Numbered from the stretch's first letter, positions 1 through 64,000 are shown. The stretch is 64,000 bases of DNA from a candidate division WWE3 bacterium (GCA_943354835.1 CALRDH010000003.1:12939-76938); one strand, 5' to 3'. The notes: a model not told the origin generated them from the letters alone. Program-made: numbers and translations.

Positions 1-1
1 T

Positions 2-175
2 TTTTAGAGTTCAAATACGTTGAGAATGGCTACGAAGAATTAGATGAAGATAAGCTACCGGTACTTCTAAACTTTAAATATCAGGCCATAGCGGATGCTG
101 TAAGAATTCTTGAAGGTGCGGAACGCATTAGAGATACATTTTTAGGATTCCGGAAAATTTTATACTCAGTTTGAT
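2..175 (+). CDS. Hypothetical protein, 5'-truncated by the window edge (C-terminal 57 aa, ends at TGA 173-175)
   Basis: Open frame from position 2 to the TGA at 173-175 (FLEFKYVENGYEELDEDKLPVLLNFKYQAIADAVRILEGAERIRDTFLGFRKILYSV*). Not in the ORF track because it lacks a start. No recognisable motif. Confidence 0.3.
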
Positions 176-184
176 TAAAATTAT

Positions 185-904
185 ATGCGAGTAAGACCTA
201 TTTTTATTATTAGTTTATCGGGTTCTATAATACTACTTATTTCTGTTTGTATTTTGAACATGCAAATAGATTTTGGTGACAGGATACAGATATTAATGGT
301 TATAGCTACATTCTTAGCTGTTCTAATAGCATTGTTTCAAGAAAATATTAAAAGATATTTTGATATTGTTAGATTAACATTAGAAATAAATCTGACGCCA
401 CCAGATTGCCATCAAATAGACATAACGAATGAGATTAATGGACAATTTATATGTAAATGTATATACCTAAGAATTAGAGTGACAAATATAGGTGACATTA
501 CTGCAAGGAATATAGAAATACTGGCCTCCAATCTATGGAGGATAGAAAACAACACAAGAACTATTGTAAAAACATTTTTACCGATGAACCTTAGATGGAG
601 CCATACCCACCCAACTCAAGTAACCATGCCAACTAAATCATTTCGTTTTTGCGATCTTGGACCTGTAAGACTACTTAATAACAATGTAATCTTAAAGTTC
701 GATATGGAAACACAGCCGAATCCAGTATCTGGTGGTGTTTATCCAAATATAATATTTCCAGGAAAGTACATTCTCGAAATACTACTAAGCGGGGAAAATG
801 TATATCCAGAAATTACTCATTGGGAAATAGCAATACCTGATAAATGGTCCAATGATGAAGACACAATGCTGAAAGAAATTAAAATTAAAAAAAATAACAA
901 ATAA
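185..904 (+). CDS. Hypothetical membrane protein (two N-terminal TM helices, soluble C-terminal domain)
   Basis: 239-aa ORF with hydrophobic N-terminus (IFIISLSGSIILLISVCIL ... LMVIATFLAVLIALF). No recognisable catalytic motif. Confidence 0.4.
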   Translation: MRVRPIFIISLSGSIILLISVCILNMQIDFGDRIQILMVIATFLAVLIALFQENIKRYFDIVRLTLEINLTPPDCHQIDITNEINGQFICKCIYLRIRVTNIGDITARNIEILASNLWRIENNTRTIVKTFLPMNLRWSHTHPTQVTMPTKSFRFCDLGPVRLLNNNVILKFDMETQPNPVSGGVYPNIIFPGKYILEILLSGENVYPEITHWEIAIPDKWSNDEDTMLKEIKIKKNNK

Positions 905-1101
905 TTCAGTATCAATTAGGAATTATAAATAAACTAGAGTTTTAACTTTACACGCAATGGGTAGCTATGTGAAATGTATTATTAGTTCAATGGTTATAGA
1001 TATAAACAAAACGCGATTGAGGCGATATAAATAGCAAAATAGTTAACAATAGTTTGGATATGGTGGTCTTAGTTTTCTGGGGTTTTAGTTAGGTAGCCTC
1101 T

Positions 1102-1656
1102 ATGTATATCAAAAAAAACGAAGTTAATGAAGCCGAGAAATTTATTGATTCAGAGTTTGATCGTCTTATAAGTTGGTTAATTGGTGATATAAAGAGATGT
1201 TGTAGACTTACTGAGGATGGAACGTGTGATACAGGCGGGGCACTAGTAGACGCTTTTATTTTGTGGATAGTTGCAATTGACTTTTTCGGGGGTATATTTA
1301 CAAACTGCGTATTGCAGGGGGAAACCAAAAGGAGGTTCAAGGAATTTGTAACGAAATATATGCCTCAATATGATTATGAAAAATTATTAGATTTGCGTTG
1401 GTCATTGTTGCATTTTTATACCACAAGACACTACGCATTTCATCAAAACAATGATATAGGAATGTGCAGGAAGGTCCATTTATCAAGCTCTAGTAATGGA
1501 GTAGTTCTTGATTTAAGCTGTGCCATTTCTGATTTAGAAAATGCGACGGAGAAATATAAGGCGGACTTACATAACTCTGGTGAGCTTAAAGTTCGCTTGT
1601 TTAGATATTTTAAAGTTACAAATCCATTAGTCCCAATTAAGTTCGAATACAGATAA
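1102..1656 (+). CDS. Hypothetical protein with Cys-rich N-terminal segment
   Basis: 184-aa ORF with 'KRCCRLTEDGTCDTGG' and a hydrophobic stretch 'FILWIVAIDFFGG'. No family recognised. Confidence 0.35.
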   Translation: MYIKKNEVNEAEKFIDSEFDRLISWLIGDIKRCCRLTEDGTCDTGGALVDAFILWIVAIDFFGGIFTNCVLQGETKRRFKEFVTKYMPQYDYEKLLDLRWSLLHFYTTRHYAFHQNNDIGMCRKVHLSSSSNGVVLDLSCAISDLENATEKYKADLHNSGELKVRLFRYFKVTNPLVPIKFEYR

Positions 1657-1695
1657 CCTTAAAGCAATATAAAAACGAGGTTAATGAAATAGAGT

Positions 1696-3072
1696 TTAAT
1701 CTATAATTTTTGAGATGCTGTTGTTTGGTTTTCTGATTAGAGGCAAAGTGAACCAAAATGTACTACCTTTACCGATACCTTCAGAATTTGCACCAACTTC
1801 ACCACCCATAGCTTCTACTAAAAGTTTAACTATGTATAGGCCAAGACCTGTGCCTCCTGCTTCTGCAACTCCCTGAAGAGAGTTTTCTAATCTTTCAAAT
1901 TTGTGGAAAAGCTTTTTCAAGCTATCTTTCTCAATACCTTTCCCAGTATCAGATATAGAGATTTTTATATATTTATCATCTATATTTTCTGCTTTGACAG
2001 AAACTTCTCCGCTATCAGTATACTTGATCGAGTTTCCGACTAAATTAGTAATAATCTCACGAAGTTTATCAATATCGCCATATACAACATCGTTGGCATG
2101 GCATAAAGTTAGATTAAGTTTAAGACCTTTTTGGTCAACGGCTAGTTTAAAATCTGCAAGTATTTCGTTTATCAGATTACAAATTTTTATCTCCTCTTTT
2201 TTCAATTCTAACTTTTTACCGCTTTCAATCTTTGATACGTCTAACATCTCATTTACTAGCTTAAGCATTCTTTCAGTAGCTTGGCTGGATCTATTTATAT
2301 AATTTTTCTGATTCTCATTCAAATCGCCTGTTTTAGGATTTATAAGCATCCATAAATTGCTTTTAATAATACTCATTGGAGTTCTCAGCTCGTGTGAAGC
2401 AACCGATATAAAATCATCTTTAACTTTATTTAATTGAATTAGGTTTTTATTAGTTTGAGCTAGCTGTAATTTTTGTTCCTGTAAATCAGAATATAGCTTG
2501 GAATTTTTAACTGCCAAAGCCACTAGATCCGTAAAATGCTGTAATAATAATTTCTCTTCATCCGAAACTTCATCTTCTCTTTTTGTCATTGAAAATATCA
2601 TTACGCCGATTGGCTTTTCGCTTACATTTAAAGGGTAGACCATACTGGCTTTTATTCCTGCATTTTTTTGAGATTCTAAAGCATTCTCTGGAGTAACCGG
2701 AGGTGTTAGGATATCAGGAAAGTATGTAGTGATTTGAGGTTTGTTATCAATGATGGCTTTAACACAGAGATTTTCAGTTGCAGTCATTGGTGTAGCTATA
2801 TCTTCAAAACGAAGATTAGAGACTTCACGGGTTTTTCTTGCTTCTTCAGTTTGTGATAAGGCTGTTCTTCTTAAGACTTGTTTTTCTTCATCCAGTAAAA
2901 CCAAAACTACAACCTTATATCCACGTTCTAAATAGTTAAGTTCCGTCAGAATGCTGTCTACAACTTTTTGTATAACTTCTGTGTAATCCAAAGTATTGAG
3001 GATAGTCTTTTCTAGCTTCCAAAGTGATTCTAATGTCTTTACCTCTAATGCTATTTGTTCATTGCCTGACAT
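1696..3072 (-). CDS. Sensor histidine kinase (N-terminal GAF-like sensor, then HisKA and HATPase_c)
   Basis: H-box 'SHELRTPMSII' and N/G boxes 'LVGNSIKYT', 'DTGKGI', 'GGTGLGLYIV'. The roughly 200-aa N-terminal region resembles a GAF-like sensor. Confidence 0.85.
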   Translation of the reverse strand: MSGNEQIALEVKTLESLWKLEKTILNTLDYTEVIQKVVDSILTELNYLERGYKVVVLVLLDEEKQVLRRTALSQTEEARKTREVSNLRFEDIATPMTATENLCVKAIIDNKPQITTYFPDILTPPVTPENALESQKNAGIKASMVYPLNVSEKPIGVMIFSMTKREDEVSDEEKLLLQHFTDLVALAVKNSKLYSDLQEQKLQLAQTNKNLIQLNKVKDDFISVASHELRTPMSIIKSNLWMLINPKTGDLNENQKNYINRSSQATERMLKLVNEMLDVSKIESGKKLELKKEEIKICNLINEILADFKLAVDQKGLKLNLTLCHANDVVYGDIDKLREIITNLVGNSIKYTDSGEVSVKAENIDDKYIKISISDTGKGIEKDSLKKLFHKFERLENSLQGVAEAGGTGLGLYIVKLLVEAMGGEVGANSEGIGKGSTFWFTLPLIRKPNNSISKIID

Positions 3073-3084
3073 ATGTTGATGCTA

Positions 3085-3855
3085 TCATATTACCTCAAGG
3101 GTTTGATCAATCATATCTGCACCACTTCCGTGTCTGACTTTTCTAACGCCTTCAAGATCGAAATCATAGATGCTATAAGATCCACCACCACCACTTGTCT
3201 CCCTATTTACCTGGACAAATAGCTTACTTGTTGCAGAAAGGTTGTTAGCATCTTTTCGCTTAGTAATACTAGGCTTTCCACTTATATTGTAGCTTGTAAT
3301 CAGTATTTCTCCTCTTCCATCTGGATGTTTATCTTTTAATCTTTCACGAAGAGTTTTCTCAAATTTATAAGCAACTGGATCTCCATCAAAGGTAAAAGCT
3401 TGTAGTTTATGTCCTGGGCCGATCATTGTTGCGTCTAGTCCTACATTCTGCTTTACTGGAAACCTTAGAAAACCTTTATTCCCAAACAGATTATTAATTA
3501 ATTCCGGATTCTTAAAGAATTTGTGAAGATCTGGATGAATCTTATTCAAATCTGCAACTGCACACATGGATTCTGCTTCCATTAGAACCGCGAATGGCTT
3601 TTCTTCAGGTCGATGCTTAACATTTCTAGTAAGATGAATTGCATCTGTGTTACGAGCATCAGCAATTAGGGCATAAACCTCACCCATACACACTGCAACA
3701 GGTTTACCTTCTATCACTACTTGCCTTACTACAAATTCAATAGAAACATCATCCTTGACCATATCAAACTCTAAATAGCCAGGAAACTCGCCTATACTAT
3801 CCACCGGTATGAAGTTGCTTGGTTCTTGTGTAGAATTTTGATCCACAATCAACAC
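3085..3855 (-). CDS. Divergent YrdC/Sua5-family protein (candidate L-threonylcarbamoyladenylate synthase TsaC-like, with insertions)
   Basis: 'GEVYALIADARN' aligns with YrdC 'TEAVFGVGCDP', 'KHRPEEKPFAVLM' with 'KQRPVDKGLILIA', and 'ITSYNISGKPS' with 'VSTSANLSGLPP'. Spacing is longer than canonical YrdC. tsaE and tsaD are in the same window. Confidence 0.45.
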   Translation of the reverse strand: MLIVDQNSTQEPSNFIPVDSIGEFPGYLEFDMVKDDVSIEFVVRQVVIEGKPVAVCMGEVYALIADARNTDAIHLTRNVKHRPEEKPFAVLMEAESMCAVADLNKIHPDLHKFFKNPELINNLFGNKGFLRFPVKQNVGLDATMIGPGHKLQAFTFDGDPVAYKFEKTLRERLKDKHPDGRGEILITSYNISGKPSITKRKDANNLSATSKLFVQVNRETSGGGGSYSIYDFDLEGVRKVRHGSGADMIDQTLEVI

Positions 3856-3945
3856 TCCTATTAATGGGAAAACTTAACACTACTCTCAAGTAAATGAGTA
3901 TAACTTATCTAAAAATGCTAGGCAATCTTAATATCTAGCTTAGGT

Positions 3946-4344
3946 TTACAAAGCTTTTAAGGCGGCTTCAGCACAAGCAACGTCTTGGCTTACGTCATGT
4001 GAGCCACCAACGCCTACCCCTCCTACTAAATTTCCGTTTTCCATAATAGGTAAACCACCTGCAATAGTTGTAAATGCTCCAGCTGATAGGTCTGAAACGC
4101 CATAGTACGGTTTTCCGGGTTCTGCATATTGAGCAATGCCTGCTGTTGGAAGTCCGATTGTTCCTGATGTATAAGCTTTAGGCCATGCAAATAACGGGCT
4201 AACAGATAATGCCCCATCCATACGGCTAGCCACGATTAGTAATCCCTTGTCATCTACCACATAGGTTGTAACAGTAACGCCCAATTCTTTTGCTTTTGCT
4301 TCTGAAGCTTCGATCATTTTTCTTGCTTTTTCAAGTGTAATCAT
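3946..4344 (-). CDS. GlcG/HbpS-like heme-binding protein (DUF336 family)
   Basis: 132-aa protein with a Gly-rich C-terminus ([37 protein letters not shown]) typical of GlcG/PduO-C DUF336. Confidence 0.7.
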
Positions 4345-4611
4345 AATTTTAATTCACCACCTTTAAGTTCTTTTCAAAATTTCCACTTTTACTAACACAT
4401 CATTGTGTTTTTAAGCTTTATCTATAAAGATTATAGAATAAAGATGATTAGCTTACAAAGACTTATAATTCCGAAACATCATTTCGGTGGGTTCTAATTA
4501 AATTAGCCGGTTTTTTGGCGAGATCATCATTACTATGGGCCATATCATGTTATAATTCTATTAACGTTAATCAAGAGTTCGTATTAATTGAATGATTATT
4601 AGTTAATCAAT

Positions 4612-5781
4612 ATGCTTATTGAAAATTCACTTATTTCAGCTGACTCCATAAACAACTCACCTCCACTAGCCGAACCTACGCATTATTCATTAAATGGAGC
4701 CACACCCATACTAGAAATCATAGAACAGCAGGCTGTCAGACCACCTGGCGGTGATCACTATATCGGAGGTTTTTACTCCGCAATATCGGCATTAACAAGA
4801 GGAGGAAATAATCGGATTGTCGATCTTTTACAGCAAGTATACGAAATTAGACCAATGACTCCAGAACACCACACTAACCTATTATTTAGAGCAGTACAAT
4901 CAGTGTTTATGAAAGAACCTGGATACCCAAATAGATATACAACTTCTCAAAAATGGATACAGTCATTGATAGATTTGGTAAATGACGAAGAAATGTTCGA
5001 AGCTGTAAGAGAGGCCCTACTAACTAAAGACACTACTACAACAGTTTATCAGCGCTATGCAGGTGAAAGAGCTTTAATGACAGCAATAACCAGAGGGAAA
5101 CCTACTAAAGCCGTGGATTTAGGTTGTGGTGGGAATTATGGATTACCCGGAATGAGCATAGGAGAAGAATTTAAACCAATCAACGATAATACTCCCAACC
5201 ATATTCTGAATCGCTTACTATCTGATCCATTTTCATTAGAAGAAGGGCTTGCTATTGATAGAGAAGACCCATATAACTTAGACGCTATTAACTGGAGACA
5301 TTCATGTGGTTTCTATCCTACCGAGCTTGAGAGTGGAGGACTTCAAGAAGTTTTAGTATTAGAAGAAAGATTATCCGTAGATAAAGCAGTTAGGTTTTAC
5401 CAAGGTGATCTACTCGCATTACCAATAGGAAGTGAACTATCAGAGGCTTATTATGATTTTGTGTTAATAAATACAATGCTTTATCAATTACAATCGGAGC
5501 TTCAGGCTAAAGTTATCCAAAATGCACGTAAATTATTAAAACCAAATGGTAAGCTTTTCATACAAGACTTTGCATTCAAAGATACAAGCAGTACAACTAA
5601 ACTTTGCTTTGAAGGCGTTGAATGGGGAGTAAAAGGAAACTACAGATTATTTGCAACTGGTGCATCTAATGATGATGAAATGTTCGAGGTTTTTAAATGG
5701 AATAACGGTCGTTGCCGACAAGTTGCAGAAGGGGAAGATTTCCAACGATTTTTTAGTTCTATCGGATATAACCTCAACTAG
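4612..5781 (+). CDS. Hypothetical protein with class-I SAM-methyltransferase-like motifs
   Basis: 'KAVDLGCGGNYG' resembles motif I and 'LLKPNGKLFIQDF' resembles the post-I motif. Otherwise unrecognised, 389 aa. Confidence 0.35.
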   Translation: MLIENSLISADSINNSPPLAEPTHYSLNGATPILEIIEQQAVRPPGGDHYIGGFYSAISALTRGGNNRIVDLLQQVYEIRPMTPEHHTNLLFRAVQSVFMKEPGYPNRYTTSQKWIQSLIDLVNDEEMFEAVREALLTKDTTTTVYQRYAGERALMTAITRGKPTKAVDLGCGGNYGLPGMSIGEEFKPINDNTPNHILNRLLSDPFSLEEGLAIDREDPYNLDAINWRHSCGFYPTELESGGLQEVLVLEERLSVDKAVRFYQGDLLALPIGSELSEAYYDFVLINTMLYQLQSELQAKVIQNARKLLKPNGKLFIQDFAFKDTSSTTKLCFEGVEWGVKGNYRLFATGASNDDEMFEVFKWNNGRCRQVAEGEDFQRFFSSIGYNLN

Positions 5782-5845
5782 GTTAGTGTTTTACTGGCGT
5801 AATGCATAAGCATTTTTCCCTTGTTTCCATGATAAACTATCGCCA

Positions 5846-6352
5846 ATGAAATTCAGCACATACTTTGTCAAAGATAAGTATATAAGTGCAAAAACGGTTT
5901 TTGTACCGAGCAATTCGTTTCCGTTTGGAATTCCGATAACCACTCCATTCACTTTTCCTATTTATCAGCACAAGTACCTTTTAGCTCTAGACAAAAATAA
6001 CTGGTGGAATCCACTTGGCGGGCATATGAATGAAAGTGAAGACTGGATAAGTTGTGTAAAACGCGAAGCATTGGAAGAAGGCGGGGTGGTGATAGATAAC
6101 GTAGAAATGTTTGGTTATGTTCTATCTGAAATAATTTTTGACGAGTATAATAAATACCCAACAAAGGGCATTTTGCCAATTACGCATTCACGAGTAAAGA
6201 TGTATAAAGAAAATTGGCAAAAGTTTGAAACGAAAGACAGAAAACTTTTTACAGCTGACGAAGCAAAAGGTGCTTTGCTAAAAAGAGATGATAATAAACA
6301 AATGTATGAGGTTTTTGAATATTTAGAAAAATTATTAAAATTGTATGTATAA
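5846..6352 (+). CDS. Nudix hydrolase
   Basis: Nudix box 'GGHMNESEDWISCVKREALEEGGVV' (GX5EX7REUXEEXGU). Confidence 0.6.
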   Translation: MKFSTYFVKDKYISAKTVFVPSNSFPFGIPITTPFTFPIYQHKYLLALDKNNWWNPLGGHMNESEDWISCVKREALEEGGVVIDNVEMFGYVLSEIIFDEYNKYPTKGILPITHSRVKMYKENWQKFETKDRKLFTADEAKGALLKRDDNKQMYEVFEYLEKLLKLYV

Positions 6353-7919
6353 ATATTTTTGCAGAATTCCAAATAAAAAAGAGAGAATAAAAATCATTCG
6401 TGTTCTTTCTCTTGAGCTAGGGATACCGGAAATAAAAAGGAAGTTAAGTGTTTATGCTTATCATCCTAATGGAGATGAGGCACATATCTCTTTTGAAGAT
6501 AAGAACATATTTTTGAAATTTTCTTTAAAGAAGAATGAGAAAGAAGCAAAAAGCCCAAATGATAAAATTGAACTAAAAAACAAAAATGTTAAACTTATCT
6601 TTAAGTACATTGCTAGTTTAGGTTTTGAATCTGCGGTTATCGGGAAAATAATAAGGCTAAAGTTTACACATGAACAATATGGAAATACGACCTTTAGTTA
6701 CGATACTTTTATCGGAGATATATTAAATGTTGAAACTGTAGATAAAAACCTTTTTAAAAAGGTTGATAATCTTTTAAAGGCCCTTGGACATACGCTAATA
6801 AATAGTGAAGACAGGTCAACTTTAACGAAAGAAGTTGATAAAAGTTTAGAGCCGATAATAGATAAATACGGTGTGCTAAACTTCAAAATTACTGAATACG
6901 GTGATTCGGTTGCATTGGACTTAAAATCAAGTTCGGATTCGATTTCATCCAGAATCGGGAATTTTTCAAATGATTATTCATTTCATGAAAAGCCGTACTC
7001 GGATGTTGTAGACAAAGAATTACTTTCCACAGACAGCATCGCTGAGAAAAAACTTTTCACTCCGGTTTCCGTTGTTATTCCTTCTTATAACTCTGGCGAG
7101 ACTGTAGGGAAAACACTTCTATCTATAAACTCTCAAGATTTAACGGATGACCAGATGAAAATGGTAGATGTAATTGTCGTTGATGATGGATCTAAAGTAG
7201 CAGTCAAGGAATCGATCTCACATATTTTTGGAAAATTAAGATTTAAATGTACCGTGATTAGGTTAGAGCAAAATTTGGGGCTTTCTAGCGCTCGTAACAT
7301 AGGAATAAGTGCGTCGGCTGCTCAAAATATAATTTTTATTGATTCGGATGTATTACTTAGCAAAAACTATTTGCGGGAGCATGCTGTTAGGTTAAGTCTA
7401 ATACCGAATGCGGTGTTTGTAAGCTTTAAAAAAAATATTGAGAAAACTGATTCGATAGCAAAGGACTTAATTATTCAAAATGGGCTTGAGGTCCCTGATA
7501 CGTTTAATGATTTAAGGGTTCAGAGACTTATTAATAAGGATAGCCTTGGGTTAAAAGATGTTTTGGAGGATACGTATGTAGAGATATTATGTGATTCTGA
7601 CTATTTCAAAAAATTTGGATACGGAAGATTCATAGGGATATATGATCTTCCAGCCATGGTCATTGGACATAATTTTAGTTTGAGACGAAAAATAGTAGAA
7701 GATACTAATTATTTTTCAAAAAACTTTGTTGGATGGGGACTTGAAGATACATACTTTGGTGCACGTGTGATTGCAAATGGGAATTTTGTTATACCCATTA
7801 TATCAACTGGTGTTTATCATATAAATCATGCTCCACGTTCAGGTTCTGAAGAAAAAAAACACCAAGAACTTATCAAAAACTTATCCACGTATCAACATCT
7901 ATTAAAAAGAGAGTTATGA
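6345..7919 (+). CDS. Family 2 glycosyltransferase (GT-A fold) with a roughly 230-aa N-terminal extension
   Basis: 'VSVVIPSYNSGETVGKTLLSINSQ ... VDVIVVDDGS ... LGLSSARNIGI' gives GT2 DxD and substrate-binding motifs. Overlaps the upstream Nudix gene by 8 nt. Confidence 0.7.
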   Translation: MYKYFCRIPNKKERIKIIRVLSLELGIPEIKRKLSVYAYHPNGDEAHISFEDKNIFLKFSLKKNEKEAKSPNDKIELKNKNVKLIFKYIASLGFESAVIGKIIRLKFTHEQYGNTTFSYDTFIGDILNVETVDKNLFKKVDNLLKALGHTLINSEDRSTLTKEVDKSLEPIIDKYGVLNFKITEYGDSVALDLKSSSDSISSRIGNFSNDYSFHEKPYSDVVDKELLSTDSIAEKKLFTPVSVVIPSYNSGETVGKTLLSINSQDLTDDQMKMVDVIVVDDGSKVAVKESISHIFGKLRFKCTVIRLEQNLGLSSARNIGISASAAQNIIFIDSDVLLSKNYLREHAVRLSLIPNAVFVSFKKNIEKTDSIAKDLIIQNGLEVPDTFNDLRVQRLINKDSLGLKDVLEDTYVEILCDSDYFKKFGYGRFIGIYDLPAMVIGHNFSLRRKIVEDTNYFSKNFVGWGLEDTYFGARVIANGNFVIPIISTGVYHINHAPRSGSEEKKHQELIKNLSTYQHLLKREL

Positions 7920-7929
7920 GAAAAACACA

Positions 7930-9045
7930 ATGAAAATTGCAATTTATATACCAACGGCAAGCTTTTTTGTTGGCGGTGGGGAAGTAGTACCTTTGATGCA
8001 AGCCCAATATTTAAAGAATCTTGTAGACAGTGTAGATCTTATAACTCTTAAAACAGAAAAAAGAACCGATATATTTAATACATTTATAAAAAAGAATCCA
8101 GAAATAAACATTATATATGTTGACACACCTAGGAATTTTGAACAATTTGATAGAAAAGAGGTAACTCATAAACTAGGTCATGAAATGTATTTAGCCCTAT
8201 CAAGAGATCTTCAGGACATATTTTTCAAAAATAAATATGACTTTGTAATCACGCACTATGCACCTGCCGTGTTTTCGATTCCTGCAAATACGTACCAGGT
8301 TTTACTTCTTCATGGTGTACCAAAAGAAGCTGAGCAAATTAATCAAATAGCAGTAAATTCTGCAGACATGTTAATAGCCGTAAGTGAGTCAGTTAAGGAA
8401 GGATGGGAGAAACTTTTTACTATAAATAATGAAATAAATGTAATCCATAACGGTGTTGATACAAGAAGATTTGCTCCAGCTAACATTGAACAGGATATTG
8501 ATATTTTGTATGTTGGCAGACTAATTGAAATTAAAGGGGTACAGCATTTGATAAAAGCGATTCATTTGTTATCTAAAAAGCATAAGCTAAATATTTTAAT
8601 TGGTGGCGAGGGGCCTTATAAAGAATATCTGATGAGTGAAGTCAGGAACTTTGGGCTAGAAGATGCCGTTAAATTTGGGGGGTATATACCAGATGATGAA
8701 TTGTTAAATGTATATCAAAGAAGCAAGGTATGCATTTTCCCTTCGTATGAAAAGGAGGGCGTATTAACAACATTACTTGAAGCCTCATCTTGCGGAAAAG
8801 CTGTAATAACAAGTAACTGTTGTGGCATGATAGATTTAGTGAAAGATAATTATAATGGTCTTTTATTTGAGCCTAGAAATTATAAAGATTTGGCCGATAA
8901 GATAGAAAAAGTATATCTATCAAGTGAATTAAGAAACTTTCTAGGAAATAATGCTCGTAATGAGGTTGTTAAAAGCTGGAGCTGGGAAAAATCTGCATCT
9001 AGTCTACTGGATATAATTAATAAAAATTTCTATGCTACAAATTAA
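7930..9045 (+). CDS. Family 4 (GT-B) glycosyltransferase
   Basis: C-terminal 'KEGVLTTLLEASSCGKAVITSNCCGMIDLVKDNYNGLLFEP' matches the GT4 E-x7-E region. Rossmann-like N-terminal half. Confidence 0.75.
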   Translation: MKIAIYIPTASFFVGGGEVVPLMQAQYLKNLVDSVDLITLKTEKRTDIFNTFIKKNPEINIIYVDTPRNFEQFDRKEVTHKLGHEMYLALSRDLQDIFFKNKYDFVITHYAPAVFSIPANTYQVLLLHGVPKEAEQINQIAVNSADMLIAVSESVKEGWEKLFTINNEINVIHNGVDTRRFAPANIEQDIDILYVGRLIEIKGVQHLIKAIHLLSKKHKLNILIGGEGPYKEYLMSEVRNFGLEDAVKFGGYIPDDELLNVYQRSKVCIFPSYEKEGVLTTLLEASSCGKAVITSNCCGMIDLVKDNYNGLLFEPRNYKDLADKIEKVYLSSELRNFLGNNARNEVVKSWSWEKSASSLLDIINKNFYATN

Positions 9046-9895
9046 TTCAGCAAAACAAAAGATAATACTTGATGCGAGTGAACGTATCATTAACGATTTT
9101 GTTAAACTCGATTTTGTAAAAGAATATATACCATGTATAAGTTTTTCTGCTATCAACGATAATATTGGGAATGTATTTACCTTCAACTTAATAGATGATA
9201 AAGAGGTTGGGTTCATTTTTTCAGAAAAAGGTGCTGTACTAAAGTATCCGCATAAAGAACTGGGATTGATGAATGACTTGGTTACAGTAATTGATTATTG
9301 TTTTGAGTATATAAGGAACATCGAGGATATTCATTGTGTTCACGGAAGTTCCTCTGCATTTGGAAATAAAGGAGTTGTGCTTATTGGTGCAGCAAGTGGA
9401 ATTGGAAAAAGCACAGTAAATTATCATCTAATCAAAAATGGTTTTACTTTTGTGAGCGATGAAAAAACATTGATTGATGGTAAAAACATAATCGGGGGTA
9501 ACACAAAGATTTCCTTTAACAAAGATTTAATAAAGAAGAATCATGATCAGGAATTAATTAATACTTTAATAAAAAGGTCTAATTTTATTGCAGATATACC
9601 AATAAAGCTTTTTGTTCAACCAGTAACAAATAAAAACGGTGATTTATATATTGATAAATGGGAACCTTTAAAGGCAGAATTTCACGTCTATGAAGAGTTA
9701 AGTAGAAAGATTCGAGGGATATCAAGAAGAATCTATAAATTCACATATCCACTTAATTCTATAGATACTCAATCACTCGCTGATGCAAGATCGATTAAGG
9801 CGAAGAGGATTTCAACAGAGATCCCTTTTTATGCTATTTATGGAGATCCGGAAGATGTTGCTGGTGAAATAGTGAATATATTAAGGAACTTGTAA
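9032..9895 (+). CDS. HPr kinase C-terminal-domain-like P-loop protein (putative Ser kinase)
   Basis: 'VHGSSSAFGNKGVVLIGAASGIGKSTVNYHLIKNGFTFVSDEKTLID' parallels the HprK core 'hHGs...G.GvLl.G.SG.GKS...L...G..lvsDD'. Confidence 0.45.
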   Translation: MLQINSAKQKIILDASERIINDFVKLDFVKEYIPCISFSAINDNIGNVFTFNLIDDKEVGFIFSEKGAVLKYPHKELGLMNDLVTVIDYCFEYIRNIEDIHCVHGSSSAFGNKGVVLIGAASGIGKSTVNYHLIKNGFTFVSDEKTLIDGKNIIGGNTKISFNKDLIKKNHDQELINTLIKRSNFIADIPIKLFVQPVTNKNGDLYIDKWEPLKAEFHVYEELSRKIRGISRRIYKFTYPLNSIDTQSLADARSIKAKRISTEIPFYAIYGDPEDVAGEIVNILRNL

Positions 9896-9897
9896 CT

Positions 9898-10599
9898 ATG
9901 GATTACATTAATGAATATATAGAAAAAAATCCTAATATGCATCTTGAACATTCAAATGATAAAGTCATTCAGCTATTGGCTGTATTGCCAAAGAATAAGA
10001 GATATAACCGAATACTAGATGTAGCTTGTGGGGCAGGTGCTATAACACTTGCGTTTGCGAAATCACTTGTCCCTAAATATATAGAAGGTATAGATATATC
10101 TCCAACAATGATAAATAAAGCTATACAGCTTGATAAAGAAGAAAAGGTTATATGGAAAATAATGGATATATTTCAATACCCAACGATACCAGAAAGATAT
10201 GATTTGATAGTATGTGCAGATATTGTAGAGCATTTGCATGACGACGCAAAATTTTTTGAGAAATTAAAAATATTAGGGAAGGCAGTAGTGATAAAAGTGC
10301 CATTGGAGGATTCCATTGTAACTAAAATAATCAGATACACGAAGATTTCGGATCCTTGGAAAGATACCGAGATAAGGTATGGCCATATTCACCATTACAG
10401 TGTGGATACCCTAGATCGAGTAATTATAAATTCTGGGCTGGGGATTAAAAATGTTGGTTATGCATATATGCCAAAAAGAACGAAACTGTTGTGGGAATTT
10501 TTAAGAATATTTTGTTATCCACTGATTATTTTAGGAAAGAGAAATCTTGTCAGAATAGTAGGTGGATTTAAAATTTACTATTTAGAAAGCACTGATTAA
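9898..10599 (+). CDS. Class I SAM-dependent methyltransferase
   Basis: Motif I 'ILDVACGAGAITLAF'. Motif II/III 'DLIVCADIVEHL'. Confidence 0.7.
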   Translation: MDYINEYIEKNPNMHLEHSNDKVIQLLAVLPKNKRYNRILDVACGAGAITLAFAKSLVPKYIEGIDISPTMINKAIQLDKEEKVIWKIMDIFQYPTIPERYDLIVCADIVEHLHDDAKFFEKLKILGKAVVIKVPLEDSIVTKIIRYTKISDPWKDTEIRYGHIHHYSVDTLDRVIINSGLGIKNVGYAYMPKRTKLLWEFLRIFCYPLIILGKRNLVRIVGGFKIYYLESTD

Positions 10600-11114
10600 C
10601 TCAAAGTTAACATTTTTTTTATTTGATTAAAGTCACCCGAATCTTTGAACCAAATAACAGTACGTTCGGCATCTTTGATTGAAAAAAATCTTGCGTACTT
10701 AACTTTTTCAATCTGATCGTTTTTTTCGTGTGGTACAAGAAATGTATTATTTGATAATTCATTAATAAATAATACAAAACGTGCTTGAATACATGTTTCT
10801 ATATGCAGATGCGTTTTTTTATCTAAAACCTCAACTATATAATATCCAAGCATTTTTATTTTATCTCTACAAGTTGAAATGTCTAAACCTGCTTCTTCGT
10901 AAACTTCTCTGATAGCAGTTGCAGTAAGATCAGCATCATATATTTCTGTATGGCCAGCAGTAACAGTCCACTTAACATTATCTTTTGATACTAAGAGAAC
11001 TTTTTGGTCAGATGATATAACCCAACAACTAACTTGGGTTACCTTGAAATATAGGTGTTTTTTATTTATTTGTGTAGAAGATATCCATTTTAATTTGTAT
11101 TCTTTTTCAATCAT
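10596..11114 (-). CDS. Nudix hydrolase
   Basis: Nudix box 'AGHTEIYDADLTATAIREVYEEAGLD'. Confidence 0.65.
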   Translation of the reverse strand: MIEKEYKLKWISSTQINKKHLYFKVTQVSCWVISSDQKVLLVSKDNVKWTVTAGHTEIYDADLTATAIREVYEEAGLDISTCRDKIKMLGYYIVEVLDKKTHLHIETCIQARFVLFINELSNNTFLVPHEKNDQIEKVKYARFFSIKDAERTVIWFKDSGDFNQIKKMLTLS

Positions 11115-11206
11115 TAGTTATATTTTAGCATGGTAATTCATGGTACTAGCCAATTGTTATTATCTGGTAAGGATGTAAAAGTAAATAATCTTGTATAATA
11201 TCGCAG

Positions 11207-12097
11207 ATGAATAAAGCATTTTCGTTGGGAGCACAAGAGAACAGTCCTCTAGAAAAGACAGAATTAAATTATGGAATTTCGATGATTGTGATTAAACCAA
11301 GCGGGGAATGTAGTGACGTAGCATCGGTTATTTCTGATATTTTTGACAAAAGCGAAAATGGAGAGCCGTCTAAGCTTGCTATCAGTACCATAAATACAAT
11401 CGTAAAAGATAACGGTAGTGATGCAAAAGAACTTTTGGGTGTTATTGGTAAAACACATATAAGGGTATCCATTGACAGCAGGTTCAATAGACAAACTAGT
11501 AAAGACGAAACTAGTTTTTGGTTAGCCAACTATGGACACCACGTAGACAAGTACTATTTCAATAGTTTGATTAATTCTAACCAGGGACCATTTACTGCCT
11601 ACTTCATAGAATATGATGGACCTCAAGATGAACTAGATAGTGCGATTAATGTATTAAAGGGAAGAACAACTTTAACATCAGAAATTGGTGATGTTTTGTT
11701 CGCAGGTAGGGGAATAAGAGGATTATATCGTGCTGAAGCTATAACACTAAATCAAAGTTTGATAGATAGAATACGGAAAGAATATCCGGATGTTGCAAAA
11801 CAGCTAGATATCATAATGGTAAATTCTGGAAATATTTTGTTTACAAAAATCCCAGAAGAGTTACAACGATTTATCTTTGGTGTACTTACCGATAAGCAAA
11901 GAGAATCCTTGATGAGCAATACCATTCATTCTCCTGACAATAGAGATGTTGCCTTTAATAGTTTAAAGGCAATGTGCAATCAGTATTTAAATCCAACTAT
12001 TGTGAAACGGCTTTTAGAGATTGAACAAAAAAATCTGTCGCAAGCATCTTATTGGATGCTAAATGCATTAGAAGATGCACTTTCTACATACCTGTGA
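11207..12097 (+). CDS. Hypothetical protein
   Basis: 296-aa ORF with good coding periodicity. No motif recognised. Confidence 0.4.
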   Translation: MNKAFSLGAQENSPLEKTELNYGISMIVIKPSGECSDVASVISDIFDKSENGEPSKLAISTINTIVKDNGSDAKELLGVIGKTHIRVSIDSRFNRQTSKDETSFWLANYGHHVDKYYFNSLINSNQGPFTAYFIEYDGPQDELDSAINVLKGRTTLTSEIGDVLFAGRGIRGLYRAEAITLNQSLIDRIRKEYPDVAKQLDIIMVNSGNILFTKIPEELQRFIFGVLTDKQRESLMSNTIHSPDNRDVAFNSLKAMCNQYLNPTIVKRLLEIEQKNLSQASYWMLNALEDALSTYL

Positions 12098-12245
12098 TGT
12101 TTTAGGTGCATTGTGTAGATAGTAGAACTTCTCTTTCCGTCAGCGTATAGGATTTAGCTTTCGTTGAAATAAGTTCTAACTAGATCCACCGTCCCCAGCC
12201 AGAGAAATATTCATTTAAATCAATATGAGCTATTTTCTTTGAATT

Positions 12246-12720
12246 TTATTTAATAATCTTTGTATTTTTTGGCAGGTTTTGTATTATTTTATCTAAATCC
12301 ATTTGAGAGTATTTATTGCCTGATAGATCAAGTATTTGAAGGTTTTTAAGATTTCCTAGTTCATTTGGTAAACCTGTTAATTCATTGTTAGATAAATCCA
12401 AAACTTGAAGATTTGAAAGTTGACCGATTTCTGCAGGAACTCCTGTCATTTTATTATTGCTTGCATCAAGTACCACTAACTTTTTTAAATTTCCAATCTG
12501 TGAAGGCAATGCGCCAGTAATATTATTATTCGAAATTATTCAACCTTTCTGTATTCGTTTCACTTAGAACACTTTCAGGTAACTTCTCTAGACCCTGATT
12601 GCTCAAATCAATACTGTTATTGTCATTTTTTGTAACTTCTTGTGGCTTTTGCCTCATCAACATACTAAAAAGTACAACTGAAATGACAAAAAAAACTAAC
12701 AAAAGAATATTCTTAATCAT
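12246..12720 (-). pseudogene. Secreted leucine-rich-repeat protein gene disrupted by an apparent frameshift (signal peptide ORF 12526-12720, LRR ORF 12246-12509)
   Basis: The upstream ORF has a signal/TM segment and 'IDLSNQGLEKLPESV'. It stops at TAA, and the +1 frame continues 'IISNNNITGALPSQIGNLKKLVVLDASNNKMTGVPAEIGQLSNLQVLDLSNNELTGLPNELGNLKNLQILDLSGN' (LRRs, LxxLxLxxNxLTGxP). The break lies in an 'aataataata' run. Confidence 0.45.
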
Positions 12721-12775
12721 AAATCTATACTACCATTGTTTCAAAATTACTTTTGTCTTGTACAATTAGTTTATT

Positions 12776-13114
12776 ATGAAAAGTCTTGATTTACAGTCAT
12801 TGATATCTTTAGCTCTTCAGGTTCTTTTTGGCTTATATATTGTCTATCTTGGAATTAAAACGATATCAGAAAATAGGCCGATGAAATTCCTTAATATCAA
12901 ACCAAATAAGTTAGATTCTATAGCCGGCGGTTTGTTTTTTATTTCACTTGGAATTACATTACTTATTTTTCTAGCTCAAGCGTTTTTTCCTGAACTTTAT
13001 ACAATTCTAATGCTTTCCTTTCAATTATTCATTGTGCTTATGTACGTCAATATTGCACTTATTGCCTATTTGATCATTGTGAAAATAATTTCATACTTTA
13101 GAAAGCGGAATTAA
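12776..13114 (+). CDS. Small polytopic membrane protein (3 predicted TM)
   Basis: 112-aa hydrophobic ORF. Confidence 0.4.
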   Translation: MKSLDLQSLISLALQVLFGLYIVYLGIKTISENRPMKFLNIKPNKLDSIAGGLFFISLGITLLIFLAQAFFPELYTILMLSFQLFIVLMYVNIALIAYLIIVKIISYFRKRN

Positions 13115-13121
13115 TTTTATT

Positions 13122-13832
13122 TCACTCCCCTTTTGGCAAGAATGTTATGTCCATGTAGTATTTTTTAGGGTCGCTTGGATCGATAAATACAGTTATTGTT
13201 TGGCCGGTCATGTAGTTTGTTGGATCAAACATTAATTCTGAGCTTTCAAAGAAGTAGGTTTGTCCATTTGCCAGGTTTACCCATTTGCTAACGATTTTCC
13301 ATGGATTACGGCCATTAATAGTTACCTCCATAACCGGTCTTACTTCTACAAACGTAGAATCTATTCTTTGTCCATTTGCCTGCAACAATTTAGCTTCATC
13401 ATTTTTCTTCTTTGCTTTTAATAGACCAAAACCTCCGATAGCGGAAAAAATTAAGCCGAATGCGCCAAAAATAATCGGCAGAAAATACTTATCCATAAAT
13501 GAATCAATCATGATTTTCTTTGGCTCTTTTGGACTGTAATAAATTGCGACCGAATCGCCTATTTCATGACTCGGCGGATTGCTACTAATGCTAGTTTTTG
13601 TCTCAACCTTTTGGCCAGTACTTGTAGTAAAAGAAACAACTGGAGTATAAGTAGTACTTGTATCTCCATCACTATCTGTGTCTACATTTTTGATCAAATC
13701 AATTACGTTTCCGGAAGTCTTTGTCGCTGTCTGTAAAAATTGGAAATTGCTAATTGTAATAAAAATGGCGACAATGACAAAAACTGCGCCAATTGCGGAA
13801 AACAACAAACTTGCTTTTGTGAAAATAGACAT
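13122..13832 (-). CDS. Membrane-anchored hypothetical protein (DUF3592-like architecture)
   Basis: N-terminal TM (LLFSAIGAVFVIVAIFITI), soluble domain, second TM near residue 120, then a C-terminal beta-rich region. Confidence 0.35.
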   Translation of the reverse strand: MSIFTKASLLFSAIGAVFVIVAIFITISNFQFLQTATKTSGNVIDLIKNVDTDSDGDTSTTYTPVVSFTTSTGQKVETKTSISSNPPSHEIGDSVAIYYSPKEPKKIMIDSFMDKYFLPIIFGAFGLIFSAIGGFGLLKAKKKNDEAKLLQANGQRIDSTFVEVRPVMEVTINGRNPWKIVSKWVNLANGQTYFFESSELMFDPTNYMTGQTITVFIDPSDPKKYYMDITFLPKGE

Positions 13833-13861
13833 AAACGGAGTGTAGCAAAGATTTTTTTAAT

Positions 13862-14434
13862 TTACGAATTGGGAGGAAATACTCTGTAATGAGAATATTG
13901 TTGCATGGTAGAAGGCTTAATGAAACCAAGTCCAAATTGACCCTCGCGTTCTTGTTGCACACCATAAAAAACCGGTAATCCAAATGAATCAGCAACGGTT
14001 TGAACAATTGCTGTATGATACATTGATTCAAAAATATCATTGTCGCTAGTCATGCCGAAAGTGAATATTTCCTTACCTCCATAACGCCAATTTCTAGCCA
14101 GAATCGGCATAGCATAAAGCGTATTTGAACCAGAGTTATAAGTTGGCCAAGACTCTGGAGGAGTTATTTCAAACCTTACAAGATAAAGAGTTTCTTCAAT
14201 TTTGGGATCCCTTGGGCTTTCAATTCCAATTCCTAAATTTAGGAAACCAAAATTCAAAGGGGATTTGGGATCAAGGCCTTTTGGTCTGTAATTCAAGTGA
14301 TATGAAACGCCCCTGATATCGGAATCAAACCTCATAGGTTGAATAGGCCTAGTGTGTCTAAGCGCAGAACCGAAAAGATTTTCATACACATATTGATTCA
14401 CTTCAAAAGTTTCAATAGGATTTTGTGGTGTCAT
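13862..14434 (-). CDS. Hypothetical protein
   Basis: 190-aa ORF. No motif recognised. Confidence 0.35.
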   Translation of the reverse strand: MTPQNPIETFEVNQYVYENLFGSALRHTRPIQPMRFDSDIRGVSYHLNYRPKGLDPKSPLNFGFLNLGIGIESPRDPKIEETLYLVRFEITPPESWPTYNSGSNTLYAMPILARNWRYGGKEIFTFGMTSDNDIFESMYHTAIVQTVADSFGLPVFYGVQQEREGQFGLGFIKPSTMQQYSHYRVFPPNS

Positions 14435-14964
14435 ATTTTATTGCAGAAATTATACAACAAGTATCCTATAATTTACGAATCAAAAAAACCATCTTCTGCA
14501 GCCAGAACCCTATTTTTTATAGTAAGATTCTGTATATGAAGTTGAGGAATTATTCTTTTTTGTCTATATATATTGTCTTGATGGCTATACCTTCAATAAT
14601 ATTGTTGTTTTTTACATATAGTCTGATTGATTTGCATTCTTTAGTTATTCTAATTTTAATTTCGTTAATAGTTGGCGGAGTTTTAGAAATAATATCGGTT
14701 AAGCAAGGCAAGAAAGATAAATTCTTTATTTGGGAATATAATTCGAAAACTACTTTAGACAAGAAATTCTTTGGTGTTGCGATTGAAGATATGATTTTAT
14801 TCCTAGTTTTGACACCAATATTTTGCGTGACGGCTTGGGAAGCAATTAAAAAATATGTGATTATATATAATGAACCAATATGGATAACCTTACTCTTTGG
14901 ATGTGCACTAATACTCTTTATTTACTACATTACATACAAAATAACAAAACCGAAACACAAATGA
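14425..14964 (+). CDS. Hypothetical polytopic membrane protein
   Basis: 179-aa ORF with four hydrophobic segments. Confidence 0.4.
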   Translation: MVSYFIAEIIQQVSYNLRIKKTIFCSQNPIFYSKILYMKLRNYSFLSIYIVLMAIPSIILLFFTYSLIDLHSLVILILISLIVGGVLEIISVKQGKKDKFFIWEYNSKTTLDKKFFGVAIEDMILFLVLTPIFCVTAWEAIKKYVIIYNEPIWITLLFGCALILFIYYITYKITKPKHK

Positions 14965-15187
14965 GGGAGGTTTTGCGAGAGATTCTAACAATGAAAACTT
15001 CACTTGTGGAGTTTTATACTTTTGGGTTTCTATCTTTTTAATAATTTATTTGATCTTCTTTTCTTTAGATTATCCTGTTTTGGGAATGACAATCGTTTTG
15101 ATTATCATGACTGCAATTCTTGTACTAATAAAAAATAAAAAACGCTATAGGTTTACATGAATACAGCAATAATGTAAAATCATTCGC

Positions 15188-16291
15188 ATGTCAAATGGCC
15201 AAAATCCCTTTCGCCTCAATGAATTAGCATTATCAGGAGATATCGAAGTACAATTTCCACAACCAAGTCGAGACATAAAATCATTAATTGCTGAAAAGTG
15301 CGGAGATGTAAGTGAAGGTGAACTAACCCAAATCACAGACCTGGACTATAAAGGACTTGATACATCGGACGGAACTACATTTTATCGGCTATATAACTTA
15401 GAAACTGAACGTGAAGACTTAAGATGCGCCCAAGATGTAGGAGAACGTATATTATCAAAATATGAACGAGAAAACGTCATTAAATCAGCATTTATTGAAA
15501 CTCTTCGATTTATTTCAAAATATATTCCAATGGAAAGGATTTTGGCAACATGTCCAAATCTTGATCTGGAAAAAATTGACGAATATGACTTTAAAAAAGC
15601 ACTACTTTATATATTTATTCTGTCAGATGAAGCATTTAATCTTATAAAAATTTCAGATGAAACACCACATTCGGATTTATTAAATAAAAGTGGATATCAC
15701 ATTGGTACTCACAAACCAGATAAAGAGCCAAAAGAAGGTCCACTTGGTCCAACAAAGTATATAAATACATCTGGAAAAAACTTAATTGTAATTAAAGAAA
15801 GAGGAACGGTAACAAATCAGTTGTCTACCAATTATGGAAGAAGCATGTGGCCCGAAGAATATAAAGCCCAAATTGTTGAGCAAGTACGATCAGTATTAAT
15901 TCATGAACTATTACATGATCTACAGATAGGGATACAATTTAATGACGAGCTTGAAGAGGCGCTTGTTGAATTCACATCTATATTAATAAATCTACAATCA
16001 AGACCAGGGAAATCTTCTCAAACTGCATATTCTACTGGCGTTGCATTCATAGAGAAAATGCTGTTAATGGGTGAGTTTTCTCCTGATGAATTATTGAGAG
16101 TGTACGTTTCACTAAACGAAGAATCAAAGACAATCGGAAAAAGAATTGCACAAACCCTTGAACGAAAATACGGATTAGATGCGACAAAAAGAATACTTAA
16201 TTTTACCTTTACAAATATGAACGATGCATTTGATTATATTTCAAGGTTAGAATCACAAGATCAAATTCCGCAAGAAGATTACTCAATATAA
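15188..16291 (+). CDS. Hypothetical protein with HExxH zincin-like motif (putative metallopeptidase)
   Basis: 'VRSVLIHELLHDLQIG' contains HELLH. No signal peptide. No other domain recognised. Confidence 0.4.
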   Translation: MSNGQNPFRLNELALSGDIEVQFPQPSRDIKSLIAEKCGDVSEGELTQITDLDYKGLDTSDGTTFYRLYNLETEREDLRCAQDVGERILSKYERENVIKSAFIETLRFISKYIPMERILATCPNLDLEKIDEYDFKKALLYIFILSDEAFNLIKISDETPHSDLLNKSGYHIGTHKPDKEPKEGPLGPTKYINTSGKNLIVIKERGTVTNQLSTNYGRSMWPEEYKAQIVEQVRSVLIHELLHDLQIGIQFNDELEEALVEFTSILINLQSRPGKSSQTAYSTGVAFIEKMLLMGEFSPDELLRVYVSLNEESKTIGKRIAQTLERKYGLDATKRILNFTFTNMNDAFDYISRLESQDQIPQEDYSI

Positions 16292-16310
16292 ATATTGCTA
16301 TAATTCTTCC

Positions 16311-17438
16311 ATGGAACCTTTAGCTTCACGAATTCGTCCTCTTAATCTTTTAGATTATGTTGGCCAAAAGCATTTGGTTTCAGACGGCAAGCCGTTAAAG
16401 ATTGCGATTGAGTCAAAGCATTTGTTTTCTTTTTTGCTGTGGGGGCCTCCGGGCGTTGGTAAAACAACTTTAGCTCGTATTTATTCAAATAATTTTGACG
16501 CAAATTATCACGAACTTTCGGCAGTTTCCGCAAAGAAAGAAGAAATCAGGGATATTTTAAAACTCCACGATAAATCAGATAAACCAACAATTTTACTTTT
16601 AGATGAAATTCACAGATTTAATAAAGCTCAACAAGATTTTTTGCTTCCTTATGTCGAAACTGGAAAATTAATATTAATTGGAGCAACAACAGAAAATCCT
16701 AGTTTTGAAGTTATTCCAGCACTTTTATCAAGATGTCGCGTTTTCATTTTAAACGAACTAACAGATGAAGAAATGTCTGAAATAATTGATAAAACAAAAG
16801 CTCCACTTGATGAAAAAGCAAAAGAGTGGCTTGTTCAGATGGCAAATGGAGATGCAAGACAAGCAATCACAATGATAGAAAACACTTTGAGCATATACAA
16901 AGAAATCACAGTTGAAACATTAAAAGAGGCTTTGCAAAATAAATATTTAAGATACGACAAAAAAGGTGAAGAACACTACAACACAATTAGTGCATATATA
17001 AAGAGTATGCGGGCAAGCGACGCTAACGCGGCCTTATACTATTTAGCCCGCATGATTGATTCTGGTGAAGATCCTAAGTTTATTGCAAGAAGAATGGTAA
17101 TTTTCGCATCGGAAGATATTGGCGTTGCACAGCCTTCGGCACTTATTTATGCTAATGAGGTTTTTCGGGCAGTCGAAACAATAGGGCTTCCTGAATGCCA
17201 GATAAGCCTTGCTCACGGAACAGTTCTTTTGGCAAAAGCCCCGAAAAACCGGAGTGCGTGTGATGGTTTTTTTGAAGCTCTAAAAGATGTCAAAGCTCAT
17301 GGAAATCTTCCAATTCCAATGAGTTTGCGAAATGCTCCAACTAAATTTATGAAAGAAATTGGTTACGGCAAAGGATACGAAAAATACACAAAAGATGATT
17401 TGCTTCCTGACAAATTAAAAGGGAAAATATACATATGA
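16311..17438 (+). CDS. rarA: Replication-associated recombination protein A (RarA/MgsA AAA+ ATPase)
   Basis: 'PLNLLDYVGQKHLV', Walker A 'GPPGVGKTTLARI', Walker B 'ILLLDEIHRFNK', and a MgsA C-terminal helical region. Confidence 0.85.
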   Translation: MEPLASRIRPLNLLDYVGQKHLVSDGKPLKIAIESKHLFSFLLWGPPGVGKTTLARIYSNNFDANYHELSAVSAKKEEIRDILKLHDKSDKPTILLLDEIHRFNKAQQDFLLPYVETGKLILIGATTENPSFEVIPALLSRCRVFILNELTDEEMSEIIDKTKAPLDEKAKEWLVQMANGDARQAITMIENTLSIYKEITVETLKEALQNKYLRYDKKGEEHYNTISAYIKSMRASDANAALYYLARMIDSGEDPKFIARRMVIFASEDIGVAQPSALIYANEVFRAVETIGLPECQISLAHGTVLLAKAPKNRSACDGFFEALKDVKAHGNLPIPMSLRNAPTKFMKEIGYGKGYEKYTKDDLLPDKLKGKIYI

Positions 17439-17878
17439 ATCAAATAATTAAAAATATTGATGAGTATAAAAAAATATCTGAAAAACTTTTAGGAAATCGC
17501 GACGCTATTAAGGTTCCTCATGTTATAGCACTTGTCGGAGACTTGGGATCTGGAAAAACAACTTTTACAAAATCTATCGCAAAAGCAATTGGCGTAACTC
17601 AAGAAATTATTTCGCCTACATTTATAATCCATCGCGAATATTTGATTCCAAATTCAAAGTCATATTTGCATCACCTTGATTTGTATAGACTCGATCATGA
17701 ATTTGAACTGGATGAAATCGGAATCAAAAATTTAATGAAAAACCAAAACGTTATTGTTATCGAATGGGCCGATAAATTTCGAAAATATGTTGATCTATTT
17801 ACAAAAATTAATGATACAAAAATAACTTGGATAGAAATGGAATATATAGACGAAGGAACAAGGAGACTTATTATATGA
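17435..17878 (+). CDS. tsaE: tRNA threonylcarbamoyladenosine biosynthesis protein TsaE
   Basis: 'VIALVGDLGSGKTTFTKSIAKAIGV ... ISPTFII' is the YjeE/TsaE signature. 4-nt ATGA overlaps with both rarA and tsaD. Confidence 0.8.
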   Translation: MNQIIKNIDEYKKISEKLLGNRDAIKVPHVIALVGDLGSGKTTFTKSIAKAIGVTQEIISPTFIIHREYLIPNSKSYLHHLDLYRLDHEFELDEIGIKNLMKNQNVIVIEWADKFRKYVDLFTKINDTKITWIEMEYIDEGTRRLII

Positions 17879-18966
17879 AGATTCTAGCTATAGATACAAG
17901 TTGCGATGATACTTCAGTCGCGATATCTGAAAATTTAAACATCCACGCAAATGTTTCATGGTCAAAACTTAAGACTCACAATGATTTTGGAGGAGTTGTT
18001 CCATCAGAGGCAAAAAGACAGCATAAAGAATTTTTAGATCCAGTAATAGCAGAGGCGTTAAATGTCGCACATTTAGAAATCAATGACATTGATACCGTAG
18101 CAGTTACTTATGGCCCAGGTTTAGCAATTGCACTTGAAGCCGGCATAGATAAAGCAAAAGAAATCTGCAAAACACATAATAAAAAACTTATTGGAGTAAA
18201 TCATATGATTGGACACATTTATTCGTCATTGGCAAGAGATGAAGAAGGAAAAGCATATTCTGGAATCGACGATTTTGAATTTCCGCTTTTAGCACTTACT
18301 ATATCAGGTGGACACACAGACCTATATCTTATGTCAGGCCATATGCAATTTGAAAGGATTGGAGGAACACTTGATGACGCAGTCGGCGAAGCTTTTGATA
18401 AAGTTGGAAGAATGTTAGGACTTGGTTTTCCTGCTGGATATAAGCTTGAATCACTCGCAAAATCAGGCAATTCATCTACATATGATTTTCCAAGACCAAT
18501 GCATAATACAAATGATTATAATTGGAGTTTTTCAGGTCTCAAGACAGCTGTTTTGTATCAAATTAAAAAGATACAAAATGAATATAAAGGAAATCCTATA
18601 AAAGATGACTTTAGGATGAAAGATGAATCAAATAATTTAGATGAAGAAACTATAAATAACTTGGCGGCTTCCTTTCAGGAAGCCGCCCTAGAATCCTTAA
18701 TCATAAAACTCCGCAAAGCTATTTCACAATATAATCCTAAAATGCTAATAATCGGAGGCGGTGTAATCGCAAACCAAGCACTTCGTGAAAAACTTGTAGC
18801 ACTTTGCGAAAATTCAAAAACTCCCCTATTCTATCCAGTCCCCAGGTGGCTTTGCACAGACAACGCATCAATGATTGCAGTTGCTGCAAACTTCTATGCA
18901 AAAAATAACATGTACATCAAAGATATCGATACGCTCGACAGAGTCCCAGGACTTGAAATCTCATAA
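17875..18966 (+). CDS. tsaD: tRNA N6-adenosine threonylcarbamoyltransferase TsaD (Kae1/Qri7 family)
   Basis: 'MKILAIDTSCDDTSVAI', 'GVNHMIGHIY', 'LALTISGGHTDLY', 'IIGGGVIANQALRE'. Start set at ATG 17875 (ATGA overlap with tsaE), not the upstream in-frame ORF start. Confidence 0.85.
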   Translation: MKILAIDTSCDDTSVAISENLNIHANVSWSKLKTHNDFGGVVPSEAKRQHKEFLDPVIAEALNVAHLEINDIDTVAVTYGPGLAIALEAGIDKAKEICKTHNKKLIGVNHMIGHIYSSLARDEEGKAYSGIDDFEFPLLALTISGGHTDLYLMSGHMQFERIGGTLDDAVGEAFDKVGRMLGLGFPAGYKLESLAKSGNSSTYDFPRPMHNTNDYNWSFSGLKTAVLYQIKKIQNEYKGNPIKDDFRMKDESNNLDEETINNLAASFQEAALESLIIKLRKAISQYNPKMLIIGGGVIANQALREKLVALCENSKTPLFYPVPRWLCTDNASMIAVAANFYAKNNMYIKDIDTLDRVPGLEIS

Positions 18967-19102
18967 CCGATAGCAATCAACTCATCAATGACACTAAATA
19001 AAGCGATTTTACTCGTATCATCGCAAGTTCATAATCTGTTTAAAATTCGTTTAATCTTTCATTCTTGTTGAAATCTTTAGCTTGTAGTTTAATTTATTCA
19101 CT

Positions 19103-19390
19103 ATGATAAATTCAAAAATAAAAACTAAAAAACCTGATGACGATGAAATCGTAACAAAAGGTTTTTTTAGAAAAGAACTGAAAAGCGAGCTTGCACTTTA
19201 TGCAACAAAAAATGACCTATACGACCTAGAAAGTAGAATTGATTTAAAGTTTGACAACCTTCGAAACGACATAATGCAATTCAAAGATGACATGGTTTCA
19301 ATGTTTCTCGATCTCAAAACTGAAATAATCTCAATGAAAGCTTTATACGATAAACACGACGAAGAAATCAAAAACCTAACAATTAGGTAA
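19103..19390 (+). CDS. Small coiled-coil hypothetical protein
   Basis: 95-aa charged, helical-looking ORF directly upstream of tRNA-His. Confidence 0.3.
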   Translation: MINSKIKTKKPDDDEIVTKGFFRKELKSELALYATKNDLYDLESRIDLKFDNLRNDIMQFKDDMVSMFLDLKTEIISMKALYDKHDEEIKNLTIR

Positions 19391-19453
19391 AATTCCAGCA
19401 AATAAGTGCGTAAGCCTTAACTAGTTGATATAATATTCCCAGATATATTACGT

Positions 19454-19531
19454 GGTGGTCTTAGCTCAATTGGTTAGAGCGCCAACCTGTGGAGTTGGAG
19501 GTTATGGGTTCAATTCCCATAGACCACCCCA
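19454..19531 (+). tRNA. tRNA-His (anticodon GTG) with genomically encoded G-1 and 3'-CCA
   Basis: Manual fold: acceptor GTGGTCT/AGACCAC, D-stem GCTC/GAGC, anticodon stem CCAAC/GTTGG with loop CTGTGGA (U33, GTG at 34-36), T-arm ATGGG-TTCAATT-CCCAT, discriminator C then CCA. The extra 5' G (19454) pairs with C73, the tRNA-His identity feature. Confidence 0.9.
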
Positions 19532-19709
19532 AGAAGAATCGTTAGCCAATGTTTCTTCAAATTTCCCTTTGTTTACAGGCAATCCGAGAGGTTCAGAGCT
19601 TTTCATAAGTCACCCTACTTGTGAAGCTCCCTCTGTAATCTTATCGAATTGTTTTATAAAGTTTTATTGAATATATTGAGATTACATAATCCTAAATGCC
19701 ACAAGTAGC

Positions 19710-21029
19710 TCAAAGTTTACCCCTTAATAATTTTTCAATAATATATGGATTTTCTTTTATAAAAATTTGACTATTTATAGTCCAATGTCCTAATTGCAAT
19801 GTGGTTAATCCCTCAAGAACTCCTGCTATTTTGTCTATCTGTATTGATACTTTTGTAATGGCGAAAGTTTGTTTTGGTTTTAATACTGTATTTCCATCTG
19901 AATTAGCAACTATTTCAACATCAAATAAAATTTCTACATTAGCGATTAGTCCAAAACATTTTTTGAACGCACTAAAAATTTGTTTCTCAGCAAATTTAAA
20001 ATAATCTTGCAATGCAAATGGAACATTTCTTAGCTCCATTCCATCCGATCGCATTTGATTAAAACTGAGCCACTTTCCGGTATTTACCCTAAATTCATTC
20101 GTAGTTACCTTAAGTTCACCAGTAAAATTATTGCTAAATACTAACCCAGTACAGTAATGTGAATGCGACCTGATTATCTTCACTTTACTTAAATCGGCTA
20201 TTTTAAGGCCGAATTCTTCATAACTTTCCACAGCAATGCCATATCTAGGATGATATGGCGTTGGATTAAAACCTCCAGCAGTCGCCAAACCATACGATCC
20301 TTCTGATTGATACCAAGTTTCGCCAACCGCAATATCTCCAAATTCATTGATATGTAGAATGCCGAAATTATGTATTTTACTTTTGTCTAGGTTTGAGATG
20401 AATCTACCTAATGTGATTTTCTTTAGAGATATCCCTGAAATTGCGCGGTTTAAACTTATTAAATCATTTTTAATTTTTACACGTTTAACGAATTTCCTGT
20501 AATTTGGAAGACACAGATTAGAACAATAATTCGGTCCTAAGTTTAAATTGTATTCCCGACCTATTTCTATCTTGTAAAATGGCGAGAGATTTTTTTGAAC
20601 ATGATCGTTCGCAAAAACATCCTTATAAATTTTTTCTAAATATGCAGATTTGCAAATTGAATATATTTCATACGCAAGCAAGTTGGCTAAAACATCGTTA
20701 AGATCAGAGTAGTTACGATGGTATCTACTAATCTTATGTTTATCATTTTCAACGATATTGATTTCATCTACTCCTAGTTGAGCTGCATATCTCTCTTCGT
20801 TTAATCTTAGTATAAATTCTGAACCTGCTAAATTTAAAACCATAGAGTCCCGCCCTTCTAGTTCAGTGAAACCTAAGAGATAAGGTATTAGAGGTTTTAA
20901 TCCTCTGTGGACGAATTTAAGATTCCACTTAATTTCCGTGAAATTATATTTCACATCGACTGAATCACAGCGTGTTAGTAATTTACTAACGGCAATAAGA
21001 TTTTCCACTTTGGAAATTGGATTAATCAT
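19710..21029 (-). CDS. Hypothetical protein (439 aa), downstream partner of the palm-domain protein
   Basis: Overlaps the upstream gene by 8 nt, so it is co-transcribed. No recognisable family. Contains 'GETWYQSEGSYGLATAGGFNPTPYHPRYG'. Confidence 0.5.
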   Translation of the reverse strand: MINPISKVENLIAVSKLLTRCDSVDVKYNFTEIKWNLKFVHRGLKPLIPYLLGFTELEGRDSMVLNLAGSEFILRLNEERYAAQLGVDEINIVENDKHKISRYHRNYSDLNDVLANLLAYEIYSICKSAYLEKIYKDVFANDHVQKNLSPFYKIEIGREYNLNLGPNYCSNLCLPNYRKFVKRVKIKNDLISLNRAISGISLKKITLGRFISNLDKSKIHNFGILHINEFGDIAVGETWYQSEGSYGLATAGGFNPTPYHPRYGIAVESYEEFGLKIADLSKVKIIRSHSHYCTGLVFSNNFTGELKVTTNEFRVNTGKWLSFNQMRSDGMELRNVPFALQDYFKFAEKQIFSAFKKCFGLIANVEILFDVEIVANSDGNTVLKPKQTFAITKVSIQIDKIAGVLEGLTTLQLGHWTINSQIFIKENPYIIEKLLRGKL

Positions 21030-22482
21030 AAATTGAGTAAAAATTTAATTTACCACCTATGATTTTAGATGATATCTGCGTATTCGGTTCTATCTTAATA
21101 ATGTCAGAAATAATACGAACTCCATAATTTTCTTTATTTCTCGGATCAGAAATTTCTCCAATAAGTAAATTTGATTTAGTTGGAAATACATATTTGACTG
21201 GTATTTTGTTAATATAGTTAGTTATTTCAGCAATCATTTCATCTGACTTAGAAAGTAACAATTCTCCAAGAGTATGGCTTGGGACAACTATAACCCTTAA
21301 CACACCATAATCATTATAAAACCTACATCTGCTATACACTTCGCGATTAAATTGATAAATACCTTCAATGATATTTTTGTGGATCAGGTGTGAAAAGATT
21401 GCCAAAGACTCCTCACCGAAAGCCTCTGAAATCCCGGACCAATTTACCCAACGGTATGAAACAAGATGTAAATTCTTAAACGAATCTTGCCCCGACAAAA
21501 TGCTATATAATTCAAGATCTCTTGTATATTCAACGTTATTCTTCACAATCTCAAACGGAGATTCTTCTGAATTAAGAGTTTTATATATCATTAACATAGA
21601 TTTTTGATCTGATATTTTATGTACATTTTGATCAAGAAATATACTTTTTCTTATCAAATCGGGATATAGATAATTCATTGAGCCGACGTCTTCAGATATA
21701 CAATTATCTCGAATAATTCTAGAACCTTCATCTTTGTTAAATTTATCAAGAATTGCAAGATTTTTTAAATCAATTATATTCGGATCTATATTTTTACACG
21801 AAGTTTCAATCCAATATTTATCCCAATTGAATTCGATTTGGCGTGATTTGATACGGTCACATTGTTCTATTTGTACTTTTAAATAAACCCCGCCTTTTTT
21901 TTTGCTTTTACTATGCTTAAGGTGACTCAGATGTGTGTTAATCGCAAAATTATTAATGTTAAAGATTGAGACATCCAAACTTTTGACAATCCCATCAATG
22001 TCATTGGTTATAACAAAAAAACTAAATTCATCAATTCCATCACGAATTAAAAGCAATCCTTTATTTTCAACTCGTCCAAGTTTATTTTCAAGAATGTCTA
22101 ATACATATCGAATATATTCTATAAGAAACTTATCTGTCTTGTCATACCTATGCATTGCTAAAGATAAATTGTACATATTCCCAAAATCGATCGAAATTTT
22201 ATAAAAAACCTGATTGTTAGCTTCTGCAATAATATGAGATAAGTCTTCAAAAAATGCATAGTACTGTCCATCAATTGAATTTGATTGACGATCCACAAAT
22301 ACAAAACTCGAGATGAGTTGCTTTAATATTTGATAATCAGAAAGTGAGAAATTGTATTGCGATTGTATAGACTCCGCTAAAATCTCTTCGAAATCATTCA
22401 ATAAAAAATTTTTAGTTAGCACTATGCTCTCTACCAATCTTGGATTTATCCTAAGTTTTCCTAATAAAGTATTTAAATTCAC
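21022..22482 (-). CDS. Hypothetical protein (486 aa) with N-terminal palm-type nucleotidyltransferase/cyclase-like motifs (GGDEF/Thg1-like)
   Basis: 'FYKISIDFGNMYNLSLAMHRYDKTDKFLIEYIRYVLDIL' resembles GGDEF 'DiDhFK.iND.yGH..GD.vL' and Thg1 'VVVRLDGRNFHRF'. 52 residues later, 'LLLIRDGIDEFSFFV' resembles GGDEF 'aRyGGDEFvvll' and Thg1 'IAYGQSDEYSFVF'. Roughly 330-aa C-terminal region unrecognised. Confidence 0.5.
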   Translation of the reverse strand: MNLNTLLGKLRINPRLVESIVLTKNFLLNDFEEILAESIQSQYNFSLSDYQILKQLISSFVFVDRQSNSIDGQYYAFFEDLSHIIAEANNQVFYKISIDFGNMYNLSLAMHRYDKTDKFLIEYIRYVLDILENKLGRVENKGLLLIRDGIDEFSFFVITNDIDGIVKSLDVSIFNINNFAINTHLSHLKHSKSKKKGGVYLKVQIEQCDRIKSRQIEFNWDKYWIETSCKNIDPNIIDLKNLAILDKFNKDEGSRIIRDNCISEDVGSMNYLYPDLIRKSIFLDQNVHKISDQKSMLMIYKTLNSEESPFEIVKNNVEYTRDLELYSILSGQDSFKNLHLVSYRWVNWSGISEAFGEESLAIFSHLIHKNIIEGIYQFNREVYSRCRFYNDYGVLRVIVVPSHTLGELLLSKSDEMIAEITNYINKIPVKYVFPTKSNLLIGEISDPRNKENYGVRIISDIIKIEPNTQISSKIIGGKLNFYSIYD

Positions 22483-22616
22483 GTTTTCTTCAGATATGAA
22501 ATTTAAGTAGAATCTATGATTTTCGCCGTGAGTATAGCATAATCATTAGCGCGACTAGCAGGAAATTCCTAACTTCATTTATCCTACCCACCCCCAGATT
22601 CACGTATAATACAGAC

Positions 22617-23159
22617 ATGAATCAAGACCTCATTCAAAAATTATCACTCGAGATTATTAACATGGCCAAAGAAGATCAATCAGCAAGAATTGGCAAGAAT
22701 CTAGATTGGGCTAAAATCCAGTTGATTGATGATAAAAATAGACCAAGGATGAAGGAAATTATTGAAAAATATGGCTATATTTCTCCTTCAGTATATGGAA
22801 AGGATGCCGCAAAGAGTGCTTGGTTACTGATACAGCATTTTCCACCGACAGATTTTCAAACTATGGAATTGTACCTAAACTTCATCAAACAAAATCCCGA
22901 AGGATTTGATACAGAATCTCTTGCACTTTTCGAAGATAGAATAAATGTTTATAACAACAAGCCTCAAGTTTATGGCTCACAAGCCTACTGTCCTACAAAT
23001 TCAAAAACTTGGTGCTTCCGAGAGATTGTTGACATAAAGAACGTTGATAAAAGAAGAAAACAAATCGGACTTGTGTCATTGAAAGAGTATGCAAAGGTCA
23101 TGGAAAAATATTACCAATACAAACTCGAATTACCAAAAGGATATATAGAGCAATCGTAA
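22617..23159 (+). CDS. Hypothetical protein
   Basis: 180-aa ORF with TATAAT at 22605-22610, only 6 nt before the ATG (probably leaderless). Confidence 0.4.
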   Translation: MNQDLIQKLSLEIINMAKEDQSARIGKNLDWAKIQLIDDKNRPRMKEIIEKYGYISPSVYGKDAAKSAWLLIQHFPPTDFQTMELYLNFIKQNPEGFDTESLALFEDRINVYNNKPQVYGSQAYCPTNSKTWCFREIVDIKNVDKRRKQIGLVSLKEYAKVMEKYYQYKLELPKGYIEQS

Positions 23160-23272
23160 AGATTTATCCTCCCATCAATTTTTGTTGATTTGACAATATT
23201 TTTTAAGGGTATACATTATACCTATAGTTTTATTTATTATCCTTTAATACATTATTGGATTGAAAGAAGTAC

Positions 23273-23572
23273 ATGGCAAGAAAAAATAACGACGTTTCAG
23301 AATTAAAGGCTAGACTTTCTGAAATTTTAACTGAAGTAGAAGAATTAGGTTCAGATGAAGTTAGTATTGTGCGTGATACACTCGATGAATATAGCAGAAA
23401 GCTTTCTGACAAAGCTAACGAGATAAAGGAAGACGTACAAGACAAAGCTATGGATATGAAAAAGCAAACAGATGAATATGTAGGCGAACATCCATGGCAT
23501 CTTGCAGCATATTCAGTAGCTATAGGTATTTTAATGGGGCTACTTCTAACCAAGTCTACATCTAAAAAATAA
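23273..23572 (+). CDS. DUF883 family membrane-anchored protein (ElaB/YqjD-like ribosome-associated)
   Basis: Helical charged N-terminus and C-terminal 'EHPWHLAAYSVAIGILMGLLLTK' (ENPWxAvGxAxGxGxLlG TM anchor). Confidence 0.65.
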   Translation: MARKNNDVSELKARLSEILTEVEELGSDEVSIVRDTLDEYSRKLSDKANEIKEDVQDKAMDMKKQTDEYVGEHPWHLAAYSVAIGILMGLLLTKSTSKK

Positions 23573-23872
23573 ATGAGAATTCCGAAAGCTATCTTAGCTT
23601 CTATATTAGGGATAGCACTAAATAAATACGTTCCACTTAAACAAATAGTTAAAAGGATTGGATTTGGGATTTTGTTTATTGCATTCTCTATCTTATCGAT
23701 CTCTCTAACATTAGTTTTTGCTGCAATTACTTTTTTCTTTAGCCTTGCAAATCAAGCAATATATACAACCGCCGGTTTATGGACAACCGGCACTCTCGCA
23801 ATAATTTCAATATTACTTTTTGCCAGTGGGATTAGATTTATTTCCACTCGTAAAAATGAAATTCACCAATAA
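23573..23872 (+). CDS. Small membrane protein, YqjE/Holin-X (DUF1469)-like
   Basis: 99 aa with two long TM segments. Immediately follows the DUF883 gene (stop and start adjacent), matching the yqjD-yqjE gene order. Confidence 0.45.
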   Translation: MRIPKAILASILGIALNKYVPLKQIVKRIGFGILFIAFSILSISLTLVFAAITFFFSLANQAIYTTAGLWTTGTLAIISILLFASGIRFISTRKNEIHQ

Positions 23873-25166
23873 TTAACTTTGGCTCCCAGTCACTATCAGT
23901 TAAGGGCCCTCTATTTACTAAATAAAATTCCTGTTTATTCTCATCAAGATTAAAAAGATCGCTTTGTTTTATTATTCCCCAGTCACTCCAATCACCTTGC
24001 TGCAATTTAATATCATCTGAATAATATTTAGCATTAATAAAGTCCGTTGCACTTGTCATAACAATTGGTCTATTTGATTTGAAATTTCCAAGCTCCTTGT
24101 ATCCAATATTAACCAGTTGTTGATTATAAATTGTAAATACTGACAATATCAAATAAATAAAAACAAGTAGATTCGCTTTTTTTGGCAATACAGAAATAAA
24201 ATAAATAATTAATAATGCTGCATATCCAATTAAATATCTTTCAACATACAAGTTGAAGTTAAAGATTTTGCCGACTAAGGAAGTAAGAAAAACAGGAATC
24301 AATGCGAATGCCAATAATAAATAATGGTCAGTTGATTTTTTCGGCACTAATATTAAGCCTAATGCAATAATAAATGTAATTATTGCTGTAATAGTTGCGC
24401 TAAATGGAAATGGATTTATAGGCGGAGGTAATTGAGGATCATATGTATCAACACCAAAAATAAATGCCTGAAAACTCTGTGGCACCCGAGATAAAGAAAA
24501 TTCAGGAATCCATGATAGACCACTACTGCGTGAATTATTAAGCATCATAGGTATCCAAATTGTGATTACTAAAATTACAGGCAACATCCACTTAAAAGCT
24601 CTTTTGTCATTGATTACTAAAACTATGACGAAGATACCGATTATGAATATAGTTATGTAATGAGTCAAAAATAGTATCGGTAAAAATATAGTAATAGCTA
24701 TATATTTCTTGTCTTTATATGCTTTTATAAAAAGAAAAAATCCCAATACTATTAGAAATGCGAGCATTGAATTTGACCTTGCTTCTTTCGAATAAGTAAC
24801 CAAAAACGGATTTACAGCTATAACGAGTGCAACTAAATTTGCTTTATTAATACTTTTGGAAATATATAAAACTAAATAGTATGCAAGTGGTATTAATCCG
24901 ATGCCAAAAATAATAGATGGCAACCGTAACATCAACTCTGAATCTACATCATAAGTCCAAGCTTTTAATACAAAATAAAATAGCGGCGGATGCACATCTA
25001 TTTTTGAAAGCTTAAAAACTTCGGAATACGAATTCCTAATAATATCGGCTGAAAAAGCTTCGTCGTACCACAATTCTTTTGCTGAAATATTATGAAGTCT
25101 TACAACAAGCCCTATTAAAATAATAAAAGCAAGAACACATAGCTCTAAATACTTGGGTCTAATCAC
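23838..25166 (-). CDS. Polytopic membrane glycosyltransferase, GT39/GT83 (PMT/ArnT)-like
   Basis: 'LWYDEAFSADII ... DVHPPLFYFVLKAW' with the N-terminal DE motif typical of PMT_2/ArnT-like GT-C enzymes, followed by many TM helices. Confidence 0.55.
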   Translation of the reverse strand: MIRPKYLELCVLAFIILIGLVVRLHNISAKELWYDEAFSADIIRNSYSEVFKLSKIDVHPPLFYFVLKAWTYDVDSELMLRLPSIIFGIGLIPLAYYLVLYISKSINKANLVALVIAVNPFLVTYSKEARSNSMLAFLIVLGFFLFIKAYKDKKYIAITIFLPILFLTHYITIFIIGIFVIVLVINDKRAFKWMLPVILVITIWIPMMLNNSRSSGLSWIPEFSLSRVPQSFQAFIFGVDTYDPQLPPPINPFPFSATITAIITFIIALGLILVPKKSTDHYLLLAFALIPVFLTSLVGKIFNFNLYVERYLIGYAALLIIYFISVLPKKANLLVFIYLILSVFTIYNQQLVNIGYKELGNFKSNRPIVMTSATDFINAKYYSDDIKLQQGDWSDWGIIKQSDLFNLDENKQEFYLVNRGPLTDSDWEPKLIIGEFHFYEWK

Positions 25167-25207
25167 TTGAAGCCATACATTGTTACTGAAGTATATATGG
25201 TTTTAGC

Positions 25208-26182
25208 TTATTGCGTCGCTTCAAATTCTTGTATTAATGGTATAAGCGATAAATAATTCTGATACATATCAACGTATTTATCATCATATATAAGATCTCT
25301 GTTTCCGTATCCGCCAGTTTCATCAATCTTATATTTCCCATTTTCATCGATTGGCTCAACTTGGTATTCATATGCCGGAGTTCCTAAAGATCCCATGCTT
25401 ACCCATCTTTTTCTAATCCCTAAGATTGTGACTTCACTGTCGTTGTCTATTCCGCCAATCCAGGCTCTTTTCAAAGCATCGGTCAAAAACAGATATGAAT
25501 ATTTCCCATTCATTGATTTAAAAACTCTTGATGTAATTTTTCCATAAATATCAGATTCAGATTCCCAGGTTAAGACTAGATTATTAAAATCAGGTTTTTC
25601 ATTTTGCTCTATATAAATAGTTTCAGGAGCTGTTTTAATTTTAGTTTTATCAGCTGTGTAAATATCTCCAGAAATTTTTAAAGGGTCCTCAATAATCAAC
25701 TTAGAGTACATGGTATCAGTACCACTTTCCAAAGCTGTACCGTAAAATATTTGAATTCCTTCCATTTTATCAGCGATTTTAATTATGTCTTTATTTTGAG
25801 TAGAAATGAAGTACTGCAATTCAAATGGAAGCATTATGCTTTCTTCACTATAGCCTTTATCGTTCCAACTAGGTTGTTCATTACCTTCTTCATCAATCCT
25901 GTATTTATACGCTCTTAACAAACGATACAAACCCTGAGACTTACTCAAAAAGAAAGAGGAAACCAAATATTTTCCATCATCGCCTGCAATGTAAGCGATT
26001 AATCTTGGAACCTCATTACTTGCAATCTGAAATTTATCCGACAAATAAATGCTTCTACCTCCTATTGATATATGGTGTTTAGGAGAAAGCTTATATCTAA
26101 CTAAATCATCAATGGTTAACACTTTTTTATTAAAAGGACGCGAAAGGAAATAGGAATTGCTTAAAATATAATCAAATATCAT
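25208..26182 (-). CDS. Hypothetical protein
   Basis: 324-aa soluble ORF. No motif recognised. Confidence 0.4.
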   Translation of the reverse strand: MIFDYILSNSYFLSRPFNKKVLTIDDLVRYKLSPKHHISIGGRSIYLSDKFQIASNEVPRLIAYIAGDDGKYLVSSFFLSKSQGLYRLLRAYKYRIDEEGNEQPSWNDKGYSEESIMLPFELQYFISTQNKDIIKIADKMEGIQIFYGTALESGTDTMYSKLIIEDPLKISGDIYTADKTKIKTAPETIYIEQNEKPDFNNLVLTWESESDIYGKITSRVFKSMNGKYSYLFLTDALKRAWIGGIDNDSEVTILGIRKRWVSMGSLGTPAYEYQVEPIDENGKYKIDETGGYGNRDLIYDDKYVDMYQNYLSLIPLIQEFEATQ

Positions 26183-26212
26183 ATTATATTTTTATAATTG
26201 AGATTAAACACA

Positions 26213-28753
26213 TCAATAATCCGAAATTACAAGCTCATCCCCTGCTTTTACTTCTTCGTTTATGATTTTGTCGGCAATTAGGGTTTCAATTTTATCCTCG
26301 ATTAATCGATTTAAAGGCCTTGCTCCCCATTCTCTTGAAAAACCTTCTTTGCTTAATTTTTCTATTAAATCTTGTCCATATATAATTTTGATTTTGTTCT
26401 TTTCCATCATTTTTTGACTTAGACCATTAAGTTTTATTTCTGTGATTTGCTTTACTTGATCCAAGGTCAATGGCGTAAATGGAACTAAAGCTGTGAATCT
26501 ATTTAAAAATTCTGGTGCAAAGTAGTCTTTAAGACCTTCGATTGTAATTTTTGTGATCTCATCTGGTGATTTATTTTCATCAATTGTTTTTATAACATCC
26601 TTTGTTCCAGCGTTTGTCGTCATTATTATAAAAGTATTAGTAAAATCAACGACCTCTCCAGTTGCGTCGCTTAATCGTCCATCATCTAAAATTTGAAGGA
26701 AAATATTTAATACATCTTTATTAGCCTTTTCAACTTCGTCTAAAAATAGCAATGAATATGGGTGCATCTTCACTTTCGACGTCAAAATTCCAACATTGCC
26801 ATTTGTGTCACCAATTAACCTGCTTAAACTTGAAGCGTCTTTAAATTCACTCATGTCGATTCGAGTAACAAGGTCTTCACGACCAAAATAATTTTTCGCC
26901 AAAGCCTTGGCCGTTTCGGTTTTACCAACTCCAGTTGGCCCAGAGAACAAGAAGCTTGCTATAGGTTTTTTATCATCTCTTACACCTGTTCTTGACCTTT
27001 TTAGAGCATTTACAATTAAAGTGATGGCCATATCCTGACCAATTACACTTTTGTGCAAAATTTCACCAAGAGTTTTTAAGATTTGTTTTTCATCTATATT
27101 TAAGGCAGAAACTGGAATATCAGCAGTTTGAGAAAAAACCTTTTTTAAAGTCGCTCGGTCTAGAATATTGCTTGAATTACCTTTTGAATTTGACACAGCT
27201 TCTATAAAAAGCTCAACAGCCTTGTCTGGCATTACACTTCTATGCAGATATTTTTTAGAAAGTGCTACAGATGTAAGAATTGCTGGAAAAGTCACAATCG
27301 GATAACCTTTAGTTCCACGACTTTTTTTGATTAATTGTTGGATTATTTCTATTGTTTCTGAATCTGTGGCTTCAGGCATATTTATATTATCAAAATCACG
27401 AGCAAACGAAGCTACTCCCGCAATATATTTTTCATAATCTTTCGCCGTTGTAGCACCAACAAATTGAAATTCGGCAGATGATAAATGAGGCTCAAATGCA
27501 TTAAATAGGTTTGTTTCTTTCGACTGGGCAAGTGTATGGATTTCATCTACGAATAAGATTATATTTCCAGCACCTAAGACCTCTTTTATTATATTTGTGA
27601 TTCTTGCATTAACTTCTCCAGGTGTTCCAGACTGAAGGGCCGTTGTATCAAGTTGAATTATTCTTTTGAATCTTAATGCCTGAATCTTAGTGCCTACAGC
27701 AATTTCACGAGCCATAGCGTGTACAAATGTCGTTTTTCCACAACCAGGTTGACCAACAAGCATTATATTGTTTCTCGAAGATTTACTTAATATATTGATA
27801 AATTCTTCTTTAACGATTTCTCTACCGACAAGTTTTGGCATTAAACCTTTTAGAGCAAGTTTAGTTAAATCTGTTCCGTATTTATTTAAATTGCTTGTAT
27901 ATCCAACGGCCCAAGATTTATCGATTCCACCTGCTGGTGGCAAGTTATATTCATCGCTCCAAATTGTTACTGGTTTTAATTTAAGGAAATTAGCAAAGTC
28001 TAATGAACCAATTATGTCTTGGCTGTTAATTTCAAATTTGTTTAAGAATTCATCGGAATCGACAAAATGTAGTAAATAACTCACAAATAATAATTCGTAT
28101 GTTAAATATGAGTGATTTTTGATTTGCGAATTTACTAAAAGGACTTTTTCGATAAAAAGTTTTGGATTTGCAGAGTTTTTATTTGCATCTAGATACTGAA
28201 AAACTGTTTCTGGTACAAGTTCTGCTATTTTTACAAACGTGATTATGCTTGCGTTCTTTTTGAAGGAATCAACAATGCTTTCGAACTTTCCTTTACTTAA
28301 ATTTTTAAATAGCAGTCGTAATGTGTGATCGCCAGCGCCTCCATATTCCTGAATTGATGCAGTATTTTTAATTTTGGAAATTGGAAAAAACAGAAAAAAG
28401 CAGATTCTATATGTGATTAAGAAAAGTACGAAACTTATACCAATCCAAAAATAATTGATCAAAAGATAAGGAATGCCTGCCAGAAGTCCTGCGTATACGA
28501 CAAGTCCGATGATAACACCACCTATCACAATTATTGTTGAAAGAACAATTGAAATTGTTCGAATAACAAAACCGTTAATTCTTGAGAAAATACCTGGAAG
28601 ACCAAACAAAGGCTTAAACAAACTTTTAATCATAGCCACCAAACCAAACTGATGGCTTAAAATAGCGGAAAGCCTATACAAAGAGCGGAAATACTTGCGA
28701 TGAAAATCGTATAAATAAAATCTAACGAGATATAAAAATAAATTAGAAATCAC
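26213..28753 (-). CDS. Membrane-anchored Clp/Hsp100-family AAA+ ATPase (two AAA modules) with N-terminal polytopic domain
   Basis: Four N-terminal hydrophobic helices over the first ~130 aa. Then D1 Walker A 'LVGQPGCGKTTFVHAMA' and Walker B 'ILFVDEIHTL'. Then D2 'FLFSGPTGVGKTETAKALA' with 'LLFLDEVEKA' and the sensor-2 'REWGARPLNRLIE'. Confidence 0.8.
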   Translation of the reverse strand: MISNLFLYLVRFYLYDFHRKYFRSLYRLSAILSHQFGLVAMIKSLFKPLFGLPGIFSRINGFVIRTISIVLSTIIVIGGVIIGLVVYAGLLAGIPYLLINYFWIGISFVLFLITYRICFFLFFPISKIKNTASIQEYGGAGDHTLRLLFKNLSKGKFESIVDSFKKNASIITFVKIAELVPETVFQYLDANKNSANPKLFIEKVLLVNSQIKNHSYLTYELLFVSYLLHFVDSDEFLNKFEINSQDIIGSLDFANFLKLKPVTIWSDEYNLPPAGGIDKSWAVGYTSNLNKYGTDLTKLALKGLMPKLVGREIVKEEFINILSKSSRNNIMLVGQPGCGKTTFVHAMAREIAVGTKIQALRFKRIIQLDTTALQSGTPGEVNARITNIIKEVLGAGNIILFVDEIHTLAQSKETNLFNAFEPHLSSAEFQFVGATTAKDYEKYIAGVASFARDFDNINMPEATDSETIEIIQQLIKKSRGTKGYPIVTFPAILTSVALSKKYLHRSVMPDKAVELFIEAVSNSKGNSSNILDRATLKKVFSQTADIPVSALNIDEKQILKTLGEILHKSVIGQDMAITLIVNALKRSRTGVRDDKKPIASFLFSGPTGVGKTETAKALAKNYFGREDLVTRIDMSEFKDASSLSRLIGDTNGNVGILTSKVKMHPYSLLFLDEVEKANKDVLNIFLQILDDGRLSDATGEVVDFTNTFIIMTTNAGTKDVIKTIDENKSPDEITKITIEGLKDYFAPEFLNRFTALVPFTPLTLDQVKQITEIKLNGLSQKMMEKNKIKIIYGQDLIEKLSKEGFSREWGARPLNRLIEDKIETLIADKIINEEVKAGDELVISDY

Positions 28754-28788
28754 ACAAATATAGTAGCAAAATACTGTGTCAAATGCAT

Positions 28789-29304
28789 TTAAATAATTCC
28801 AAATTCTAAAAGAGCCCTTTGAGCAATTTCAAATTGATTTGGGAAGATTAAATAATCTTTTAAATCTGAAGGATTGATCCAATTATGGTCCTTGATTTCA
28901 CTTGCTTGAAATACCAAGTCTTCTTTATTACCTAAAAACTTAACTAAAAATTGTACCTTCTCTTGTCCCCTATACCACTTATTTCGTTTTGCAAATCCGC
29001 TTATAATATTGTCTTCTGACCACTCATACCTATTAATATATTGGCTTTGAGAAATAATTTCGAAATTAATATCGCCAAGTTCTTCTTTTAGCTCCCTAGT
29101 AATTCCCTCTGTTGGAGATTCATCATTTTCGAAACCTCCTCCGGGCAGATCCCATTCATTATCTTTATAAGAACACTTTTGAACAATCAAGATTTCATTT
29201 GAAGAATTAATCAAAAAAGCATTTGCGCCCATTCGATAAGGCATTTCGGAAATTGAAGGCATAGACATAATAGTAAATATAGCATTAAAGATGTTAAAAT
29301 CCAT
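28789..29304 (-). CDS. Nudix hydrolase
   Basis: Nudix box 'GGGFENDESPTEGITRELKEELG'. Confidence 0.65.
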   Translation of the reverse strand: MDFNIFNAIFTIMSMPSISEMPYRMGANAFLINSSNEILIVQKCSYKDNEWDLPGGGFENDESPTEGITRELKEELGDINFEIISQSQYINRYEWSEDNIISGFAKRNKWYRGQEKVQFLVKFLGNKEDLVFQASEIKDHNWINPSDLKDYLIFPNQFEIAQRALLEFGII

Positions 29305-30526
29305 TCAAAAGATGCTTTTTATTATTTTATCTAACCAACAGTTTGATTCGACTTTTAAGACTAATAAGTGGCATGTTGCAAATCAGCTTGTTGCGAAGGG
29401 CCATAAGGTTATTTTTGTAGATCCACCGTTACGTTTTAAGGCGATAAAGAATTTTTCAAGGGTTATTGACCAAAAGTCAGAGAATTTGATTGTTTATAAG
29501 CCAATTAATTTGTTGAATTTCAAGCCAGTTTCTAAGTTAAATACAATCTCACAGGTTAATATTATTGAAAGCGCAATTAAAATTTTAAAAGCAGAGAATG
29601 AAAAAAGAATTTTGTATATTTATCACTTTGATTTTCCTGATTTAAGAGATTTTATAAAAGATTTTAAACACGACGTTAAAGTCTATGATTGCGTTGATAT
29701 TTATTCAGAATTCCCGGAATATGCAACGGGGGCAAAGGTAAATCCTTCGATTATTTCTTTGATTCAACATTTAGATGATGCGTTGAAAATCAAATTCAAT
29801 CAAAACGGCTTAAGTCTAAAAGCATGGGTTGATAATCAAGAAGAATGGCTATGCCAGACTTGCGATTTAGTTTTTGCAAGCGCTCCAGGAATCGTTAAAC
29901 ACTTAAATAAATGGAGAAAAGACGTTGAATATCTTCCAAATGCTGTGATATTTGAAAAATATGATCACAAAGGCAAACTGACAGAACCAAACGACATAAG
30001 GAGTCTTACTCACCCAAGAATTGGATTTATAGGAGCAATTGATAGCTACAAAAACAACATTAAACTAATCGAGGAATCTGCAAAAACATATCCAAACTAT
30101 CAATTTGTAATGATTGGACCAGAAAAGGTTTCGGATCCAGACTTGGACCTATCTGTACTCAAAAGTTTAGAGAACGTGCATTTCCTAGGCGAAAAGCCAT
30201 GGGATGAAACACCTGCATACTTTGACCATTTTGATGCACACTTCATTCCATACAATATAAATGACTATACAATCGGCTGCCATCCAATTAAATATTTTGA
30301 AGGAATGGCAGCCGGACTTCCTACAATAACAACACTTTCGTCAATCAAAGAATTTGATATCGACGGATACTCTACTGAAAATTCAAAACAATTCATAAAA
30401 AACATAAAAATCGCAATAGAAGAAGACAACGCTGAAAAAAGAAAAGCACGAAAAGAATTAGCAAAAAAACACAGCTGGAGTAGTAAAGTGGATAAGCAGG
30501 TAGAATTGATTAACAGTAAATTATAG
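29291..30526 (+). CDS. Glycosyltransferase (GT-B, family 1/4-like)
   Basis: C-terminal 'HPIKYFEGMAAGLPTITT' (nucleotide-sugar binding E/G-rich helix). Two-Rossmann-domain organisation. Confidence 0.55.
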   Translation: MLKSIQKMLFIILSNQQFDSTFKTNKWHVANQLVAKGHKVIFVDPPLRFKAIKNFSRVIDQKSENLIVYKPINLLNFKPVSKLNTISQVNIIESAIKILKAENEKRILYIYHFDFPDLRDFIKDFKHDVKVYDCVDIYSEFPEYATGAKVNPSIISLIQHLDDALKIKFNQNGLSLKAWVDNQEEWLCQTCDLVFASAPGIVKHLNKWRKDVEYLPNAVIFEKYDHKGKLTEPNDIRSLTHPRIGFIGAIDSYKNNIKLIEESAKTYPNYQFVMIGPEKVSDPDLDLSVLKSLENVHFLGEKPWDETPAYFDHFDAHFIPYNINDYTIGCHPIKYFEGMAAGLPTITTLSSIKEFDIDGYSTENSKQFIKNIKIAIEEDNAEKRKARKELAKKHSWSSKVDKQVELINSKL

Positions 30527-31363
30527 TCTCCGCGCAACAACCCAAATAGTATCGAAGATGTTTATTCCAAGGATTTTGTTTACGAGGTTGCATATAAAGT
30601 AGTAAATCTGAAGGCGCATTAGTTTTAATCCTTCGTTTGCGTAGTATGGATCTGGACCAAGCTCAATGATTTCAAAGTCTTTTGATTCCAAGAAAGCTCC
30701 AAGAACTTGAGGTGTGAAGTGCGAAAGATGAATTTCATCAATACTTCCGTCTAGTTTGATTTTTTTTAAGTAAGGCTTCCCTATTATTTTTTTGACTATC
30801 GTCTTTAAACTATAAATATCGTTTGGAACTGCGATTGTTAGAATTCCGCCTGGATTCAGGAGTTCATAGACGTTTGCAATTGTGCCATTTACGTCATTAA
30901 CATGCTCCAAAAGATGAAACATTGAGATATTGTCGAATTTCTTGTTTTTGAAATCTATATCGTCTAAAGTGCCGTGAAATATATCTATATTGTATTTTTC
31001 CTTCGCAATTTTTACAGCGGAATCAGATACTTCAGTTCCAAAAACTTCTGTATAGAAGGGTTTTGCAATATCAAGGAATTGTGCAATTCCGCACCCAACG
31101 TCAAGAAGAGTTCCTTTTTTTATGTTTTTTCGCATCTTTTTAACGCGTCTTTGCCATAAAACTTTACGTGGAGCCAAATTTGAAAGCCAACCATCGTACT
31201 TTGAACCTTTTGAATAATAATTGATAATTTCCTTTAAAGTTGGGCGCGGATTGTCGAATATATATCGACAATCCGCGCATCTATACAGCCCAACTCTATC
31301 ATCAAACATTTCAATATTTTTGCTTTTACAAAGGTTGCACTCATTAATAAATTCCGTTTCCAT
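30521..31363 (-). CDS. Class I SAM-dependent methyltransferase with N-terminal Cys4 zinc ribbon
   Basis: 'CNLCKSKNIEMFDDRVGLYRCADCRY' then motif I 'LLDVGCGIAQF' and 'LNPGGILTIAVPN'. Confidence 0.7.
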   Translation of the reverse strand: METEFINECNLCKSKNIEMFDDRVGLYRCADCRYIFDNPRPTLKEIINYYSKGSKYDGWLSNLAPRKVLWQRRVKKMRKNIKKGTLLDVGCGIAQFLDIAKPFYTEVFGTEVSDSAVKIAKEKYNIDIFHGTLDDIDFKNKKFDNISMFHLLEHVNDVNGTIANVYELLNPGGILTIAVPNDIYSLKTIVKKIIGKPYLKKIKLDGSIDEIHLSHFTPQVLGAFLESKDFEIIELGPDPYYANEGLKLMRLQIYYFICNLVNKILGINIFDTIWVVARRL

Positions 31364-31404
31364 TGAAGAATAATACCAAATAATTCATGTGTTAGAATTT
31401 CAGC

Positions 31405-32529
31405 ATGCGAATAGGCATAAATGGCCAAGTATTGTTTATAGATGAAATCGAAAAAACAGGCCCCGTAACATATCTTAAAAATCTTTTAATAGGAATTTCA
31501 AAAATTGATAATAAAAGTTCATATTCAGTTTATTTATCAAGCAAAATAAACAAGGATTCCTTTGAGGAATTTAAATCACAATTTCCTGACAATTTTAATT
31601 TCAAAGTTCTTGAAGTTAAGCCTTCCTGGATGCAAGTTTCACTGGCAAAAGAGCTTTTTCAAAACCCAGTTGATATTTTTTTCACTTCAACACATTCAAT
31701 TCCTTTTCTTTTAAATCCAAAGGTAAAAGTTGTCTCAATGATTCATGGACTAGAATACAAAACAAACAAACAGTATATAAATTCGCCGATTATGGCTTTA
31801 ATTCACCCATTAATAATTTCGTGGGTTCTAAAATTTTCAAAAAAAATCATAACACCATCAAATGCTACCAAAGATGCAATTTTGAAATCATTCAACATCC
31901 AAGAAGAAAAAATAAATGTTATTCACGAAGGCGTAAGTAGCGATTTTTATAAAAGGACAATAAGCGAAATCACAGCAGTTAGGAAAAAATATAAACTCGA
32001 AGATTTTAAATATTTGCTATTTGTGTCAACAATTCAGCCAAGAAAGAATATTCCAAAAATGATTGAAGCATTTGCAAAAGCTTTAAAGGAAAATCCAAAA
32101 CTTAAAAATATTAAACTCGTTATTGCTGGAAAAAACGGCTGGATGTACGAAGAATCATTAAATTCACCAAGCAAATTCGGTGTTTCTGAAAACGTTATAT
32201 TTACAGGACCAATCTCAAGCGAAGATCTCCCCGTATTGTTTTCTGGAGCAATTGCATTTGTGTCTTGTTCACTAGAAGAAGGCTTTGGTTTACCACTTTT
32301 GGAAAGCTTGGCGTGCGAAACTCCTGCAATGGTTTCAGATATACCATCATTTCGCGAAATAGGAGAAGATAAAGTAATATACATCGATCCAAATAACACA
32401 GAAAGCATAAAAAACGGGTTTTTAGAAATCGTTTCAAACCCATTAACAAAAAATTTAGAGGGCCTGGCCCGAAAATATACGTGGGAAAAAACGGCTAAGG
32501 AAACGCTTCAGATAATGAAAGATCTTTGA
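31405..32529 (+). CDS. Family 4 glycosyltransferase
   Basis: 'EGFGLPLLESLACETPAMVSDIPSFREI' is a GT4 signature. Confidence 0.8.
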   Translation: MRIGINGQVLFIDEIEKTGPVTYLKNLLIGISKIDNKSSYSVYLSSKINKDSFEEFKSQFPDNFNFKVLEVKPSWMQVSLAKELFQNPVDIFFTSTHSIPFLLNPKVKVVSMIHGLEYKTNKQYINSPIMALIHPLIISWVLKFSKKIITPSNATKDAILKSFNIQEEKINVIHEGVSSDFYKRTISEITAVRKKYKLEDFKYLLFVSTIQPRKNIPKMIEAFAKALKENPKLKNIKLVIAGKNGWMYEESLNSPSKFGVSENVIFTGPISSEDLPVLFSGAIAFVSCSLEEGFGLPLLESLACETPAMVSDIPSFREIGEDKVIYIDPNNTESIKNGFLEIVSNPLTKNLEGLARKYTWEKTAKETLQIMKDL

Positions 32530-33633
32530 TTCAGTAATTCCAGCAACACTAACCATAACAATGCCAAATAAACTTGGCAAAATATATCTTAAATATCTTT
32601 TATCCGAAACATTAACAAATAACATATACGTAATGAAAATAATAAATATTGATAATAAATATTTTTTCTTTTCTTTACTTTTTATATAAAAAGCTAGCAA
32701 TCCTCCAAACACAAAAACCGTCCAGAATATTAAAGTAAAATTTCCTCCTGCTAATTCGAAATAATATAAAACTCCGTTGTAATACCTTATGTGAAACGGA
32801 ACTAGACCGACAAGGTCATCAGTGATCCCACGCGAGGAAATTAATATATATTTAATTGTCTGTATTGGTGCAACCCACATAGGTGGATAAACGGCTATAA
32901 AGGTTAAAATCGAGATTAATAAAAATTTAAAGAAATTTAAGAATCCGTTTAGAAATCCTTTATACATAATAAATACAAATAAAATTGCGGGTAAAAATAA
33001 AACTCCCATAAATCTTGTCAAAAGCGCAAACCCGAAAAAAACAGCTGGCAGAACAAAAAAACGTCGTTTAGATCTTAAATAATCCAAAAGTCCGACTACT
33101 GCAGAAATCGTAAACATAAAAAATATAAAATCTAGGTGTAAATCCTTTGATAAATCAACGGATATTGGTTCAAATAATATTAAAAGCGACCATATAACAG
33201 AAGGAATAATTCCAAAAACACCGGCAAATAAAAAAACAGTATATCCAAAAAGTAATCCAGAGACTAAAACAAGCGGAAATTTTGCCCAATAAAGTTCATA
33301 ATTCAAATATGGACATTGATAATCCATATAGGCACATTCTTCATAATTTTTATCAGTCATAAATTTAATTTTTTTTGCAATTTTGTTAGAAAAGCCAGAA
33401 AAAGTCATTATGGTAACACCTGGATGATATGAAATATAGCCTGCATACCCTAAATCTTTACCTTCAATGTATCCACCTTTTAAATTTGTACTTACTATCC
33501 AAGGATAATAATTAATTCGATATAACCAACTAAAATTGTCTTCAAATGGAGGATTCGAGTTAAGACTTGTTAATCTAGTTATAAAAAATATAGCAACTAC
33601 AACAATTGCTAAGACTAACCTATAATTTTTCAT
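32455..33633 (-). CDS. Polytopic membrane protein, GT-C (PMT/ArnT)-like glycosyltransferase candidate
   Basis: 392 aa with about 10 TM segments and loop motifs similar to PMT-like proteins. Confidence 0.4.
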   Translation of the reverse strand: MKNYRLVLAIVVVAIFFITRLTSLNSNPPFEDNFSWLYRINYYPWIVSTNLKGGYIEGKDLGYAGYISYHPGVTIMTFSGFSNKIAKKIKFMTDKNYEECAYMDYQCPYLNYELYWAKFPLVLVSGLLFGYTVFLFAGVFGIIPSVIWSLLILFEPISVDLSKDLHLDFIFFMFTISAVVGLLDYLRSKRRFFVLPAVFFGFALLTRFMGVLFLPAILFVFIMYKGFLNGFLNFFKFLLISILTFIAVYPPMWVAPIQTIKYILISSRGITDDLVGLVPFHIRYYNGVLYYFELAGGNFTLIFWTVFVFGGLLAFYIKSKEKKKYLLSIFIIFITYMLFVNVSDKRYLRYILPSLFGIVMVSVAGITESKIFHYLKRFLSRFFPRIFSGQAL

Positions 33634-35104
33634 TCTTTATTAGAACTATTTTCGACTTTGTTAAAAATTTACCGCTTTGAAATGGTCCCATTATTGGATT
33701 TTTGCATGAAGCACAATTCTCATCGTCAAATCTAATTTCATACCTATAGTCGCTTAAGTTGACGTTATATAAGCTATTCCATGCGTGATCTGCTCGGATT
33801 AATTTCTTTTCTATTCCAAAACTTTCGGAAGTCGTATTTCCCAACTCCCATATTATATTTTGTCTCGAAATAAATTCCGATGAAAAATCTAAAGAAATAA
33901 ACCCCTCAAGGACGATGAATATTATTAAAATTTTGGAATTTATTTTGTAATCTGAAAGCTTCAATAACAAAAACATTGCAATTGGTATCAAGATTAAAAT
34001 ATACCTATCAAAAACAAAAGGATTAACAATTATTAAAAAAATACCAAATAATAATGAATAAAATTCAAACGAAATAGTAAAATTTTTAATTGACTTTAAA
34101 TTCATATTTAAAAAAGCAAATATCACCATTATAAAAAGCGAAAAAGAAGATATTAAATTAAAAATCGATGAATAGTTATATCCAGTCGGAGCTCCAGTAA
34201 GTCCCTGATAAAAAAATCCCATCGAAGTAAATACGTTTGGATAGTAAGGAAATATTTTCCATGGAAAATTTGTATTGATAAATAACAAATATAAGGCATA
34301 ACTAACAAGTAAAGTTGCTACTAAAACTAAAACATTTTTTAACTTATATAGCGTTGCCGTGAGTGTAATTGGCAATAAAAATATTGATATATATATTAAA
34401 CTCGCGAATATATTTGAATAGACATGTTTTATGCTATTTAGATTTTCAAATTTTATGCTTTTTTGACCAGTCATCTCTGATGTCATTGGAAATATAAAAA
34501 AGTAGAATGCTAAAACCATTATCAAAATCAAAAGGTTAATCATCGCAGGCCTATACTTTTTAGAAACTACTTGAGCTATAACAACACCTACTGGTATTAC
34601 TATTGCAGACTGTTTTGCGAGAAATCCTAATATCCAAGAAACACTAAGCTTAATATTTGAGCTCTTATTTGCAAAATATATAGACATTAAAATAAAAAAC
34701 AAAAGATAGATTTCAGTCATAAAGCCCCAAACTGAATATATAAAGATAGGGTTCAAAAATATTAGTAATCCAAGCAACGCACTATTTATTTTAGTTTGTT
34801 TGTAAAATTTATACGAAATTAAGGTCGTGACATAGAAACACGAGACCGCGACAAACAATGTCACCACAGGCAACAAGTTCAATGGAAATACAGATGCGAA
34901 TATCATACCCAAAACACCTTGTGTATAAAAAGTCGTCGCTGTAACAGAAAGTAGCTCAAAATTGCCAGTCAAAAACCTTGCAACACTAACATATCTATTC
35001 CAATCATCATTTTGCATGAATCTAATTGATATCGAAACAGGAAGAATCAATATAAAAAGAGCTAAAGCTACAAAGCCAATTTTAGAATACGATAAAAAGC
35101 GCAT
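33620..35104 (-). CDS. Polytopic membrane protein (GT-C/O-antigen-polymerase-like)
   Basis: 494 aa with more than 10 TM segments. Overlaps the downstream membrane protein gene by 14 nt. Confidence 0.4.
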   Translation of the reverse strand: MRFLSYSKIGFVALALFILILPVSISIRFMQNDDWNRYVSVARFLTGNFELLSVTATTFYTQGVLGMIFASVFPLNLLPVVTLFVAVSCFYVTTLISYKFYKQTKINSALLGLLIFLNPIFIYSVWGFMTEIYLLFFILMSIYFANKSSNIKLSVSWILGFLAKQSAIVIPVGVVIAQVVSKKYRPAMINLLILIMVLAFYFFIFPMTSEMTGQKSIKFENLNSIKHVYSNIFASLIYISIFLLPITLTATLYKLKNVLVLVATLLVSYALYLLFINTNFPWKIFPYYPNVFTSMGFFYQGLTGAPTGYNYSSIFNLISSFSLFIMVIFAFLNMNLKSIKNFTISFEFYSLLFGIFLIIVNPFVFDRYILILIPIAMFLLLKLSDYKINSKILIIFIVLEGFISLDFSSEFISRQNIIWELGNTTSESFGIEKKLIRADHAWNSLYNVNLSDYRYEIRFDDENCASCKNPIMGPFQSGKFLTKSKIVLIKNEKL

Positions 35105-36410
35105 ATATTAATAAAAAGATACCAGATAATATTGGAGATATTTCGGCAAGTTTTTCAAACCTCCCATACGTTTTGTTTTTTAATTTTGAAATAATAAAAA
35201 CAGTAAGTGCCAAAGCTGAAAATATTCCAAGTCCAAAAAACAAAATAACAGGAACCAAGTTCCACATTTTACCTGTCGATACAACCAGCATAAATATGGA
35301 CCATCCGAATAAACAAGGAGCAATTCCTGTAATAAAACCTAAGAATAGTTGTTCTTTAAAGCTAATATTTGTATCAAGTTCGTGTGTGTGAGTGTGTTCA
35401 CCATGTTCATGATCATGATGTTTGTGTTTCAAATTATGTCTGAAATCCAATAAATTTTTAATCAATATATAGACGGCAGTAATTAAAAGTACGTACCCAG
35501 CATATGTCCCAAGTTGTGTAAATTTCGAATAAAATTGGAAAAAGTTGTTTGCAACTGCAAATATAATTCCCATTATAATTATGTCTCCAATGTGTGTCGC
35601 CGTAAAAACTGCCGCGTATGCTAGGCCTCTTTTTAAGCTCATTTTTTTATGAAGCATTGCTGAAGCTAATATTGCCTTGCTATGACCAGCTTCGAGTGTA
35701 TGTAAGGCTCCTAATGCAAAAACTAAGATCACCATAACCAAAAGGGATTCATTTTTAATTTGGTCGGATTTCAAAAATACAACATCACCAAGTTTAGATA
35801 AAAAACTTGTCTTTTTAATCTCCTGCGTTTGTTGATTTGCCGTTGCTCCAGGATTTTTATTGTCTGTAATCGAAAAACTGTATTCTGTTTTGTTTTTATT
35901 TAATTCGGTTTCAAATAGTGTTTCATCACCTTTTGAAACGTCCATAAAATTAATTCCAGCATCGAAATCATCAACAAAAAGTGTGTTTATTAATTTAACA
36001 TTATCTATTTGATCTTCGCATTTATGGGTCATAACCGTGCGTGTTCCTAATGAAAGTGAAATCTGCTCTTCAGTAACTGGGGATTCGTCGACAATTTTCT
36101 TGCATTCTTTTTCATTGTTATAAATTGTTAAATGATTTTTAACATAATCGTTATAAACATTTTGATATTTGAGAAGTTCTTGTATATCTTGAGCCTTTGT
36201 CCCATCAAATTTTTCAACCAAAAGCGCGGATTGAAACCAATTTATGTACGTGTAAGATTTAATGACGTCATCATTTAAGCGAGCACCGTCAACCTCATCA
36301 AAAATATATAGATAAGAATCAGTATTATCAGGAGGATCAGCATACGAAACCCCACGAAATAAAAATGAAAAAATAAATAGGAAAATAAAAAAAACTGGGA
36401 TGGATTTCAC
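35082..36410 (-). CDS. Membrane protein with secreted N-terminal domain and His-rich loop (putative Ni/Co/divalent-metal transporter, NicO/HoxN-like)
   Basis: Signal peptide, ~200-aa extracytoplasmic domain, then TM helices with 'LHTLEAGHSKA' and a loop 'HNLKHKHHDHEHGEHTHTHE'. Confidence 0.35.
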   Translation of the reverse strand: MKSIPVFFIFLFIFSFLFRGVSYADPPDNTDSYLYIFDEVDGARLNDDVIKSYTYINWFQSALLVEKFDGTKAQDIQELLKYQNVYNDYVKNHLTIYNNEKECKKIVDESPVTEEQISLSLGTRTVMTHKCEDQIDNVKLINTLFVDDFDAGINFMDVSKGDETLFETELNKNKTEYSFSITDNKNPGATANQQTQEIKKTSFLSKLGDVVFLKSDQIKNESLLVMVILVFALGALHTLEAGHSKAILASAMLHKKMSLKRGLAYAAVFTATHIGDIIIMGIIFAVANNFFQFYSKFTQLGTYAGYVLLITAVYILIKNLLDFRHNLKHKHHDHEHGEHTHTHELDTNISFKEQLFLGFITGIAPCLFGWSIFMLVVSTGKMWNLVPVILFFGLGIFSALALTVFIISKLKNKTYGRFEKLAEISPILSGIFLLIYALFIVF

Positions 36411-36535
36411 TTGAATATTATACCGTACAAAAATTCTGATAAACAGAATTGATTAATCTACAAAAACAACCTAAAATCACGATTAGATGGAAAAAACAAA
36501 AGTCAAAGATTTTCTAAAAGTGCTGAAATGGGTGA

Positions 36536-38293
36536 TTGTCCTTTATTTTCAAAATCTCTCCGTTTAGAACGGGATTTTTAATAATTGCGAAAATAATCGA
36601 TGCTGTTGGCGGATTAGCCTGGGCATTTATATTCGGTAAATTGATAGACCAAATTGGCAAACAAATGACATCACAAAATCCGTCAATTGAAAGTCTATAT
36701 CCATTTTTAGGTTACATATTTATCTACTACTTGTTTTTTGAAGGTGTGTTTTCTGAATTATATTGGTACTGTCGAAGATCATTGCGATATATAAGCAAAT
36801 CAAAAATAGAAATTATATTTTATACAAAATTAAATGAGCTAGGTATTCAAACGCTCGAAGAACCAGAAATGCAAAACAGAATAAAAAGAGCAGATGAATG
36901 GTTGGGTGATTCGTTGTACGTTCTTGATTCAATCGTAGACACAATTTCAAATATTTTTCTAACAATATCAACAGCTTTTATATTATATAAATATATTCCA
37001 ACGATGATACCTATATTGGCAATATATTCAGTAATAAGATTTCTTCCAAACAGATACTTTTCAAAACAAGATTTTAAATGGCGAGTTGATAATACAGAAA
37101 AATCGAGGGTAATCGGAAGTCTTATTAGGATCTTGCGAAACACAAACGAACTCCTTGAAATTAAAATAAATAATTCATATAAATTTCTAGATTCAAAAGT
37201 AAAACTATTTTATGAATGGTACAACAATGGATTTATTAAGATTGTAAGAAACACTCATTTAGCAAGTTTTGGCCTTGGGCTTGGACAAAATGTATTTGGG
37301 ATCGTCGGATATTTTATAATCATTAAAAAGACAATTATTAGTCATCTATCAGTTGGAGATATGCTTTTTCAATTTAGGGCACTAGATAATTTTACTAACG
37401 CACTATCGTCTGTTCTTGAAAACATAACAGGACTCTACGACGTCGCGATTAAAATGGTTGATGTTGTGTACGTTTTTGAGGCAAAACCTTTAAATATGGA
37501 AGGCAAGAAAAAGCTTCCAAAATCTACAAAACCTCCAGAGATTGAATTTCAAAATGTAACATTTAGGTATCCAAATTCCACAATTAATGTATTTGAAAAT
37601 TTAAATTTAAAATTTGTCTCCGGTGAAAATGCAGCACTTGTTGGACATAACGGAGCTGGCAAAACAACTATCGTAAAACTTTTGGCAAGAATTTATCAAG
37701 TCACAAGTGGAAAAATTTTAATAAACGGCATCGACATAAATGAACTGGATATTGAAGATTGGTACAAACAAGTCGGAATTTTATTTCAAGAATATGCATT
37801 TTATCCAAGTCTTACAGCTCGTGAAAATATAATAATGGGAAATCCTACAAGCAAATTTTCAGAAAGTGATGTAATTAAAGCTTCTGTAAATGCTGAAGCC
37901 CACGAATTTATTACTGAATATAAGTATGGCTACAACCAAATAATGAGCGAGCAATTCGAAGGTGGCACAAGACCAAGCACTGGTCAAAAACAAAAAATCG
38001 CGATTGCAAGATTCTTCTTTAGAAATCCATCCCTAGCAATTTTTGACGAGCCAACATCCGCAATCGACGCCGTTTCCGAATATCGAATCTTCAACAAGAT
38101 TTATACATTCTTTAAAAAGAAAACAGTGCTTATAATCTCACACCGATTCTCAACAGTAAGAAATGCGGACAGAATATTCGTAATAAATAAAGGCAAACTA
38201 ATCGAAGAAGGATCACACAAAGAGCTAATGAGAAAAAATGGTTACTATGCAAAAGCTTTTAATCTTCAAGCCGAAGGTTATAAGGAAAACTGA
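36536..38293 (+). CDS. ABC transporter, fused permease/ATP-binding protein (type I exporter, MsbA-like)
   Basis: Six-TM N-terminal domain. Walker A 'GHNGAGKTT', signature 'STGQKQKIAIAR', Walker B 'IFDEPTSAID', H-loop 'ISHR'. Confidence 0.9.
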   Translation: MSFIFKISPFRTGFLIIAKIIDAVGGLAWAFIFGKLIDQIGKQMTSQNPSIESLYPFLGYIFIYYLFFEGVFSELYWYCRRSLRYISKSKIEIIFYTKLNELGIQTLEEPEMQNRIKRADEWLGDSLYVLDSIVDTISNIFLTISTAFILYKYIPTMIPILAIYSVIRFLPNRYFSKQDFKWRVDNTEKSRVIGSLIRILRNTNELLEIKINNSYKFLDSKVKLFYEWYNNGFIKIVRNTHLASFGLGLGQNVFGIVGYFIIIKKTIISHLSVGDMLFQFRALDNFTNALSSVLENITGLYDVAIKMVDVVYVFEAKPLNMEGKKKLPKSTKPPEIEFQNVTFRYPNSTINVFENLNLKFVSGENAALVGHNGAGKTTIVKLLARIYQVTSGKILINGIDINELDIEDWYKQVGILFQEYAFYPSLTARENIIMGNPTSKFSESDVIKASVNAEAHEFITEYKYGYNQIMSEQFEGGTRPSTGQKQKIAIARFFFRNPSLAIFDEPTSAIDAVSEYRIFNKIYTFFKKKTVLIISHRFSTVRNADRIFVINKGKLIEEGSHKELMRKNGYYAKAFNLQAEGYKEN

Positions 38294-38634
38294 TCCAGTT
38301 TGACCAAAGAATTATTCTTTGCATCAACAAGAACAGAAATTGCATCAATTCTATATGCCATATCCAAAAACCCCCTTCCTTCGTGGGTTAGAAAGTAGTT
38401 TATTGTTCTTTTCAGGGATTTTATTTTGTACGGAGTTATTGCGTCGAGTGGATCTCCGTAATTGTTGTTTGTTCGCGTTTTCACTTCAACAAAAACTATT
38501 TCATTTTTGTCTAGTGCAATTATATCGATTTCACCCCAACGAGGCATCGAATAATTCCTGTATAAAATTTTATATGATTTGGAAATTAAAAAGTTGGTTG
38601 CAAAAGATTCACCCAAAACGCCAACATCACGCAC
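38278..38634 (-). CDS. yraN: UPF0102 family endonuclease YraN
   Basis: '[47 protein letters not shown]' is the YraN/UPF0102 signature. Confidence 0.7.
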
Positions 38635-38950
38635 GTTTTTCTTTTACTTTCATAGCAAGTTTACCAATACGATCTCTCATATAGTAAAGTTTTGCTCTTC
38701 TAACGCTACCAGGAGTTTTTACAACTACAGATTCAATATTTGGTGAAAATTCTGGGAAAATTCTTTCAAGACCAAGTCCACCGTTTGCGATTCTTCTTAC
38801 TGTAAAAGTTTTTGATAAACCAGTACCCTTTTTAGCTATAACTAAACCTTCAAATGGCTGTATACGAGATTTCTCTCCTTCTTTAATTTTGTAGTTTACA
38901 ACAACCTTATCGCCTACATTGAAAGTTTTTGGTTTGTCTTGATTTTCCAT
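38627..38950 (-). CDS. rplS: 50S ribosomal protein L19
   Basis: '[68 protein letters not shown]'. Confidence 0.9.
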
Positions 38951-38968
38951 AACGTCCGCAATTTTAAC

Positions 38969-41128
38969 TTATTTAGTACTTCCTAGCAAGACGTCTGATT
39001 TAGAAGATCCGTCTACTGTCACAAAAAAGCCAGAATCATCATAATCAACAACTATCTTGCTACCTTTTTTAGCAATATCATCAATAATTGCTTCTGAAAT
39101 CTTATTTTCTACACTTTTTTGAATCAGACGCTTTAATGGCCTTGCTCCCATATCCAAACTATAACCATCTTTCACCAAAGAATCTTTAGCCTTTTTTGTA
39201 ACTGAAACCTCAATATCACTTTCTGAAAGCAATTTAGCGACAGAATTTATCTCAATATCAACAATTTCTTTAACTTCAGACTCGCTTAACGGCTTGAATA
39301 TAATAATATCGTCAATACGATTCAAAAATTCAGGTTTAAACCTATTTTTTAGAGAATCTTGCAGACTATGCTTTATTCTTTTGTAAGCATCCTCAACTTT
39401 ATCGTCACTTTCAACATTCATGCTTAATTCTGAAAAACCAATCTTTGCGTGGTTTAAAAATTCAGAACCAACATTTGAAGTCAAAATAATTATTGTATTT
39501 TTGAAATCTACAAGACGACCATGCCCGTCTGTAAGCCTGCCATCATCCATAATTTGCAAAAGTGAATTGAAAATATCTGGATGCGCTTTTTCTACTTCAT
39601 CAAATAAAATAACGCTAAAAGGTTTTCGTCTAACCTTTTCTGTTAATTGACCGCCTTCATCGTATCCGACATAACCAGGAGGCGATCCAATAAGTCTTGC
39701 AACATTATGTCTTTCGTTATATTCACTCATATCAACACGAATAAGATAATCTTCAGATCCATATAAAACTGTTGCTAAAGCCTTTGCCATTTGCGTTTTA
39801 CCAACCCCAGTTGGGCCTAAAAACATAAAAACACCAATTGGTCTATTAAGTGGCTTAACACCAGCTCTTGCTCTTCTTATCGACTGTGAAACTATCTCTA
39901 CGGCCTCTTTTTGACCAACAACCATTTTCCCCATTTCGGATTCAAGATTTTTGAGCTTCTTTTTTTCATCTAGCGATAATTCACTAAGAGGAATTCCGGT
40001 TGCAGTAGAAACTACAGCTGCAACATGTTCAACTTTCAAAATTGGGACATTTTCAAGCTTAGTTTGGACCCATAAAGCTGTAAGTTCGTTTTTGACTTGG
40101 CTTAATAATGTAATTTTATCCTCGATCACTTGTCTTTTAACATCGTCTATTTCTTTTCTTGATTGATCTTCTAAACTTTCAATCTGCGTTAAAACTTCCC
40201 TTAAATTTTCAGGCTCTTTTAACGAAAGTTGAAGTCTTAAACCTGCGCCTGCTTCATCTATTAGATCAATTGCTTTATCAGGTTGAAATCTATCTGAAAC
40301 ATATCTTGAAGAAAGCTTTACAGCTGCCTCTAAAGCTTCATCGCTGATTATTATCTTATGATGTTCCTCATATCTTTTTCTTAAACCCTCAAGGATTTTA
40401 AATGTGTGTTCAGGTGAAGGTTCTTCTACCAAGATTTGTTGAAACCTTCTTTCTAAGGCTGCGTCTTTTTCTATAATTCTATATTCCTTTAGCGTTGTTG
40501 CACCAATCAATTGCAGTTCACCACGTGCCAAATAGGGCTTTAAAATATTAGATGCATCCATTGAACCTTGTGCACTTCCAGCACCGACCAATGAATGAAC
40601 CTCATCTATAAATAAAATTACCTGACCTTTTGTTTTTATAACTTCTTCAATAACTTCTTTTAACCTTTTTTCAAAAGATCCACGGTGAACAGTTCCTGCA
40701 AGCATTGCTGCTAAATCAAGTGCTACTAAGCGCTTTTTTCGCAAAGGCTCTGGAACCATATTTTGAACTAACTTTTGAGCAAGGCCTTCTACAATTGCTG
40801 TTTTTCCAACACCAGGCTCACCAATTAAAACTGGATTATTCTTTTTACGTCTTGATAAGATATGAATAACACGATCAATTTCTGCTTCACGTCCAATAAC
40901 AGGATCAAGATTTCCTTCTCTTGCATATTCTGTTAAATCTTTGCTGAATTGATTTAATGATTCTGTACCTTCTGATTCTTTTTGAAGCTCCGAAAAACAC
41001 TGATCACACAATGGCATATAGACAAGTCGCCCATTAATATTCATTGCTGTTTGTTGTTTTGCTTCCCTCTTTCTACAGTTGGAACACACGACCATAATTT
41101 TACCTTTCCCCAAAATATTATCACTCAA
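38969..41128 (-). CDS. ClpC/ClpB-like Hsp100 AAA+ chaperone with N-terminal C4 zinc ribbon (no Clp_N repeats)
   Basis: 'CSNCRKREAKQQ ... MPLCDQCF'. D1 'LIGEPGVGKTAIVEGLA' and 'ILFIDEVHSLVGAG'. A coiled-coil middle region. D2 'FMFLGPTGVGKTQMAKALA' and 'ILFDEVEKAH'. Confidence 0.85.
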   Translation of the reverse strand: MSDNILGKGKIMVVCSNCRKREAKQQTAMNINGRLVYMPLCDQCFSELQKESEGTESLNQFSKDLTEYAREGNLDPVIGREAEIDRVIHILSRRKKNNPVLIGEPGVGKTAIVEGLAQKLVQNMVPEPLRKKRLVALDLAAMLAGTVHRGSFEKRLKEVIEEVIKTKGQVILFIDEVHSLVGAGSAQGSMDASNILKPYLARGELQLIGATTLKEYRIIEKDAALERRFQQILVEEPSPEHTFKILEGLRKRYEEHHKIIISDEALEAAVKLSSRYVSDRFQPDKAIDLIDEAGAGLRLQLSLKEPENLREVLTQIESLEDQSRKEIDDVKRQVIEDKITLLSQVKNELTALWVQTKLENVPILKVEHVAAVVSTATGIPLSELSLDEKKKLKNLESEMGKMVVGQKEAVEIVSQSIRRARAGVKPLNRPIGVFMFLGPTGVGKTQMAKALATVLYGSEDYLIRVDMSEYNERHNVARLIGSPPGYVGYDEGGQLTEKVRRKPFSVILFDEVEKAHPDIFNSLLQIMDDGRLTDGHGRLVDFKNTIIILTSNVGSEFLNHAKIGFSELSMNVESDDKVEDAYKRIKHSLQDSLKNRFKPEFLNRIDDIIIFKPLSESEVKEIVDIEINSVAKLLSESDIEVSVTKKAKDSLVKDGYSLDMGARPLKRLIQKSVENKISEAIIDDIAKKGSKIVVDYDDSGFFVTVDGSSKSDVLLGSTK

Positions 41129-41151
41129 AGGCGATCATTGCCAGAATCAAT

Positions 41152-44100
41152 TTACCCCCAATTTATACTAACTACAAGAGGCATTTTTGAAACCATATCC
41201 AAAAGAATTTCCTTCTTAACGTTCTTTTTCATTTTAAATTTTCTTATCTTCCCACCACTTGGAATATTTAATACTACTTCTATATTTCCCGGATTTTCAA
41301 AAAGCAAATCTCGAAGCTGCTCAAGATCGCTTGAAGTCGCGTGCTCAATAATTTCTAATGTTGCGACTTCTGTTTTTGACATTTTTGGCATTTCAAATTC
41401 CGAAACATCAGTATTTTCTGAATCATCTGCAATAACCCTAACCATATTAACTATTAATGTCATTTCTCCATTTCGCATATTACATTTTCCACGAACCAAA
41501 GCAACATCGCCTGCTTTTATAATATCTTTGTATTTTATATAATCCCTTGGAAACAAAACCGCCTCAATTGTTTTGTAAGTGTCTTCAAGTGTCAAAAACG
41601 CCATTGCGTCACCACTTTTAGTCGATATCTTTTTGATACTTGAGATTAAACATCCTACAGCAACGTCTTGAGCATCCTTTAGATCGACTTTACCAAGAAC
41701 GGAAATATTCAATTTCGCAAGCTTTGAAGCAATATTTTGCATAGGATGAGAAGTAAAATAGATTCCGAGCAAATCTTTTTCCCAACTTAAACGATCAGAA
41801 AGTTTAGCTTTTGGAACATCAGGCAATATAGTTGCTTTTACAATTTTTACAGCACCATCTGAACCTCCAAACATACCAAGCTGACCTGCTTTGTTTTTTT
41901 GAATTTCTTTTGAGCTTGAGGATAAAATTCCAGGGTACGCAGAAAGCATTGAAGCAATATCGCCAAAAGAATCCATTGCTCCTACTTTAATTAGTGACTC
42001 AAGCGTCCTTGAGTTTGCGGTTGAAACTCGCATGCAAACTTCATCTAGGCTTTTAAATTCACCGTTTTCGTTGCGTTCTTTAATAATTTCAGAAACAACG
42101 TTGGCCCCAACATTTTTAATTCCATCAAGTCCATACCTAATTCCAGAATCACCTTCTGGAACAAATTCAGCATGACTTTTATTAATATCAGGAGGCAAAA
42201 TCGCAAGTCCGATGTGTTTTGCTTCTTCTAAAGCCACAATAAGTTTATCTGGATGGCTCATGTCGGCTGTTAATCTTGCACACATAAATTCAACAGGAAA
42301 ATGTGCTTTCAAATAGGCAGTCCAATAACCAATAACTCCATATGCCGCAGAGTGGGCTTTATTAAATCCATAGTTTGCAAATTCGACCATATACTCAAAA
42401 AGCTTCTTTCCAATTTCTTCTGTGTAACCATTTTTTATACAACCATCAACGAATGTTTTTTCTTGTGCATTCATTATTGCCATGACTTTTTTACCCATAG
42501 CTCTTCGCAAAATATCGGCTTGACCCATTGAATAGCCTGCAATATCCACTGCAATTCTAATAACTTGCTCTTGATAAATTAAATATCCATATGTATTTCC
42601 TAAAATTGGCTTTAGTTCTGGTATTAAGTATTCCTGATCTTTTTTACCGTGCTTGCAATCAATATATGGTTGTATAAATTGCATTGGGCCTGGCCTATAG
42701 GCGGCGGCCATAAAACAAAGATCTTCCAAATTTTCAGGATGGAGTTCTTTTAGATATCTTTTCATTCCAGCTGATTCAAATTGGAAAACTGCAGTTGTGT
42801 TTCCTTCTTGAAATAACTTGAAAGTTTTTTCATCATCTTCAGGAATTGTGTAAATATCAATTTCTTGACCTGTACGTTTTTTTATTAACTTTAAGGCATA
42901 ATCAATAATCGATAAGTTTGAAAGTCCAAGAAAATCAAATTTCATGAGGCCTAAATATTCAAGCGGAGCAAATTCGATTTGAGTTATAACTTTTTCGCTT
43001 GTTCCAGTTTCTGTTTGAAGCGGAACATACTCAACATTTGGCTTTGGAGTTATTAAATGACCACAAGCATGAGTTGAAACATGCCTACAAAGTCCATCTA
43101 TCTTCGAAACAACTCGGGCCATTTCAGAAAGTCTTGGACTTGACTCAACAATACCTTTAAATTCGTGATTATGCTCAATCATCCAATCAATTGCTTTTGG
43201 CTTTCCATAAACTACTTCAACAAGTTTTGATAATGTATCTGCAGTTGAAAGATCAATTCCCATAACACGAGAAACATCACGTATAGCATTTCGAGTTTTA
43301 AGTCTTCCAAAAGCAGCGACTCCGCAAAGATTTTCTTTACCATATTTTTCTTCGACATAAGAAATAAGCTCGGAACGACGATTATCTTGAATATCCATAT
43401 CAATATCAGGAGGACTTTCGCGCTCTGGATTTAAAAACCTTTCAAAATATAACTCCCATTTAATTGGTTCTATATTTATAATTTCTAAACAATATGCAAC
43501 AACGCTTCCGCCAACAGAACCCCTTGCCCCTACAATAATTCCTTTGCTTCTTGCCCATTTCATCATGTCAGAAACGACTAAAAAGTAATCATCATAACCT
43601 TTGTCATGTATAACAGTAAGTTCTTCTTCCAAACGAGATTTTAATTCTTCAGTGATTTCGCCATATTTAATTTCTGCACCAGAATAAGCCATCTCTCTTA
43701 GAACATCTCCTGCAGTTTTTCCTTTTGGAATATCTGGAAATGATGGCTGAACGCGATCATATGTAATATCGTAATCCTCAACAGAATCAGCTAGTCTTTG
43801 TGTGTTTATTATTACCTCTGGTAGATCAGAAAAAATTTCAGACATCTCTTCTGTGGTTTTTATATATGTGTGTTTATATGGAAGCCTTCTTGTCGGATCT
43901 TCCAAAGTTTTTCCATCTTTGATTGCAAATAAGACTTCTTGCGTAAATTCATCTGAATCATCAAGATAATGTGCATCTGTTGTAGCGATTAGTGGGAGAT
44001 TATATTCTTTTGACCACTTTATTAATTCTGTGTTGATTGCTGATTGCTCCTTCATAAAATCAGTTGCATCTTTTGGCAATACGTCAGAACCAGAAAGCCC

Positions 44101-44646
44101 GTGTCTTTGAAGTTCCAAATAAAAATTGTCTTTATAAACTTTCGATAAATATTCAAGCCATTCTTTTGCTTTATTATTTTGTCCTGCAAGAATATGGCGA
44201 CCTAAAGGGCCTGCTGGGCAAGCCGACGTGCAAATTAAGCCTTCAGAATATTTTTCAAGAATTTCTTTATCCACTCTTGGCCTATAATAAAAACCTTCGA
44301 GATGACCAATTGAAACAAGCTTTATAAGGTTGTGATATCCGACTAGGTTTTTTGCTAACAAAACCAAGTGATAATATCTAATACCATCAACATCTTGGCG
44401 AAGCGTTCTTTCAGTTGGCGCAACATAAATCTCACAGCCTATAATTGGCTTAACTCCGCCTTCGTGACAAGCTTTCCAAAATTCAAACATTCCATACATA
44501 ACACCGTGATCAGTTAAAGCAACTGCGTTCATTCCTGAATTTTTTACCTTTTCAACAAGCTTTGGAATTTTATTTAATCCATCAAGCATTGAATATTCAG
44601 TATGTACATGCAAATGAACAAATGAAGGTTTAATTTCTTCGGACAT
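41152..44646 (-). CDS. dnaE: DNA polymerase III subunit alpha (DnaE-type)
   Basis: N-terminal PHP domain 'FVHLHVHTEYSMLDG'. 1164 aa with polymerase core, OB fold and C-terminal tail. Confidence 0.95.
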   Translation of the reverse strand: MSEEIKPSFVHLHVHTEYSMLDGLNKIPKLVEKVKNSGMNAVALTDHGVMYGMFEFWKACHEGGVKPIIGCEIYVAPTERTLRQDVDGIRYYHLVLLAKNLVGYHNLIKLVSIGHLEGFYYRPRVDKEILEKYSEGLICTSACPAGPLGRHILAGQNNKAKEWLEYLSKVYKDNFYLELQRHGLSGSDVLPKDATDFMKEQSAINTELIKWSKEYNLPLIATTDAHYLDDSDEFTQEVLFAIKDGKTLEDPTRRLPYKHTYIKTTEEMSEIFSDLPEVIINTQRLADSVEDYDITYDRVQPSFPDIPKGKTAGDVLREMAYSGAEIKYGEITEELKSRLEEELTVIHDKGYDDYFLVVSDMMKWARSKGIIVGARGSVGGSVVAYCLEIINIEPIKWELYFERFLNPERESPPDIDMDIQDNRRSELISYVEEKYGKENLCGVAAFGRLKTRNAIRDVSRVMGIDLSTADTLSKLVEVVYGKPKAIDWMIEHNHEFKGIVESSPRLSEMARVVSKIDGLCRHVSTHACGHLITPKPNVEYVPLQTETGTSEKVITQIEFAPLEYLGLMKFDFLGLSNLSIIDYALKLIKKRTGQEIDIYTIPEDDEKTFKLFQEGNTTAVFQFESAGMKRYLKELHPENLEDLCFMAAAYRPGPMQFIQPYIDCKHGKKDQEYLIPELKPILGNTYGYLIYQEQVIRIAVDIAGYSMGQADILRRAMGKKVMAIMNAQEKTFVDGCIKNGYTEEIGKKLFEYMVEFANYGFNKAHSAAYGVIGYWTAYLKAHFPVEFMCARLTADMSHPDKLIVALEEAKHIGLAILPPDINKSHAEFVPEGDSGIRYGLDGIKNVGANVVSEIIKERNENGEFKSLDEVCMRVSTANSRTLESLIKVGAMDSFGDIASMLSAYPGILSSSSKEIQKNKAGQLGMFGGSDGAVKIVKATILPDVPKAKLSDRLSWEKDLLGIYFTSHPMQNIASKLAKLNISVLGKVDLKDAQDVAVGCLISSIKKISTKSGDAMAFLTLEDTYKTIEAVLFPRDYIKYKDIIKAGDVALVRGKCNMRNGEMTLIVNMVRVIADDSENTDVSEFEMPKMSKTEVATLEIIEHATSSDLEQLRDLLFENPGNIEVVLNIPSGGKIRKFKMKKNVKKEILLDMVSKMPLVVSINWG

Positions 44647-44651
44647 AAAAA

Positions 44652-46313
44652 CTATTTTAGCAGAGAGGCTTTTATAAACTCTATAAAAAGCGGATGTGGA
44701 TCTAAAGGCCTTGATTTATATTCAGGATGGCCTTGTGTTGCAATAAAAAACGGATGCTTTTCTTTTGGAAGCTCAATAAATTCTACAAAAAAATTATCAG
44801 GAGATGTTCCAGAAACAACAAGACCTGCTTTTTCTAATTTTTCTCTATATGCATTGTTAAATTCATACCTATGACGATGTCTTTCACGTACTAGACCATC
44901 TTTACCTTTTTCAAACTTATTATGTTCTTTATAAATTTCATAGGCTAATGAATCTTTTTTCAAAATACAATCAAAAGTTCCAAGCCTCATCGAACATCCG
45001 TCTCCTTTTATAGTTTGATATTTCGCATCAAAAGGAATTTCATAAATTATTGGATTATCTGTATCTGGATTTACTTCTACTGTATTCGCATCGGATAAAC
45101 CCAAAACATCCCTGGCAAATTCAACGCAAGCAAGTTGCATACCATAGCAAAGACCCAAATATGGAATTTTATTTTCGCGTGCAAATTTAATCGCCTCTAT
45201 TTTGCCATCAACTCCGCGTGAACCCCAACCTATAGGGACTATAATTCCATCTGCATCCTTTAATGCCACATCCATGTTTCCGGCTTCTAGTTCTGAATTT
45301 ACAAATAAAAGCTCAACTTGCGTGTCATTAAAAACACTTGCGTGCTCGATAGATTTAACAAGAGCATAATATGAATCAATCAATTGAGAATTTCCAGTCG
45401 AAAAATACTTTCCAACGATTGCAATCTTTACTTTATTCTTCATTTTAGACTTAAGCGTATTTACATAATTTTCCCAGCTACTTAAATCAATTTCTGGTTT
45501 TTCTTTCATATCAAAGAATTTTAAAATCCTTGAATCTAGGCCTTGTTCATGAAGCCTTAATGGAACTCTGTCAGCTGTATCAAGATTTTCGTTTGAAAAA
45601 ATATCCTCTTTTAATATGTCAAATTTATGTGAAAACTTATATTTTCTTTGATCATCAATAGGAATTTCACTTCGAATAACTAAGAAATCAGGATAAATTC
45701 CCATTGTCATTAAAGCTTTTATTCCAAATTGTGCTGGTTTTGTTTTCGGTTCTCCTACATGAACAGGAACTGGAACATATGTAACATGAACATGCGCAAC
45801 AGGAGCCTTTTTGGCAAGTCTTCTTGCGGCCTCATAATATAGACCATTATTGTTTTCGTATTCGCCAACGGTTCCACCAAGCTCGATGACTATAAAATCG
45901 GCCTTACTATTTTCGGCCGCAACCATATATCTTCTAATAATTTCATTAACGACATCTGGATTTGGCTCGACATCTTCGCCGTTATATTTCATCTGGCGCT
46001 CATCATTAATTACCTTAAGATAAAGCTGTCCCATAGTTATAAAATTATCGTACCCGACTTCTTGCTCGAGGAATCTTTCATAGTTTCCCAAATCTATGTC
46101 AGACTCACATCCATCAAAACACAAAAATGGATCACCGTGTTCAATAGGGTTAATTGTTCCGAAATCAACGTTTAAATTATTCTCGCATTTAATTGGACAA
46201 ACAGTGTATCCGTGCTTTTTTAGAAGCATTGAAATTGATGCAGAAGTTACTCCTTTTCCTAAAGCGCTCATAACACCACCAGAAACAAATATAAATTTTG
46301 GAGAAGTACTCAT
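44652..46313 (-). CDS. pyrG: CTP synthase
   Basis: 'KFIFVSGGVMSALGKGVTSASI' synthetase domain and C-terminal GATase 'LGLCYGMQLACVEFAR' with catalytic Cys. Confidence 0.95.
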   Translation of the reverse strand: MSTSPKFIFVSGGVMSALGKGVTSASISMLLKKHGYTVCPIKCENNLNVDFGTINPIEHGDPFLCFDGCESDIDLGNYERFLEQEVGYDNFITMGQLYLKVINDERQMKYNGEDVEPNPDVVNEIIRRYMVAAENSKADFIVIELGGTVGEYENNNGLYYEAARRLAKKAPVAHVHVTYVPVPVHVGEPKTKPAQFGIKALMTMGIYPDFLVIRSEIPIDDQRKYKFSHKFDILKEDIFSNENLDTADRVPLRLHEQGLDSRILKFFDMKEKPEIDLSSWENYVNTLKSKMKNKVKIAIVGKYFSTGNSQLIDSYYALVKSIEHASVFNDTQVELLFVNSELEAGNMDVALKDADGIIVPIGWGSRGVDGKIEAIKFARENKIPYLGLCYGMQLACVEFARDVLGLSDANTVEVNPDTDNPIIYEIPFDAKYQTIKGDGCSMRLGTFDCILKKDSLAYEIYKEHNKFEKGKDGLVRERHRHRYEFNNAYREKLEKAGLVVSGTSPDNFFVEFIELPKEKHPFFIATQGHPEYKSRPLDPHPLFIEFIKASLLK

Positions 46314-46342
46314 TTAGTGATTCTATCAGAAAGATCACAGAA

Positions 46343-47623
46343 TCAAGCTAGGAGTTTATTCAATATTGAAGCGACAATTTGAGCATCAGCCTTACCTTGA
46401 GTAGACTTCATAACTTGACCAATTAAAAATTGCATTGCAGAAGCATTTCCCGACTTAAAATCAGAAACAACTTTTGAGTTTTCATTTATAACTGTTTCCA
46501 CTATAGGGGAAAGAATAGCTTCGTCTGTTATTTTCGATGTTTTCTTTAACTTTTCTATTTTGTCGATTTCTAAAGGCGACTTTTCTTTGTATTCAGATAT
46601 ATTTACGACAAAGTTCGCGGACTCTGAAGGGGAATAACCTAAATCCATAACAGCCAAATACTTTTCATACAAAGAAAAGTCGCCAACTAGTCTTAAAATA
46701 TATTGGTCATTCAAACCTTTTTCTTTTAATTTCAATCTTAATTCTGAAGGAAGCAAAACGTCTCGCGTCGTAATTTCGGACATCCATTTATCATCGACCT
46801 CTATTTCTGGAATATCTGGTTCAGGGAAATATCTATAATCATTTGCTTCTTCTTTGCTTCTTTGCGAAAAAGTTTTGCCTGTAACTTCATTAAATCCACG
46901 CGTTTCTTGAACAAGCACTTCGCCATTAACTAAAGTTTCAGCCTGACGTCGCAATTCATGCTGCAATGCTTTTTTCATAAACGAAAATGAATTAATATTT
47001 TTCATTTCAACTCTATAATTTGGAAGTTCAACTTGTCCCGGCTTTCTAACTGAAATGTTTGCCTCAAGCCTCATATTGCCTTTTTCCATATCCGCTTCGC
47101 TTACACCAAGATATCTTGCTATTAATTGGATTTCTTTGCAGAATTCAACAGCTTGATCAATATCAGTAAAATCTGGCTCCGTTACAATTTCTAAAAGCGG
47201 AACTCCGGACTTATTAAAATCGATTAATGTTAAATCGTCTGTATGTATTGATTTTGCAGTGTCTTCTTCTAAATGAATTTCCCTAAAATTTATGCCGTTT
47301 AAACTTCCACCAACTGCGATTGGATTATGTGGACATGTTAATTGAAATCCTTTTGGCAAATCAGGATAAAAATAATTTTTTCTTTCATATATTATTTTTG
47401 TTTGAAGTTTTGCGCCAACTGAATGTGCGAATAATTGAGCATTTTTTAAAGCATTAAGATTTGGAACCGGCATAGCCCCAGGAAGCCCCAAACAAACTGG
47501 ACAAACATTCGTATTGGCATCACTTTCAAATGGGTCATTCTTACATCCACAAAACATTTTAGAATCCGTGTTAAGTTGCATGTGAATCTCAAGACCTAAT
47601 ACCATTGAATAATCTTGTGTCAT
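46343..47623 (-). CDS. gatB: Asp/Glu-tRNA amidotransferase subunit B
   Basis: 'VLGLEIHMQLNTDSKMFCGC ... NTNVCPVCLGLPGAMP'. C-terminal GatB/YqeY tail 'GNASAMQFLIGQVMK'. Confidence 0.9.
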   Translation of the reverse strand: MTQDYSMVLGLEIHMQLNTDSKMFCGCKNDPFESDANTNVCPVCLGLPGAMPVPNLNALKNAQLFAHSVGAKLQTKIIYERKNYFYPDLPKGFQLTCPHNPIAVGGSLNGINFREIHLEEDTAKSIHTDDLTLIDFNKSGVPLLEIVTEPDFTDIDQAVEFCKEIQLIARYLGVSEADMEKGNMRLEANISVRKPGQVELPNYRVEMKNINSFSFMKKALQHELRRQAETLVNGEVLVQETRGFNEVTGKTFSQRSKEEANDYRYFPEPDIPEIEVDDKWMSEITTRDVLLPSELRLKLKEKGLNDQYILRLVGDFSLYEKYLAVMDLGYSPSESANFVVNISEYKEKSPLEIDKIEKLKKTSKITDEAILSPIVETVINENSKVVSDFKSGNASAMQFLIGQVMKSTQGKADAQIVASILNKLLA

Positions 47624-49011
47624 TTTGAGATCCTTTCAAAATTATATCCAAGATTGTATAAATTCTTTTCAGAAAAATGGTCACCTATAAGTTGAATTCC
47701 AACTGGCAAACCTTTGCTACTAAAGCCACATGGAAGTGATAAGGCTGGAAGACCTGCAAGATTTACTGGGACCGTCAAAATATCCATTAAATAATTTTTC
47801 ATAGGGTCATCTACAACTTCACCAATTTTAGGAGGCATTACAGGTGAAACAGGCGCCAAAATAGCATCAACTTTTTCAAATGCTTTTTTGAAATCTTGAA
47901 TAATCAGTGTTCTAACTTTTTGAGCTTTTACATAAAACTCGTCATAAAACCCTGCAGAAAGTGCATATGTTCCAATCATTATTCGCCTTTTTGCTTCATC
48001 ACCAAATTTATCTCTATCAAAACCAAATCTGATTCCATCAAATCGAGCAAGATTTGATGAAACTTCTGACAAAGTGATTACATAATACGACGCCAATGCG
48101 TATTCGCTATTTGGCAGACTTATATCAATAATTTCGGCTCCTAATTTTTCATAAATGTTAATTGCAGATTTTGTTTTTTCTAAAATTTCAGAATCAATTT
48201 CATCAGATAAATATTCTTTAACAATTCCGATTTTCTTGCCTTTGATATCAGCACCTATATTTTCTAAATAATTCTCAACTGGATGTTTTGATGTTGTTGC
48301 ATCAAATGGATCAAAACCTGCTGTTTGTGAAAGTACAAGCGCCGAGTCCTCGGCTGATGTCGTAATGTGCCCAATAGAATCAAGAGACGACGACATTGCA
48401 AATATTCCGTATCTTGAAACTCTTCCATATGTTGGTTTTATGGCAACAGTATTTGTAAACGATGCTGGATTTCGTAAAGATCCACCTGTATCTGTTCCTG
48501 TTGCAAATACAACCATTTCAGATGCTACGGCGGCCCCCGTCCCACTTGAAGAACCCCCTGCCACCCTACTTTTATCATATGGATTTTTTGTGGGTCCAAA
48601 ATCACTATTTTCACCAGTTGCTCCATGAGCAAAAGCATCACAATTTAATTTTCCTAAAGAAATTCCTCCAGAACTTTTTAATTTGGAAACAACAGTCGCA
48701 TCATAAACGGGAATGTAATCTTCTAATATCTTTGAAGCTGCGGTAGTTTTTACGTCTTTTGTAGAAAAAATATCCTTATGCGCAAGTGGAATTCCAAGCA
48801 AAGGCATTTTAGAAAAAAGTTCATCAAGATTTTCTGACTTTGAAATAAGATCGTCAACATTTGAAGCTTCTTTTATAGCCGAATCATTTGTAACAGTAAT
48901 AAATGCATTTATGTCGGGGTTTTCGGATTCAATTTTGTTCAAGTATGATTTTGTCAATTCCAAAGCACTAATCTCTTTGTTTTTTAATTTGGAAATTATA
49001 TCTGCAATCAT
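47620..49011 (-). CDS. gatA: Asp/Glu-tRNA amidotransferase subunit A (amidase)
   Basis: Amidase signature 'GGSSSGTGAAVASEMVVFATGTDTGGSLRNPASF'. 4-nt overlaps with gatB and gatC. Confidence 0.9.
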   Translation of the reverse strand: MIADIISKLKNKEISALELTKSYLNKIESENPDINAFITVTNDSAIKEASNVDDLISKSENLDELFSKMPLLGIPLAHKDIFSTKDVKTTAASKILEDYIPVYDATVVSKLKSSGGISLGKLNCDAFAHGATGENSDFGPTKNPYDKSRVAGGSSSGTGAAVASEMVVFATGTDTGGSLRNPASFTNTVAIKPTYGRVSRYGIFAMSSSLDSIGHITTSAEDSALVLSQTAGFDPFDATTSKHPVENYLENIGADIKGKKIGIVKEYLSDEIDSEILEKTKSAINIYEKLGAEIIDISLPNSEYALASYYVITLSEVSSNLARFDGIRFGFDRDKFGDEAKRRIMIGTYALSAGFYDEFYVKAQKVRTLIIQDFKKAFEKVDAILAPVSPVMPPKIGEVVDDPMKNYLMDILTVPVNLAGLPALSLPCGFSSKGLPVGIQLIGDHFSEKNLYNLGYNFERISK

Positions 49012-49295
49012 TTAAATACCCCTTTCGTTGCGACATGATTATTCTTCGTGTTTTTTGCATTTTTTAATACATCCTCTAATTTAAAAGTTCGTGAAGAATC
49101 GTCAACTTGGAATCTATTTTTTGTATCTGAAATTGGATGAAAAGTTGGAATTACGTTTGAAGTATCGACTTCATCAAGCTTTTTTACATATGAAAGAATC
49201 GACTTGATTTGTGAAAAAAACTTTTCGACTTCATTTTCATTTAATTGAAGTTTAGCTAGCTTCGCGATCTTTAATATTTCTTCTTTACTTATCAT
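49008..49295 (-). CDS. gatC: Asp/Glu-tRNA amidotransferase subunit C
   Basis: 95-aa 'ISKEEILKIAKLAKLQLNENEVEKFFSQIKSILSYVKKLDEVDT'. Sits in the gatCAB operon. Confidence 0.8.
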   Translation of the reverse strand: MISKEEILKIAKLAKLQLNENEVEKFFSQIKSILSYVKKLDEVDTSNVIPTFHPISDTKNRFQVDDSSRTFKLEDVLKNAKNTKNNHVATKGVFK

Positions 49296-49302
49296 AATAA
49301 TT

Positions 49303-50202
49303 TTACATTGATCTCAAACGACGTATACGTTCAGAAACAGGAGGATGTGTTTCAAATAAGTTTGCAAATTTGCTCGAGTTTTGACCTTTTCTTAAAGGAT
49401 TTGAAATATACATATGAGCAGTTGCTTCATTTGCGACCTCTAAGGCTTCGGTATCGGCAGAAATCTTTTCTAAAGCGAGTGCAAGACCTTCAGGGTCACG
49501 AGTTAGAAGGGCAGCTGATGCATCTGCTAAATATTCTCTGTTTCTAGAAACAGCAAGTTTAATAAGTTGTGCAATTATAGGACTTAAAATAAGAAGAACA
49601 ATTCCAATAATCATAACTATTCCACCTATGTTTTTATTTCTATCATTGCCACGAAATCCTCCTCTTAGAAAAATATTTGCCATCATTGAAATTGAACCAA
49701 CAAGAACAACAACAATTGTCATGAGTCTAATATCATAATTTTTAATATGAGAAAGTTCGTGAGCTATAACGGCTTCAATTTCACGCTTATTTAGTTTTTC
49801 GACCAAGCCTTTCGTAATAGCTACAACTGCATGATCAGGATCGCGCCCTGTAGCAAATGCATTTGTTGCTGTGTCATTAATAAGATATAAATCTGGAATT
49901 TTTTTAAGTCCTGAACCTATGCAGAGATTATCTAGAATGCCATAGACTTGGGGTAATGTTTCACGCGAGACTTTTTTTGCGCCGGCTATCCCGAGAACTA
50001 ATTTGTCAGAAAAATAGTAACTAGAAACCGACGACAACGAAGAAAACATGACCGCAATTAACATGACGGGATAGCCGGCGCCCTCTCCCACAAAAACTTC
50101 ACCAAAGAAAAATCCAAGTATAGTAACAACAATTACAAACACAAACATTATAATTACAGTTTCTCTTTTATTCGATGAAATCTGATCGTAAATCGTCGTC
50201 AT
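49303..50202 (-). CDS. htpX: Zinc metalloprotease HtpX (M48)
   Basis: N-terminal TM helices, 'HELSHIKNYD' HExxH motif, C-terminal 'HPPVSERI'. Confidence 0.9.
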   Translation of the reverse strand: MTTIYDQISSNKRETVIIMFVFVIVVTILGFFFGEVFVGEGAGYPVMLIAVMFSSLSSVSSYYFSDKLVLGIAGAKKVSRETLPQVYGILDNLCIGSGLKKIPDLYLINDTATNAFATGRDPDHAVVAITKGLVEKLNKREIEAVIAHELSHIKNYDIRLMTIVVVLVGSISMMANIFLRGGFRGNDRNKNIGGIVMIIGIVLLILSPIIAQLIKLAVSRNREYLADASAALLTRDPEGLALALEKISADTEALEVANEATAHMYISNPLRKGQNSSKFANLFETHPPVSERIRRLRSM

Positions 50203-50205
50203 ATT

Positions 50206-50769
50206 TTAGAATGAGACTTTTATATCCGCTTTTTCGCTTTCTTCTGCTTCAAAGAATATTTCTTCGTTAAAGCCAAGAGGTCCAGCAATTAAAACGTTTG
50301 GAAATACTTTGATCTTTGTATTATATGACATTACATTTCCATTATAAAATCTTCTTGAATAAGCAATTTTTTCCTCAATCTCTGTAACTTTTTCCATTAA
50401 GTTATTAAGTTCTGTGTGAGATTTGAGTTCAGGATATGCTTCGACTTGAACACGAAGACCACTTAATGCATTTGATATTTGTGATTCAACTTGACCTCTT
50501 GCTTTTGGATCTAATCCTTTTGATGCATCTTCCATAGCCCTTGTTCGAAGTTCAGTAACTTTGGTCAATATGTCTTCATCAACTTTTGTGGCTTTTCTTA
50601 CTGTTTCAATTAAGTCTGGCAAAAGATCGTATCTTTTTTTGAGTTGCACATCTATATCTGACCATGCTTCCTTTACTCTCATTTTTAAAGTAACAAGTCC
50701 ATTATATGTAACCCAAACAAAAGCTATAACTAAAACTGGTAACGTAGCTAAAAATATTGTTTCGTACAT
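50206..50769 (-). CDS. lemA: LemA family protein
   Basis: N-terminal TM then 'NGLVTLKMRVKEAWSDIDVQLKKRYDLLPDLIETV ... RRFYNGNVMSYNTKIKVFPNVLIA'. Confidence 0.85.
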   Translation of the reverse strand: MYETIFLATLPVLVIAFVWVTYNGLVTLKMRVKEAWSDIDVQLKKRYDLLPDLIETVRKATKVDEDILTKVTELRTRAMEDASKGLDPKARGQVESQISNALSGLRVQVEAYPELKSHTELNNLMEKVTEIEEKIAYSRRFYNGNVMSYNTKIKVFPNVLIAGPLGFNEEIFFEAEESEKADIKVSF

Positions 50770-50772
50770 TTT

Positions 50773-50958
50773 TTATTTCCTTTTTGATAACAAAATTACT
50801 CCGAACACTACAAATAAAAGTGGCCAAAGTTTCCACATGGTTTCCCATACGCCATATTCTATGATTCCAAAATTATTTAGGATCATTATAACCCCTAGGA
50901 TTATTAATATAACCGCGGCCCAAAAACCTGAGTTTAGTTTGTTTTCTTTTGTTTCCAT
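50773..50958 (-). CDS. Small two-TM membrane protein
   Basis: 61-aa hydrophobic ORF. Its start region overlaps the 3' end of the ThyA-like gene by 25 nt. Confidence 0.35.
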   Translation of the reverse strand: METKENKLNSGFWAAVILIILGVIMILNNFGIIEYGVWETMWKLWPLLFVVFGVILLSKRK

Positions 50959-52502
50959 GACTTGATTGTATCAAATTCTAACGGATTATCTTGTGTAAAT
51001 TTAAGACCTAATTTTATTGCCGTTTCGGCTCTTTCTAATTGCCTGCCAATATATAGTGCATTTCCTAAAGTTGATATGGCAAGTCCATTATCGATTTCAA
51101 ATGAAAGTAGTCGTGATGCATACTTTTTGTTTCCATCAATCCGCCATTCTTTTATTTCTTCGTTTCCCCTCGGTGTCATCCATCTAACAACGATTTCGTC
51201 ACCTTCGACCATTACGCTTAAATTTCCTCTAGGATCCCATTCGCAGTATCCTTTGTCATTTTTTTCGTATAGTTCTTTTGCATCCTGATAATTATGCTCA
51301 TAAATATGTGCCATGTTAGAAATTGTTATTAACGAGCCCATTTCGACACCAAGTTCACTTGCAATTTTTGATTGGAGTTTTCTTAGTGCAAAAGCGTTTA
51401 ATGGCCATGCGTTGTACATATCGTTGCTTCTGAAATATGCCGTTTGTGTTAATTTCCCTTCGTATATTTGGCATTGAATCAAAAATAAACATGGAGTTTT
51501 TGTAGGCGGCCTTTTTGGAAAAACATCTGTAAATGGATTTGCTAAAAGCGCGATTGCTCCTTTATCGTATTTGAAACCTTTTAATTTTCTAACGATTGAA
51601 ATAGCAACTTGATCAAATCCTCCGTTTGTAAAAAATTCATCGAATCTTTCAAGTTTTAACCATGGATAAATTTCTTTAAGGGCATCGATTTCCAAGTGTG
51701 CAAAGTTAAATAACCTTTCACCATATGTGTAATCCTCTGTATGCGGATCTGGATCAAAAAATCCTTTAAAATATTTTTCTAAATCTTCTTTTGAGAATGG
51801 CAGATATTCTGGAACATGCCAATTTTCTGGGTCTTCGTCTGTAACAACTGCAGTCAGATTTAGCATTTCTTTCATTGTTTTTGATGTATCAGAAACGTAA
51901 TTTATAACGGCTTCAGATTCTAAACCAAACATGCTTATGTGTTTTAGTATTGAAATATAGGCTTCAGCAATTGTAGGACGCCTTATTTTTGTGGAATCAA
52001 TTTCGCTTGGATAATTTTGTACATCGGCCTTTGGCGGATCGGGGAAAATCTCGGGCTCACGCCATTTTATAGGGGCTACCCTTTTTATCAGTATGTCATT
52101 AAGTTTCTCAACGCCTATCATGTCTATAACTTCTACGTTTTTGCGAAATGCCTCAAGTGCTTCACGTGGTATTTCCTTTTCGATTTTCGCAATGTCATCG
52201 CCGATTACTTTGTAATCGGCATCGACGCCATTTTTCATAAAACGCAAAAACGCTTCACCGCTTCCCATTAAATCACTTCCAACAAGATATAATTTTGTAA
52301 TAACTGGATTTGCAAGAATATTTCGTAATATGTAATTTATGCCTTTTTTTGTATAAAGCTGGCCGGCGATATAAAAATCATCGGGGTCAACCATTTTCTC
52401 TAAAGTTTCCTTTGGAGTCCACAAAGTCGCAATCGCAACACCTGAATCGGGATTTGATAAAGTCAAACGGTCCTTAAAATAAATCGGCCAAGACATAAAC
52501 AA
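50934..52502 (-). CDS. Thymidylate synthase (ThyA) family protein with long N-terminal (~300 aa) and C-terminal (~100 aa) extensions
   Basis: Catalytic core 'TPCLFLIQCQIYEGKLTQTAYFRSNDMYNAWPLNAFALRKLQSKIASELGVEMGSLITISNMAHIYEHNY' aligns with ThyA '[41 protein letters not shown] ... GDTHLYSNH' (Cys nucleophile, RS-D, N..AS, H-Y-NH). Confidence 0.6.
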   Translation of the reverse strand: MFMSWPIYFKDRLTLSNPDSGVAIATLWTPKETLEKMVDPDDFYIAGQLYTKKGINYILRNILANPVITKLYLVGSDLMGSGEAFLRFMKNGVDADYKVIGDDIAKIEKEIPREALEAFRKNVEVIDMIGVEKLNDILIKRVAPIKWREPEIFPDPPKADVQNYPSEIDSTKIRRPTIAEAYISILKHISMFGLESEAVINYVSDTSKTMKEMLNLTAVVTDEDPENWHVPEYLPFSKEDLEKYFKGFFDPDPHTEDYTYGERLFNFAHLEIDALKEIYPWLKLERFDEFFTNGGFDQVAISIVRKLKGFKYDKGAIALLANPFTDVFPKRPPTKTPCLFLIQCQIYEGKLTQTAYFRSNDMYNAWPLNAFALRKLQSKIASELGVEMGSLITISNMAHIYEHNYQDAKELYEKNDKGYCEWDPRGNLSVMVEGDEIVVRWMTPRGNEEIKEWRIDGNKKYASRLLSFEIDNGLAISTLGNALYIGRQLERAETAIKLGLKFTQDNPLEFDTIKSWKQKKTN

Positions 52503-52536
52503 ACAATACGGGAGATCACTAAAGGAGGCAAGGGCG

Positions 52537-52818
52537 TTAAGTCTTACTCTGAGTTCTTGAATTAAGCTCGGCTTCTATAGCTGATCCGTAACTTCCTGGA
52601 GGTAGTTTCTTTAGATCTTCTAGCTTGAAACTAACTAAAAGGTTATTTACAAATGTTGCGGCCTCTTCAGCAGTCATGCCTATTTCATCTGAAACTGCCT
52701 TGGACATAATAGCAATATTCGCAAGATTTGATCCATGGCCGTATTCTCCACCATCACCAGTTGAAGACATCGTATAACTATCTTCAATTGTTTCCATTTC
52801 GAGAGGTGAAATATTCAT
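52537..52818 (-). CDS. Small acidic hypothetical protein (93 aa), paralog of the upstream 73-aa protein
   Basis: Shares 'SDEIGMTAEEAATFVNNLLVS' with the upstream 'IDEIGCEYEPGEFDAIIDAIVN' (D-E-I-G...E-E...F motif). Local GC is higher than the surroundings. Confidence 0.35.
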   Translation of the reverse strand: MNISPLEMETIEDSYTMSSTGDGGEYGHGSNLANIAIMSKAVSDEIGMTAEEAATFVNNLLVSFKLEDLKKLPPGSYGSAIEAELNSRTQSKT

Positions 52819-52842
52819 GTGGGAGATTATACGTAAATATTT

Positions 52843-53064
52843 TTAGGTAACAAGGGCAAGCCTAGCACGAATTGCTAGTTGATAATCTTCAGGGAACACA
52901 GCTATACACCCTGGATTAGAAGCAAGTATCTTGCGATTTTGGTTTACAATAGCATCTATAATCGCGTCAAACTCACCCGGCTCATATTCACAACCTATTT
53001 CATCAATTTCACGAGCTGATGTAGCCGCCTGATCTAGATTATTTCTTTCATCCCCATGTTGCAT
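52843..53064 (-). CDS. Small acidic hypothetical protein (73 aa)
   Basis: Acidic ORF with two Cys. Begins 16 nt after the PIG-L deacetylase stop and lies 24 nt before the paralogous 93-aa gene. Confidence 0.35.
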   Translation of the reverse strand: MQHGDERNNLDQAATSAREIDEIGCEYEPGEFDAIIDAIVNQNRKILASNPGCIAVFPEDYQLAIRARLALVT

Positions 53065-53079
53065 CCATTTTTAATTCTC

Positions 53080-53823
53080 CTATATCTTCACGTGTTTTAG
53101 TCTTTCAAAATTCCTTCCAGGTTCAAGGTTTGTTTCTTCTAGGAATTCTTCTTTTATGTCTTCGGGAGATAGTGCATTTTCGTGTACCAATAGTGCTTTT
53201 TCTTTTATGTCCATGTATTTTGTGATTTCAAAGTATTTAACATCTGGATACGAATATGAGTCAGAAAATAGTAATTCTCTGACGATGTGAGGTTTTAATC
53301 CGATTTTTGAGAAGTGTTCAGGAAAAAATCCACGATCTCTTGAATATGGATATGTTGCATCGAGTACAATTGATGCAGTGTTTCTATGATCACGATGATT
53401 AACCCAGCGAGTTTCTTCATTGAATGTGTTAATCGGATCAAATGGATTATGTGTAATTATGATATCTGGCCTAAATTGCCTGATATGAAAAACGATTTTT
53501 TCAATATTTGGCATTGTATTTTCAACTTCACCATCTGGAATTCCTAAATTAAAATTTTCGGATTCTGGAATACCTAGTGCAAGACCTGCCAATATTTGCT
53601 CTTTAACACGGAGTTTTGCAAATTCTGCTTCAACAATATCATCTCTGTCTTGAAATCCCTTTCCACCGTTTGTAGTAACAATAAGCCTTACTTGTTTACC
53701 TTCGGCAATAAGTCTTGCGACAATTCCTCCACAAATAATCTCATTATCATCTGGATGAGCAGTGACAATCAAAACCCTACTCTTATCGCCAAAAACCTCG
53801 TTAAAAGAATCTTTAATTGACAT
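53080..53823 (-). CDS. PIG-L/LmbE family N-acetylglucosaminyl deacetylase
   Basis: 'VLIVTAHPDDNEIICGGIVARL' (AHPDDE motif), 'HRDHRN', and a Zn-ligand pattern of the LmbE fold. Confidence 0.8.
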   Translation of the reverse strand: MSIKDSFNEVFGDKSRVLIVTAHPDDNEIICGGIVARLIAEGKQVRLIVTTNGGKGFQDRDDIVEAEFAKLRVKEQILAGLALGIPESENFNLGIPDGEVENTMPNIEKIVFHIRQFRPDIIITHNPFDPINTFNEETRWVNHRDHRNTASIVLDATYPYSRDRGFFPEHFSKIGLKPHIVRELLFSDSYSYPDVKYFEITKYMDIKEKALLVHENALSPEDIKEEFLEETNLEPGRNFERLKHVKI

Positions 53824-53839
53824 GGTGAATTTATAACAC
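53794..53839. repeat. Direct repeat copy 1 (46 bp): promoter-proximal region plus first 12 codons of the PIG-L deacetylase gene
   Basis: aacctcgttaaaaGaatctttaattGacatggtGaatttataacac. Identical at 43 of 46 positions to 54669-54714. Confidence 0.85.
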
Positions 53840-53858
53840 TCTACATAACAAAAAGCTA

Positions 53859-54122
53859 TTAGAATCTAAATATTATTGGTAAAACTTGAATTATTGCAAG
53901 AATAACCCCAACAATAGATAGAATAGTTGTAACCTTAGTTAATTTGCTATTTTGAGTATTTAAATCAAGAATAGTCTTTCTCAATAGTGACATCTCCTTC
54001 AGAAGATCAATATTAATTTTTGCTAAAGTCGCAGTAACAGAAATGTGCTCTTGCTGTCCAGCATTGCCTGTTTGAGGATTTTTCTCTATTTTATTTAAAG
54101 TTTTTACTATCTCTTCGTGCAT
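53859..54122 (-). CDS. Small protein with C-terminal TM anchor
   Basis: 87 aa, helical, with C-terminal 'ILSIVGVILAIIQVLPIIF'. Ends 1 nt before the DHFR-like gene. Confidence 0.35.
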   Translation of the reverse strand: MHEEIVKTLNKIEKNPQTGNAGQQEHISVTATLAKINIDLLKEMSLLRKTILDLNTQNSKLTKVTTILSIVGVILAIIQVLPIIFRF

Positions 54123-54123
54123 A

Positions 54124-54648
54124 TTAGATCTCCACGTTTTTTTTAACTTTATATTTCAAATGGATTAGGTCTTCATCGTATTTATCTATGCTAATAAGCT
54201 CTAGTGCTAAATCAGCATCTACAGGTTTAAACAAATTGATTCCTCTACCCAAAATTAGCGGATGTACGCTTAAGATTACCTCATCAATCACGCCAGCTTT
54301 TAAAAATGATGCATTTATTATTCCACCACCGATTAGTAGCACAGAATTCAGTCCCCTTTTTTCAAGTTCTTCTAGTAGCTCGTTTGGAGCTAGATCAGTA
54401 ATAAATTTGGTTGGAGAGTCAACGTGTAAAGACTTATTCGTAGTAAGCACAACATTTAACTTATTATTGCCATATGGGAAATCATCTCCACTTACCTCCA
54501 TTGTTTTTCTTCCCATTACAATAGCATCTGAATTTTCTACATACCTCTCTAATTGGGCCCAATCGGTATCACACACCCAATCAGTACCATGATTCTGTGT
54601 TGCAATATAACCATTGGCTGTTATAGCCATGTATAAAGTTAACTTCAT
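54124..54648 (-). CDS. Dihydrofolate reductase family protein (RibD C-terminal domain-like)
   Basis: 'MKLTLYMAITANGYIA ... AIVMGRKTME ... LLIGGGIINASFLKAGVIDEVILSVHPLILGRG' is the RibD_C/DHFR-like signature. Confidence 0.7.
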   Translation of the reverse strand: MKLTLYMAITANGYIATQNHGTDWVCDTDWAQLERYVENSDAIVMGRKTMEVSGDDFPYGNNKLNVVLTTNKSLHVDSPTKFITDLAPNELLEELEKRGLNSVLLIGGGIINASFLKAGVIDEVILSVHPLILGRGINLFKPVDADLALELISIDKYDEDLIHLKYKVKKNVEI

Positions 54649-54668
54649 AAAATTATTATGCCATAAAT

Positions 54669-54714
54669 AACCTCGTTAAAAAAATCTTTAATTAACATGG
54701 TAAATTTATAACAC
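54669..54714. repeat. Direct repeat copy 2 (46 bp), forming a 17-codon uORF whose TGA overlaps the DHFR-like start (ATGA)
   Basis: aacctcgttaaaaAaatctttaattAacatggtAaatttataacac. Minus-strand translation MLIKDFFNEVIYGIIIL* terminates at 54645-54647, overlapping ATG 54646-54648 of the DHFR-like gene. Confidence 0.85.
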
Positions 54715-54771
54715 GAACTTACAAAACGAATTATCCTAAAATGAAAAATGTGGTAAAAATGTAAATCCAGT

Positions 54772-55989
54772 TTAATAATTCTTGTCTTGTACTCTCAAAA
54801 TATATTTCTCCAATAATGGAACTGCAAAAGAATAATTTCCGTTACTATCACGATACAATAATCCTGCAGCAATTAACCTTTTGAACATTTGGCTAACCTG
54901 AGATCTACCAAAGCTTTTCACTTTACCTCCCTCAGATAAAGATACAATTTCATGCACTTTAAATTTTGTTTTTCCTGAATTTGCTATTAAAGTTAATAAA
55001 TCCCTTTCCCTCTCTGTTGCTTTTGCCCACCTTCCCGAGAAAAAATCACTATCTAGTTTTTGAATAATTGCATCCATAGGGATAGAGAGTTCTTGCCCCG
55101 CACTTAATTGTTGTAGAAATACATCAAATACTTCACGACAGATATACTGTATAAAAAATGGATAGCCACCTGATTGTTGAGCAATTTCTTCAACTGCATT
55201 TTCGTTAAATCTTAAAGGGTGTTGTGACATTTCTACAGGTTTGAGTATCGCCATTTTACTCTCTTCTTTAGTGAGTTTCTCTAACATAACAACATGGAAC
55301 AATCTTTCAGAGTAAGTCCTTGTTTCCACCAAGTTAGCAAGTAACATAGGTAATCCTGTAAGGACAAGAATGAATGGTATGTTTTTCTTCTGAATATATG
55401 TAAAAACATCCAAAAGTAATGAAAGTGGATATTGCTTATCTTCTGAATGATCACTTAGAGTTTGTGCCTCGTCATACGCAAATACAAAACCCTTTATAGT
55501 CTGTAATGTTTCTAAATGTTGCCAGACCATTTCCAAAGTTGCTTTTAACTTATCGCTTATAAACCCAGGAATTTCAGCAAAATAAGCCACCAAGTAAGAA
55601 TAATTTAAGTAAACATCGCTTGTCTTTTTATCGTCACCAAACCCGATTTCGTTTTTTGCTATTGTACCGATCTTTATGTTTGATGTTATCAAAGCAATAT
55701 CTGTTAAAATCCTCATAGCCATAGTCTCTTCGCTAACGCTTACACTTTCAGCACAATCAGTACCTGCCCACAACCAATTATCTTTTCGCGCAACTGGTTT
55801 TAAGCTTTCCAATAAAACTGTTTTACCAATACCGCGCAATCCTGAAATTATCAAATTTTTTAAGATTGTATTTTGCTTGAGCAATTTTTCGAATTCTTGT
55901 ATTTCTAGGTTGCGTCCGGCTAAATATGGCGGCGTATGCCCAGCACCAGGTTTAAAAGGGTTTTCAAATGTTGAAATATAATTACTCAT
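54772..55989 (-). CDS. Orphan AAA ATPase (archaeal-ATPase/PF01637-like P-loop with C-terminal winged-helix region)
   Basis: Walker A 'ISGLRGIGKTVLLESL', Walker B-like 'FVFAYDEAQTL', and a C-terminal helical/wHTH-like tail. Confidence 0.55.
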   Translation of the reverse strand: MSNYISTFENPFKPGAGHTPPYLAGRNLEIQEFEKLLKQNTILKNLIISGLRGIGKTVLLESLKPVARKDNWLWAGTDCAESVSVSEETMAMRILTDIALITSNIKIGTIAKNEIGFGDDKKTSDVYLNYSYLVAYFAEIPGFISDKLKATLEMVWQHLETLQTIKGFVFAYDEAQTLSDHSEDKQYPLSLLLDVFTYIQKKNIPFILVLTGLPMLLANLVETRTYSERLFHVVMLEKLTKEESKMAILKPVEMSQHPLRFNENAVEEIAQQSGGYPFFIQYICREVFDVFLQQLSAGQELSIPMDAIIQKLDSDFFSGRWAKATERERDLLTLIANSGKTKFKVHEIVSLSEGGKVKSFGRSQVSQMFKRLIAAGLLYRDSNGNYSFAVPLLEKYILRVQDKNY

Positions 55990-55995
55990 ACAAAC

Positions 55996-56019
55996 AACGT
56001 TACAATGCTACGTAACGTT
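55996..56019. promoter_or_regulatory. Perfect 8-bp inverted repeat AACGTTAC-N8-GTAACGTT (candidate operator)
   Basis: aacgttac aatgctac gtaacgtt, directly upstream of the AAA ATPase start (55989). Confidence 0.4.
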
Positions 56020-56067
56020 AATCAACAGGCTAATACAGACCACACTACGTTCGTATTTTATTCGGGG

Positions 56068-56107
56068 CGTTACAAAGTGTTACCCCATGGGCTAACGCTT
56101 TGTAACG
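56068..56107. promoter_or_regulatory. 40-bp imperfect palindrome (18/20 arms) CGTTACAAAGTGTTACCCCA|TGGGCTAACGCTTTGTAACG
   Basis: The reverse complement of the right arm is cgttacaaagCgttaGccca, against the left arm cgttacaaagTgttaCccca. Contains the nested palindrome CCCATGGG and shares the CGTTAC half-site with the upstream inverted repeat. Confidence 0.45.
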
Positions 56108-56157
56108 TTTAAGATAAAATGTTGATATCACTTGCATTTTAACAATATGCCAATCGT

Positions 56158-56679
56158 CTATCCAACTGCACAAATTTCTAAATCTCTTAGTTTTGCCGTT
56201 TCAGTTTTGCAGTCGGTGTAAATAAATGAAGCGAATGCGGTTCCTTGGTTTTCATCAACGATGTATTTGATTAATGCTTTTACAGATGGAAATAAGTTAT
56301 CACAATTAGTTAGCTCTTCTTTTGTTAACCAAACAAACTCACCTTCTAAAGTTTGTTTAATTTCACCGGACTCATAGTCTCCAGAATAGTGAAAAATTAG
56401 CCAGTTTTCATTCGGTTTATGAGGTTCAATTTCTGTAACAACGGCTTCAAGACGAATATTTTTTACAGTCAGACCTGTTTCTTCCATTAATTCACGCTTG
56501 GAAGCCCTTAAAGGCTCTTCGTTTTGATCAACCTTTCCACCTGCAGGATGAAAAAAACCTGGAGCAATCTTTTTTTGCTCGGACCTTTTCAAAACCAAAA
56601 TCTTTCCATCCTTACGGACAAACATATTCGCACACATGACGATATTATGAGTATTTATCGCGGAATTAATCGATTGCAT
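56158..56679 (-). CDS. Nudix hydrolase
   Basis: Nudix box 'AGGKVDQNEEPLRASKRELMEETGL'. Confidence 0.65.
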   Translation of the reverse strand: MQSINSAINTHNIVMCANMFVRKDGKILVLKRSEQKKIAPGFFHPAGGKVDQNEEPLRASKRELMEETGLTVKNIRLEAVVTEIEPHKPNENWLIFHYSGDYESGEIKQTLEGEFVWLTKEELTNCDNLFPSVKALIKYIVDENQGTAFASFIYTDCKTETAKLRDLEICAVG

Positions 56680-56743
56680 AAAGGGATTGTATCGTAAAAC
56701 AGACCTAATTAACTACACAGACAGCATCTGGTAGAATAATTTT

Positions 56744-57190
56744 ATGTATCAAGATGTTTTAAATCAAAAGGCAAGGGATATTATTAAGGAGAATATTTAT
56801 TTATCACTTGGTACTGCCGATGTAAATCCTTGGGTTTCACCGCTTTTCTACTGCGTTGATCCGCAATATAACTTCTATTTTATTTCACAACTTGATAGCT
56901 TACATACTAGAAATATGACGAAAAAACCAAATGTTGCATTTGCTATATTTGATTCTCATCAAAAAGAAGGTGAAGGAAATGGAATTCAAGGAAACGGAAC
57001 AGTAAAGTTATTAGAAGGAAACGATTTAACTGAAGGACTAAAACACTACTCAACTACGTTCATTGAATTAGGAGCTGACCAACTATCGGGAAACGCACCT
57101 TATCGCCTTTTTAAACTCTCAACTGACAAATTTTACGTCCTGGATACAGAAGCAGAAACTGATAAAAGAGTAGAAGTATTTACAAATTAA
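56744..57190 (+). CDS. Pyridoxamine 5'-phosphate oxidase-like FMN-binding split-barrel protein
   Basis: 'ARDIIKENIYLSLGTADVNPWVSPLFYCVD ... FYFISQLDSLHTRNMTKKPNVAFAIFDS' is the PNPOx-like/general stress protein 26 pattern. Confidence 0.55.
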   Translation: MYQDVLNQKARDIIKENIYLSLGTADVNPWVSPLFYCVDPQYNFYFISQLDSLHTRNMTKKPNVAFAIFDSHQKEGEGNGIQGNGTVKLLEGNDLTEGLKHYSTTFIELGADQLSGNAPYRLFKLSTDKFYVLDTEAETDKRVEVFTN

Positions 57191-58088
57191 TAGAAAACCC
57201 ACGAATTTCATTAACATCTAAATATCTTGATAAAATAGCCAGATCTTTATTTGTAATTCGTACGCTCCAACCCAAATTATTAAAAATGCCTGATTGTCGG
57301 CCACCAATCGTAAAAGGCACGTAATTTAACACCAATAGCCCATCTTTATATACGAGTTGCTCAAAATATAAGGTAACCTTTATCCCTTCCTCTAGCCCTA
57401 TACCACTAGATACAATGGAACTCAATATTTTTGGCTGAAAGCCTTGTATTTGGATACCTCTAAGGTCATCTTTATCGAAATATTTAAATCCCATCTCAGT
57501 GATGTCTATAAATAAGCATTTTTTTGTTTTCTTAATATTCATAACCCCCATAGCACCACCAAATTGTTCAACGCTATCTAATAATTTACTTTTGACGATT
57601 GTTTCTATCGTAGATGCATTATTAGATCGAACTTTCTTACATTCCACTAGACATTCCTCAGATGGAAGATAAAAATCACATATCCTTCTACTAGCTTTAT
57701 TAAAGTTAGGATTAGATTTCAAGTCCAACACTTTGAAACCCTTAAGCCATAAGCCAGATTGAATTGCAATATTAAATAACCATCCAGGCATACCATTACT
57801 GAAATCAGAATCGCCTTTACTAAAATAATCTCCCATCTTACCCAAGTAATGCCTATCTTGAAATTCGAAATTCTGAATAGTGCTACCGGTTGCGGCAGAT
57901 AAAAAACCCGAATATAAAACATATTGTAAAAGCTGTATCCGATCATCAATAGTCCATTTATTTAATGATTTTTCTTCTAGTTCGGTAAGAAAATTTATAA
58001 GCTTAGTTAAATCCCCAGATGTACTGGCTAAACTAGGGTTTCCGCACGCATCTAACCATATTTTTTTTAATCTATCAAAAGGAACCAT
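57180..58088 (-). CDS. Hypothetical protein
   Basis: 302-aa ORF. No motif recognised. Confidence 0.4.
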   Translation of the reverse strand: MVPFDRLKKIWLDACGNPSLASTSGDLTKLINFLTELEEKSLNKWTIDDRIQLLQYVLYSGFLSAATGSTIQNFEFQDRHYLGKMGDYFSKGDSDFSNGMPGWLFNIAIQSGLWLKGFKVLDLKSNPNFNKASRRICDFYLPSEECLVECKKVRSNNASTIETIVKSKLLDSVEQFGGAMGVMNIKKTKKCLFIDITEMGFKYFDKDDLRGIQIQGFQPKILSSIVSSGIGLEEGIKVTLYFEQLVYKDGLLVLNYVPFTIGGRQSGIFNNLGWSVRITNKDLAILSRYLDVNEIRGFSINL

Positions 58089-58827
58089 TTGATTTGCTAC
58101 ATTTATTCTTAAACACTAAGTATTGATTCATCTCCCCATTTTTTCCGTCTGATTTGAATTTTTTTATTTGTTTTAGACCTGCGGATGTCAGTATCCCCCC
58201 GATGTCGGAGATTTCCGCTTCACTGTATTTGTGAAAGTATCTTTTTGCATTTTTGTTATCTGCCCAACCTATAAAGTAGTCGCCTTCTTCTAAATCAAAG
58301 CCGGAGTCAGAAGCTCCAACCGATTCGAATCTTTCGTCCATTTGATAGTTCCAAATCGTGAATATTAAAAGTCCGTTTTTTGAAACTAGTTTTGAAAGTT
58401 GCGAAAACCATTTTTTACGGAGTTCGCTTGACGGAATGTGGTGCGTTATTCCAAATGCGACAACTACGTCAAATGTAGCGGGAGATAGTTTCTCCAAATC
58501 ATTTATGGCGTCCAATTTCATAAACTTAATACGATCATTTTCCAAGGTTTTTGCTTTAGATAAAAGGAAATCGTTCGAATCGACTCCAAGATACTGAAAT
58601 AAGGGTAGCCCTTCTTTTTCAAGGGCTGCCCCGATAAACCTTCCGTTCCCACATGCCACATCTAAAACCGAAAAGTCTTTGTCGCCAAACTCCTCATTTA
58701 TGATTTCTTTTACTCTCCCCCACCCTTTCCATGCACTTTGCCTTGTTTTATCAAAGTCTGGTCCTATTTTGTCGTAAAATTCTTTGTTTACACGTATAAT
58801 ATTGTCAATCGTTGTTTTATCCATCAT
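58075..58827 (-). CDS. Class I SAM-dependent methyltransferase
   Basis: Motif I 'VLDVACGNGRF' and 'FDVVVAFGITHHI'. Start set at 'MMDKTT' (58827). The upstream in-frame extension begins with TTG. Confidence 0.7.
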   Translation of the reverse strand: MMDKTTIDNIIRVNKEFYDKIGPDFDKTRQSAWKGWGRVKEIINEEFGDKDFSVLDVACGNGRFIGAALEKEGLPLFQYLGVDSNDFLLSKAKTLENDRIKFMKLDAINDLEKLSPATFDVVVAFGITHHIPSSELRKKWFSQLSKLVSKNGLLIFTIWNYQMDERFESVGASDSGFDLEEGDYFIGWADNKNAKRYFHKYSEAEISDIGGILTSAGLKQIKKFKSDGKNGEMNQYLVFKNKCSKSNGSF

Positions 58828-60534
58828 ATGAAAAAAAATACATTGCAAATAATTATAGACGCACTTTCGAAATTAGATAATACATCCGAAAAAGAGATAC
58901 TTAAAATACTGCGCGAAAACACAAAAGTAGGTGGCGGATTGTACTCAAAAAGCGAAATCTTAGCAGAAATTGAAAAGCTAAATAATCCACTTTATAAAAA
59001 GCTTGTACCTATAATAAAAATGAAATCCACTCGAACAATTTCTGGAGTTACTCCTGTTACCGTTTTAACAAAGCCTTTTCCTTGCCCTGGAAAATGCATT
59101 TTTTGCCCAAACGATGTTCGAATGCCAAAAAGCTACCTTTCAGACGAACCCGGCGCTCAACGTGCAGAAAAAAATCACTTTGATCCATATGCTCAAACTT
59201 TTAACCGACTTTTAGCTTACAAAAATATTGGACACCCAACAGATAAAGTTGAACTCATAATATTAGGCGGAACGTGGACATCTTATCCCGAAACTTATCA
59301 AATTTGGTACATAAAAAGATGCTTTGATGCTATGAATGATTTCAAAAACGCTGATGATACAACTTATAAATCAAAGCTCGAAATTCCATATGAAGAAAAA
59401 TCAATTCACGAAATAAACGGCGAAAAAATTACTGATTCATATAATAAAATCGTTTCGCAAGCAATAATCCCGATGCAATCTCAAGCCAAAACCGAAAGTG
59501 CAACATGGAAAGAACTCTTTGCTGTTCAAATTCAAAATGAAAATGAAAAAACTCGTTGCATTGGACTTGTAATAGAAACTAGACCTGATGAAATCACAGA
59601 ATCAGAAGTTATCAGAATTAGAAAACTTGGCGCAACAAAAGTTCAAATTGGTTTTCAAAGTCTAAACGATGAAGTTTTAAAGTTGAATCATCGCGGACAC
59701 GATGTTGCCACAACAAGAAACGCAGTAAAACTTTTACGCCTTGCTGGTTTTAAAATCCATGCACACTGGATGCCAAATCTGTATGGTTCTGATCCAAAAT
59801 CAGATGTAGAAGATTTCAAAAAAATGTTTAGTGATCCTGATTTTATGCCAGATGAATTAAAAATTTATCCGTGCTCGCTAATTCAAAGTGCTGAACTTAT
59901 GCAATATTACAAAAAAGGTTTATGGAAACCTTATACATTCGAAGAATTATCTTATGTTTTGGAAGAATGCTATAAATTAACTCCTGAATATTGCAGAATA
60001 ACAAGAATGATAAGAGATATCGGATCTCAAGACATTGTTGCTGGAAATAAAAAAACAAACTTTAGACAAATTATTGAACTAAATCTTAAAAAGCAAAAAG
60101 CTGAAATAAAAGAAATCAGATATAGAGAAATCAGAGGCGACGTTGTTGAGGCAGATGAATTAAACATAAAACAAACAAAATATGAGACTTCTGTCTCGAC
60201 AGAATACTTTCTGGAATACATTACCGACAAAAATAAAATCGCAGGATTTCTAAGGCTCTCAATTCCAAAAGTCGAAAACTATATTAGTGATCTAAAAAAC
60301 GCAGCCATAATTCGCGAAGTTCACATTTATGGACAAAGCATAAAAATCGGACAAAAAGACGAAGGCAAAGCCCAACACCTAGGACTTGGAAAAAAATTAA
60401 TCTTGCTTTCCAAAGAACTTACAAAACAAAATGGATTTGATAAACTAGCTGTAATATCATCAATTGGAACGCGTGAATACTACAAAAAACAAGGCTTCGA
60501 GATGAAAGAAGTATACCAAATAGCTGAAATTTAA
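58828..60534 (+). CDS. elp3: Elp3-family radical SAM/GNAT protein (tRNA wobble-uridine modification acetyltransferase homolog)
   Basis: Radical SAM 'CPGKCIFCPND' and a C-terminal GNAT 'IREVHIYGQSI ... GLGKKLILLSKE ... YYKKQGFE'. Start at ATG 58828 (MKKNTLQ), directly abutting the minus-strand methyltransferase start. Confidence 0.85.
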   Translation: MKKNTLQIIIDALSKLDNTSEKEILKILRENTKVGGGLYSKSEILAEIEKLNNPLYKKLVPIIKMKSTRTISGVTPVTVLTKPFPCPGKCIFCPNDVRMPKSYLSDEPGAQRAEKNHFDPYAQTFNRLLAYKNIGHPTDKVELIILGGTWTSYPETYQIWYIKRCFDAMNDFKNADDTTYKSKLEIPYEEKSIHEINGEKITDSYNKIVSQAIIPMQSQAKTESATWKELFAVQIQNENEKTRCIGLVIETRPDEITESEVIRIRKLGATKVQIGFQSLNDEVLKLNHRGHDVATTRNAVKLLRLAGFKIHAHWMPNLYGSDPKSDVEDFKKMFSDPDFMPDELKIYPCSLIQSAELMQYYKKGLWKPYTFEELSYVLEECYKLTPEYCRITRMIRDIGSQDIVAGNKKTNFRQIIELNLKKQKAEIKEIRYREIRGDVVEADELNIKQTKYETSVSTEYFLEYITDKNKIAGFLRLSIPKVENYISDLKNAAIIREVHIYGQSIKIGQKDEGKAQHLGLGKKLILLSKELTKQNGFDKLAVISSIGTREYYKKQGFEMKEVYQIAEI

Positions 60535-60536
60535 AA

Positions 60537-62279
60537 ATGCAAATTTCTGATCCAACACTGGGAAACAACGAACAGATAGCAACAATTTTACCAACAAATA
60601 CAGAACCACGATCAGAACGTTTTCAAAGATTCTTTCGTGAAAATGTTACAGGAGCATTCACAGAAAAAGAGCGGTTACAAAACGAAACTCACGTTGCAAG
60701 ATTTTGCGATACTTTTTTAAGACACCTTTCACCTTTCGAAAGAGTAGAAAAAGCAGAAGACATAAATAGTACAATGGTAAGTTTTGTAAATTGGGAAAAA
60801 CAGCAAGGAAGAGGACAGGTTGGTAGATGGATCGGTGGACAGGTCATGCAAATTGATAGAACTGATAATGTATATGACGTTATTGCACATGAAAGCATGC
60901 ATGTTCTACAAAATAACGGCACGTTACCACCAAACCATCCAATCACATATTCAATAAACGAACTTTTATTAGCGCAAAGAGGATCGATTCCAGTGTATCC
61001 ATCTGAAAGTAGTGAATTTGCAGCTATTAAATCAGAATATAAATCAAAATCAGCAAATGATTATTTTAACGAGGTTCTATCTGGAGGAAAAAATCTTCCA
61101 AAATGGTTTTGGGGCGGATGGAGACTAGACTTATCTGATGAAAGATACCAAAATATAGACCCACGAGACACAAGTTTACGAGATTTCAAAAGATTTTTAG
61201 AAATAGAAAAAGAAATAGAACCTGAAATACTAGCATGGGGCGAGGTTTCTCTTGACATTATGGGAGTAAAAGACGTCTATACAACCATAGCGAATATTGG
61301 AACATCAAGAGGCCTTCGTGCGTTTGGAGTCGGACATTTCACAGGTGATCCAAAAAATGCATGGACAGTTTTATGGCTTAACGCAACAGGGATGAAATTT
61401 GAAGATGCAGAAAGACTAGTTGTACAAAAATATCTTGATGGAACATTATCAGATTTTGATATAAAAAACCCAATAGAAGGAAAAGACTTCAAAAGGATAA
61501 AAACAGGAGAGGAAATATATAAAACGAGAAAATTAGATCAATCACCGATTGAAAGAACAGCTAACAAATATAAATTTCAAATTGAACAATATTTAAGGTT
61601 AGTAAAAAGGTCATTTAGGCAATTGCCACAAGAAGAGCTAGACAATAGGTATTCCTTATTTAGTGAATGGATATCATCAAACAAAGTAAAAGACACCGAA
61701 ACATCAGAGGTTTTTTTGGTAATGGATGAAATAACAAATCAAATGGATTTTGAGTTAAAAGAATCAGTAGAAGATAAAGTCGAGAAATCTGGAAAAATTT
61801 TTGCGTCTCATGACAGAAGTGGCACACGCAGAAAATTATCAATACCAAAAGTGATCCCTGGGAAAGAGTTTTCGACCAATCCCCCAGAATTCGAAACCGT
61901 TCTAACGGAAGAAGTCGGTATTTTCCACACACATATTTATCATGGATCCCCTCCTTCGATAATTGATTTACTAAATTTTATAGACGCTCCGGATAAATTT
62001 ATTTCTGTAATGGCCACACCTGAAAAAGATTACGTCTTTGTAAAGACTGACAAAGAATGTATTGATCGGAACAACAATAATAATAAAGGAAGCAAATTTA
62101 GAAATAGGGTTGGCCTTGCAAAATCATATATGCAGAGACTTTATAAAGGTGAAGACTCAGAAAAAGTAATCATAGAAATGGCAAAACTTGAAGGAATGGA
62201 AGTATTTATTAAAAATAAACCAAGTATTTCACGTCTAAGACAATCCAATCTAGGAATAATTCAATTCAAGAAGGTCTAA
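60537..62279 (+). CDS. Hypothetical protein (580 aa) with HExxH zincin-like motif
   Basis: 'NVYDVIAHESMHVLQNNG' contains HESMH. Begins 3 nt after the elp3 stop. No signal peptide. Confidence 0.4.
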   Translation: MQISDPTLGNNEQIATILPTNTEPRSERFQRFFRENVTGAFTEKERLQNETHVARFCDTFLRHLSPFERVEKAEDINSTMVSFVNWEKQQGRGQVGRWIGGQVMQIDRTDNVYDVIAHESMHVLQNNGTLPPNHPITYSINELLLAQRGSIPVYPSESSEFAAIKSEYKSKSANDYFNEVLSGGKNLPKWFWGGWRLDLSDERYQNIDPRDTSLRDFKRFLEIEKEIEPEILAWGEVSLDIMGVKDVYTTIANIGTSRGLRAFGVGHFTGDPKNAWTVLWLNATGMKFEDAERLVVQKYLDGTLSDFDIKNPIEGKDFKRIKTGEEIYKTRKLDQSPIERTANKYKFQIEQYLRLVKRSFRQLPQEELDNRYSLFSEWISSNKVKDTETSEVFLVMDEITNQMDFELKESVEDKVEKSGKIFASHDRSGTRRKLSIPKVIPGKEFSTNPPEFETVLTEEVGIFHTHIYHGSPPSIIDLLNFIDAPDKFISVMATPEKDYVFVKTDKECIDRNNNNNKGSKFRNRVGLAKSYMQRLYKGEDSEKVIIEMAKLEGMEVFIKNKPSISRLRQSNLGIIQFKKV

Positions 62280-62756
62280 TTTAACTCCATTCTTTTCTAA
62301 AAACTCAATCCCACTTTCATCTGTGTGTTTTGATATGTAGTAGATTTTTTTGATGCCGGCTTGGATTATGGTTTTTGCGCATATGTAGCATGGTGAGTTT
62401 GTTAGGAATATTGTCATTTCTGATGTTTCAATTCCGTATTTTGCACATTTGGCAATTAGGTTTGCTTCAGCATGTATGGAACAAACTTTTTGGAATTCCC
62501 TACCCTTTAGGTTTTCAGTTTGCCTTATGCAGCTTCCGTTTTGGCAGAAAATTTCGCCTTTTAGAGTTTCGTTCCAGGTTTTTAAATAAATGAAGCCATC
62601 TTTTCTTCTAAATTGCGGGTCTTTGGGGGCATCTGGCGAAATTTTCTGCCCTTCGTCTTTTACGACTCCAACACATCCAATTTTATATCCACATGTAGAA
62701 TTCCCCGCAATAAAAGCAGCCTTTTTCAAAAAATCATTTATTTGAGTTGCATTCAT
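62250..62756 (-). CDS. dCMP/cytidine deaminase family protein (zinc-dependent, ComEB-like)
   Basis: 'CSIHAEANLIAKCAKYG' (H-A-E) and 'SPCYICAKTI' (PCxxC). Start taken at the internal Met (MNATQINDF) to avoid a long overlap with the HIT gene. Confidence 0.75.
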   Translation of the reverse strand: MNATQINDFLKKAAFIAGNSTCGYKIGCVGVVKDEGQKISPDAPKDPQFRRKDGFIYLKTWNETLKGEIFCQNGSCIRQTENLKGREFQKVCSIHAEANLIAKCAKYGIETSEMTIFLTNSPCYICAKTIIQAGIKKIYYISKHTDESGIEFLEKNGVKLDLLELNYS

Positions 62757-63201
62757 TACGAAGCCTTTCAGCAAGTTCAATTGGAGGAATAGTGAGATCC
62801 TGATAATTCCAATTAACAATCTCCTTTTTGTAAGGTAAAACCAACATGTGACAATGTGGAACCGTCTTTTGAGCTTTAAAGCCATTAGGAGCTCTGAACA
62901 AAAGCCAAATTTCTTCTATACCAAGTTCTTTTCTTAATAATTTAATTCCAAGCTCGGCTAAATCTCTCATATCGGCCCAAACTTTAGGATCAACTTCTAA
63001 AAAATCCTCGACATGATTAATTGGAATTACAAGCAAATGTCCATCAATATAAGGAAACAGATTAACTGTTAAAACTGCACTCGCGTTTTTTGCGACTATG
63101 TATTTATCCTTTAGATCGCAAAAAACGCACTTCCCTGTATTCGTCCAAATATCTTTATATCTTCCAGTCTTTCTTGCATTAAAATCCGAATAATCTGGCA
63201 T
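62734..63201 (-). CDS. HIT family hydrolase
   Basis: 'TVPHCHMLVLP' histidine triad HxHxHxx. 'CVFCDL' N-terminal. Confidence 0.75.
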   Translation of the reverse strand: MPDYSDFNARKTGRYKDIWTNTGKCVFCDLKDKYIVAKNASAVLTVNLFPYIDGHLLVIPINHVEDFLEVDPKVWADMRDLAELGIKLLRKELGIEEIWLLFRAPNGFKAQKTVPHCHMLVLPYKKEIVNWNYQDLTIPPIELAERLRNECNSNK

Positions 63202-63247
63202 AATTAAAATATAACATGTAACCGAAATGTAGTATTATTCGTTATGT

Positions 63248-63502
63248 ATGACAAAAAAGGCCCAAGAAGAACTACTTGAAAACTTCAAACAAAAACGTAT
63301 CAAAGCATTTTTCATAATATTAGGCGTAACCGTCTCTGTAATTTTACTTTCAATACTCATCGGATACGTAATAGATACAATCTTTCACACAGAATATTAT
63401 GGAATTATTATCGCATTGATAGTATCATTTCCTCTTGTTCAATTAATTTTATTTAAAACGCTAAAAGGATTATGCAAGAAATCTCCCTCGTCCCAGAAGT
63501 AA
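63248..63502 (+). CDS. Small two-TM protein, AtpI/AtpZ-like, preceding ATP synthase subunit a
   Basis: 84 aa with two hydrophobic helices. Overlaps the start of atpB by 39 nt in another frame. Confidence 0.45.
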   Translation: MTKKAQEELLENFKQKRIKAFFIILGVTVSVILLSILIGYVIDTIFHTEYYGIIIALIVSFPLVQLILFKTLKGLCKKSPSSQK

Positions 63503-64000
63503 TTTTCAAAATCGGAAACTTCGACGTTAATAACGCTGTATTTGCAACGCTATTTGTTACGATCATAATTCTCACAATCGCTTTTCTAACTACTAGAAAA
63601 TTGAGCTTGATTCCAAGCTACTTCCAAATCGCTATCGAAGGCATGGTTTCATTTTTCTACACAATGCTACTCGACACATACGGAAACAAAAAACTTGCAA
63701 AAAGCCACACAGCATTAATCGTCAGTCTTTTTCTTTTTGTTTTAATTTCAAATCAATTTAGCTTTATTCCTCTTGTACAAAGTATCACCATAAATGGAAT
63801 TATTGGATTTAAGCCTCCAACCGCGCATCTTTCACAAACCGTAGCATTAGCAATCATTGTTGTTGGATTCTCTCACTATCTAGGATTTAAATTATCTCCA
63901 CTTAAACATATTGGACATTACATAAAATTAGAATCAGTACTTAAAATTCGAAAACCTGGCGATATTGGAATGGCATTTCTTGATATTTTCCTTGGAATTC
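63464..64000 (+). CDS. atpB: F0F1 ATP synthase subunit a (3'-truncated by the window edge)
   Basis: ATG at 63464 opens a frame to the window end: MQEISLVPEVIFKIGNFDVNNAVFATLFVTIIILTIAFLTTRKLSLIPSYFQIAIEGMVSFFYTML... (a-subunit N-terminal pattern). Not in the ORF track because there is no stop codon. Confidence 0.75.

Follow-up and report, generated by a model that had tools for sequence, protein, structure and literature searches.

The spacer in front of an unannotated AAA+ ATPase gene in a candidate division WWE3 bacterium is probably (we would put it at about 60%) a cognate multi-site operator, through which the adjacent ATPase, a protein of Orc1/Cdc6-like fold, represses its own gene. The gene and its sites form one self-contained module that has been moved between genomic contexts. 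The original prediction for this DNA had suggested a multi-site operator for a dimeric DNA-binding protein and a possible self-regulation of the ATPase, and the comparative evidence supports the operator as well as the self-regulation: the sites travel with the gene, their words track the recognition helix, they are phased with a predicted promoter, and the ATPase is their sole constant neighbour. That the protein is dimeric was an assumption; half-sites in several arrangements fit an oligomerising AAA+ protein at least as well.

In the mechanism that we propose, the winged helix of the ATPase would read a ~5-bp half-site, GTTA(C/G). Two proximal sites, P1 and P2, lying 18 bp apart, would cover the spacer and the -10 element of the gene's own promoter (TTGATT-N17-TAACGT), from which transcription would begin at or next to the ATG, and protein bound at these positions would exclude RNA polymerase, hence negative autoregulation. 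A palindrome ~70 bp upstream would represent a second, distal array of four half-sites at 10-bp spacing, which probably serves to seed or stabilise a nucleotide-dependent oligomer, either through cooperative binding or through looping to P1 and P2. Binding by the ATPase itself, repression through this binding, the leaderless mRNA and the cooperativity of the distal array are all steps that we infer from sequence comparison.

Layout of the spacer and its sites

The window, that is, the whole stretch of DNA analysed here, is 64,000 nucleotides (64 kb) long, and the spacer covers 168 bp of it (55990-56157). A Nudix gene (56158-56679, minus strand) and the ATPase gene (54772-55989, minus strand) lie on either side, and since both are encoded on the minus strand, the spacer is downstream of the Nudix stop codon (56158) and upstream of the ATPase ATG (55989).

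A perfect inverted repeat, AACGTTAC-N8-GTAACGTT, was found as predicted at 55996-56019, though a pair of palindromic sites of 10 bp each, spaced 18 bp apart, describes it better. P1 (56012-56021; TTAACGTTAC on the sense strand) abuts the predicted -35 and occupies the start of the promoter spacer, and P2 (55995-56003; sense GTAACGTTG) contains the predicted -10. In the related loci L001, L086 and L090, P2 occupies the same position. The AACGTT core of P1, 18 bp from P2, is kept in the window and in L001; at this position L090 has AATGTT, and only a GTTAG half-site is left in L086.

Also confirmed is the 40-bp palindrome without spacer at 56068-56107, whose arms match at 18/20 positions and which holds the nested palindrome CCCATGGG. 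It consists of four half-sites arranged as GTTA-N6-GTTA-N10-TAAC-N6-TAAC, which on the sense (minus) strand read GTTAC (56106-56102), GTTAG (56096-56092), GTAAC (56083-56079) and GTAAC (56073-56069). Between this distal array and the promoter lies a block, CCCCGAATAAAATACGAACGTAG (56045-56067, minus strand), conserved in sequence: L001, L090 and the window share it, as does the copy of the element downstream of the gene in L086, whereas the L086 upstream copy has diverged. By eye, the stretch of ~48 nt that separates the distal from the proximal sites does not appear notably AT-rich. One count in the original prediction has to be corrected, since the spacer holds four copies of the exact hexamer CGTTAC/GTAACG (55998, 56012, 56068 and 56102) and not five; it is the 5-mer core GTTAC/GTAAC that occurs five times (the additional copy is at 56079), together with a single CTAAC at 56092.

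The hexamer shows no overall enrichment in the window (11 observed against 11.1 expected). This would suit an origin of the cluster by chance, or as a neutral relic of a dispersed repeat of the REP or MITE kind, but this explanation is almost certainly wrong. Four hexamers within 110 bp were matched in 0/300 dinucleotide shuffles, and the 18/20 palindrome exceeds both the runner-up in the window (15/20) and the best of 200 shuffles (16/20). The sites are moreover conserved in orthologs with 80-86% protein identity whose flanks are unalignable, and a REP or MITE element is contradicted by the lack of further copies in the 64 kb, where an 8-mer search allowing at most one mismatch gave chance-level frequencies. 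Perfect matches to the composite architectures AACGTT-N12-AACGTT and GTTAS-N5-GTTAS are confined to the spacer, so the statement that nothing comparable appears elsewhere in the window holds. A regulon or dispersed repeat inside the window was rejected for the same lack of further composite sites. No tRNA or known RNA was detected in the spacer, where Rfam is empty at the gathering score (best hit SCARNA7, E = 0.72).

Phasing of the sites with a predicted promoter

We infer a sigma-70-type promoter that has both P1 and P2 inside it and that would give a leaderless or near-leaderless mRNA. Its predicted -35 is TTGATT (56020-56025, minus strand), replaced by TTGACT in all relatives, and its predicted -10 is TAACGT (56002-55997) within P2, with TGTAAC (56004-55999) as an alternative. 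Transcription is predicted to start at, or within 2 nt of, the A of the ATPase start codon (55987-55989, minus strand), and no Shine-Dalgarno sequence was found upstream of this ATG. To our knowledge, leaderless translation has not been established for CPR bacteria.

The assignment of this promoter rests on positional conservation. The arrangement TTGA(C/T)T-N17-hexamer-N7-ATG is found in 6/6 class B/C loci, which comprise the subfamily of the window and its nearest clade, and the distance of 7 nt from the -10 to the ATG is likewise common to all six; the window, L001, L086 and L090 all have TAACGT as the hexamer, and L091 and L092 have TATACT. The loci L100 to L103 are similar, with TAATAT, TATATT or TAAACT at the -10 position, 6-9 nt before the ATG (TAATAT in L100 and TATATT in L101). 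A generic consensus scan did not list the window promoter, because its -10 TAACGT fits the consensus at just 3/6 positions. An archaeal promoter logic, prompted by an MtrA-ThyA fusion and Elp3-like genes in the window, was rejected, as the nearest genomes belong to candidate division WWE3 (CPR).

The same phasing recurs in the main clade of the family (class A), where the distance between the first base of TTGAC(A/T) and the start of a site is 4/5, 22/23 or 40/41 nt in 24/26 cases; these offsets place the sites on the -35, the -10 or the +1 region. Repeated or palindromic sites that overlap the predicted core promoter of the putative regulator are thus found both in the window (P1 and P2) and in class A.

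The 40-bp palindrome

The original prediction also allowed that the 40-bp palindrome could form a long RNA hairpin. We consider it very improbable that the element is an RNA or DNA hairpin, be it a terminator or insulator for the Nudix gene or a structure in a 5'-UTR, and the most convincing reading of the palindrome is a distal array whose four half-sites lie on one face of the helix. The hairpin can claim a stable predicted RNA fold of the spacer (-45.4 kcal/mol, z = -2.9) and two compensatory changes in the L001 palindrome, but the changes in L086 are uncompensated, and when five copies of the palindrome from four genomes are aligned, invariance is limited to the four GTTA/TAAC blocks, while the positions between them drift. 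The pairing of the arms in this alignment (87.8%) was reached by 285/500 shuffles and the covariation score by 346/500. An analogous 50-bp palindrome with its own half-sites at 10-bp spacing is present in L091, and in L092 direct repeats of the L091 half-sites take the place of a palindrome, which speaks against a hairpin. The promoter is in addition predicted downstream of the stem, and Rfam gives no match.

As for a terminator, the promoter/terminator scan flagged IR1 followed by TTTGTATG as terminator-like; however, it flagged IR1 alone, the T-run after IR1 is missing in L001, and the 40-bp stem itself is not followed by a U-tract or T-run. The gene upstream of the palindrome is a different one, or is divergently oriented, in L001, L086 and L090. 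An intrinsic terminator for the Nudix gene was therefore rejected on the lack of a conserved U-tract and the variable upstream genes, and a structured cis-regulatory RNA on the missing Rfam match and a covariation not above that of shuffles.

The ATPase and its fold

The ATPase (405 aa) has an AAA+ core with Walker A (GLRGIGKT) and Walker B (FAYDEAQ) motifs, a helical lid and a C-terminal winged helix. The tail, described as wHTH-like in the original prediction, is indeed a winged helix with H-H-H-beta-beta topology in the structure model (residues 326-392; 54814-55014, minus strand), carrying the recognition helix GRSQVSQMFKRLI and the wing YRDSNGNY. In the model the protein ends after the winged helix and one further helix, and possesses no sensor or effector domain; the STAND architecture of NOD, sensor repeats and an effector or LuxR-type HTH is accordingly not seen in it.

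Compared as a whole, the fold is Orc1/Cdc6-like and PF01637-like, with the same order of AAA+ module, lid and C-terminal winged helix. The isolated winged helix is closest to the ArsR/SmtB, MarR, Fur and MecI repressors, as well as to PABY2304 and ORC1, with weak E-values in this fold search (0.008-0.06). At the sequence level the protein stands at the edge of known families. Pfam ATPase_2 (PF01637) scores 18.2 bits, below its gathering threshold of 33.2, and AAA_16 (PF13191) 30.3 against a threshold of 32.6; many homologs have a precomputed PF13191 match, which places the ATPase family at the border of AAA_16. Matches to nSTAND Pfam families are weak (E = 0.003-0.008), and no Pfam AAA or Cdc6_C match was obtained for the window protein. 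A profile search of PDB sequences returned no sequence relatives (best E = 0.4), and PADLOC (0 families) and NCBIfam gave no match either, so that no known anti-phage defence system was recognised in the ATPase. Literature searches on CTAAATTTAG, PABY2304, SSO1545 and COG1672 yielded nothing relevant apart from IniR. AAA+/STAND ATPases with DNA-binding domains, such as IniR and MalT, act as transcription factors (PMC5760070).

Site words and recognition helices across the family

More than 6,000 homologs of the ATPase are detectable, in CPR phyla, Firmicutes, Deltaproteobacteria and Alphaproteobacteria, and the module is hosted by CPR bacteria, Actinomycetota, Alpha- and Gammaproteobacteria, Firmicutes and plasmids. 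Identity of the ATPase among CPR bacteria, Proteobacteria and Firmicutes is ~50-60%, and remote members from metagenome contigs and from actinobacterial and proteobacterial plasmids are 26-31% identical. Distant members are carried by ~100 plasmids, where they are annotated just as 'ATP-binding protein'.

We compared ~90 homologous loci from many phyla. In nearly all of them 2-5 copies of a short, usually palindromic word occur within the 60-150 nt that precede the start codon, and the upstream sequence outside the sites is unalignable between loci while the words persist. Conservation upstream of orthologs, one of the checks attached to the original prediction, is seen for the 40-bp palindrome itself in L001, L086 (two copies) and L090. 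When exact, non-overlapping 7-mer pairs were counted and a region was required to beat 99% of its own shuffles, 20/68 upstream regions had significant repeats, against 0/116 controls. With at most one mismatch allowed, 42 copies of the class A word CTAAATTTAG lie within 200 nt upstream of 33 class A genes, against a single copy in ~131 kb outside these upstream regions, and 9/11 adjacent pairs are exactly 18 bp apart, the same spacing as between the AACGTT palindromes of the window. The full site of the window subfamily, CTAACGTTAG (L001), differs from CTAAATTTAG at two central bases only. Other clades have CTGTAC/GTACAG, CGTAAG/CTTACG, CTGTAA/TTACAG, GATAAG/CTTATC and more as their words, and repeated words are found upstream of the distant plasmid members too.

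When all the ATPases are aligned, at least six word classes can be told apart, and each has a recognition-helix motif to itself: GRSQ.SQMF goes with AACGTT (the window class), SKSQ.SQMF with CTGTAC, S.SH.NQ with CTAAATTTAG (the main clade), PGNVNVLL with CTGTAA, NNEIQP with GATAAG, and RN.NATQQS with CGTAAG, which is also the word of SSSVAQY (L002). The site sequence thus co-varies with the DNA-reading residues of the putative regulator. This co-variation is confounded by shared descent, though L002, which is placed inside the main clade, has switched both helix and word.

The sites might instead be the operator of another host transcription factor. In STAND NTPases the equivalent winged helix is structural and does not bind DNA, but we regard a separate factor as quite improbable. 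The module is found in unrelated phyla and on plasmids with no shared neighbour, and the word co-varies with the recognition helix of the ATPase's own winged helix; a separate factor would need to be co-transferred every time. No conserved neighbour, partner gene or operon was found among ~100 flanking ORFs, and the ATPase, as the only gene always beside the sites, is therefore the sole constant candidate for the protein that binds them.

Boundaries and genomic contexts of the module

The limits of the module can be drawn from its relatives. Protein identity to the window ATPase is 86% in L001, 81% in L086 and 80% in L090, and nucleotide similarity to these three loci extends from the outer edge of the palindrome (~56108-56124) to the ATPase stop codon (54771-54800). 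Nothing aligns outside this interval, and the neighbouring genes differ. A close syntenic relative of the window, L096 (Nudix 94% identical), has no ATPase gene, which shows that the Nudix gene and the ATPase are not linked. Its gene order is Elp3-like, methyltransferase and Nudix, followed by PIG-L, MtrA/ThyA, LiaF and LemA, and the Nudix stop (GTTGGATAGACGA) adjoins the PIG-L promoter. In the window this junction is broken at 56154/56153 by the module, which ends near 54728. The module is thus an accessory insertion at a variable spot. Between the Nudix/PIG-L junction and the palindrome lie 45 nt of inserted DNA (56109-56153, minus strand), delimited by the breakpoint relative to L096 and absent from L001 and L086; no site array is present in the 3' flank (54728-54771, minus strand), which runs from the ATPase stop to the right-hand breakpoint of the module. 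No clear target-site duplication was identified at the window breakpoints.

Across the family the gene is often situated among mobile-element or defence-island genes, and its GC content is lower than that of the flanks at 30/55 loci. No recombinase, transposase or helicase is consistently near the module among the ~100 flanking ORFs, with phage-type integrases at 2 loci. Judged by eye, GTTACAA and GTTAGCC do not fit the attC core GTTRRRY, and the element is not dif-like (11-6-11).

Several minor features were observed in addition. The Nudix/PIG-L intergenic spot is a hotspot for differing insertions. In the window, a 62-bp duplicate of the PIG-L promoter and first codons (54666-54727; genuine copy at ~53780-53839) separates the ATPase module from a DHFR-like gene and marks a second, independent insertion into this junction, comprising the DHFR-like gene and an 87-aa ORF. 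In L096, a gene for a 205-aa multi-pass membrane protein is inserted in the Nudix 3' end (5490-5520, 6124-6166), and a direct repeat of ~22 bp (TTAGAAATCTGTGCA / TTAGCAATCTGTGCA), a duplication of this end, bounds the insertion. The segment between the methyltransferase and Nudix genes is variable as well, with a 302-aa ORF without family match (57180-58088, minus strand) and a PNPOx-like gene (56744-57190, plus strand) in the window, and only a 105-aa ORF in L096. The Nudix protein matches the PADLOC candidate defence model PDC-S07 (E = 1e-15). A 522-aa fusion of MtrA-like, thymidylate-synthase-like and PterinBD-DUF4346 parts (50934-52502, minus strand) is kept in L096. In L001, codon 114 of the ATPase (~667-669) is an in-frame stop where the window has Glu (KNEIGF in the window, NRN*IGF in L001), which means either that this copy is a pseudogene or that the assembly is in error; the sites upstream of it are intact. 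Proximity to oriC, considered from a cumulative GC-skew minimum at ~59000-61000, was dropped, since this minimum coincides with the switch from minus- to plus-strand genes at ~58.7 kb.

Arrays downstream of the ATPase gene

Some loci have arrays after the stop codon. The ~85-bp palindrome element is repeated in L086 (3745-3835; also L087-L089), where another copy in direct orientation adjoins the ATPase stop. In all six loci of class F, the GATAAG clade (L049, L061, L062, L066, L075 and L080), GATAAG-N8-CTTATC-N4-CTTATC is present at both ends of the gene, ~30 nt before the start and either overlapping the stop or 0-40 nt after it, with differing neighbours. The main array of L102 is located after the stop (2716-2830) as two tandem ~48-bp units of GTTTAG/CTAAAC half-sites, and almost no distal array is found upstream. 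In L103 (Saccharibacteria), a ~45-bp palindromic element, AAAAACATA...TATGTTTTT, occurs once upstream (~1380-1420) and twice downstream (~2730-2880), its word being unlike the promoter-proximal CTAAATTTA site of the same locus. Overall, the upstream words of a locus are 3.7 times denser in the 200 nt after its stop codon than elsewhere, an excess driven by few loci, and none of the 33 class A loci has a downstream site. In L086 the downstream copy is followed by a GC-rich, terminator-like hairpin, and the sequence after this downstream palindrome is nearer to the CCCCGAATAAAATACGAACG block of the window than L086's own upstream copy is.

The downstream arrays in L086, L102 and class F are not accounted for by simple promoter occlusion. 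Possible explanations are looping, insulation against read-through, leftover tandem copies, or the integration and excision of a circular cassette. It is conceivable, though unlikely, that the arrays serve in the first place as the DNA on which the ATPase does its work, as an iteron- or ORB-like assembly site or as the ends or attachment sites of a cassette, with promoter overlap being secondary. A protein that purely regulated itself would be purposeless, so the sites may serve the main activity of the ATPase with regulation as a side effect. The Orc1/Cdc6-like fold would suit such a role, as would the insertion of gene plus sites in varying contexts, often among mobile-element or defence-island genes, the GC content of the gene below that of its flanks at 30/55 loci, the ~100 plasmids that carry members, and the presence of arrays at both ends of the gene in L086, L102 and 6/6 class F loci. 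The downstream instead of upstream position of the main array in L102 is what would be expected from a circular permutation. However, the lack of a consistent recombinase, transposase or helicase nearby, of an evident AT-rich unwinding element in the window spacer and of a clear target-site duplication at the window breakpoints speaks against a working target, and bracketing is a minority feature, being absent from the window and from the 33 class A loci. The tight phasing with the -35, -10 and +1 regions is rather a prediction of regulation.

A more specific proposal, decidedly doubtful in our estimate, is that the ATPase and its arrays make up a mobile 'initiator-plus-iteron' cassette, either a bacterial counterpart of Orc1/ORB or a single-gene element with binding arrays as its ends. 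Assembly of the protein on one flank of its gene, or on both, would then serve replication, maintenance, excision or exclusion, beyond self-repression. The bracketing arrays of L086, L102 and class F, the permuted appearance of L102, the insertion at a variable hotspot of the window, and contexts such as plasmids, ICEs and defence islands are compatible with such a cassette. The self-repressing operator remains our preferred reading.

Comparison with known systems

Archaeal Orc1/Cdc6 proteins with their ORB sites share the AAA+/lid/C-terminal winged-helix fold with the ATPase. The ATPase differs from them by having no sequence membership (no Cdc6_C or AAA Pfam match, AAA_16 sub-threshold), by its bacterial and plasmid hosts, and by the lack of a detected AT-rich unwinding element and of an MCM partner, and its sites are phase-locked to a putative sigma-70 promoter. 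The PF01637 proteins PABY2304 (2qen) and SSO1545 (2fna) are 16-18% identical to it, and ATPase_2 scores well under its cut-off (18.2 against 33.2); as we know of no assigned function or DNA sites for these two proteins, they offer no mechanism to borrow.

Regulation through such arrays is familiar from DnaA, acting at the DnaA boxes of the dnaA promoter, and from plasmid Rep proteins at iterons, both of which control their own genes through arrays of short sites in mixed orientation that overlap their own promoters. DnaA, also an AAA+ protein, and Rep resemble the ATPase in having an array next to, and overlapping, their own promoter, as at the ATPase spacer, but they belong to unrelated families with unrelated DNA-binding domains, and their sites also serve an origin. 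MalT and IniR are proteins of 800-900 aa with large sensor domains and LuxR-type HTHs that activate other operons, whereas the ATPase, at 405 aa, lacks sensor and effector domains, and no target other than its own gene was detected in the 64-kb window. The ArsR/SmtB and MarR repressors are the nearest folds to the isolated C-terminal domain and also use palindromic operators overlapping their own promoters; unlike the ATPase, they are small dimeric repressors without an ATPase module, and their operators usually have one or two sites, not at least six half-sites. The mechanism proposed here, self-control through repeated sites, is thus classical, but the actor is not: it is an unannotated ATPase family without a partner gene.

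The array sequence seems to have been re-specified many times along with the recognition helix, and the matched pairs of protein and DNA word form a natural series for studying how winged-helix specificity evolves. The module may represent a portable, possibly ATP-gated and self-limiting expression unit that works across phyla, and its sites give a handle on what a common 'ATP-binding protein' of mobile elements and CPR genomes does.

The class A two-site operator was also sought in viral contigs, and the one match obtained is about what chance would give and uninformative. It is an exact CTAAATTTAG-N8-CTAAATTTAG in the IMG/VR phage contig L099 (4261-4288), where it lies in intergenic DNA that follows phage structural genes, and the 800 bp left on the contig hold no ATPase; chance is a plausible source (expectation roughly 0.1-1), and if it were not chance, a phage carrying the sites of a host protein would be of interest.
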